DNA of 64,000 nt from Heptranchias perlo (lineage: Eukaryota), in contig NC_090365.1 of NCBI RefSeq assembly GCF_035084215.1, positions 6,138,001 through 6,202,000 on the forward strand, written 5' to 3'. Every line of letters starts with the position of its first letter. The first letter of the stretch is position 1. Of this stretch, positions 1 through 64,000 are shown piece after piece. The notes below the pieces were generated by a model. That model had not been told where the DNA came from. It saw only the letters and a list, made by a program, of their open reading frames with translations, and made no database searches. A program made the translations under genes and the position numbers.

Positions 1-1219
1 TGTGAGATTGCATGGAATCTCATTCACGAGAGAAAACACGACATTTTCATAAGTAGAAGTGAGGGGCGAGAATGCTACATTTTATACACAGGCTTCATTA
101 TTACATTAAAAAGCAAGAGGCTAGTTTTTTATTTCAAACCAGGGCCTTGGTCATCAGATTCCTGTGCATCTGGTTTAGCTGCCATTCACAGTGTAATCGT
201 TGATTTACTAGCACAGCATTTCTGTTGCTTTATACTAATTAAAAATGTTTTCTACAACGAAAACATTTCTCTTTTGATAGCTAATAATCTGTCAGTGTGG
301 GTCTAATTCGATAGCTCATTGAAAGAGCCGGCACAGGTAAATTGGGCCGAATGGCCTCCTGTGCTGTAAGATTCTATGATAAGTTAAGACTGGACCCTCG
401 GGCATGTGTCGACACTGGCAGAGGCCCCGGGAGCAGATGCAGGGAATCCCCGCGTACGTGAAAATCGGGTCCCTAATTAACACTAGTCCATTTGGTTGCT
501 ACAGGAGTGCAGCACACTGGAATAGTCTGCACCAGTCTGATGGAACCTAGGTTACAGCAACCCACTAAACCGAGTTCCCAATCTCAGCCGCATCTCCCGG
601 GGTGCTGAATGGAGAGATAGACAGCTATAGGAGAGAGATAGAAAGACAGCGAGAGATAGATATACACAAACATCTTTTTCTCTCATCTCTTGAAGGCTCT
701 GACCCATATTGGGATTAGATTCCTCAGGTGCCTGCAGCCCTCCGATACCCGGTACAAGGACCATTCCTCCCCTGTGAGCTTAGTGAGACTTTCGACGAGG
801 GGGAAGGAGCTTCACAACTGTGCCAGATCCTGTCCTTACCCACGTGCATCTGAACACGCAACGTAATTCCAGCACAATGAATACCTGGAGCAGGAATCAC
901 GCCTGGCTCAGGGGCAACGAGGCAAACCGCAGGACTATAACAACCTCCCTGGTTGAGGGAATCTCACCGAACAAGAAAAAAAAAGAGGATGGCAATTGAA
1001 ATAACAACTGGTATCTTAAGATGCAGAGAGCACAGGATTAGATCCTTGTCCCTTCCCTCCCAAACCTCGAACATGCTGCCATGGGCTAGGAGAATCACTG
1101 CTAGTGTCCAGGAGTCCACTACACAGCAGCACTTACAGTTCTAAGAGCAGATCGGCCACTCCCAGACACATACCAGAAAAGGTCCGGCGTGCAGAGGAAG
1201 TAACAGCAGCAGCACTTAC

Positions 1220-1340
1220 ACAAGGCAGCTGAGGTCAGCAAGGTCATCAATGAAGTCAAAGAGTTGGCTAATGTCGTACGTGATGGATGGACTGTTTGGG
1301 TTCATTCTCTTCAAATGCTCTTCGAACATTTTGCAGACAC
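1220..1340 (-). CDS. ERH: ERH-family gene, coding exon 3 (121 nt)
   Basis: Reverse strand reads (G)[39 protein letters not shown](V), matching enhancer of rudimentary homolog residues 31-71. Flanked by ctctccag acceptor and gtaagt donor. Final exon (YRADTQ...) not seen in the window. Confidence 0.95.
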
Positions 1341-1666
1341 CTGGAGAGGAACAAATGCAAACACTAAGTGAGCCACAATACATTTTAACTTTAGTTTCAA
1401 GTCAGTAAGTTGACCCTCTAGAACAGCAAGTTCTCAAAGGGGAAAACACAACAGACGCCCTGCATTCACCCCACCCCACCCCCCCGAGCCACCTTGTTGC
1501 ACATCAGAGCGAGCAGAAGTCTGCCACAAATCATTTGCTAGTTTTCTCAAAAGGAGAATGATTGGCCAGGGGGTGATAGAGGAGAGACCACAAGAACAAA
1601 TAAAAGCAAAGAAAATTAGAGCAGGAGGAAATCACCACACAAAACAAAGCAAACCCAGGTAAACCT

Positions 1667-1830
1667 ACAACAATTTGCATTTATATAGCGCCTTCAACAT
1701 AATAAAACATCCCAAGGTGCTTCACAGGAGCGATGATCAAACGAAGTTTGACACCACCTCACATAAGGAGATATTAGGACAGGTGACCAAAAGCTTGGTC
1801 AAAAGAGGTAGATTTTAAGGAGCGTCTGAA
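1667..1830 (-). mobile_element. L2-like LINE 3' end fragment
   Basis: Same tail (ggcgctatataaatgcaa on -) and body as copies at 2808, 18390, 37650 and 49785. Confidence 0.7.
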
Positions 1831-2347
1831 AAGTCAAATCAATAGCTCAGGATCGATCACAATCGGCACTGATCACAGTAGAGCAGTTACGATTGGCCTC
1901 AGCACCTGTGCTGGGATGGGAGAGAAGAGGGGAAACCAGCCAGCCTTCTTGCTCACTATAGAGTGACTCTGACTGCAATGTTTGTGTACGTGGATATTGG
2001 TTAAGAACCACCGGTTTGGCTGCTAACTCCCCACAGGTGAGCAGCCTGTAGAGTCTCGCATTAAGAATGGACAAGTTACCCGTGGGGTCCTGTGAAACCC
2101 CAACCACAGTGAGAGTTGCCTTGAGGGCCGGTGGGAAATCTGCAAATGCAAAGCAGACTGCTGGACTTTGGTAAAAAGACAGAAGGGTCCAGGCAGTTAA
2201 ACCATTTTCTCAGATACCAACTGACCCAACTCACATTTCCTGTTTCTGAATAGACAGATATAATTGGGCCACAAATTCATTTTAAAATACTGAGATTAAA
2301 ACACCAATAGGTGTTTTCGTACGTAAAGTCTGATCCAAGGGCTGTAC

Positions 2348-2435
2348 CTTCCATACATTCATTGACAGATTCATAGTCTGCGTAGGTCCTTCCTTCTGGT
2401 CGTTTTGTAGGTTGTACAAGCAGTATGGTGTGTGA
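2348..2435 (-). CDS. ERH: ERH-family gene, coding exon 2 (88 nt)
   Basis: Translates [29 protein letters not shown](G); tttcag acceptor and gtacag donor; phases join exon 1 (ATG) and exon 3. Confidence 0.95.
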
Positions 2436-2807
2436 CTGAAATTTTAAAAAATAGGAGAGAGAAAAAAAAAGAGTATTAACAAACTGTAGGACCAGTAGGA
2501 GGCCATTCAGCCCATTGAGCCTACTCCACCATTGTCAGCTACGGCAGTTCAATCTCTTCAATCCCAATTCCCTGCCCTTTCTCCATTCCTCGAAACCCTG
2601 ACTTGCTTTCAATCACCTCAGATGGCCGCCTGGAACAGTCTCACATTCGCCCAACGCTCAGATTTTTTCCTGAATTCCTTTTTAATTGATTTGACTTTAA
2701 ATTCTTAAGATTGTGTCTCTTAGTTCTGGGTTCCCCGATTGGAGGGAAGGATCTTCACAGGGTACCGGGCGAATTCCCGTCACCATTTTAAACCCCTAAA
2801 TCAGAGC

Positions 2808-3720
2808 AATAACTTGCATTTATATAGCGCCTTTAATGTAGCAAATCGTCCCAAGGCGCTTCACAGGAGCGTGTATCAAATAAAAGTTGACACCGAGTCA
2901 CATAAGGAGATATTAGGTCAGGTGCTTGGTCAAAGAGGTAGGTTTTAAGGAGCGTCGTATAGGAACAGGAGTAGGCCATTCAGCCCCTCGTGCCTGCTCC
3001 GCCATTTGATAAGATCATGGCTGATCTGTGATCTAACTCCATATACCTGCCTTTGGCCCATATCCCTTAATACCTTTGGTTGCCAAAAAGCTATCTATCT
3101 CAGATTTAAATTTAGCAATTGAGCTAGTATCAATTGCCGTTTGCGGAAGAGAGTTCCAAACTTCTACAACCCTTTGTGTGTAGAAATGTTTTCTAATCTC
3201 GCTCCTGAAAGGTCTGGCTCTAATTTTTAGACTGTGCCCCCTACTCCTAGAATCCCCAACCAGCGGAAATAGTTTCTCTCTATCCACCCTATCTGTTCCC
3301 CGTAATATCTTAAACTTCAATCAGATCACCCCTTAACCTTCGAAACTCTGGAGAATACAACCCCAATTTGTGTAATCTCTCCTCGTAACTTAACCCTTGA
3401 AGTCCGGGTGTCATTCTAGTAAACCTACGCTGCACTCCCTCCAAGGCCAATATGTCCTTCCGAAGGTGCGGTGCCCAGAACTGCTCACAGTACTCCAGGT
3501 GCGGTCTAACCAGGGTTTTCAGGAGAAACGTTGAGGGGAGGCGGAGAGGTTTACGGAGGGAATTCCAGAGTTTGGGGCCGAGGCAGCTGAAGGCACGGCC
3601 GCCAGTGGCGGAGCGATGGGAATCGGGGATGGACAAGAGGCCAGAATTGGAGGAGCGCAGAGATCCCGGAGGGTTGTGGGGCTGGAGGAGGTTACAGAGA
3701 GAGGGAGAGGGTGAGGCCGT
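2808..3720 (-). mobile_element. L2-like fragment interrupted by a CR1-like LINE 3' fragment (about 2958-3520)
   Basis: CR1 part translates [18 protein letters not shown]...[10 protein letters not shown]...FYTQRVVEVWNSLP (RT C-terminus). Flanks carry the L2-type [16 protein letters not shown] motif and tail. Confidence 0.85.
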
Positions 3721-3799
3721 GGAGCATGGGGGCGACTGAGCCTCATCACCCCGTAAATCAGCTTTTATCCTCAAGTCTCTGCAGTGGGGCTCGGGGAGG

Positions 3800-4545
3800 G
3801 TCGCGGGCCCAGGATCAGGCTTCCCCCCCCCCCCCCGGCCCCATCCTCACCCCAAGCCCGGGCTCAGGCCTCTTCCCCCCCGGCCCCATCCTCACCCCAA
3901 GCCCGGGCTCAGGCCTCTCCCCCCCCCCCCCCCCCCGGCCCCATCCTCACCCCAAGCCCGGGCTCAGGCCTCTCCCCCCCCCCCCGGCCCTAACCTCACC
4001 CCAAGCCCGGGCTCAGGGCTCAGGCCTCTCCCCCCCCCCCCCCCCGGCCCCATCCTCACCCCAAGCCCGGGCTCAGGCCTCTCCCCCCCCCCCCGGCCCC
4101 AACCTCACCCCAAGCCCGGGCTCAGGCCTCTCCCCCCCCCCCCCCCCGGCCCCATCCTCACCCCAAGCCCGGGCTCAGGCCTCTCCCCCACCCCCCCCCC
4201 CCGGCCCCATCCTCACCCCAAGCCCGGGCTCAGGCCTCTCCCCCCCCCCCCGGCCCTAACCTCACCCCAAGCCCGGGCTCAGGCCTCTCCCCCCCCCCCC
4301 CCCCGGCCCCATCCTCACCCCAAGCCCGGGCTCAGGCCTCTCCCCCCCCCCCCCCCCCCGGCCCCATCCTCACCCCAAGCCCGGGCTCAGGCCTCTCCCC
4401 CCCCCCCCGGCCCTAACCTCACCCCAAGCCCGGGCTCAGGGCTCAGGCCTCTCCCCCCCCCCCCCCCGGCCCCATCCTCACCCCAAGCCCGGGCTCAGGC
4501 CTCTCCCCCCCCCCCGGCCTTAACCTCACCCCAGCCCCAGGCCTC
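3800..4545. repeat. C-rich minisatellite (about 45-50-bp unit) in ERH intron 1
   Basis: Tandem ggccccatcctcaccccaagcccgggctcaggcctctc(c)n units with variable poly-C length. Confidence 0.95.
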
Positions 4546-4651
4546 TCCCCCCGGGCCCCAACCTCTCTCTCTCCCCCGCCCGGGCCCTCGGCCTCTCTCT
4601 TTCCCCCCGGGCCCCGGCCTCGATTTCTTTCTCTCCCCCGATATTTCTCAC

Positions 4652-4654
4652 CAT
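4652..4654 (-). CDS. ERH: ERH-family gene, exon 1 coding part (ATG only)
   Basis: Minus strand gcggaaaaaATG|gtgaga: ATG immediately followed by a donor, as in vertebrate ERH, next to a CpG-rich promoter. Confidence 0.85.
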
Positions 4655-4689
4655 TTTTTCCGCCGTTTTTGCCTCACGAGAGAAAAAAA

Positions 4690-4790
4690 AAGGAAACCGG
4701 AAGCTGCGACCTTTAACCCGGAAGCGCCGTGACGTCAGGTCACAAACTTCAGAAACTCAATGAATAAAAGTTTGGAGTAAATTTGCATAA
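4690..4790. promoter_or_regulatory. Housekeeping-type promoter of the ERH-family gene
   Basis: Two CCGGAAG ETS motifs (4697, 4718), palindromic CRE TGACGTCA (4730-4737) and octamer ATTTGCAT (4781-4788) just upstream of exon 1. Confidence 0.7.
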
Positions 4791-4959
4791 AGATGAAAAC
4801 GGTGTTAATGTTTGACATTAAATATAACTTTATACATTGGAAACTTTACTGTTTCAGAGACTTTAGCAACATGATTTTGTAACAAGTTTTTGCAAATTTT
4901 GGGGAGTTTTAGAGACAATAATCCAAATTAATGGTCACTTGAATGAACTAATAAATTTG

Positions 4960-5435
4960 TTAAAGGACTTGTTTGAGTTCTTTGCTGAAGTAACGGAGAG
5001 GGTTGATGAGGGTACTATGGTTGATGGGTATATGGACTTTCAAAAGCCTTTGATAAAGTACCACATAATAGACTTTTTAGCAAAATTAAAGCCCATGGGA
5101 TTAAAAGGACAGTGGCAGCATGGATAGAAAGTTAGCTAAGGGACAGAAAGCAGAGATTGGTACTGAATGGTTGTTTTTCAGACTGGAGGGAAGAATACAA
5201 TGGTGTTGGGACTGCTCTTTTTGATCTACATTAATGACCTGGGCTTGGGTATAATTGGGAATAATTTCAAAGTTTGCAGATGACATGAAACTCAGAAATG
5301 TGGTAAACAATGTGGAGGATAGTAACAAGCTTCAGGAGGACATGGACAGACACATGGCAGATGAAATTTAATGCAGAGAAGTGTGAAGTGATGCATTTTG
5401 GAAGGATGAGGAGAGGCAATATAAACTAAATAGTA
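4960..5435 (+). mobile_element. Degenerate CR1-like LINE RT fragment
   Basis: Remnants of YMDFQKAFDKV and KFADD(T)KL RT motifs with frameshifts. Confidence 0.8.
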
Positions 5436-5937
5436 CAAACCTTTGAATGACTCGGGAATGTCAACTGCCACTCACTGGGCTCAGCTCCCGTTTGTTCTGC
5501 TCCAGCGTAGCTGAGACCCAGGGTAGGAGGAGGAGGAGGGTTAAATAACGACTCGCCATCCTACTGTATCCCTGAGGAATGGCACACAGTGACTCCAGGC
5601 CAGCTGAAGGGAACCAGTATGGGAGATGGGTCAATGCCCGGCCTGAGCTCGCGGTCAGCAGCAGTGACATTCTCAGTGAGGTCGGTTCAGGATCGGACGG
5701 TCTCACTGTCCCCGGGGGTTTCTATGGAAAACTGTGGCAGTCGGACAGCAGACCCCAGCTTCCGGGGTGAGGGTGGGGTATCTCGTTGAACAAATCACTC
5801 ACCCTATTTGATGCCCGCAGACTGAGTCGAGCGCTCAGGTGTGAGAGCTGGTAGTTGGCTCCGAGCACTTCACCAAACACCTTTTTACACAAACACACAG
5901 TGGAAGCTGCTGTCCTGCTCACCTTTATTCAAGAGAT

Positions 5938-6365
5938 GTGGCGTCAGCCGCGGTTCAATGTTTGCACTCTCACCTCTGGGTCAGAAGGTTGTGAGTTCCA
6001 GCTCCATAATCCAGGCTGACACTCCCAGTGCAGTACTGAGGGAGTGCTGCACTGTCAGAGGTGCCGTCTTCTGAATGAGACATTAAATTGACGGCCCCGT
6101 CTGCCCTCTCAAGTGGACATAGAAGATTCCATGGCACTATTTCAGAAGAACAGGGGAGTTTCTCCCCGGTGTCCTGACCAATATTTATCCCTCAACCAAC
6201 ATCACTAAAAAAACAGATTATCCGGTCGTTATCTCCTTTTTGTGGGATCTTGCTTTGCGCAAATTGGTTGCTGCGTTTTCCAAGCACGCTTCAAAAGTAC
6301 TTCATTGGTTGTAAAGCACTTTGAGACGTCCAGAGGGCGTGAAAGGCGCTATAGAAATGCAAGTT
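5938..6365 (+). mobile_element. tRNA-derived SINE with Deu-domain-like core and L2-type tail
   Basis: Core cagtactgagggagtgctgcactgtcagaggtgccgtc...gtgtcctgaccaatatttatccctcaacc, ending gaaaggcgctatagaaatgcaag; at least 8 copies in the window. Confidence 0.8.
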
Positions 6366-7573
6366 TGCTCCTTTAGCAATCAATTGTCCTAAGCAGTAAT
6401 TTTCTTTTGAACCACCAATTTAACCATTAATGGAAATAAAGAGAAAATTCAGTGTATTGTGATTTCCTTTTATTGAGAACACTCAGTGCCTGAGCAGCTG
6501 TACTGTGAAACAGTCTGATGGCTCAGAGGACTAATCACACTGCCCACTGTTAGACAGGTTCCCGCTTCAATCCCAGCTCTGTGCTGCGTTAGGTGATTAA
6601 CTGGTTTGGGACTGGGCTACTACATTTTGAACGATCTCAACTCTCCGATTCATGGTCGATATACTTCCATACAGGATACAGTACAATCGGATAAAACACC
6701 TGGGAATCTCGCTAATGCTTTGCGGCTTCAGTATTTCTTCCAGGGTCGTGAACTTGAGAACTACCATCTGTGCTGCTCTGCGACCTCCCATTGATGGGCC
6801 TGAGGGAATCGGAGCGCATTTGGGCGATGCCGTTCAGCCCATCGAGACTACTTCCCCCATTTTCTTAATCATGGCAGCTCTTTATTTTTTAATCCCAATT
6901 CTTTTCTCCGTATCCCTTAATGCCCTTTTTTCCAAATAAGTCTCTATTTCCCTTTAAACATCTCAATAGATTCTGTACCGATGGACTTTTGGGACAGTGT
7001 GTTTCACAATCTCCCAACCCTTTGTGGGAAAATGTTTCTCATGGATTCACTTTTAACCAGTTAATCCCCATTAGAGGGAATGGACAATCCCTATCAATCA
7101 TGTCATCCGCCTTCATTACTTTAATCGATCAAGTCACCCCTTAACCTCAACTTAATTCCACCGCCCCCCACCCAACCCCGACCCCATTTCCCTCCCACCG
7201 TCACCACCCCGACATCCTCAACACTGCATCTCTCGGTCCTGTGGCCCAGGTGTGCACTGGCTCAACTAGGGATGAATGAATTCGAGGATCGAGCTGCTCG
7301 AGACTGGAACACCATGACCTTGGGTGAGAAGCACATCAGAGCTTTGTTGGGTCACGGTCGGGAGGTGTAGAGTTTTGGTGCTGACACGTGGTGTCCACGG
7401 ACCGGGTGAGGGAGTTAGGTCAATCATTCTCTGCGCCTTACTCTCTCAATCGTTGAGGGAGACAGTGGACAGCAGCCAACAACCAGCAGGGTAGGGAGGG
7501 GGAGCGAAACCTTCACAGGTAACTCTTATGCACCTCTTAACGGCTGAGTAAAGAGAAAAACTGAGAGGCTACG

Positions 7574-7777
7574 TCCCTGGAGTCTCTGCTGGTTTGTCCC
7601 TGGAGTCTCTGCTGGTTTGTCCCTGGAGTCTCTGCTGGTTTGTCCCTGGAGTCTCTGCCGGTTTGTCCCTGGAGTCTCTGCCGGTTTGTCCCTGGAGTCT
7701 CTGCTGGTTTGTCCCTGGAGTCTCTGCCGGTTTGTCCCTGGAGTCTCTGCCGGTTTGTCCCTGGAGTCTCTGCTGGT
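7574..7777. repeat. 23-bp minisatellite, about 9 copies
   Basis: Tandem ccctggagtctctgc(t/c)ggtttgt. Confidence 0.95.
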
Positions 7778-8939
7778 CTGTGACTGGGCCCAGTGGGGTG
7801 GAGCACCGAGAATGCAGACCTCAGTAGCTGAACCACTGACCCAAGTTATTTTACTGGGATAATGTGGGGGTCTGGAGCATTCCTGTGATAGTACGAAGAG
7901 CCTCAGTGTGCAGGACCAGCCCAGGTCCATTACTGCCCCACTTAGTTCATGAACTGAGGCTGCAGCATCTCCCTACTCTGGGGTGGGGTGGGGTGGGGAG
8001 GGGGAAGCCAGAGTCACACACCGGCAGTGCCCAGAGCCTCTTGGTCACTGTCTCCATCGAGGGGCAACAGTCAGAGTGGACACCGGGCCCACACCATGAC
8101 AGCACAGGGGTCAATGCCAGGGGGTCATCCAGGAGGAAAACTACACAAAACAAAGAAATTGTCTTAAAAGTTACCTGTTGGTCTCCACCTGTTTGCAGGG
8201 AGCAGGATTAATCCACACTTTGCCCATCAAACTCTCACTGCCAATCCTGCACAGCGTTAGAACAAATATCCAAGAACATCACAAAATCCAATCAATAGAC
8301 GTTAAATCGCAGGGCAGGTGTGTGTTGGAGATACTGTGTCAGTTATACATTCATCTTATAGACAGCAAACATCTGCCTCAGCTCCGCAGAGAGACACTGG
8401 CTGAGGTTTCTTTCTCCAGATTTTCTGGAGTGAGTTGACACAAGCCAACTGTCTGCCTTTAGTTGTTGCTGGACTGTGGCACATGTCCATTAATCGAGCA
8501 GTTCTTTTGATATTTCATTTAGTGCCTGCCTCTCCCAGGAGCACTCACAAGATCAGTCTGGGTGGAAAAGGCCCTTCGGCCCATTTTATCCCATTTCCCC
8601 ATTACAGCATCCAGCTGTTCCTTCAATGGCCTCAGCTGCCCTCCGTGGCTACAAGTTCCAGCTGTTGACAGGCCTCCAGTTGAAGGAAGACTTCCTGACA
8701 CCCGTCCCTAAAGCTGCCTTTCACGACCCACAGAAACAAAAACCTGATTGTCCAGGTAGGAGTCACCCTGGGCTATGCCCAGATACACCCCCTGAAACCC
8801 TGAACTGCCACAGCATGTTGCATACGGCAACCCCTAACACCGTACAAATCAAACCGGTTCTCAGGTTAGGTTATACGTTGGAACCGAGTGTTTGAATACT
8901 GTTTTCAGATGTCGGTCCAGCATCCGTTCATCTCACGGT

Positions 8940-9415
8940 GTCCGCTGTGGCTCAGTGGGCAGCTCTCTCGCCTCTGAGGCAGAAGGTCTGTGGGTTCAAG
9001 TCCCCCACTCCAGAGGGCTTGAGCCCCAAAATCCAGGCTGACGCTCCCAGTGCAGTACCGAGGGAGTGCTTCGCTGTCGGAGGTGCCGTCTATCGGACAA
9101 CACATTAAACCGTGGGCCCCGTCTGCCCTCGCAGGTGGACGTAAAAGATCCCACGGCCACTATTTTGAAGGAGAGCAGGGGAGCTCTCCCCGGTGTCCTG
9201 GCCAATATTTATCCCTCAAACCAACATCACTTAAAAAGCAGATAATCTGGTCGTTATCACATTGCTGTGTAAGGGATCTTGCTGTGCACAAATTGGCTGC
9301 ATCACAATGACATTGTACATTACAACAGTGACTACACTTCAAAAGTACACCATTGGCTGTAAAGAGCTTTGGGACATCCTGAGGACATGAAAGGTGCTGA
9401 ATAAATGCACATTCT
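8940..9415 (+). mobile_element. tRNA-derived SINE (same family as 5938)
   Basis: Box A tggctcagtgg and box B ggttcaagtcc, followed by the shared core and tail. Confidence 0.85.
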
Positions 9416-9965
9416 TTCAGTGACCTTATTGAGGGCTGTGGAGGAGCAACGTCTTAAAATTCACTGACCAGACACAGAAATTATTTTGGGCCAAACTTTA
9501 GTTTTTGGATCCCTGGCCTGGGCTGAGCAAGTGATTGCAGCCAGCTTTGGGTTGGTGGGGGAGTGGGGGAGGAGGGGCTGAAAGGGGGCCTCCATTCCCC
9601 TTCATCGAGGGAGGCGAGTAAGGCCGGGTTTCCTGCTCCTTATCGCTATCCGATGGCTCCTGAAGGCAGACAGGATCGGGCTGGGCTGTGATGCCCGCCG
9701 CGGTCGAATAGCCCGCCCACGCTCGCTGTCTCGGCTCTCGCGTGAAGAATGGCGGCTCGGGCGAGTTATCAGAGAGCTGCCGGAGCGACAGCAAAAAAAA
9801 AAATCGTCGGGGGGGGGGGGGATTCGAAATGAACCCCAAACTCTGCCCCGTTTATAAATAAGACGAGAAGAGAAAGAAGACAAGTTAAATCCGTTCCTGC
9901 ACATCTGCAAAGCCCAGTTCCAATCCAAACAACTGCTGCCAATCGTCCCTGGTCAAGCAGTGGCC

Positions 9966-11977
9966 TCACTGTCTGCATCTCTTTAGCGATTCGATGTAAT
10001 CAAAGTTTTTGTGCAAGAACATGATCTGGTCGATGTGGTCTGGCAGCAGGGCTGACCTGCAGGGGTCTGCGGTGCTGCTCGAACAAAATAAGGCCTTCTT
10101 GGCAGGGACCGAGGTGACGGGGATGGACAGGTATCGTTTGGCGAGCTTGGCCACAGCTGGGAACCGGTGCTCGTTGCTCCTCCACCAGTCGAAGGGGTTG
10201 GTATTACGTTTCCGCAGGGGCTCGGCCAGGTAGCTCTCCAGTTGCTGGTGAATCTCCGGCATGCGCTCGGTGGGATCTTCACCGAACAGGAGGTCGTACT
10301 CGCTCTGGCGCTGGCTGGGCTTGTGGATCCCCTTGCGGCCGTGGTGCTTGCCGCCCTCGTCGCGTTCCGTGCCGCTGTGCTCGTCTGAGGAGGAGGAGTT
10401 GCAGGACGAGTGCGAGTGAGGACTGGTCATCGTCCTGGAGAGCATGTTCTTCACCTTATTGTGCACCTCGTCCCGCGTGTCGGCGTTCAGGAAGCGAAGG
10501 TCCTTGAATCGAGGATCTAAGAAGGACGCCACGATGGCGGGGCTCTCCAACATCTCATCGTCGTCCGAGAGATGCCATCGCTTGCCGATCTCGGATCGGA
10601 TCTTGGCACTTACTGTTTTCACAATGCAGCCTGGGTCACCATGGTGGTGCATGAGAGCTGTCATGACCCCATGAAGACATGGTATTAAGGAGGACACGGA
10701 GGCGTTGTGCTCCTCACTTAGAAAAGACGATGCGACTTTAAGTGTCTTGAGGATGGGGAGGAGATCCTGGAGAAGTTTCCACTGGTGGTCAGACAGGTTT
10801 TGGACCGTCAGATGGGCGGCTCGGTCCTCTTCCAAAACCATGCTCACTGCCCAACGCAACTCCAGGAGCCTCTCGCACATGTCAAAGGTGCTGCTCCAGC
10901 GGGTGGCCGTGTCCATCACCAACTTGAGCTTCTCTTTGTTCATCTCTTCCAGCTTGCTGTTGAGTTCCAGGCCCGCCTTGGCGCTGTGGTGAAAGTAGTT
11001 GACGATTCTCCTGGCCATGCTCAGGGTGTGTTGGACCTGGTCCACCTGCAGCCCCAGCTTGATGCACAACTGCAGCATGCGACCAGCGCAGCACAGGCTG
11101 CGCCAGCTGAACCGCTCCTGCAGCAGCCGGGCGCTGCCCAGCAAGCTGCTGGCACTGTCGTGCACCACGCAGCTCACCGCCTTACTGGAGATGCCAAAGT
11201 CTCCGATGACCGAGTACAGCAACTCGCCGATGTTGTCCGGTGCCGGGTTGTACTGGGGCATGGTCTTCAGCACACAACGGGCCAGGTGCCAGTTACAGTC
11301 AATGAAATGTGCCACCACGGTGAGGTAAGCCTGCTTGCCCTGTGAAGTCCAGGTATCGGTGGAGAGGGTCAGCGACTGGACAGAGTGCAAGTAGTGCTCC
11401 AGTTGCTGCGTGGCCAGGTTGTATTTGTGTCTCAGGTTGTTAGCTAAGTGCATGCTGGATGGCATTTTATAACTGGGCTCCAGAAAGCCAAGGAGTAACT
11501 TAAAGCCCTCGTCACTGACGAGTGACATGGGCTGCAGGTCTCTGAATACCATGCCCAGGATCAGGTCGCTAACCATCTCGTCTCTTTTCTCGGAGCGGGG
11601 TTTGGTATCGTGCAGCACGAGTTCGGACATGGTCACCGGCTTGTTCTTCTTCAACTCGGGCTCCTGTCCCATGGATTCAGAGGATGAGGACCCTCCGTCC
11701 TGGTACTGGTGGAGGTCGAGCTCGCTGAGATTGTGTTTGCGCCTCAGGTGTTCCCTCAGGCTGGTCGTGCTGTTGTGGTAACACAGCTGCTTCCTGCAGA
11801 GGCTGCACTCCACGCAGCGCTCGTTCAACTTCTTGAAGAAGTCCCAAGCTTTGGACTTTGGTCGGCAGCTGACAGGCGAAGCTCTCTTGTAATTCAGCTC
11901 GCCCCCCCTCCGCCTTCTGGACCCTGCACCCATGCCGGTGGAGAGATTGTAAGACCGCAGGACCATGGAGAGCTCGT
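9966..11977 (-). CDS. Domesticated hAT transposase / ZBED1-ZBED4-like protein, large final exon (BED finger 2, RNase H-like core, hATC domain)
   Basis: BED finger SKAWDFF..C..C...TTSLREHLRRKH; hAT motifs STDTWTS, VVHDSAS, TRWSS, SFLDPRFK, NPFDWW..RFP..AKRYLSIP, MFLHKN. Acceptor ttttctgcag at 11978; stop at 9966-9968. The ORF-track start at 12002 is intronic. Confidence 0.93.
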
Positions 11978-12892
11978 CTGCAGAAAACACAAAAACCAGC
12001 ACTGCGACGTGACATCCCCTTCACAGAACAGTTCATCAAATAATACAGCACAGAAAGAGGCCATTCGGCCCATCGTGCCTGTGCCAGCTCTTTGGAAGAG
12101 CAATCCAATTAGTCCCACTCCCCTGCTCTTTCCCCACAGTCCTGCAAATTTCTCCCCCTTCAAGTATTCACCAATTCACTTTTGAAAGTTACTACTGAAT
12201 CTGCTTCCACCGCCCTTTCAGGCAGCGCATTCCAGATCATAACAACAGTAATATTGTAGAATATTAGCAACCAACTGCAAATTATTCCAGTGAGACCGAG
12301 ATACAGCTCTGGGCCACCTGCAGCCAGCCCCCGCCCCTTCAGCAACCTGCTGCTCCAGATCATTCTGGGCCCCATCGCCAGTCTGCCTGTAGGATGAAGA
12401 CTGGACTGTGATTCGGTGCTGTTCCCTCGCCTTCTCTCAGGGTTATCCCAGCGTTTATAGAGCGTCCTATTTAATGGAACTATTGTTCTGTAGGTTTTCT
12501 TTCCCTGCTGTTGGGAAGTGTCCACAATGGCGTCCGTGTCCCGTGTGGGGAATCGGAGGTGCAGACCTCTGCCCATCACCCTATGTCGGAGCATCCCTGA
12601 CACTGGCCCTCAACAAACAGCGAGTATCAGCGGATCATGCCAGTGGGGTACGGGCACCGAGCCGTGGGGTACGGGCACCGAGCCGTTAATCAGCGAATCT
12701 GTTTTTGTTTGAGGGCAGGATCTTGCTCAGGAAGAATTTATTCCTAATACATCTGTTTGAAATTTGCTTTTCACTGATTTAAATTTCTGGTCGTTCTGTG
12801 AGTTTGAATCCCCAAGGCAGGTTTAGGATTGGAACTGCTGACAAGAGTCAGTGAGATTCAATCTAATACGTCACAGTGTACAGTGACCGTAC

Positions 12893-13075
12893 CTTCAGCT
12901 AATGCAGTGTGGGACTCGCTAACTTCCCCAAAAGGTTGAATTTCCAGCTCTTCGTTCTCCTCTAGTTGAGCTGCACATTCTCTCAGCATGTCCGATATCC
13001 TCTTACTGCTGTGTGTCGCACTGGTTACCTTGAGGGAATGAAGGAACGGAGTCAGTACTTCCTTCAAATCCTGTC
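12893..13075 (-). CDS. ZBED-like gene, internal exon (183 nt, phase 1-1)
   Basis: cccttcacag acceptor and GAAG|gtacgg donor. Open frame (G)QDLKEVLTPFLHSLKV...HTALAE(D) joins the last exon in frame. Confidence 0.7.
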
Positions 13076-13181
13076 CTGTGAAGGGCAGAAAGGGGCTGCA
13101 GAGTCCATACACTCTCATCTCAGAGCCCCTCATGGAGGGAGGGAGTGGCAACTGTGTCATTTGGCGAGTTCCACAGACCAC

Positions 13182-22169: not shown

Positions 22170-23375
22170 TTGGCCCAATTGGTAACACGCTCACCTCAGC
22201 CAGAAGGTTGTGGGTTCAAGCCCCACTCCAGAGACTGGAGCACAAAAACCAGGCTGGCGTCAGTACTGAGGGAGTGCCGCACTGTCGGAGGGTCGGTACC
22301 GAGGGAGCGCCGCACTGTCGGAGGGTCGGCACCGAGGGAGCGCCGCACTGTCGGAGGGTCGGTACCGAGGGAGCGCCGCACTGTCGGAGGGTCGGTACCG
22401 AGGGAGCGCCGCACTGTCGGAGGGTCGGTACCGAGGGAGCGCCGCACTGTCGGAGGGTCGGTACCGAGGGAGCGCCGCACTGTCGGAGGGTCGGTACCGA
22501 GGGAGCGCCGCACTGTCGGAGGGTCGGAACCGAGGGAGCGCCGCACTGTCGGAGGGTCGGTACCGAGGGAGCGCCGCACTGTCGGAGGGTCGGTACCGAG
22601 GGAGCGCCGCACTGTCGGAGGGTCGGTACCGAGGGAGCGCCGCACTGTCGGAGGGTCGGTACTGGGGGAGCGCTGCACTGTCGGAGGGTCGGTACTGGGG
22701 GAGCGCCGCACTGTCGGAGGGTCGGTACTGGGGGAGCGCTGCACTGTCGGAGGGGCGGTACAGGGGGAGCGCCGCACTGTCGGAGGGTTGGTACTGGGGG
22801 AGCGCCGCACTGTCGGAGGGGCGGTACCGAGGGAGCGCCGCACTGTCGGAGGGGCGGTACCGGGGGAGCGCCGCACTGTCGGAGGGGCGGTACCGAGGGA
22901 GCGCCGCACTGTCGGAGGGTCGGTACCGAGGGAGCGCCGCACTGTCGGAGGGTCGGTACCGAGGGAGCGCCGCACTGTCGGAGGGTCGGTACCGGGGGAG
23001 CGCTGCACTGTCGGAGGGTCGGTACTGGGGGAGCGCCGCACTGTCGGAGGGTCGGTACTGGGGGAGCGCTGCACTGTCGGAGGGGCGGTACCGGGGGAGT
23101 GCCGCACTGTCGGAGGGTTGGTACTGGGGGAGCGCCGCACTGTCGGAGGGGCGGTACCGAGGGAGCGCCGCACTGTCGGAGGGGCGGTACCGAGGGAGCG
23201 CCGCACTGTCGGAGGGTCGGTACCGAGGGAGCGCCGCACTGTCGGAGGGTGCCAATCTTTGTATGAAACCTTAAACTGTTCAAGTGGACTTTTGAGATCC
23301 CACTATTGAAAGAAAAGCAGGGAGTTCTCCCAGTGTCCTGGCCAACAGTCCTCCCTCCACCAACATCAAAAACAG
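22170..23375 (+). mobile_element. SINE copy with an internal 27-bp minisatellite expansion (about 22262-23250, about 36 copies)
   Basis: SINE head (gggttcaagcccc) precedes, and SINE core (gagatcccacta..gtgtcctggccaac) follows, tandem ggtaccgagggagcgccgcactgtcggagggtc units. Confidence 0.92.
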
Positions 23376-24933
23376 TCTGAAATATGCAAATAAATTTACA
23401 GTTTAGAGTTTACAGAGAGCCATTTTAATCAGCAGACAAATCACTCAAACAACAGCCTTTCCAATCCTACAGTTTCCAACAGCGTTTATATACGACAGAC
23501 TCGCGGTCACCTGACCTGCCAGTGGACAGAAGTTGTGAGGAATCACTTCACGATCTTCACAAGGCGCCTCCCCTTCCCAACAGAAAAAGAAACAGGCCAC
23601 AGCCGTTACAAGTTGCATTTTTGCTGCCCTTCGCTCCTGCAGGCCCGGCCTGTCACCGGCAGACAGTCCCACGGGGAGCCTGAAACCCACCCAATTGGCC
23701 ATTTACAGCCTAGACAGTGATTGGCAGCAAGCTGTTTGACCAAATGTGGTACCACAACCGAGCCTGATCCCATCCTCACTCAACTCCCACACCTTCCAGC
23801 GATTGGGAGCAGGTGTCTTGAATGAATTTTGAGCCTCTCCTTATGCCAGAGGCACTGGGGTCACCATTGGTCTGCACAGACGGAGGGTCAGGTCTGAGAC
23901 TGTTGGGCCTGAGTGGCTCCATCCTGGGCTGTACTTCCTATGGAGCCAGCTCTTTAATTTTTCTTTAATAGCTATTTACAATTATTTGAACAGTTTGCTT
24001 AAGTAAAAACCAATAAACATTTTATGATGATATATCTGTCGATGGGGGCATCCCTTTATACTCTCATGGGTAGTGGTCTGAAATGCCTATGCTTCACAAA
24101 CACCTACTGCTAGCTGATCGCAGTCAGAGCAGTGGTGGGGATTACAACCCGTCTCGGTCTCCCTGGGTAGGGACAGGAACAAACAGAAGTAAAAACCAGC
24201 CAGGGTTCCCACTCCCAATCGTCGTGCAGCAGGCCCTGTGGAAGTGAGCTGGAAGGGATCGGGCTCAGCCGTGTGTGTTTGCGGGGTAGAAAGTGCGATG
24301 CTCGCCGCCTCACACACCAGTAACAGCCGCAGGCGAGGGATCGGAGAGCAGTAGCTGTACCCCAGTGAGGGAGTCACGGCCAATGTCAATGCATAAAAGA
24401 AAGTACCTTCTCCCCTTCTCAGCCCTGATATGTGAGGTATTTGTTTCTCTTGTTAGAACAGAAGAAATAGGAGCAGGAGTCGGCCAAATGGCCCCTCGAG
24501 CCTGCTCTGCATTTTCTTAACTTGCTTTTATTTCCTTTCTTTGCCTCTTCCACTGTATCTACAGATTGAATCAGTTTTCTGCCAATGGAGACAGTTCGTA
24601 CCCATACTGCTTAGCGAGAGTGAAACTGCTCTATAACCTGCATTGGTTACTGATGGACCTCCCCTCCCCCTGTGGCATTGCTCATGGATAGTCTCAGGTT
24701 GTGATGTTTGGTTGAGAACCCGGCCTTTAAGCTCCAAAATGGACAATCTAGATCCCGCAGCTACTCATAACCCACTGAGGTCAGTCAGACAGCAATTGTA
24801 ACCGCGTGTAAATTTCAGGCTGCAGGTCTCTGGGCTTTCTCTAGCTTTTATTTCAAAAGATTGTTTTACACCCGCAGCGAAGTGAGACGTCGCTGGAATA
24901 TGTTGGACACACGCCCGGCGCAAAACATTTTAT

Positions 24934-25055
24934 GGGGTAGAATTTCCGCTGGGGCTCCCCGCTCTCCGGCCGTGGTTACAGCAGAAACCCAACGGCCGAT
25001 CCTCCACCAAACTTAATCCGGGAGACGGAAAGAATCCCAGCGGAAATTCCAGACC
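24934..25055. mobile_element. Short MITE-like element
   Basis: Inverted gaatttccgctggg (24940-24953) / cccagcggaaattc (25036-25049) with G-rich termini. Confidence 0.5.
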
Positions 25056-26660
25056 TTTGTGTGTTTGTGCATCTAATAGAGGGGTCTCGCTCTCGCTAGG
25101 AATGATGGGAAAACTCGACCTCCATTACGATGAAATTTGACCGTCTCTCCAAGAGCACTGGACCATCAAAGAGCATCGAGGTGTCAGCCCCGAGAGGCCA
25201 GGACAATACTTTGCATTATTTACGTCTGGCTGCTCTCAGCTTTAGTTTGGAGGCTCTTTTTGTATCAAAGAATTACACAGGTGAAAAATGTGACTATACA
25301 TAAAACAGAGTAACGGGCACCGGGAGACCCAGGGCCTGTAATCTCATCAAAGCCTCATCAACCAGGCCAGTTATCCAGTGACTCGAGTGAATTCTCCCTG
25401 GGCCAGTGCCCGAGTAGGGTTTGTGCAGGTGCCCGCAGCCTTCTGGAACCTCATCCCAAGTGACCCATATCAGAACCTAGATAGTGTCAACAGGCTATTT
25501 GAACATGAGGGGCATCACGGCCAAGGTCAATCCTGCCCTCACCCACTTTGCAGCCGGGAAGGGGGTGGGGGAAGTCACTGGATAACAATCGGGATCAGGA
25601 ATTTTTTTTCTCCTTCCTTAGCCCTGGTCCAGTAAACCAACCTCTTTCTCCGACTGTGATCAACAAACTCAGGACAGGTCAGCAACTGACCTGGGACTTC
25701 CTGCTCCACGTATATCTCAGGACTGAAACAGGCGGTGTGTTTATCGGCCGAGTCACTGGGAGTTGCTCGATGAGATTACAGCCTTAAAATCACTCCATGG
25801 CTTCTGATTTAACAACATACACTGCAGCAATCATGGGGTAGTTTAAGGTCCTGTTCTGGTGCTCAGTGCAGTCCGATGGTCGATACATTTTGTGCCACAG
25901 ATGACACGGTAACCAATGGATGGTGATGTAATCGCTGGATACGGTGTCCAGGCAATTACCAGTAAATAACGTGGTCCATATTTACACCGAATCAGTGTAG
26001 GAACCAAACCTTTATCAAAGCAGCTTTCAGTACTGGTCCCCGCTGCGATTTGTATTTTCAGTCTTATTCCGTGCCCCGACTTTTCAAAGTGTATTACAGA
26101 TTGAGCTGAGGGGGTGGGGAGAAAGGGAGAGAGAGATCGATCCAGTAAATAGATGATTCGTGGGGTGGTGATGCAGTCGGTTAGACACTGGGCTCTCACC
26201 TGTGAGCCCCGGGTATTTAATCGAGTCCGCACGGATGAGGCAAGCATCTCCTTTCTCCACTGGCTGGGAGAGTCCTACATGAAATGAGTTGGGCAGTCTC
26301 CACTGGGCATTAATTGGCACCAAAGGTGGCAATGTCCTGCAGGATGGCTGGTGTCGGGAATGGGTAAAATGTCACATTGGTGCGGTAGGACATACTCGTG
26401 AGGTTCAGTGGGGGTTGAGGTGCATTGTCGGGGCAGTGTCGAGGGAGCTTTACATCGCACTTATCTGTGCTGTACCCTGCACAAAATTCGCACAAAGAAA
26501 AAATCCCAAGGAAAGATTGTTGGGTTAAAATTGTGGATTTTGCAATCCAGGATTCTTCAAATAAATAGTAAACAAAAAGAAGGTAGTTATTTAAAGTTGA
26601 ACTTCGGTCTCAGTGTTTCGAAGACGTCAATTTGCAGCAGCTTTCTGTTGTTAAACGGTT

Positions 26661-27971
26661 TCACCTGGTGTCCAGCCTGCGCACCCTGACCTTTTGCTTG
26701 TAATGATACTCCTTCAGATATTCCTTCAGGGTGTTGGGAATCGGGAGGAACTCAATGCCGTCGTAAGTGGTGCAGCTGGAGATGACGGCCCGACAGATGT
26801 GCTGGAGGCTGAAGGGGAAGGTCCTATTGATGGGGCTGGAGAGCAGGGGCTCAAAGAACATGCAGGAGTTGGGGTCCTTGTAGTGCTCGAGGAGACCGGT
26901 CACAGTGGAGGCGTGGAAGACGCTGGGATCGTGGACGTCGAAGCTGAAGTTGTGGTTCCACTGCTCGATGCGGGCGTGGAGGGAGCGGCTGTACCTACGG
27001 AAGCTGACCGAGAAGAGGTAGTCCTCCTGGGCCGAGTCCCGGAGCAGGAAAGCCCCCTCTGGCTTGCCTTCCAGCAGTGCTTCGGCCTGGTACCTGTCCA
27101 TGACCCCCCAGTAGCACGGGAACGTGGTCAGTTCCAGCAGGTCGGGCACCAGGCAGTGGATGTAGTCGATCTGGGTGTGGGCGCGGTAGCCATCTTTGAC
27201 CTCCACGTTCTCGGGGGGCTGTTGGGGAGCAGGGGTCTCTTCGACGGGCGCGCTCTCCTGCAGCTGGAGGGTGGCGCGATCGTCTCCCGCCAGCTCGTTC
27301 ATGCCCGGCGCCAGCTTGGGCCCCAGTTTGTACAGGGGGTTAATCTGCGCCGTCACCTCGAAGGTGTGAATCTGTGCGTGAGGCGGAGGCTCAACACCCT
27401 GCTCAATACTGATCCGCCTCCTCTCCCTCAGCCTGTCGTCCTCATCCTCGACCGGAGTCCCACTGGGAGTGACGGTGTCCGGGAATGGAGCGTTCTGGGA
27501 GACGGGGGCCGTGTGCTGCTTAATGAGGTACCATTTCTGGGCCAGGTCCGAGCCTGAGGGGAAGGGGCATTTATCAAGCATCAGTTCACTGATGTGGATC
27601 TTCCTTTTGGAGGAAGACAAGATGGCAGAGTGCAGACTGTGGGTTTTAATGGGGAAACACTGTCCCACTGCGTCCTGTATCCTCTGCCTCAGCGACCTGT
27701 TGGGCAATTTGCAATCTCCAAAGCTATGGGAATCCGTTTCCTGGGCCAGATCCGCGTCGTGTTTTCCAGGTTTGCCGCCCGAGGGAATCCGGGCCTTTCC
27801 TTGCGTTTGACCGGTTCCCGAGGCACCGTCGGAAAGTTCGGATTTATGGGAATTCCTGTTCTTCTTTTTGCTCCGGGTTTCCCTCCGTTCTTCAGGGTCT
27901 CCCCGCCTGACCTTTGGCCTCACGGACCGCTTCTCCTTCTCTGGCCGCTCGTTCTCTCCCGGTTGAGACAT
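26661..27971 (-). CDS. Suppressor of cytokine signalling, SOCS4/5 subfamily (socs9/socs5b-like), 436 aa, single coding exon
   Basis: SOCS4/5 N-terminal blocks [16 protein letters not shown] and [22 protein letters not shown]; SH2 [28 protein letters not shown]; SOCS box [10 protein letters not shown]. First in-frame ATG (AAACCATGT) at 27971; exon acceptor at 28205. Confidence 0.95.
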
Positions 27972-28325
27972 GGTTTGCCAGTCTCGCTCCTCCAGTTCAC
28001 CGGCCACCCCGAGCTTTAAGACAAACGCCCGTCCAGCGATCGCTGACGGATCGAATCCTTTACCATCGGCCAATACTCGGTAGCGAGACGATCGATTTCA
28101 GCAGCCATCTCGCCTCGGACTCGACCCCCGCTTCCTCTCGCATTCTGAATCCCCCCGTTCCTCGGACCTGGAATCTCCAAGAACTCGACGGAAAATCTCA
28201 CTCACTGCAAATACAGAGAAAACACCGTCTCTAAATGAGTGAAACCTCCCCAATTCTGATCAGATTCCCCTCCTGAGCACGGGAATGGGGGGGCACGGGA
28301 CATGGGGCGCGGGATAGGGAGACGG

Positions 28326-28402
28326 CAGATACAGGGCGACACGAGATCGAGACAGGGCGACACGAGATCGAGACAGGGCGACACGAGATCGAGACAGGGC
28401 GA
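28326..28402. repeat. 21-bp tandem repeat, about 3.5 copies
   Basis: agacagggcgacacgagatcg repeated in SOCS intron 1. Confidence 0.9.
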
Positions 28403-29439
28403 CCATTTCCCAATCTACGACCCACGCCCGATATACGTGCCCAGTTTCGGGCAGGGGTCAGCGGAGAGCAAAGGGGGAAGCAGGAAAGCTGACTGATTAA
28501 CTCCCACAGCCCAGGGGCACTGAGCCGGATCGGAGGCCCCCCAACCCTCTGCCTCGCCAGCGAGCTCAGACTGGCAAACGGTCCTGGGACACCCCCCCCC
28601 CGAGGGGCTCCGGTACCCGCGGGTAAACCAACCAGTGGGACCCCCCCTCCCCCCCCATTACACATTTAACCAGACCCAAGCCACAAAATATAACAAACTT
28701 TCCGGGTGCATCTCACCCTGTCACAGGTCTCAAACACCCTGCGTGTTCAGAACGTTAAATCGCGAGGACGGGTTGCGCGGACCGGGCTCGTGTTCCCTCG
28801 AGAACGGAAGATCTAATCGAGGCGTTTAAGATGATTAAAGCGTAAACAGAGAGAAAATATTTCCTCTGGTGCGGTGCGGTGGGGGGTCTAGAACAAGGGG
28901 GCATAACCTTAAAATTAGAGCCGGGCCATTGATGTCAGGAAGCACTTCTTCGCACAAAGGGGAGTGGAAATCTGGAACTCTCTTCCCCGCCCCCCCCCAC
29001 CCAAAAAAAAAAAGCTGAGGCTGGGGGGGGGGGGGGGGTGGGGGTCAATTGGAGTTTTCAAAGCTGAGATGGATGGATTTATTTTTTTTTGTTGGGTGAA
29101 AGTTGGGGGATTAAAGGGGTTAGGGAACCAAGGCGGGGAGATGCAGACCAGCCATGATCTAACTGAGGGGACAGGAGAGGCTGGAGGGGCCGAACGGCCT
29201 CCTACGCGGGGGGGGGGGGGGGGGAGACACACGGAGGCCCGTCCAGGGTGCGAGCGAGGGGGGGGGGCTAGGATTTCACCGAGGGGCCGAACATCCCCCA
29301 CACACACGCACAGCCTCAAATTCCAGGCGCTGCCCCTCCCCGAGGAAGGAGGTGGTGTGGGGAGGGGAGGGGGGGATTGGATTTATTTATTGCGGGTTTT
29401 CTCTCCCTTTTATGGGGCACAAGCCTGGCCCTCACTCAC

Positions 29440-29700
29440 CCTCCTCATCCTGCTTCTCCCCGCGACGCTGCTCATCCCCACAGCTGATGTGCTGGGCCCT
29501 CCCCGCCCCGGGAGATGGCGAGGCCCCCGCCCCCGGAGGCAGGCAGGCGGGCAGGCAGGAGCCGCCTCGGTCAATCCCGCTCCCCCGCCACCGACAGAGC
29601 CCCCGGCCGGTCGGAGGAGCGAACATCAGCCGGCGACAAGGAAATCCCGGAGCGGAGTCAGCACCGAGATGGGAGCTTCGCTTCGGTTTTTATGTGCTTT
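29440..29700 (-). promoter_or_regulatory. Probable non-coding exon 1 and CpG-island promoter of the SOCS gene
   Basis: CpG-dense; donor GAGG|gtgagt at 29439; GC box ccccgccc. Confidence 0.6.
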
Positions 29701-29714
29701 TCTTTTCTGAGGGC

Positions 29715-31661
29715 GCCGGCTCTCGCCGGGGTACGGGTTCCACAGACACTGACTCTCACTGGGGTACGGGTTCCACACACACTGACTCTCACTGGGGTAC
29801 GGGTTCCTCAGACACTGACTCTCACTGGGGTACGGGTTCCACACACACTGACTCTCACTGGGGTACGGGTTCCACACACACTGACTCTCACTGGGGTACG
29901 GGTTCCTCAGACACTGACTCTCACTGGGGTACGGGTTCCACAGACACTGACTCTCACTGGGGTACGGGTTCCACACACACTGACTCTCACTGGGGTACGG
30001 GTTCCACAGACACTGACTCACACTGGGGTACGGGTTCCTCGGGCACCGACTCTCGCCGGGGTACGGGTTCCACAGACACTGACTCTCACTGGGGTACGGG
30101 TTCCACAGACACTGACTCTCACTGGGGTACGGGTTCCACAGACACTGACTCTCACTGGGGTACGGGTTCCTCGGGCACCAGCTCTCGCCGGGGTACGGGT
30201 TCCTCGGGCACCGGCTCTCGCCGGGGTACGGGTTCCTCGGGCACCGGCTCTCGCTGGGGTACGGGTTCCTCGGGCACCGACTCTCGCCGGGGTACGGGTT
30301 CCTCGGGCACCGACTCTCGCCGGGGTACGGGTTCCTCGGGCACCGGCTCTCGCTGGGGTACGGGTTCCTCGGGCACCGACTCTCGCCGGGGTACGGGTTC
30401 CCACAGACACTGACTCTCACTGGGGTACGGGTTCCTCGGGCACCGGCTCTCGCTGGGGTACGGGTTCCTCGGGCACCGACTCTCGCCGGGGTACGGGTTC
30501 CACAGACACTGACTCTCACTGGGGTACGGGTTCCTCGGGCACTGACTCTCACTGGGGTACGGGTTCCTCGGGCACTGACTCTCACTGGGGTACGGGTTCC
30601 ACAGACACTGACTCTCACCGGGGTACGGGTTCCTCGGGCACCGACTCTCGCTGGGGTACGGGTTCCTCGGGCACTGACTCTCACTGGGGTACGGGTTCCT
30701 CGGGCACTGACTCTCACTGGGGTACGGGTTCCTCGGGCACTGACTCTCACTGGGGTACGGGTTCCTCGGGCACCGACTCTCGCCGGGGTACGGGTTCCAC
30801 AGACACCGACTCTCGCCGGGGTACGGGTTCCCACAGACAATGACTCTCACTGGGGTACGGGTTCCCACAGACACTGACTCTCACTGGGGTACGGGTTCCA
30901 CAGACACTGACTCTCACTGGGGTACGGGTTCCACAGACACCGACTCTCGCCGGGGTACGGGTTCCACAGACACTGACTCTCGCCGGGGTACGGGTTCCAC
31001 AGACACTGACTCTCACTGGGGTACAGGTCCCACACTCACTGACTCTCACTGGGGTACGGGTTCCCACAGACACTGACTCTCGCTGGGGTACAGGTTCCAC
31101 AGACACTGACTCTCACTGGGGTACGGGTTCCACAGACACCGACTCTCACTGGGGTACGGGTTCCACAGACACTGACTCTCACTGGGGTACAGGTCCCACA
31201 CTCACTGACTCTCACTGGGGTACGGGTTCCCACAGACACTGACTCTCGCTGGGGTACAGGTTCCACAGACACTGACTCTCACTGGGGTACGGGTTCCACA
31301 GACACTGACTCTCGCCGGGGTACTGGTTCCACAGACACTGACTCTCACTGGGGTACGGGTTCCCACAGACAATGACTCTCGCTGGGGTACGGGTTCCTCA
31401 GACACCGACTCTCGCTGGGGGACGGGTTCCACAGACACTGACTCTCACTGGGGTACGGGTTCCACAGACACTGACTCTCACTGGGGTACGGGTCCCACAC
31501 ACACTGACTCTCACTGGGGTACGGGTTCCTCGGACACTGACTCTCACTGGGGTACGGGTTCCTCGGACACTGACTCTCACTGGGGTACGGGTTCCACAGA
31601 CACTGACTCTCACTGGGGTACGGGTTCCTCGGACACTGACTCTCACTGGGGTACGGGTTCC
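29715..31661. repeat. 33-bp minisatellite, about 58 copies, upstream of the SOCS promoter
   Basis: ggggtacgggttccacagacactgactctcact and variant ggggtacgggttcctcgggcaccgactctcgcc. Confidence 0.97.
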
Positions 31662-33045
31662 AAATTTAGCTTTCAAGACTGAGATCGATAGATTTTTGTG
31701 AGGCGAGGCTATCAAGGGATATGGAGCAAAAGCGGGGAAATCGAGTTGAGGTGCAGATCAGCCGTGATCTAATTGAATGGCGGAGCAGTCTCGAGGGGCT
31801 GAATGGCCCACTCCTGTTCCTGATGTTCCTAAATAGCCAACAATGTCCATGGATTCGGGAAAAGAGAAACAGAAGGTGGACCAATGGGTCTTTTCCTGTC
31901 TGCCATTTTCATATGTTCGTAAATACCGAATTCCACCGTTGGACAATGTGATGCTGAAAGAGACCAGTGCTCCAGTCAGACTGCACCTTGAACACTGAGT
32001 CCCGTTCTGGTCACAGACACACAAAGGCTGATCCCTGTATCAAAGGATTGAGTTACGAGGAAAGACAGGAGAAACTGGGGCATTTACAGCCTTGAAGGGA
32101 GGCATCTGGGAGGGGACCTTATGGTATACAAGAGATTCAGTGGTGTGGAGAAGATAAACCCGGGGCATTAATTCAGGGCCTGGATGGTGGAGCTCGAGCA
32201 GAACTGTCGCTAGGAACGTTCGAGAGTTTCAGGAAGAATTTCTTCACACAAAGAGCGATCAACACTTGGAATGTTGGGATGGAGCAGTGGAGGTGAAAAC
32301 CTTAGACGGAGTAAAGGGAGGGAGGAGGAGGAGTGAGGCCGAGTTGAATGGGCCTCCCCTTCCTGTCCGAGGGGCGAAAGCGGCCACTTTTCCACACCGC
32401 CACTACTGCTTCTGCCCCGGTCGCAGGGTTCACACGAGTCGGGGTTCATCTGCCAGCGGGGGGGGTTCGCTGGGCGTGTGGCACAAGACTGTACTGTGCC
32501 AGCCCGATACCTGCAACCCTTCCCAGCCCCCCACCCCCCACCATAGGAACAGGAGGAGGCCATTCAGCCCCTCTAGCCTGTTCCACCATTCAGTTAGATC
32601 ATGGCTGATCAATGGGGCAATATAGAATCATCGAGCACAGAAGGAGGCCATTCGGCCCATCTTGCCTGTGCCCTTTTGAAAGCTACTATTGAATCTGCTT
32701 CCACCACCCTTTCAGGCGGTGAATTCCAGATCATTACAACTCGCTGCGTAAAAAAAAATTCACCTCATCTCCCCTCTGGTTCTTTTGCCAATTACCTTAA
32801 ATCTGTGTCCTCTGGTTACCGACCCTCCTGCCAGTGGGAATAGTTTCTCCTTATTTACTCTAACAAAACCCTTCATGATTTTGAACACCTCTATTAAATC
32901 TCCCCTTAACCTTCTCTGTTCTAAGGAGAACAATCCAGCTTCTCTAGTCTCCCCACCTAACTGAAGTCCCTCGATGGTCCCTGGTGCCATCCTAGTAAAT
33001 CTCCTCTGCACCCTCTCCAAGGCCTTGACATCCTCCCCAAACACA
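31662..33045. mobile_element. Cluster of CR1-like LINE 3' fragments in both orientations
   Basis: FKTEIDRFL on +; [29 protein letters not shown] on - (32760-33044). Confidence 0.8.
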
Positions 33046-33544
33046 GGGAGGAGCTACACTTTTGCAGGGGGATCCTGGGGAGTGAAGCACGGTCGGAGAC
33101 CGGTGACTTCTATCCCACCTGGAGCTGCTGGAAGATAGACTCCCGCGATTCCCACTACTGTGAGGGAACGCTGGCCTCCCATCATTAGCGCTTAAATTGA
33201 GTTTCCATAACAGCTCGCGAGACCCTGGAACTCTGGCCTCTACTGCCCGTGGAGAAGGTCACAGGTCATAAATTACGCCAATAACAGCGAGAAATGCATT
33301 TCCAGCTGCTTCACGCTGCTTTGACAAGGCACCAGTGCCACAAGCCGTCTACGCTGGCAGCTTCCACACACCAAAGCCCACTGGCCAGACTCGCTGAGGG
33401 CATCGGTGACACTCAGACTGTTGCGATTCGTAATCCTGGTCTACCTTCTACTGTCTCCAAACCTGGGCATAAGAGCAGGGTTAGAGTGTAGGGGGCAGGA
33501 GCAACAGGGGGAGTAGAAGCAGAGACGTAGGGACATGTAATGTA

Positions 33545-33830
33545 GGGAAACGCAGCAGCTAATTCGCAAACAGCAATGTGATAATCTGTTTTAGTGGTGT
33601 TGGTTGAAGGATAAATATTGGCCTGGGCATCAGGGAGAACTCCCCTGCTCTTCTTTGAAATAACGCCGTGGGATCTTCTACGTCCACCTGAGAGGGCAGA
33701 CGGGGCCTCGGTTTAACTTCTCATCTGAAAGACGGCACCTCCGACACTGCAGCACTCCCTCAGTACTGCACTGGGACTGTTGGCCTCGCTTATAGGCTCA
33801 AGTATGTGGAGTGGGGCTCGAACCCACACT
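33545..33830 (-). mobile_element. SINE (same family as 5938)
   Basis: Reverse complement of the shared core, including box B. Confidence 0.8.
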
Positions 33831-34859
33831 GCACAGCTTCAAGAGGAGGGGAGATACTCGAATCTGAAGACACTCAGCATAACCTGCTAGCTGCTAACAC
33901 ACACTGACGTTTTGTAAGCAGAACCTATTATAATCCACAAAGCAACACGAGAAAATTTTTTTTATTTTTTTTATTTATCAGAAATTTGCACCATGAAACA
34001 GTTTTTAAATGGGCCGTGTCACATTAATGCGGAATAACAAAACATTCCGATAGGCTGTGTCTGTTGCCATGGCAACGGCAGAGTTTTGCTGATGCTGTAG
34101 CGCTGCAATCATCTGTTACCCGAGTCCGGAGGGAACGGCAGCTTCTGACCAATACGGTAAACAACTTGTCAAAGTGCAAACTGCTCACCAGTCCCTGCGG
34201 CCGTCAACCACTTCACGCAGAAACGCACAAGAGCTTCCAATACGACACATAAGAGGCTGGGCAGAAAATATCCGGGCAGCTCATTCAGCAGTTTGCTGCA
34301 GGGTGGTGAGAGTGTGGGGGAAGAGACAGAGTGGAGGGGACGGGGACAGTGTGGGGGTGGAGGAGGGGACCGTCTGGGGGTATGTGATCTTTTGCTTTTT
34401 CAAACCACCATCTGGAGCAGAGCCGAGCTCTCGAATCCTTCACCGGTGGAGTTAACCACAAGCAGGCCAACAGGTTGGGTAAGCACCAAACCATTGTCAT
34501 CTATTCAGACCATCTATTATTTTAACAAAAATCAGTAAACACATCATTCAGAGCCACAGAAAGGAAAGCCAGCGACCCCGCTCCTGATTGTTGTTTAAAA
34601 GGAGCTCGTGGACAGGGTCAGGCCGTCCAAAGTCAAGCATAAGAAATAAGATTAAGTGAACTCTCTCGCTCCAGGCTCACAATCGAGTTGGACGAGACCA
34701 GAGAGCTGACACCTTTGAACTGAAGCCTGACCAAACCAGGAATATTCCCACCCTGTCATCCAGCATTGCCAACCTAATATAGAACTGTGTATGACCTTCA
34801 ACATATGTACCTGCAAGTATTGCATTAGATGCAATCCAGCATGCTCAAATCTCTGGTAC

Positions 34860-35210
34860 AAGTCCCACTTCAGAGGCTTGAGGCCGACGCTCCAGCGCAG
34901 GGTTGAGGGAGTGCTGCACTGTCAGAGGTGCTGTCTTTCGGATGAGACGTTAAACCGAGGACCTGTCTGTCCCCTCAGGTGGTTATTAAAAGATCCCTTG
35001 GTACTATTTTGAAGAAGAGTTCTCCCCGGTATCCTGATCAACGTCACTAAAACAGATTATCTGATCAGCTGTTTGTGGGATCTTGCTGTGCGCAAATTGG
35101 CTGCCGCGTTTCCAACATTACAACAGCGACGACACTTTAAAAGTACTTCACTGGCCGTGAAGCGCTTTGGGACATCCTGAGGTTGTGAAAGGCGCTATAT
35201 AAATGCAATT
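34860..35210 (+). mobile_element. SINE (same family as 5938)
   Basis: Core plus gaaaggcgctatataaatgcaa tail. Confidence 0.8.
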
Positions 35211-37649
35211 TCTGTACTGTGCATTGAACGAGGTGTGGAGCTTATACATTGCAATAAAAAGATGTCCACACATTTGACAGTGTCACAAGCACATCAAGCA
35301 AGAGACAGATGAGAAATAGGTTTCCGTGATGAAATAAAGCTGTTCCCAGCTACTTCCGAGAGCGATACTAGCTTTGTTCTTTGATAGTTATAGATCCCTG
35401 ATAGACTTCAGAACCTATTTAGTCCCACTTCCCCAGAGGGGACACGGAACAGTGGCCTTAAAGGGATAGCCCACAGATAATTACAATCACTGCTTGGGAT
35501 TGAAATTCCAGTACAAGTTTCTTCACCCACCTGGTTCACCATCGGTGCCTTCCGCAGCTTCAAAATCGAGCGGGTGCTTTGCAATTAAAGACAGTCGAGT
35601 AATGTCAGGGGTGCAAAAATTATGTTTATTCCAGGGCACAGTGACATCAGAAGGTCAAAAATAAACCAGTTCTGAGTGTTTAGTATGCCGATGTATATAT
35701 TATAGAATCTAAAAATCATTACTTAAGAGAAAAAAAAAAGCATAATTAACAAGGGTTTTGGAATCTACTGCAAATTTTATTGGACTAAACTGAAACAACT
35801 CCATGGCAAGGTTCAGTTTTTAAAAAAATGGACAATAAAGTAAAAAAAAACTCACAAAATAAGCAGCACAGCTTAACCATAGGAAAAAAAGTTACCTTTT
35901 CTTAAATAATTGTAATTTGCCTTCGTAAAGCAAAGCAATAATAAAGAGAAAACTAAAAAATGATTTAATTTTCTTGTTGAGATGCATGTGTTTATGGCGA
36001 CCAGTCACAGCCATAACAAAATTAACATGTAAAACTTGTCTAATAATAATCAACCTAATTTTGGAGAGGATTCTCCAGCTAACAAAAAGAAATAGTTACT
36101 GGAGGGTCATAAATACTCTCCCCAAACAGCCTTTGCAGTTCGTTTAACAATGAATGGGGGTTGTTAGGGTTACACTCCTAACCCTTTCCCCCACTTGCCT
36201 CCATTATATCTCTCTCTTTGCTGCTCTCAGGATGTGCGGCCAGCTGTTGCCAGTGCCATGCTAGTACTGGGCACCATTGATGGGTGGTTGGAGATCAGAA
36301 TCTGTCTCTTTCTCCCTTTTTGCTCCCCATCTCTTCTGAAGGTGCTGGCTCTGTGGCTGGGAGGGGAGGGGGGGTCGGGGGCTGCTCCGCAGGCTCTGGG
36401 CACCCCTCTCATAACTCTGCCCTTCTCGCCATTTCCACACGGCGAGCCGGCAGTGGCATTTGGCAACGTAGAATCATACAGCACCAGGAGGTCGTCATTC
36501 GGCATACTATCCCACTGTGGGAAGGGGGGGGGGGGTGGGGGGTGGCAAAAGAAATCGCCCTGAGTCTAATCCAGTCCTCACCCAACAGCAGGAGCATTGG
36601 ATAATGGTCAGGGGATCCTACCTCAAACAACACACCTCAAAACAGATGGTACATGCCAACCCATGACCCAGTTAGCAATTAAACTTCACAAACGTGACTG
36701 ACACATTCGTGAGACCAGCATCCGGTGGCTTCAACAAGCTGAACAGCAATCAACGTTAAATTGTCTTTAGTTAACAGGCCTCCTCTGGAAAAAAAATTAG
36801 GTTCAATTTCTTTTTAATGTACATTTTGTTTTAAAGTCTTTTTATTCTACCTGTTATTTGAAGCATCCACAGCACTCCACACAGCAGCTCTTTCAGATTT
36901 CAATCCAATGTACTTCTTACAGTTTTTGTTGGGCACAGAAATGTGCTTGGATGAGGGACAAGCATGTCGACTAAAGGGGGCTCAAACTGTACTTTTTAAA
37001 GCATATATCCTATTTTTAAAAATGTTGTTTAATACCCAGGTAGATGTACCTCCTGTTACTTTCTCCAGCTCTTGCCTCAACTTTTTGTTCACTGAATCAT
37101 TTCAAACCTCATTGGGATTTTTAAAATTCTTATAAAAAAGGACCAATGACTGAGCAATGAGGGGAATGCAGGGGAACCAGATCCAAATATATGCTCCTTC
37201 CCACGGGGGTGGGAGTGATGGGTGGGGGTGGAAGGCAAAATTAAAATTCCTGGTTACATCAGACCGTTTCATTCCAAGACCATTACTGATTTGTTCACAG
37301 GATCATCGAAATGATTCATCGAGAAGAAGCAAAAATCCGACTCTGACTGGATAGAATCCTCAGACTTGCTCACAGTACAACTTGCTAAAAGATTACTGGC
37401 CAGCTCCACCCTCGAGATTGTGCTGGGTTTACAATCGATTAGAGACTGCCAGTTTGGGTGGGAGAGGGAAGGTGTAGAGGGAACTAGTTAAATGAAATTT
37501 AACACTGTTGTCGGGGGTAACAGGTCTATGGGCACAGTCTGCCCTCCTGTACCTCAACTAAGTAGCCACTCTTGCACGGGTAATTTGATCAATAGGGCAA
37601 TAAAACTGAACCCAACCCTATCTCCAGCTAATGTCCACGCTCACACTTT

Positions 37650-37945
37650 CAACAACAGATTGCATTTATATCGCGCCTTTAACATAGTAAAATGTCCCAA
37701 GGCACTTCACAGGAACGATTATCAAACAAAATTTGACACCGAGCCACGTAAGGAGATATTAGGACAGGTGGCCAAAAGCTTGGTCAAAGAGGGAGGTTTT
37801 AAGGAGTGGCTTAAAAGGAGAGAGAGAGGTAGAGAGGTTTATGGAGGGAATTCCAGAGCTTAGGGCCGAGGCAGCTGAAGTTACGGCCGCCAATGGTGGA
37901 GCGATTAAAATCGGAGATGTGCAAGAGGCCAGAATTGGAGGAGCC
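37650..37945 (-). mobile_element. L2-like LINE 3' fragment
   Basis: Same sequence as the 2808/18390 copies, uninterrupted. Confidence 0.8.
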
Positions 37946-40900
37946 CCAGTACAAGGAGTACGTGGTAGCCAGGAGCAGGGATCCCGGTTGATTTTTTGCC
38001 TTCCTAGTTCAATTGTAATGCTCCTTCCGCTACCCCAGTTAAGATCTTGGCCACACGGAATTGGTATTCCCAGGCAGGGTGCAATGCTAGGGTAAGTTAT
38101 CGAACGACTTCACACATCAGGCCACGTCCCTTCCCAGACACCACGCCTCAGTGTATCTCAGTGCAAACTTATTACAACTCCCCTCTTAACAGGAGCTCAG
38201 AGCTTGGATACAGGAGACTCCTTATAACAGTAAGGAGCCCTTCAGCGGAGTTTGTTAATAAAATGTGACTGCGTCTCTCTTTCCTGAACCTTTCGATGTC
38301 CCCCTTTAGGTTTCAATGGGAAAAAAAATCCCATGAAAACCACCCAGAGTTTGAAGGGAAACACAATGACATCTAAAAGACTGGTCTGGATCATCTTAGA
38401 TTGGAATGTCAAAAATTAAACTAAAAAACAAAATTGCAAAGAAAAGAAAGAGGAAGATGATGACGCAGGCAGGGGCAGGGAGGTGCGGAATGTGTTTCAG
38501 TTCAACAGAAAAGGCCACCCATTAAAGGTTAGCGGAGAAAACAGAAAGTACACCAGCCAGCATCAACAACTTCCATCTCACTCATTCACGGGAGAGGAAG
38601 CTCATTCACCCCCTTCTTAGCACATCCGTCTGAGAATGGATGCAACTGGTTACACGATTCCAATGCTTTTGTTTCTGCCACCCGATCGGGGAGACCACCC
38701 CACGTGTTTGCACACACAACTCCTGACATCGGTCCTAAATTTGCCTTTTGAACCTGTATCCTCTTGCCATACAGTCACGGTTTGAACTCGTAGTACTGTT
38801 TTCTGCTACGTACGCCCTGGTATTTCCTAGGTTAGAAGGTTGTTTATTAATACACAATTAAAACAAATTACTGACAAAAATACAGGTTTTGGGATTACAA
38901 CTGAAGATGAGAGAGGATGATCCCACAATCTAACCACACACCGACCGGTCAGTGGAGAGAAGAGAAAGAAATGTGTGTCAGTAACGCCTCCATATATTGC
39001 AGGAGGTATCACAGGCCTGCCTTCAGTGAGTTACCACTATTTGGATAGTGCAAATATTCCAGCCATCCCAGCCTGTTGGGAATAAATATTTCAAGGCGTG
39101 CCACTTTCCTTATGGTCTTATGTATCAAATGAAGGATAAATATTTAAAATAAAACAAACCTATTAAGCAGCAGTTTTCAATCACCACAGGAATTTTCTCT
39201 TGGCAGAACAAAAGGTTACTGCTGAAATATTTTCCAGTCTCACATTACACTGGCCTTTCACAAAGCAACTCATTCCACATCTGGCTATTCAGATTTTACA
39301 CAGAACCAGTGTCAACAAAAAGTTTGTTACTGCCCAGTAAACATTTCTTCACTCACTCCAGTGCTATTCCAGCCTCCCATCTCCACGGTCTCCTCTACTC
39401 CCCCCCACCCACACATGGCACCGCACTCCCTCAGCTCTGAAGACCCACAAAACAAGTGGGTCTCCACTGCAACGAGAGCAAGGAAGACAGCCACTTCCCG
39501 GAGACTTGCCATCAGCAGCAAGGGAACTGCCTCTCCAGTCTTGAAATGGGAAAAGTGCCTTTAATTGAAGCGATGATGTTTGTCCATACCAGGTAAAGTC
39601 GAGTGCTGGAATAGCTGCCGATGTGCTTACTCACCCTTCTTCAGTCCCTGTGATTAAATAATAAGTTCATTTTCTACTAAAATTCATCTTCTCAAGGCCC
39701 CCCACCCTCAAAGTCTTGGGTTGCCTGTGGAACTGTACTCACTGACTGTCCTCCAGGACCTCAATCAAGCAGTCAGTCTCTGCGAGTCTAGACAGGCTAT
39801 TCGACCGTGAGGGCACAACACAGCCGAGCCCAATCCTGTACTCACTCGACGCCCGTACAAACGCGCACTCTGGCAAGACCGCTGGATAGAAATCAGGAGC
39901 GGGAACCCCCGAGTGATTGTCCCCTTCCTACCCTAGGGATGCAGAGGTCAATTACTGCCCATACTGAGATCAGCAAACTCAGCACCAAAGCTGTACTGGT
40001 GACATTTTATGGCGTACGTTATGGCACCCATCTCGCTACCCCAGTGGGAGATTAGCTAACCCAGTACAATGAGTTGAGCCTTACTGGCCTGTGTGGTTCA
40101 GTACCACACTGGGGTGTTTCACTTAGCCACTGAAGAGGCCATAAACTGGGGGTCAGATGAGAGAAATTCCCGTATCAAATTAGGGTACAAACCAGGCGGA
40201 AAATTTGTGTTACTGGAAGCATTGATTGGGTCTGGAGGTTGGTGTTTGTGAGGTGTAAATGAGAGCTTCCAGCATGCTCACTTGCAAATGGGATCCAGAC
40301 AGAACCTCTCGCTTAAGAATTTGTGACATTATAGAGGGGGTGCAATGCTGTCGAGATGCTTTAACTCTCCCGTCACAACTATTTTCAAAAGCAAACTCAC
40401 TATAAATGTTAAACAACTTAAGTTAAATGGGACAATTTACAAAGAACGACAACCTTGAGAAAACTTTTAGTGTGGCGGGAAAGGTAGGGATTAGAAATGA
40501 TATTTTTTTTGGCAGCAGCATCCCGACAGAGGGCAAAACGACCCTAAAAATTTTAGGATTGCTGAACAAAACAGAGCACAGCATCCCTTTCAGTACCAGA
40601 TGTCTGATACCCATTAGCATACAATTGCCAGGAGCAGAGAGAAGCCAGACTTTCCAGTTAATTAAAAAAAAAGCTTCTTACAGCAACTTTTTTAAAAAAA
40701 ACACCAATTCTCATTTTTTGGAGATGGCTTTGCCTCTTCACTCTAGCTGCTCAGTGTGGCTGTTTGCATTTTCAGGTTGCCCTCACATCCAATGTGCAGC
40801 AGAGTTTAGCACCTATTCCCACTCAATAATGGATAAATATTTCTGCACAAATTAGCTGCTGCAGATTTCAACATGGCATTTTTTTTTAAAGCTCCTTTAA

Positions 40901-43900
40901 TGTCTCTTCCCCCCCCCTCCACCACCCTCCTTTTTTTAATCCTTGCAGTTTCATTTTTATATAAACACAAAAAGAGAATTTGCCTAGCAATCCCTCTGGG
41001 TGGTTTATGAATGCTTACATGTCGCGGATGTCCGTTATGAAATGTGTGTCTGCCCTCACTCTTCCCTGCCCAGTGCACCAGCATCAGCACCGCTCTCCGT
41101 GCTCAACGTGTCTTCGAGAAGGATAGAAGCAGGAAGGGTGCGGAGGGGTGCTTTTACACTGGATCAGAGGCCAGCAGCTGGGATCGAAACTGATGAACAC
41201 CACTTTCTGTAATAAATGGCAACTTCCAGGAACATGAAATAATAGAACAATCCAGGAAAAAAACAAAAGAGTTCCAACTTTTAAGCACTTTTGGATATTT
41301 ATTGTTTAGTAAGAAAATTATTTTCCTGGCGTCAGACAGAACACAAAGGGATGTCCTAACTTTACACCAGAGCAGAGATTCCTGGTTTCTTTAGAAGCTG
41401 CACTCTGGGAGTGGATTTCTTTGAAGTTTAGCAAATGGATAATGGTTGGGTCAAATTCTGGAATCACAAGGAAAGGGGAAAGAAATCCCAACTTGTTACT
41501 GTGGGTTTTAATCACACCGGTGATGAGCGTCTTTACCCGGGTGAATAGGTGTGAGGAGTACAAACAGCCCACACTCACCTCTCTCAAATGATCCCTTTCC
41601 AGGCAACGCTCAGCTGTACAGCCTCAGTCCACAAGAGGGGCCAGTGGAACCTGAACCCAATTCCTCCCACAGTGTTGCTGCACGAAAGCCATTGTTTCAG
41701 GATACGTAGCCCCCCGGACCCTGGCCTGGTGCAGCTGTTTTCTTTCCCTCGTCTCCCAGAGGAGCCAACTGACACGGTGACACCATTCTTTATCATCAAC
41801 TGAGGTAACAAGTGTCGACATGTTGGTTGAATGCGGTGGGTGGCCCAGCCATTCTCACCCAACAGCCATACACGTACTCTCGGTGTGGGGGGGGGGGGGG
41901 GTGGGGGGGGACTGGGTCGTCATCAAGGGTGGGAAACCTGTCGGACTTAATCATCTTTTTAGCTTGAGGATCAATTACTGCCACCCTGCTGAGATCAGCC
42001 CAGCCCAGATATCAAACCTGGGACATTTCAGATCGGCATGGTTCTGTTCCACGCTGGGTGGGGCAAAGTTATCAACAGAACTTTTTGGTACTTTCCGAAA
42101 CGAGACACAACTGCACAACATAAACAAGTAACTTTACGTCAGGACTCCCATTATGTCCAGGTGATTCCAGGACTAGTGGCCTGTGAGGTACATTAATGAC
42201 GAAACTGGAGCTAAACATCCTAAGATCCATTACCCAGGATTTGAAGTTGCCTGTGAGAGAAATGTTAACGTGCTCCCAGAAATGGATATATTCCAGTACG
42301 TTTAATTGTCAAGGTGCTGAAAGAAAGTGAAGTGAAACTTTAGAAACCAGGAATGCGTCCGTTCTGGCCTTCAAAAAGCAAAATATTTAAGGAACAGGCA
42401 TATTCTGAAGTTTGGCTATTAAATTCTCCCCACCCCCCCCCCCCTCCCCCGCCCGGCAGCAAAAACCCAGCTGCTACAGACTTAAAACTTTTCAACACCA
42501 GCTCCAACACTGCTTCAACATTCCTCTATTCTTTTAGACTTCAAACCCTCCCCCCTCCCAAAACCCTCTCCAATCCTGTCTTGAGAAGTACAACTTCCCT
42601 TTTACACGAGGAAGCAAACCTGTTGCAAAGGCTTTTAAAAATAATAATCATTGTGTAATAGAAAAAAAAAGGGTTACTTAACTTGTGTTTTAAACATGTA
42701 TCGCAGCTTGTAAAAAGGGGGGAGGGGGGTGAACCTTCAAACACAAATGAACTTTAAATGACTTTGGTTTAGGTCCCAATCCAGTTTGATCCATTCCAGA
42801 CCTTAGCAAGTTCCTAAAAACAGCTTGTGTCTGAGTTACCCAGCCTACCCTGCATTACTTACACCTTCACTTATGGGCAGGCTTTGCTCTTTCATTTTGA
42901 GTGGAAGTTAGCCAGGTGTTTCTGCGCAGGTTTGTGGAGCAAAAGTGTAATAACCCCTCCCCCTCCCCCCATATCTCGTCCCAAATTCATACAGGTTGAG
43001 CTCAGTACTCGAAACTGAACAGTCACCAAATTATTCTACTTTGGTTTCTGGCCCTTCTCCTGAGCTGGACAGATAACTTGCAGTAGATAAGCTTCCAATT
43101 CAGCTCCAGTCGAGACAAATTTGATTCCAGAAGAATTTCAAAGCCAAGCTGTAGGGAGCCGAACTAACTCGAAAGCCTGAAACCTCAACTGCTTAATCCC
43201 GTTGCCCGTCCTCAGTGGGTTTCAAACTGTTTGAAGTATTTTTAAAAACATGGATTCTATGGTGTAAAACTTACATACAGTGCAGCTTTCTAAACCAGAC
43301 ACAAGGCGTTTGCTACACAAACGAGAAGGGGCGGGGAGGAGTAGACAAGCTGGGCAGAAGGAGGATCAGCAAACCCTGAACTAAGCCACAACAAAAGCTA
43401 TGTAAACATGGGACAGGACCCTGCAAGAGATGAACTTTGTCCAGTTCCTAGATTGGAAAATAAAAACCTCGAGATTGGTCAACACAAAGCCTCTTATCAG
43501 GGTCTGAAATTTTACTTCAGCACAGTTTAGAGTCAGCATGCTCCCGAATGAATATTGCATTTTAACGGGTGAGTTAAATAGTCTAAATGCTGCCACAAAA
43601 TGATCCATTCGCAAGGTCTGGAATGGGAACAGATTAAAGTGGTAGTTCAGTTTTTGTCAAGTTACTCAGAAGGTTGTGCAATACATACCTCACGATAGCA
43701 CCGTACACTCACCAGGCACACAATACAACAAGGCTGCAACATACGCTGTACAGATGTCTGAATAGTAACAGGGTTGAACCTTACAGGGGACCTGCCCCTC
43801 TATACCAGTTCAAGCCTCTAATTTCAAGTGTTATTCTAAAACAGGAAACTGTTTCTATGGTAAAGTCCTGGGCAGCTGCACAACTGTTGATACAAAAAAA

Positions 43901-45289
43901 GAAATCTCCAAAACAGACCAATACACCCGAGGGTGGTAAAGTGGGATATTTATAAAACCCAAATCTTATTTTACTTGACCTGTTGGGGGAGGGAGAATGG
44001 AAGATTCCTAAGAGGACTAACGCTAAATTACTGCTCGAATACAAAAAAAAAGGATGAAACCAGGCAGTTTTAAAACTTGGGAGAATTGCATTTTGTGACG
44101 CTCAGTGCATGGTTTAGCCCCAGACTGCCTTGAAAGCCACATTTATTAGCATAGTGACTTACTGCATTTTAGTTTAAACCACTCCAGTAGAAGTTGTAGT
44201 GTTCCTAGGTCTCAGGCAAGCGATTCAAAATATAGAAATTGTTCTCAAGGTAAGAAGTCCACCTTTCATCAAACCCCGACTTTTAAGGTGCAATATTTAA
44301 TTTTGGGTTTTTTTTTTGCTTAAAAAGAGAGGCATCGCAGGATGTGATTGCATTCTGCACTTCCTCATAGTGGGGGGGGGGGGGGGCGAAAAAAAAAAAG
44401 AGGATGAGTCGCCCCCTAGGCTGTACTCTGGCACACCACGCACACAAAAAGCCCTCCCTCGCCTATTAGTTCCCTGCTCTCACTCTCTCGACCTGCTGCA
44501 AGAAAGCCTCCTCTTTAGGAAAGGGAAGAACACTTAAAATTACATTAAATCCATCCGGGCTTTATTCGTGACCTACAGCATTAACAACACTGCCACAGAT
44601 CCAACAGTCTGACTGTTCCAGCAAAAAAAAATGACCAGCCAAAGATTGAAGACGGATTTAAACAATGACTTTTAGGGCAGCTGTCCTTATTTTTGCATCA
44701 CTTAATTTTAGCAAAAACGATGGATCATGCGGCTTGTAATCTTATTCCCCAGTTAGTCACAGCTCGGCCTTTCACCAACACAGCAGACAAATCCTTTAGG
44801 GAGTGAACTTCACAAGCTGGCCATGGTTTAATGGCAGGACTCCAACTGGTGCATGAGTTCAGTTGAGTAGGAAGAGGGACAGAATTGGGTTGGGGCTGAG
44901 AAAGCATAGACAACATGGTGACTCAAAGGGGCAAGTGCCTCATTGCAACGGCACATTCAGAATGTGGGGGCTGTGGCAGAGTGACAGGACGTGTGTTCCA
45001 GCTAATTTAAGAGGGAAGGAAATAGCTTTAGGAGGGAAGAGGGGATAAAAACACAAGCTAGCTGAACAGTGGTGCCTTCTATCTGGCTTGTGTAACAGCA
45101 ATCGCTCTTTCACGCAGTTTTAAACAGGTATTTATATTTTGCAGGATACATATTGGATTTGCAGTCCCACAGGAACCAGCCACACTTCCAATGTCACTAC
45201 ATTTAATAGGCAAATCCATCCGCCTTTGTAAAGGATGACGGGAGCTTAACATTCAAGCCCAACGTTACAAATTTACCAAATCGCCTGTG

Positions 45290-45539
45290 CTTAAATTAAC
45301 AATTGTAAACAATTTTACAACACCAAGTTATAGTCCAGCAATTTTATTTTAAATTCACAAGCTTTCGGAGATTTTCTCCTTCCTCAGGCAAATGTTTCAA
45401 GATTTGCCTGAGGAAGGAGAAAATCTCCGAAAGCTTGTGAATTTAAAATAAAATTGCTGGACTATAACTTGGTGTTGTAAAATTGTTTACAATTGTCAAC
45501 CCCAGTCCATCACCGGCATCTCCACATCTTAAATTAACA
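45290..45539. mobile_element. Young Penelope-like palindromic insertion with 12-bp TSD
   Basis: Perfect 95-bp inverted arms 45299-45393 / 45402-45496, 8-nt loop, about 31-bp one-sided tail, direct repeat cttaaattaaca at 45290-45301 and 45528-45539. Confidence 0.85.
45401..45443 (+). ncRNA. Minimal type I hammerhead-ribozyme-like motif (mirror copy on - at about 45352-45394)
   Basis: CTGAGGA core (45408-14), stem II GGAGA/TCTCC, GAAA (45429-32), palindromic AGCT as stem III, stem I GATTTGC/GTGAATT. Confidence 0.6.
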
Positions 45540-48500
45540 GGCAGTGCAGGTGGTGACAGGCCATGGTTTTACCTGGCTAATTTGCCATTCCTGGCACTCT
45601 GATCGTTGTCAGGTGCCAGGAGCAATGTGCTCAACTGCAGCCGTGAATTGCCATTGGCCGAGAACGGTCTTTGGAGGCAGGATAGAAAACAGCAGTCTCT
45701 AAGGGGCCAGCGACACACTGCAAGCAAATACAGACCCATTCTCCCTGCACCCTCCCAGCAATACAAATGGCCAACACATGTGCTGCATTCATGCATATGT
45801 TGTAACAGCTTAGCAAAACACAAACATAAGTGACGGAAAATATATCTAGGGAGCCGCATTTTCATGGTGGCGATAGTGTTTAAATAATGAGATGGGTTGT
45901 TGCCTTTAAAACAAGTTTTAACTGAACAAAAAAGGTAAATGAAGTGGGAACATGGACCAAAGCATTCTGCAGGCATGCTCAGAGCGGGGAGCTCAAGGTC
46001 CAGTACATTTTAAAAAAAGCAAGAACAAAAACCATCTTTTTAGCCTCCCCTCGGAGTCTGGATAAACCACACACAGAGATCCAAACATGAGGAGCATCTA
46101 TTCACTCTACACACAGCGACACCAATTAGGGTCAGATTCTTTGGCAAACTATCAAGGCGTCCATCCTGCTTTAATAATGTGCCCGTGACTGTTCTTGTAT
46201 AAATCAGCACTTTCAAGAATAACTTTCCTGCAGCTCGGTAAGGTGGGGGGGGGGGGGTTGTAAAAGTACATTTCATGCCCCAGTCGCAAAATCATAGACC
46301 ATGGCACAAGTTTCAACAGGGATTTTTGATGCTATGCAAAGATGTTCCTTTGTACAAAATGATATATTCTCGATTACATGCTCCCTTACTTTCTTTTGTC
46401 ATGTCTCTGGAAGTTGGAAAAACAAGGGTTTTGCTGTACATCGGGTAGGGAATTGTTGATTTAGGAAGGGCTCACCCTCCATCTTCCTGCGGGCAGGGTG
46501 ACCAGCCCTCCTGTTTTTGAGATGGACAGTCCAGTTTCGCCAGGACAGCAATTGTGCTATTTGAGAAAAGGACAGCTTAAAAAAAAAAGTGGTTTTCCAA
46601 TCCTGGGCTTTTTTTTTTTAAGAAGCAAAAAGGACGTGAGCTGCCACGAGCAGGCGATTCCGTGCATGGGGCAAATCACCTCCTATTCTTGGCGCACGCA
46701 GCACCGATCCCATTTTTAAAGTTTATAAAAAAAAAATGCCCCAGTCTGGTTTGGGACTGGGCAGAAGGTGAGCATCCTACCCCTGTACCCGCCTCTTCAA
46801 GACGACAGTTAGGACAGCATTTCTTACCTAATGAAACAAAATCTGTTGACCAGAGTGACAGGACCATTTAAAAAAATAATTCAAAGTCATTTAAAGTCGT
46901 GCCTGTGTTCTGTGTTGTACATGTCCCCCCTCCTAAAATGTAAACACATAAAACTTCTTTGCTGAAGCCACAAGACTCCAAACAAAAACAAAATGTGATT
47001 CATATAAACAGGCCCTTATATAACTGAAACCCTTTCGAGAATTATTCTCACTTTTCCATACATACATTTACTATATACATGAAACCTTTTTTTTTCTTTG
47101 AACAACATACACATTTTCTCCCCCCCTCCCCCATTCTGTGCCTCATGCTAGAAAATTATGACCTATGAACTCTCTTTAAATGCAACTGTAAGCGATCGGG
47201 GAGGATTACACAAATACACGGCTCCCCGATTTCTTGCTTTTTTTTTTGTTAAATTTTTCAAAAAAAAGTTACCTTTCCTTACATCGTCACAAAAAGAAAT
47301 ACCTTGTTCTGAAAGCACCAACATTACAAAACTGCAGAAAACAGTTTTTTTTTTGTGGTCGATACAGATGTTGCATTTTGATCAATTAGGGGAGGTACTG
47401 GGCCTTTTCCCTCTCTCCGTGCACCCCCCTCACCCCCTTCCACCCTGACTAGAGGCAGGACGCTGGTTGTTTTCGGTGTAATCGGCTTGCAGTCCCGTAG
47501 CTGCATATTTACGTTCGGACATTTCCTACCGGCAAATGAAAAAAAGGCACGAAAAGCAACCGTGCTTTTACATAGTGAAACGCCAATATCCCACCCGGCT
47601 ACAGAACACTTCTGCGTTTGAGCAGCAAACACAGAAACTGAATTCTCAGTGCGTATGTCCGATTTCTCCCCGAGGTCTCTCACTGGGTGCCTAAACGTAG
47701 CACAGCCTTGGGTCCTTCTTCGCTGTGCCACTGCTCAATAATCCAATTGGGGTGCCCCTGCAACAAGCCACATGTCACGCTCTCTCCCCTCACCCCAAAG
47801 CAAAAACCCGGTCCGGCAACTCCAAACTGGCAAAATCTACTGCAGACACAACTGGGATGAAGTGTTAGGACAGCTCTTCAATTCCATCCTAAGACAAGAG
47901 TTCCCTGGGATGGGGGTGGGAGTTATAGGTTCTACCCCAAAATTTTTGCAGCGAGCTTCTCAGCTGCTCTGGTACCAGACCAAGAGCTCTGGGAAAAAAA
48001 GTGTTCTACTCTGGGTTTCATAGGATTCATTTGTAACTGCAAGCCCTACACACTGATGAAGGTGGTTGTTTGGACAGTGGTGGTGGTGGGTTTGGGGAGG
48101 GATGAGTATTTATCATCCTGGTTTAATCTTTCACAGGGCTGGAAAAACAGAGTCCAGTTTCTCATGGTCAAGACCCAATACCAGAAACACTCCCTCGGTT
48201 ATAGTATGATAAGCGCTGGAAAGCTCAGAGCTCCTGGAAGGGTTTTAGATAAACGCTTAGTTTGTTTATCACTGCTCGTAGGTCTTGCTACTGGGGTTTA
48301 AATTGGAGCCACGTGGCCAGATTCCTTCAAGGCCGCTCATTTCTTTCAACCATTCCAAAATCCACGCGAGTATGGAAATCCCGTCCTGAAGGAGTCAAAC
48401 AGGATTTCCGACTCCTGCCATCTCAAGCTCTTCATCCATGGTGAATGTTCTGCAAGTCAGCTAGCTCCCAATTCCCCAACCTCCCGAAAAGGTCAAGACA

Positions 48501-49561
48501 GCGTTCATGAGATTCAAAAATAAAACAAAACAGAATCACACATCTGACCCACAGCCAAACGAGAACGACGAAACGGTCATCGAGCCTCCGCCAGGAGCCG
48601 AGTCATCGACTATGTTGTTGATGGGGGCATTCGTAGTGATAGATTCGGTGGGGGTGGGGGGAGTGCCTCATGCTACGAATCCATAGTTGAGAAAGTGGGA
48701 AAACAATATCAACCACAACGCATTTGAGAAGGAGTAAATTCAGTCCAAACCGTGCTATTCTGGAGCCCGTTCAGATGTATTTTTGCTGTCAATACAAGCA
48801 CAAAGATACAATTGTATATAAGCAACGCAATAACCCTAGAAAAAAAAAAGTCAGTTGTTTCCCCATTTTGCTCACCACATTGATTAATCCTCTTTGCAGC
48901 ACCTCAACTGGAACATGCTGGAATAGCAGATTGGATAATGCAACATATTTTTATTTTTTTTTAGTAATGCGGGCTTCAGAACAGAACATCTCTTTTATAT
49001 ATTTTAAAACTTTCTTAATGGTTAACTTGTATTGTATTCATCACTTTGACAGTTGACCAGAGGTTTTAGGTTAAATTAGTGATAGACAGATACAAATGCC
49101 AGACCTGTACTACTGCCAAGTACTGCATGCACTGGTACCAGACCTATATGACAGCACAGTGATTAACATGTACAGGTTTATGTTAAGACCATTGTAACAC
49201 CAGCCCAAGAGTTCCGGTCTCCTCTCTTTCTGTCATGAGCACTGCTCACCACCTTACACTGTCAATCACTAATTTCAGGTTAGTTCCCAGTTTTTAAATT
49301 AAGTTTTGAGCTATACGACTTATTTGTACCGGTGCAGAACCTTTTACCAGATGGGTACTGAAAAAAAGTTAAAACAAAAATATACTGGAAAACAGACCGG
49401 AAGTAGTTTGGGTCCCGGTCTATTTCCCCCAAGGTTAAATAAAGGTCAGCGGCAATATACATTGTAAGGTGTAGTGACCCTCTCAAACTTCAGTGGCATT
49501 TCCTGCAGCTGCTGAGTGATGTCAGTCTCTCAGTAAGTGTTCACAAGCGAAGTACAGCGTA

Positions 49562-49590
49562 CTAAATAGTCGATGTCTTCTCCACTCCAT
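49562..49590 (-). CDS. SAMD4B: SAMD4B last coding exon
   Basis: tttcaacag acceptor; (D)GVEKTSTI* matches the Smaug C-terminus. Confidence 0.9.
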
Positions 49591-49784
49591 CTGTTGAAAT
49601 AAATTAAATCATTTCAGTGAAGAACCGGAAAAGGGCAGAATTACAACAACCAGAACATACTCATTTACTTTATTTATCAGGGTGGTTTGATAATGCAATG
49701 TGTCCCCTGCTAGCTGAAGCCCCCAGTGTGAATTCCAGCAGGAACCACTGACTGCCACCTACATACCCACTCCATCCAACCCCC

Positions 49785-50465
49785 ATAGCTTGGCGTCCTA
49801 TTTGACTCCGAGATGAGCGTCCCACCAGATATCCGCTTCATCACTAAGACCACCTACTTCCACCTCTAATATCGTGCGTCACTGCCCCTGCCTCAGCTCA
49901 TCTGCTGAGCCCCTCATTGATGCCTTTGTTACCTCTAGACTTGACTATTTGAATGCTCTCCTGGCCAGCCTCTCATCTGCCACCCTCCATGAAATTGAGC
50001 TTATCCAAAACTCTGCTGCCCGTATCCTAATTCGCACCAAATCCCCATCTCCCATCACCCCCTGTGCTTGCTGACCTACATTGGCTCTCGGTCAGTGAGC
50101 ACCACGATTTTAAAATTCTCATCCTTGTGATCAAATCCCTTCATATCTCTGAAACCTCCTCCAGCCCTACAACCCTCCAAGATCTCTGCGCTCCTCCAAT
50201 TCTGGCCTCTTGTGCATCCCCAATTTTAATCGCTCCACCATTGGTGGCCATGCCTTCAGCTGCCTAGGCCCTAAGCTCTGGAATTCCCTTCCCTAAACCT
50301 CTCCGCCTCACTCTCCTCAAAACCTACCTCTTTGACCAAGCTTTTGGTCACCTGTCCTAGTATCTCCTTATGTGGCTCGGTGTCATATTTTGTCTGATAA
50401 TCGCTCCTGTGAAGCGCCTGGAGACATTTTACGTTAAAAGGTGCTATATAAATGCAAGTTGTTGT
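49785..50465 (+). mobile_element. L2-like LINE 3' fragment
   Basis: AFVTSRLDYLNALLA..IQNSAARIL..PITP..LHWL RT C-terminal motifs; tail gctatataaatgcaagttgttg. Confidence 0.85.
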
Positions 50466-52263
50466 TGGAAGCAGAGACCGTGAGAACAGATCACCGCCAA
50501 CATACCGAAACAAAAAGCAAAAAAACTACAGATGCTGGAAATCCAACAGGCAGAATATGCTGGAACCACTCAGGTCAGTCAGCATCTGTGGAGAGATAGA
50601 GGACTTAACATGCCGGGTGTGGACCCATCAAAACATGTTAACTCCACTGTTCTCATCACACATGCTGCCACATCTGCTCAGCGTTTCCAACACAAACACA
50701 CTTACTGTCCACCCAAGAAGCTTTATGAACCACATCATCCAGCATCGATTGAGGCTCCTTACCCTTCAAGCTCGAGCCTGATCTATGCTGAGGATCACTC
50801 AAACGTACAAAAACAAAAAAGCTGATCACCTGGAAGCGATTCCTCTCACCTCTCCCTCCCCAATGCAATCTTTATTTCTTTATTTTATTGATGCCACTAG
50901 CATGGGTTCTCCTCTAAACATTCCTCTCTCACTCCTAAGCTCCAAATATGCCATCCTACACATTTACTCCTCCTTGCATTCTCATTATGTTGAAATCAAG
51001 ACTCATTATACCATCTCCTGTGCCAAGACCGCCCTCAGTCTGTTCTCCTCCATCATACAACTTTCTGGCTTTTCAAACCCAAGCTGGCGTCACCTAATAC
51101 TAGTGTCCAACATCATCTATCCTACCCTTTCCAATCTTGGTGTCCCGCACCTTACCTACATTTCTCAATTTTAAAAAAGTCCTTAATTTGCACGTGTCGG
51201 GTAACTTGAATTATAACTGAACAAAGCAAGTAAATATTGCATAACTAAGTAAATTAACATTTATTACAAAAACTCATACACCTATTGTGCGTTGAGCTTA
51301 ACTGCGACCGTATATGTTTATTGAATGTCCTTAGTGTTTTATAACTCATTCCAGCCAGCTCTAAAGGAACATGTTTTTTCTTTTTTAAAAAAAAGGATAT
51401 ATACTTTTAACATCTTACAGAAATAAACAGTGTGAAGAAGTTTAAAAAGGTACAGGGGTCATTTTTTTGGGGGGGAAGGGGGGAAAAAAAAAGGGATAAC
51501 GAAAAAAAAAAAGGGATAATGCTTGCAGCAGCCGTAGTCCTCTGGACTCATTCCCCCCGCTACATTCACTGCTGACAAACAAATCACTGGCACTCGGTAC
51601 CGTGGCAATTTTTTCCAAATACACTTATTAGAAAGATGATATCCCCGATGGCTCGTATGTCAGTCCGCCGTGGAGCTGAGCTATTCTGAACAGGGACGGT
51701 CCCAGATTCAATCCATGGTGCGCACTGATTTAAGGAAAGGGTAACAGGGAGGGATTATATTATTGGCCCGCAGCACCCTGGGCTAGTGAGGCAGGAATAA
51801 AGAAAGTTAGCCGGTGATTTGGCCGTTGATCACCAAATGATCCCCGGCAGAACATGGGTGTCAAGGTAGGACTGATGAAGCTCAGATGTGATCCCTCTCC
51901 TCCCCCCCCACCCCCACCCAATACCATGGTGAGTAGCAGCCAAAATGAAGAACGTTCCCTTGGTTGCAGCCGTAGCAAAGCAGGAGCCATGGACAAAACA
52001 CACATTTGTCACGTGTTTTATAAAATTCCACATTGAACCTTTACCATCAGCAGACAGAGGAGACTTTCATCTGGGCTGGATTTATACCCAAATCCCAGAG
52101 GTGAAAGATGAACATCTAATACACTGCACCAACCTGCCTCCCTCCTCCCAATATTTTGCACTTATAATACTGAATATTCTTACTCTGAATTGGACGAACC
52201 TCACTGCATAAATTCTCTAGTCCTTAAAATTCAACGGTGGAATCCATGATTGCAGGCACTTAC

Positions 52264-52347
52264 CTCCTAAGGCGTGCTCTGTCATACTGAGGCACAGAGA
52301 CTCCAGTCTTGTATTAATCTCCGGCTCTGTCACTGGCACTTGACATT
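52264..52347 (-). CDS. SAMD4B: SAMD4B coding exon (84 nt)
   Basis: (E)[27 protein letters not shown]; cagcag acceptor, gtaagt donor. Confidence 0.93.
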
Positions 52348-53127
52348 CTGCTGAAACAGCATAAAGCCTCAGTAAACTTTATATTCAGACCCTCGGCAGA
52401 ATACAAATCCTCCCCGTCCATGTGCAGTTTCTTCCTCCCTCCCAAGTTTCTCTTCTCCCCTCAAGAGCGCGACTGTTGCTGGGATTTGCTTCCATTGGCC
52501 TTAGCAGCTCTTCAGTGACCATTCGTTGTAAGCGAACGCAGAGTGTGTTATCGGGCTACCCCACCACATAGGACACCAAAGTGCGGCCTGATCGTGTCCC
52601 CACCTATGATCCGGAGATGTGCACCTTCCAGCGGGAGTCACTGGACACGGATTAGGAGCGGGGAACCCTGGTTAATTTCTCTTCTCTTCCCTCGCACACC
52701 AATCCTAAGGCCTGAGGTCAATTGTAGAAATCCAACTGTTACCCGCCTCTTCTACCCACCGCCCCCACCCCCCCAACTCCAGCTAAGATCAAGTAGCTCA
52801 ACACAGATAGGGCACGTTCCGATTTGTATGGCTCAGTATCACTAAACCAAGTGAGGTTTGGAGGGGAGGATGGAAAAAGGAAAGCTCTCTATGCAATTTA
52901 AACTCACTGAGGATGGCCAAGTGGTTGGTTTAAAAAAATATTTCCAGCATCCCTCAGTTTGTTCCAGACTAACGCCAAAAACAGTAAGGATTATTTTCAG
53001 GCACTTCAACCTGTCTTGCAAGCAAACTGCACCTCATTACTGTCAGCGAATCTGTCCCGCTCCGTAGGGTGATAGAACCATTTCAGGCCAATGGAAGAAA
53101 TTATCTGGAGCCAAAAAAACTACAAAC

Positions 53128-53254
53128 CTGACTGCTGGAACATCAGGATAGCTTGTGGGGAGGTGTGCACAGGTAGTGAGTACGTCCGTTGCACAGAGCT
53201 GCGACTCTGACTCGGCATGCTATTACTGCCACCTGGGTTTGCAAACCATAGGTT
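53128..53254 (-). CDS. SAMD4B: SAMD4B coding exon (127 nt)
   Basis: [42 protein letters not shown]; canonical splice sites. Confidence 0.95.
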
Positions 53255-54132
53255 CTGCAGGAATAAAAGGAAAACATGTAAATCTCACAGGCAGATAGCG
53301 ATCTATTTGTAGGTTGATTTTTTTCCGCTCTTTTTAGTAATAGGAACGCAAGAATTGCTGGACGAAGACCAAGTTCACCATCTACCACCCTAGTGGTCGC
53401 AGGATACAACGATAATGGAGTTTGAGCACTGGGTTAGTGTAGTTTCCTCACTCCACTTTGCCTGAAGGTGCTGACGTTTGCTGGATTAGTTCCATGGGCG
53501 CTGCCAGCTCTTTGGTACCTCATTCAAGTGGGGATTCTCCAATGTGAGATTAGACAGCGAACGCTGGCAGGCTAACCAGCTGTGGAGGGCAGCAGAGCGG
53601 AACCTGATCCTTTCTCACCCAACACCTACACTTTCCAGCAGGGGGTTGCCGGATAGTGATCAGGGCAGGAATCTTGACTGATTTTCCCTTCCCTAACCAG
53701 AGAACACCGGAACCTCTAGTAGTGTCCCCAAGGTTGAATCAGCTGAGGTCGGCTGGGGAATGAAGCATTTTCATTTCAGACTCCCTGTCGGCAAACACAG
53801 TACCAGTATCGCATTTCCATTTCCCATACCAGGCGTTCTGTGGACTCTGAGCAATTACCGCTATTCTGTGCCTGTGTCCACTAGGAACTGGACAGAAACT
53901 GCCCAAACTCATTTCATGGAAGATCCTTACAGCCAAGAAACAGAGAAGATGTTTAACCCATCAGTCTGGGCTGGATTTAAAGTCAGGCTAGCGTTTAACC
54001 CACTGCACTGCCCAGTCTCCCTACACATCCACTTCTGACAGTACTTACATCAAATAAGTTGGATAAAACAAACTTTGAAAACTTTCTGTTCCCTTGCACC
54101 CAAATGCTGTATTGCAGGAAACATGTACCAAC

Positions 54133-54334
54133 CTGCCTGCCTTGGCTTGTCAGTGGATTAAGCGTATGCCTTGGAGAGACACCACCCAGACTAGCAGCAG
54201 AAGTGCCAATCAGACCCATGCGGTTGGCAGACAGACCCCGCGGAGGTACCTGGAATGGCCGTTGGCCTCGTCTGCCGAGCCCTCCAACCACAGAACCGGC
54301 TGTGGGAAGGGAACTGGACTGACCGAAACCCCAG
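54133..54334 (-). CDS. SAMD4B: SAMD4B coding exon (202 nt)
   Basis: (S)WGFGQSSSLPTAGSVVGGLGRRGQRPFQVPPRG...GGVSPRHTLNPLTSQGRQ; phases fit neighbours. Confidence 0.93.
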
Positions 54335-54867
54335 CTGGGAAGAAGAGAAAAAGAAAAGATCTCATGAATTCAAATATAAACCAGAGGACAGCAAACGACA
54401 ATAATATTTTACTGGTCAGCTAAACCAAGACAAGTGGTCAGGGTATATCAGGGTGCCTTTAAGGCTCCTCAGCTGATCTTCGCCCGTACTCCTCTCCTGA
54501 AGCAGTTGACGATTGCTGGGGCAACGGCTGTCCACACCATACTTACCTGCCCATTTTTCTGAACTCTATCCTCTCCTCACGATATCCACACACATGTACA
54601 TTCCAGCAGGAGTCACTAGATTTAGATCAGGAGTGGGATCCTCGAATGATTTTCTGCTCAGTGGAACACTGAAGCTAACTGTGATTCCCCAGATAGCTAC
54701 TCCGATCGAGACCAGCTAACTCGAGCACAGACCAGCGAATAAACTGTCCCATTACTTTAATAACTTTCACATCACGCGTTACCCTTTCATCTACTTCACA
54801 GTGCCTCATGTTAGCAAACCCGAATAACAGCAAGAGTCAATAAGTACAATTAGGTTTAAATAAACTA

Positions 54868-55430
54868 GGCGTTAGCCGTGGCTCAGTGGTAGCATTCTCG
54901 CCTGAGTCGGAATATCGTGGGTTCAAGTCCCACTCCAGAGACTTGAGCACATAATCTAGGCTGACACTCCAGTACTGAGGGAGTGCTGCACTGTCGGTGC
55001 TGCCGTCTTTCAGATGAGACGTTAAACTGAGGCCCCGTCTGTCCTCTTCGGTGGATGTAAAAGATCCCACAGCACTATTCCGAAGAGCAGGGGAGCTCTC
55101 CCTGGTGTCCTAGGCCAATATTTATCACTCAACCAACATCACAAACAGATTATCTGGTGGGAGAACCTTCACGACACGGACTGCAGCGGTTCAAGAAGGT
55201 GGCTCACCACCACCTTCTCAAGGGCAACTAGGGATGGGCAATAAATGCTGGCCTTGCCAGCGACGCCCACATCCCATGAACGAATAAAAAAATTATCTGG
55301 TCATCATATTGCTGTTTGTGGGACCTTGCAGTGAGCAAATTGGCTGCTACGTTTCCTACATTACAACAGTGACTACACTTCAAAACAAAAAGCACTTATT
55401 TGGCTGCAAAGCACTTTGGGACATCCTGAG
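54868..55430 (+). mobile_element. Full SINE with nested LINE-tail insertion (55159-55291) and TSD attatctggt
   Basis: Boxes A/B tggctcagtgg / ggttcaagtcc; TSD at 55149-55158 and 55292-55301. Confidence 0.85.
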
Positions 55431-56707
55431 TCTGTCTGTCTTTCTTACACAATGCACTCCATTTATTGCAGACACGGTATGTTTGGAGATTCAAGTAATT
55501 TGGATAAATGGTGCATTAAAAATGTGAGCACCACTGGTTTGTTCTGACACACTGATAACACGTGCATGACTCTTGGGGTGAGAAAGGCAGTTTTCCATGC
55601 ATTGCATTGCATTAAAAACAAAAAGAACACACAAGTGGGGAGTCTGAAATCCCATATTTGATATGTGAGTCTTCCCACTGCATTTTGTGCACTCCTGACT
55701 CACCACTCATTGCAATTTCAGAATTGTACAGAGTCAGAACACAGTGCTGCTATTCTGCTTCCGCACACCATGGACTGAATTGTTCAGCTTAAGAGACATT
55801 CTGACTAAACCAAGTTGGCATAGATAAGTCTGCCATAAGTGGCTTACACTGTACATTTTATGATAATAAATAGGATGGCGGTGAGTTTAATGCAGTAATT
55901 GAAACTCAGGAGTTCTGCTGATGCTCGTAAAATCACTCGATTGAATACATCCTTTGTTACTCATTGCCAACTTTCAATTATCCTATATATAGTATCTTGA
56001 ACTCTCCTGTTCATTTATCTTGACAACCATCAGGTAATGAATGGTATGGGTGCGACTGGGATTCACAGGTTAAAGCCTAACAGTTGGCACAGATTCACAG
56101 TTCTACCGCGGTGGTACAAAGTCAGTTTGCTGCAACCATGCCTTCGATTTTCAGTGCTTAAAACTAATATTCTGCATTGTCCAGTGCATGACTGAGCCAT
56201 ACAGATGAATGACTAGGCAGTGGCTACTTTGCCCCCTTCTTTTCCCTGAAGGCATTGCTGACCCTTGCCATCAGTTTTCAGCGTGCAAAGTTTAAAACTT
56301 GCCGTAAAACACGTACGAACAAGGTGACACACTCATTTTCCCCTCCCCTTCTCCTCTCCAGTCTCCCTGCTCCGTACATCGGCCACACTTGCAGCTGTGC
56401 ACATGGAACCTTTTACATTGGGTGTTTCTGAAAATGCCTTCCAAGGTGGTCAGCATCTGGGAGTTGGCACCTGGCGTTCGGCTGTTAAATCCTAACTATG
56501 GAAACCGCTTCACATATACCTGGATCTGAAAGAAAGCCCAAAATATAAGCAGCTTAAGCGAAAAGCACACTGCAGGACTCAATGGTGCCAAGTTCAGGGA
56601 CCGGGCCAAGAGTTCATTGATAGTAAAAATCTTTTGTCTGTGTCTTGATGCTGTAGAGTTTCTTCAACTGGACCATGGAACCAGAGACCAATCAGATCCC
56701 CAAACGA

Positions 56708-57438
56708 TGGGGTAAATTTTAACACCCAGCCAGGAAGGGAGCGCGGGGGATTTTCAGGAGCAAAATTCAGAAAGTAAGTGAGCTTATTGAGAGCCATCAA
56801 TATCACTTCCAGGTTTCACGCCTGGCAGCCAGCTGATTGACAGGCTGGTTGTATGTAGGCAGTGAAATAAGCTGCACGTCAGAGAAGTGGGGCAGGAGGG
56901 AAAGGTCGATCATCGGGCTTGGAAAAAAAATGGGGGGCGGGGGAGGGTTCAGAGTCAGCAAACATCATGGATTGGGCAGGGGGGGGGGTTCGGCCGACTG
57001 GGGGGGTCCTTAACCCCAGCAACAGTTAGTGCCAGGTGAGTTTGTTGGGCCTGGGTGAAGCACTCCTGCTCCTCCGAGCCCACAAGCAGTGCAATAAAGG
57101 CACTTTATCCGGCCCTTCCTGCCTGCTTTCACCTGACGTGATTCGGAGGCGATGGGAAACCCGAATAGGTAAAGTTAAATTTTCTTAAATTGTACAATAC
57201 ACAATGTTAAGTACCTAAAGTATCTCAATGAGGTACATTGCCCTTTTAAGTATTGCCCCATTGGCTTTATGTGGGGACGGGATTTCCTGGTGCTTGCTCG
57301 CCACAGGCGTACAAATCTGCCTGGGTTAAAAACAGAAGTGGGCGTGTTGGAGCCGGGATGCGGTCCCGCTCCGAAAGCTTATTTTCACTGCCCACCTGCT
57401 CCCAACCCACATGTTCTTGGGGGTTAAAATTTACCCCA
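56708..57438. mobile_element. MITE / non-autonomous DNA transposon (possibly PIF-Harbinger type)
   Basis: Perfect 16-bp TIRs tggggtaaattttaac (56708-56723) / gttaaaatttacccca (57423-57438); no ORF; TSD not clear. Confidence 0.7.
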
Positions 57439-58561
57439 CCGTCTCCACGGACAAATTAACTCCCAGAATTATATCATTTTATTTCTGATTATATCAGTCA
57501 CAAATATGACCATATTCGACCAAACATTTTCTATAGCGTACATGACAGTTCCTTGCCCCCTAAAAATAAACAGTCAACTTACAAATTAAATTCCATTTAA
57601 ACAAACCCCTCAAACTTCCCATCCACATTGCAATTGCTGTGAAGTCTCTCTCTCTCCTCCCCCAACCCCTCTCCAATATACATAATCAATAAACTTGACC
57701 CAAAGTATGCTCTCCCCCACGAGCACATTACCCCTAGTACACTTTGCTCAGCCCGGGTATGATCCAAGGTGAAGTATACACGCACACAGACTAAATGCGT
57801 GGCATGGCATGTTCAGGGGTTCCACCCACAGACTTTTAGTTCCCAGGGAGGTTCCATATCTCAGCACCACTGGCCCCACTCTCTAGCCCCGGGGTCCAGC
57901 CCGCTATCCATAGCCCTTAACAGAGAGCTTGGAGCTTCTCCATGTCCCCACTGCCAAAGGCTGCTGGTGCTTCTTATATAGCACTTTGTACTTTTTGAAT
58001 GAATACTTGGGGGTTGATAAACCCCTTGTTACTGATTCCCCAACCAGACAAAATGATCTGTCCCTCTTTACACCCATCCATCAGCACGTCTCTGTGTTGA
58101 ATCCCCTCTATTACTCTCCATGCTTTTCTATCTTAGTTATTCTCTTCCTGCAATCAAAGATGCAAAAGGGAACAAGTGGGAGAGCGGGAATAGCGAGAAC
58201 AAGCAGGAAGAGCGGGAATGGTGAGAGGTCGCACAGAGTAGAGAGCCGCAGCAGTCAGAGGCAGAGGAGAAAGAGAGCGTATGAGGGAAAGGCAGACACC
58301 ATGAGCATGTGCAGACATGGCATACCGAAGTAAATTTACAGAAATGTACAGCAGGGCCACAAGCATCTATCGGAAAAAATGAGGGACTAATGTTTCAAGG
58401 GAAGACCCTTCATCAGAACCGAAAGCTGATAGTGTTTCTTCCCAAAATATTAACTATGTTTCAGACACTGAAGGCTGTGCTGTGCAGCTTTTATTTCAGA
58501 TTTCCAGCAGTTTCCACCCTCCCTCACCCCTCAGATCTCAAGTATGATACCGAAAACTCAC

Positions 58562-58677
58562 CTTCTCTGGCGAACACCTGGCATCTCCAGTAAGGCCTTT
58601 CTAGGAAAAGACCTCAGTAGCTTAAACACCTGCTGCTTCCATGAGAATAGTCTTTTCTTCTGTGTTTCAGTAAATGC
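58562..58677 (-). CDS. SAMD4B: SAMD4B coding exon (116 nt)
   Basis: [38 protein letters not shown]; tttcag / gtgagt. Confidence 0.95.
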
Positions 58678-58716
58678 CTGAAATCAATGACACATACATG
58701 TGATTCCCATGCAATA

Positions 58717-59290
58717 CATAGAAACATAGAAAATAGGAGCAGGAGTAGGCCATTCGGCCCTTCGAGCCTGCTCCGCCATTCAATATGATCATGGCTGATC
58801 CTCTATCTCAATACCATATTCCCACTCTCTCCCCATACCCCTTGATGCCTTTTGTGTCTAGAAATCGATCTAGCTCCTTCTTAAATATATTTAGTGACGT
58901 GGCCTCCACAGCCTTCTGTGGTAAAGAACTCCACAGGTTCACCACCCTCTGAATGAAGAAACCTCCCCCCCCATCTCAGTCCCAAATGACCCACCCTGTA
59001 TCCTGTGACTGTGACCCCTCCCCCCCCCCCCCCCGTTCTGGACCCCCCAGCCAGGGGAAACATCCTCCCTGCTTCCAGTCTGTCTAGCTGTGTCAGAATT
59101 TTATACGTTTCAACGAGATAAAAGATCGAGAGCGATAGATTTTTGGACTCTAGGGGAATCAAGGGATATGCGGATCGGGCAGGAAAGTGGAGTTGAGGCA
59201 GAAGATCAATCGTGATCTTATTGAATGGCGGAGCAGGCTCGAGGGGCCATGTGGCCGACTCATGCTCCCATTTCTTATATTCTTATGAGT
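58717..59290. mobile_element. Two CR1-like 3' ends in opposite orientation
   Basis: 58717-59115 on - (LVETYKILT..RMFPL) and about 59130-59290 on +, both with the aggagcaggagtaggcc-type terminus. Confidence 0.75.
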
Positions 59291-60834
59291 CACTGAATAG
59301 CAAGCAGGAACCCTGGCATAATTCCACTCCATCCGTCCCCCCACCTATAGGCAATTGGGACTAGCTTAGTGGTATAAACTGGGCGACATGGACATGTTGG
59401 GCCGAAGGGCCTGTTTTCATGTTGTAACTTCTATGATTCTATGATTCTATAACCCAGGGTGTACTGAGGCCAACAGTAGCCTCCCCTCCCCACCATAGCT
59501 CCACCCTTGCTGAGATAAGCTAACTCAACATCAAGCAGGAATGGAAACCTGGGACTTTCCTCGTCTGCACGGTCAAGTTTTAAGCTGGGCTGTGCATCTA
59601 CCAACTGAACCAGAGGGAGAGAATTGTTTGAGACTAGCCTGGCACTCGGTACTTTCTAAAGTTCAAGTTTAGAATGAACATCAGGAAGTATTTCTTCACA
59701 CACAGGTATTATACATATAGTTTGTGCAATTTCCCTGCCATTTATTTAAGACAGGACTGCAGACAGCTTAATCCCATTGTTCCTTATACAATATAATATG
59801 TAACGTGTTCATTCTGGTGTGCAATACATAGCTCGCAACATCAAAAATTGTAAGGAGTAACATTTTGAACAGGACAGTGTTATTGTAAATCTACTTGCAC
59901 ATCAGGAACCCGAGTGTGACCAGTTAAAGGAAGTCACATTTTGTGGTGGTGGAATGGCACAAATATTTAGATCACAGGGTGGGAATTGGTACAAGTTTGA
60001 GCCCTGATGAATTGCACTACTCAGCACAATTTGCAGCGTCTCCCATCAGGAAAGGAGAACCATTCCTTGGCAATCCCCAGTATCCATAGCAGCACGTGTC
60101 CTGGTGACAGGACAAGGACAGCAGGCCACGTGCCTGCCCTCTAAGTTACAAGATGTCAGCCGGAACAGAGAAAAATTAGAAAAGGCGGGGGAAACAACTT
60201 GGCCAGAAAGTACCCCCATGGAAACAAAAAAAAAGTTTAAAAATGTGCATTTTTTTTTTTTTTAAGAACAAAAATGAGCAATTGTAGCTCCCGAGTGGCA
60301 ACTGGCAGGTCTGAATGAAGTGCATTAACTCAAATAATCAGAATTTGCCTGATCACAACATCCTCATCAAACTGCAAAACATAGCCTGAACTGATTAATC
60401 ACACTTGTGAGAGACAGCAACACTGATGAAAACCAGAATGTTTGAGACAAAAACTGCTAACATACAAAGATCAGTTAAAAATCTAAGACCCATCGCTGGT
60501 ACTGAACCATAAAGTCCAAAAAGATTCCAGATGCAATTCTTGGAATGTGGCGAGTGAGCAGATCTCAGCAAGGGCTCCAGTAGGATGACGACAATTTGCA
60601 CAAGCACACATGGGCTCGGCAGAAAGAGAAGAATCAGGGTTCCTGCTCCTGATGACTATCCAGTGACTCGCTGGAAAGTGCGAGGGTGGACACTGGGTGA
60701 GAACAGGATTAAACTGGCTGTGATCTATCCACAGTCTAACAACCTATTGTCTATCCCAACACACGAGGAACAGCCGGTTGGGTAACACACTGACGGTCAT
60801 TTGGTAACGAGACCCTATCCCAGCAACATTCACG

Positions 60835-61215
60835 TCATCATGGCTCAGTGGCAGCATTCTTACCTCTCAGTCAGGTTAGTCATGGCTGCAAGCCCCACTC
60901 CAAGACTCCAGTGCATAATTTCAGGCTGACATGTCAGTTGCAATACTGAGGCAGTGCTATTGGATGAAGCATTAAACCAATGCCCTATCTTTTGGTTCAG
61001 GTGGATGTAAACAATTGCATGGCATTAACCAAAGAAGAGCAGTGAGTTCTCCCAGTGTCCTGGCCAACATTCCTGCCTCAATCAACACCATCAAAAACAG
61101 ATTAACTGGTCATTCATTTCATTGCTATTTGTGGGAGCTTGCTGTGCGCAAATTTGCTACCGTGTTTCCTACGTTACAACAGTGACTACACTTCAAAAGT
61201 AATTCATTGGATGAG
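60835..61215 (+). mobile_element. Older SINE copy (same family as 5938)
   Basis: Box A tggctcagtgg and diverged core. Confidence 0.75.
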
Positions 61216-61436
61216 AATTGAAAAAAAAGAGAAATTAGGTAAATATGGGTTCAATAGCGCCCTTTACTTTGTACATTCTAATTAAGCCACTGCTGTGAGA
61301 TTTGGGCTCAGAATAAAATACAGGAACAGGAGTAGGCCACTCAACCCTCGAGCCTGTTCTGCAATTTCTAACAATTCTTCTGAAAAAGGAAAACAGTTCC
61401 AGCAATTGGAAAGGGATGGTATGTTCTAGAAATACA

Positions 61437-62225
61437 CATTACCACAGGATGCCAGCCCTCACCCCACACCATTACCACAGGATGCCAGCCCTCATCCCAC
61501 ACCATTACCACAGGATGGCAGCCCTCACCCCACACCATTACCACAGGATGCCAGCCCTCATCCCACACCATTACCACAGGATGGCAGCCCTCACCCCACA
61601 CCATTACCACAGGATGGCAGCCCTCACCCCACACCATTACCACAGGATGCCAGCCCTCACCCCACACCATTACCACAGGATGCCAGCCCTCACCCCACAC
61701 CATTACCACAGGATGCCAGCCCTCACCCCACACCATTACCACAGGATGCCAGCCCTCACCCCACACCATTACCACAGGATGCCAGCCCTCATCCCACACC
61801 ATTACCACAGGATGCCAGCCCTCATCCCACACCATTACCACAGGATGCCAGCCCTCACCCCACACCATTACCACAGGATGCCAGCCCTCATCCCACACCA
61901 TTACCACAGGATGGCAGCCCTCACCCCACACCATTACCACAGGATGCCAGCCCTCATCCCACACCATTACCACAGGATGCCAGCCCTCACCCCACACCAT
62001 TACCACAGGATGCCAGCCCTCATCCCACACCATTACCACAGGATGGCAGCCCTCATCCCACACCATTACCACAGGATGGCAGCCCTCAATCCCACACCAT
62101 TACCACAGGATGGCAGCCCTCAATCCCACACCATTACCACAGGATGGCAGCCCTCAATCCCACACCATCACCACAGGATGGCAGCCCTCAATCCCACACC
62201 ATCACCACAGGATGGCAGCCCTCAT
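61437..62225. repeat. 33/34-bp minisatellite, about 23 copies, in a SAMD4B intron
   Basis: cattaccacaggatg(c/g)cagccctca(c/t)cccacac; begins about 20 nt from the donor at 62245. Confidence 0.97.
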
Positions 62226-62245
62226 CATAACATGCAAGTACCCAC

Positions 62246-62331
62246 CTCATGAGCCAGGCACTTCTCAAGGAGCTGCAAGTAAGAGCTTATATTTTCTTCA
62301 TCTGGTCTGGATACCAGCAACTGAGTGCAAA
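62246..62331 (-). CDS. SAMD4B: SAMD4B coding exon (86 nt)
   Basis: (V)[28 protein letters not shown]; ttcctccag / gtgggt. Confidence 0.95.
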
Positions 62332-63489
62332 CTGGAGGAAAACAAGAGATAAAAGCATGTTAAAATCTGCTCTCCTGGAATAAATTCTACAATCAACAAT
62401 GCAGAAAACATTTTCATTCTTTCACCCTCTTCCCCGAACAGCGTGCTAATATACAATGCCACCTACCCTCTATCATAAAGACATCAGAAACTCGAGAAAA
62501 CTTGGAACCAGATTACGATTATTGAGGGTGCTAGGTGACAAGCCAATTGCATCAAGATTGAAAAGAGAAAATATGAGGCACAGCAGGAAGCAGTGACTAG
62601 CTGCTTAGGTTTTAAAAGTCTGTAAATTATAAGAATGGAAGATTAGGGGAAATGATGAGTTCCACAGTTTGGAGCTCTTGGGAAAGAAAGAGCTAGAGTA
62701 GAAGACATTGCAACGAGTCTTGATTTCAACACATTGTGATGAAAGGAGGAGGCATTGCATGTACAATTAATACTATTCAGCCCGCTCCTTGAAAAGCATG
62801 GACAGTTTCCACAGTCTGTGGATCTCTCCTGCCTGCACTTACCCTAAAGCCTTCAATGGTTTTCAAAACCAAACTTAGAGGTCCTTTTTAAAAAGGAGCC
62901 AATCATCATAAAACTCAATCAATTGTGTTTCCTATCAATTGGCTAAAAATCCCATTTCAGTCCAAACATAATCCTCCAAGTGCCTGAATAACCTTGGTCT
63001 CTCTTTCTGCAAGCCCTCTGGAATGCACCAATGCTCTTTTGAGGGCAAGGCGGTTAAAACTACACAAAGTATCCCAAAATGCAATGTTATCAATAATTAA
63101 TAAAAGAAAAACCAGCCAGTGCCCTGGTCACTATCCAGTGATCCCCAGCATGGCTTGGCAATCCCCGTAATCGACTGCCCTCCCCAATACAGTCTAAGCA
63201 CCTACACGGAGAAGGTACGAGGTATCAGAGGGCAGCCAATGTCACGGAGCCATATGCAGTAGGAGTTAGAGACCTTGGGGGGAATTGGGGGAAAAAAAAA
63301 AGCTGCTGAAGTTTGTAATCCAAGTAGAACCAAAACTGAACAACCAAACTACTTCCAATTTTTGAGTTTCTACTTTTTGTTCTCCGATATGTTCGCAAAC
63401 TCATTTGAGTCCTGAAGAGGGCGAGGACTACCGTTTAACCCTCTTCGAACTTTCCCCTTGTTAAATTTTGCTTTTGGGTAAGAACTAAC

Positions 63490-63790
63490 CTTTCCCCATG
63501 ACTCTGGTGAACTGTCCAGGTATGTCACCTTCAGGTACAGGGGCTGCTGCTGACTCTCCATCACATGTTGAGACACTCTGGGACTGAAAGCCACCAGACG
63601 TCGATTCCTTTTCGGCAGCTGCTTTGGTTGTTCGGCTGTCTGTGCCTAGTCCGGCTGTAGTAGTGGAGGAGTCTGTGTTGTGGCCCTCTTTAGGGGTCAT
63701 TTGAGGTGGGGTGTAAGCTTTGATCGGGGTTATAATTATCTGCTGCAGCTCCTGAAGGGCATTTCGCAGGTTTCCTCCCTCAAGAATGTC
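63490..63790 (-). CDS. SAMD4B: SAMD4B (Smaug homolog 2) coding exon (301 nt); upstream exons beyond window
   Basis: DILEGGNLRNALQELQQIIITPIKAY...EGDIPGQFTRVMGK; the N-terminal part is SAMD4B-type; ttaatag / gttagt. Confidence 0.93.
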
Positions 63791-64000
63791 CTATTAAGAG
63801 AGTGAACGGTACAGCAAGTGCTCATGATTCTAATCACTAGGCGCCGTGCATTATACGCTGGAATGATTCTCACTCAGTTTTATCACCTTTTCGCACTCTT
63901 TGAATTCATCATATTAGTAATCTAACTTTGTGGGGGAAAAAATTAATATTTTTCCATGCAATCCATCCACATGACTTCCGTGAATGAGACAGAGACAGTT

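Follow-up and report, generated by a model that had tools for sequence, protein, structure and literature searches.

Penelope-like elements (PLEs) leave insertions of characteristic layout. An inverted, 5'-truncated copy beside the 5' end, combined with a tail of 30-40 bp that is often present at one end, has been described as typical of these elements (PMC8557442). A second account reports PLEs with inverted pLTRs, a 31-bp tail, target site duplications (TSDs) of 8-10 bp and palindromes at head-to-head junctions, the latter being ascribed to self-priming on an antisense template (PMC3846280). In those passages of the cited PLE papers that deal with inverted ends, their formation is still termed undefined.

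In vitro, a PLE protein, Poseidon of Anolis carolinensis, acts on both strands of AT-rich target sites, cutting and extending them. The templates in this system are sense RNAs on which synthesis initiates internally, at two start sites on either side of the tail; these lie in an AC-rich stem-loop, 111-118 nt into the ORF. The PLE hammerhead, which is protein-assisted in vitro, cuts at +26, and uncut RNA is used as template (PMC11167929). The minimal hammerhead of metazoan PLEs was defined in PMC4209133, where motif pairs on opposite strands were found 100-700 bp apart and minimal hammerheads exhibited no cleavage as monomers and low cleavage as dimers. Non-LTR retrozymes, in turn, are described as same-strand tandem arrays that are reported to be excluded from exons (bioRxiv 10.64898/2026.07.22.740005).

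Here, we analyze a palindromic insertion in a 64-kb window, i.e., the whole stretch of DNA under study. Its structure is the already known PLE signature and not a new system. As a fresh insertion with a known empty site, however, it allows both priming points and the junction to be located with single-base precision. Our survey of mostly open literature, covering papers without their supplements, returned no account of this shark family, nor of PLE cDNA fold-back beyond PMC3846280.

Architecture of the insertion

The insertion comprises 238 bases and forms a hairpin stem of 95 bp. Inverted-repeat comparison within the window placed the two arms at 45299-45393 and 45402-45496, each 95 bp in length and with zero mismatches between them. 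They constitute the longest perfect inverted repeat in the 64-kb window (loops of up to 50), in which the element is present as a single copy. On both sides the insertion is flanked by a 12-bp TSD (left copy 45290-45301, right copy 45528-45539), with A/T at 10 of the 12 positions. The last three bases of the left copy also match the element, as a microhomology for the primer. Since 45299-45301 of the left arm belong to the TSD, the first inserted base of the inverted copy is 45302. This inverted copy (45302-45403, - strand) is tail-less and 5'-truncated and includes the 8-nt loop at 45394-45401; the two bases on each side of the loop (45392-45393 and 45402-45403) represent the microhomology of the inversion junction. 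The direct copy (45402-45527, + strand) is likewise 5'-truncated and measures 126 nt, composed of a pLTR-like end and a tail. The tail itself (45497-45527, +) is found at the right end only. It is 31 nt long, or 34 nt including the microhomology, has an A+C content of 74% and would pair back on the arm in sense RNA, resulting in a stem-loop. Within the hairpin stem, the insertion also places an AAUAAA hexamer on the mRNA strand (45343-45348, -). Perfect 95-bp arms, an 8-nt loop, a one-sided tail, a 12-bp TSD and one hammerhead core per strand had all been described in an initial sequence-only reading of this DNA, and all of them are present.

Five of five structural features of EN+ PLEs are found at this locus: a hammerhead near the end, the 31-nt one-sided tail, the inverted 5'-truncated copy, the TSD and an AT-rich target. 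The Penelope-like origin assumed in the sequence-only reading is thereby borne out, as the hammerhead-bearing end, the head-to-head inverted copy, the one-sided tail and the TSD match the published signature, and we assign the insertion to the PLE type with high confidence. The possibility that would have spoken against such an origin, a MITE, is not supported, as the right arm does not abut the TSD, the 31-nt tail lying between them. We consider it likely that the insertion is the stump of a PLE beside its own inverted copy, with the tail at one end, and that the ribozyme travels as a passenger in the mRNA.

A palindromic insertion of greater age, derived from another family but laid out in the same way, is located at 17645-17892. 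Its arms (17688-17879) are 84% identical, a one-sided extension of ~29 nt lies to the left, and a decayed TSD of 14 bp (11/14) is still visible. It holds remnants of a hammerhead-like stem III, and related fragments occur at 50513-50594 and 58489-58509.

Host gene and probable 3' UTR

Protein matches confirm that the host gene is the SAMD4B orthologue, as had been proposed. The exon at 63491-63790 (-) matches a Smaug-like protein of Heptranchias perlo, a shark, with 100% identity. Its best non-shark matches carry the names SAMD4B/Smaug 2, and a second shark paralogue reaches only 51-55% identity; thus, the SAMD4B label holds. Six exons of the gene were placed on the - strand, and a Pfam search with two single SAMD4 exons gave no domain match. 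The last piece of coding exon spans 49562-49590 (-) and ends in the stop codon at 49564-49562. The insertion sits 4,022 bases past this stop codon, inside the apparent 3' UTR, and not downstream of SAMD4B as previously stated.

To this region (43000-49900) we compared contigs from four of 12 listed sequencing runs: X1, a DNA run; X5 and X8, RNA-type runs of the same sample as X1; and X10, a run of a relative. The RNA-type reading of X5, X8 and X10 is a guess drawn from their departure at a splice acceptor and is not on record. Contigs of X5, X8 and X10 depart from the genomic sequence at the last splice acceptor, 49592, and carry 2,280, 2,667 and 26 further letters, respectively, while the X1 DNA contig continues past 49592 into the intron. 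Overlapping contigs cover the distance from 49592 to 43000 completely in X5 and X8 and nearly completely in X10. These chained contigs, which are strand-blind and none of which runs from the coding part to the insertion site, point to a likely 3' UTR of at least 6.5 kb (43000-49561, -, reaching at least to 43000) that is apparently continuous and holds the insertion.

The stretch 43000-49592 is ~95% conserved in the contigs of the relative and, apart from the insertion, free of within-window repeats. A second high-copy short repeat, common to the relative, lies in the last SAMD4B intron (49789-49900). Elsewhere in the window, an uninterrupted frame of 684 codons (9966-12020, -) encodes a BED finger and a hAT dimerisation domain and may represent either a ZBED-like domesticated or a young hAT transposase. 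Further frames are a ribosomal S12-family frame, MRPS12-like (20447-20899, +), and a single-exon SOCS/SH2 frame, SOCS4/5-like (26661-28097, -). Long GC-rich minisatellites with a periodicity of 33/66 bp occupy 22259-23250, 29711-31662 and 61437-62226.

Empty alleles and age of the insertion

Empty-site alleles were found in all three runs of the sample. One contig each in X1, X5 and X8 skips exactly 238 bases (between 45289 and 45528) and retains a single TSD copy, with 12 bases that fit on either side of the skip, which establishes the 12-bp direct repeat as a true TSD. At the orthologous site, a contig of the relative skips 240 bases and is empty as well. Because the site is empty both in X1, X5 and X8 and in the relative, the ancestral state is the empty one, which persists in the species. 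The insertion is very young, in agreement with the earlier suggestion of a very recent event, and probably polymorphic.

Possibly, the sample of X1, X5 and X8 is the very source of the window. Among the matches listed for X1, X5, X8 and X10, no piece bridges a filled junction, and the filled allele is represented by the window only. Short-read assemblers commonly lose junctions into very abundant repeats. We infer heterozygosity for the filled and the empty allele. Position 45757, the only difference near the element in X5 and X8, reads G in both of these RNA-type assemblies and A in the window, the X1 DNA contig and the relative. It is likely a heterozygous SNP, which could be used to phase the insertion. 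An explanation of this A>G change (+) by ADAR editing was rejected, as it runs in the wrong direction for an mRNA of the - strand and lies outside the hairpin. Both RNA-type assemblies carry the empty allele; that both also carry the non-window base at 45757 has a chance of 1 in 4 under balanced expression. As a weak lead, the filled allele may be under-represented in RNA.

Repeat family

The family to which the insertion belongs is very abundant in this shark. In X1, 15,399 contigs match 43000-49900 (including the second repeat near 49800), 7,077 of them fitting two places, compared to only 145 contigs in X10, of which one fits two places. Summed depth in X1 amounts to 1.8 million over the element vs ~8-10 on the flanks, a ratio of ~2 x 10^5 that is not a copy number. 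Copies of the family end at 45528 in 116 (X1), 20 (X5) and 11 (X8) contigs with diverse flanks, the agreement past 45528 being 0.38-0.49. Among the matches listed, four contigs in X5 end at 45298. The positions 45528 and 45298 are the two ends of the insert in the window; among the listed matches, a pile-up of copy ends is strong at the far tail boundary (45528) and slight at the near one.

Past 45528, the consensus of loose ends begins with ATG in X1, X5 and X8, and the tail may end just before the start of an ORF in longer copies. A search for such a longer copy or an RT/GIY-YIG ORF with two patterns yielded 0 matches in metagenome, viral and prokaryotic collections, as expected for shark DNA. 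In X1 and X5, an opposite-strand joint connects the tail end at 45528 to the hammerhead start at 45388. Such a joint would be expected if a partial tandem in head-to-tail orientation existed at another genomic position; a unit of this type could form the dimer in cis.

Hammerhead cores

A descriptor comprising the core CUGANGA, a stem II of at least 4 bp, the segment GAAA-NN-UH and a stem I of at least 3 bp matched the window at three positions, i.e., 45408 (+), 45387 (-) and the unrelated 58416, and gave 0 matches in 200 dinucleotide shuffles. The first match corresponds to a minimal type I hammerhead at 45400-45444 (+), in which a bulge, a 5-bp stem II and a palindromic stem III are found; its stem I counts 8 bp with three G-U pairs, and cleavage is predicted after 45436. 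On the SAMD4B mRNA strand, the counterpart spans 45353-45393 (-), with a stem I of 6 bp, two of them G-U, and a predicted cut after 45359. Stem III is a self-complementary stretch of 4-6 nt with a computed stability of -2.5 to -4.3 kcal/mol in trans, and stem I on the mRNA strand was calculated at -0.9 kcal/mol. Small PLE hammerheads are said to cleave as dimers, a finding reportedly made by Lunse et al. in 2017.

With core, stems I and II and a self-complementary stem III in place, the designation as minimal type I hammerhead with a palindromic stem III is upheld. A hammerhead scan had also been proposed: our own descriptor finds both cores, whereas the Rfam hammerhead models gave no match at E<=10, neither for a 2-kb region nor for a single arm. 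Other Rfam matches were generic hairpins only (miRNA models) and stayed below the gathering score. The cut previously placed after 45436 (+) is correct in position, but it refers to the strand opposite to the SAMD4B mRNA.

Three variant rows of the family, compared by eye, differ at the variable core base, the bulge and loop II. In the same rows, the loop-closing A-U pair of stem II is replaced by G-C in a compensatory manner, and stem I is of Watson-Crick type where the copy in the window has G-U pairs; one of them also alters C3. These thin data of three rows would fit selection on the hammerhead fold within the family. A second, degenerate minimal hammerhead of another family, with a non-palindromic stem III, lies in a SAMD4B intron at 58416 (-).

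Formation of the palindrome

The geometry of the insertion fits the two-start model derived in vitro in 2024 (PMC11167929). In the mechanism that we propose, the PLE enzyme would nick both strands of the AT-rich target 12 nt apart. Reverse transcription would start from the bottom-strand end at the distal tail end (45527/8, 1-nt match), and the top-strand end would prime 31-34 nt further in, at 45493-45496, via a complementarity of 5/6, giving rise to the tail-less copy. Both cDNAs would run through the uncut hammerhead and stop a few bases beyond. The longer top-strand cDNA could then fold back on a 2-nt microhomology, its last two bases pairing with 45392-45393. By extending on itself, this left cDNA would generate the sense strand for the right arm; the right cDNA would anneal to this strand, and repair would finally seal palindrome and TSD.

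We lean towards the fold-back step, with a confidence somewhat better than even. In X8, three contigs track the left arm through the loop to 45403 and then diverge, which suggests that the left, tail-less cDNA contributed the loop as family sequence. In that case, a tail-bearing cDNA folding back by itself could not yield the loop in its present orientation, and priming must have occurred twice. The 2-nt pairing has a computed energy of 0 kcal/mol; it is predicted to be unstable alone and would need the enzyme.

Joints between left and right arm in contigs of X1 were used to address the junction geometry. From 15 of the 92 joint rows and 12 of the 61 in-between rows we took fourteen distinct joints, after removal of duplicates, backward joints, one joint of X5, one on the opposite strand and two at the empty site. 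As many as 12 of the 14 fall within 13 nt of mirror symmetry, where 33% would be expected (permutation p 0.0009 with a cut-off chosen afterwards; median test p 0.017; uniform model 7e-5). Several of the joints share an end, and the deepest one sits on the natural hairpin of stem II. In so abundant a family, near-symmetric joints may be fold-back artefacts of the library. Overall, the junction geometry points to cDNA fold-back. One joint that starts at 45437, the base after the predicted cut, was discounted as evidence (chance ~0.31).

The same PLE insertion could also arise if two cDNAs joined between molecules by annealing of the 2 nt and fill-in, without any fold-back. The product sequence would be identical and both target strands are extended in vitro (PMC11167929), so we regard this route as possible, if rather unlikely. 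Independent stops, however, would not cluster near symmetry as 12 of 14 joints vs 33% do, provided that the joints are genomic, and the zero mismatch between arms in a diverse family follows automatically from fold-back. Self-priming on an antisense RNA, which in print has been put forward for head-to-head PLE palindromes (PMC3846280), appears improbable at this locus: the templates used in vitro are sense RNAs with internal initiation (PMC11167929), the cDNA is itself antisense, so that antisense RNA is not required, and this process alone leaves unexplained that the two ends fall on the two tail boundaries.

Even less probable in our view is a dedicated non-autonomous palindromic element, similar to a retrozyme and copied as a whole unit. 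An amplified palindromic subfamily could account for the stem II junction with a depth of 369 vs ~8 for the flanks, yet this junction lies on a natural hairpin and is likely a hot spot or an artefact. Moreover, the 14 junctions all differ and none is at the loop of this insertion, most listed family contigs diverge before the loop at 45388/45407 (41 + 24 contigs), and retrozymes are same-strand tandems, whereas the insertion has one core per strand. Of the active non-autonomous ribozyme family suggested from the sequence, activity is supported, and the family is abundant; a dedicated palindromic family is not needed, because an ordinary 5'-truncated insertion with an inverted copy explains the layout, and junctions occur at many positions. 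A DNA-transposon MITE or an assembly fold-back artefact would agree with a short, palindromic, TSD-flanked sequence whose filled allele is known from the window only. We consider both very improbable in view of the one-sided tail, the heterogeneous inner ends, the hammerhead core and the exact 12-bp TSD vs the empty allele; an assembly artefact would furthermore mirror flanking DNA and not insert a repeat end with a tail.

Predicted behavior of ribozyme and hairpin in the host mRNA

The hammerhead in the 3' UTR of rodent Clec2 is active. For the insertion described here, the sequence-only reading had envisaged a conformational switch, in which folding of the ribozyme competes with the hairpin in SAMD4B RNA. 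As the copies are arranged head to head, the antisense arm is transcribed first on either strand, and the hammerhead emerges into its perfect complement. In computations on the full RNA, the energy cost of enforcing stems I and II is 63.2 kcal/mol for the mRNA strand and 66.5 kcal/mol for the other strand. The advantage of the hairpin already amounts to 52.7 kcal/mol at 6 nt past the cut site, compared to a cost of 8.7 kcal/mol for forcing the hammerhead without the antisense arm. Since the cores lie on opposite strands, no dimer can form within one transcript. Free cofolding of two arms gave stem-swapped dimers, an outcome that does not bear on the catalytic dimer.

A switch could draw on the intact core on the mRNA strand and on protein assistance as seen for the PLE hammerhead in vitro (PMC11167929). 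Still, it would have to overcome a penalty of 52.7-66.5 kcal/mol with the antisense arm made first, and it would need a partner in trans held by a duplex of -2.5 to -4.3 kcal/mol, next to a weak stem I. Minimal hammerheads furthermore exhibited no monomer cleavage (PMC4209133), and the insertion is too young for evidence of selection. The proposed switch is therefore not supported, and we rate it as very unlikely: the hairpin is favored by 53-66 kcal/mol and the cores lie on opposite strands. Instead, the ribozyme is predicted to be locked in the 95-bp hairpin.

The dsRNA stem and the additional AAUAAA are the features through which the host could be affected, if at all. The palindrome is a plausible dsRNA substrate, and by analogy to inverted Alus (PMC4378195, PMC3458544), editing, retention, altered translation or dicing of the filled-allele mRNA would be possible. 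Tentatively, and with more doubt than confidence, one may extend this to a scheme in which fold-back of cDNA is the regular last step of PLE integration in this shark, and in which the hairpin silences its own ribozyme, turns the host mRNA into a dsRNA substrate, lowers or truncates the filled SAMD4B allele and feeds small RNAs against the family. If true, head-to-head PLE palindromes, long unexplained, would find an explanation on a sense template, and fold-back would generate cis-regulatory 3' UTR alleles in one step; one heterozygous individual would suffice for a test. The apparent coexistence of a filled and an empty allele makes it possible to measure, by comparing one with the other, what a perfect 95-bp hairpin does in a conserved vertebrate 3' UTR.

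Comparison with known systems

With the PLE insertions of PMC3846280 and PMC8557442, the locus shares the head-to-head inverted copy, the 31-nt one-sided tail, a short TSD at an AT-rich site and the palindrome at the junction. It differs from those described there in that the direct copy is only 126 nt long, so the copies meet as one perfect 95-bp hairpin, and in a TSD of 12 bp vs 8-10 bp. Similar to Poseidon (PMC11167929), an AT-rich target, the use of both strands, an AC-rich stem-loop tail, two start sites and the copying of an uncut hammerhead are seen or proposed here. From the hammerhead cut to the start, the distance in Poseidon is 85-92 nt (111-118 minus 26); here, 91-92 nt separate the cut from the far tail end. 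Unlike in Poseidon, stem II is devoid of an ATG, and the text of the Poseidon paper, as far as available, gives no model of inverted products.

The hammerheads resemble those of PMC4209133 in their conserved core, the bulged base before stem II and a palindromic, loopless stem III. In contrast to the latter, as described there, stem II comprises 5 bp instead of 7-8, G-U pairs lie beside the cut in stem I, and a perfect hairpin encloses the motif. Non-LTR retrozymes (bioRxiv 10.64898/2026.07.22.740005) are comparably short, non-coding and PLE-derived and carry a type I hammerhead, whereas the insertion is a single inverted pair with one core per strand in a likely 3' UTR. As in the 3' UTR of rodent Clec2 (PMC6155905), a hammerhead is present, here in a likely 3' UTR; unlike the one in Clec2, it is predicted to be inactive. 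Inverted Alu pairs likewise place retroelement dsRNA in mammalian 3' UTRs (PMC4378195, PMC3458544). In contrast to these, the hairpin in the probable SAMD4B 3' UTR stems from one insertion event, is perfect, has a loop of only 8 nt and is apparently still segregating.
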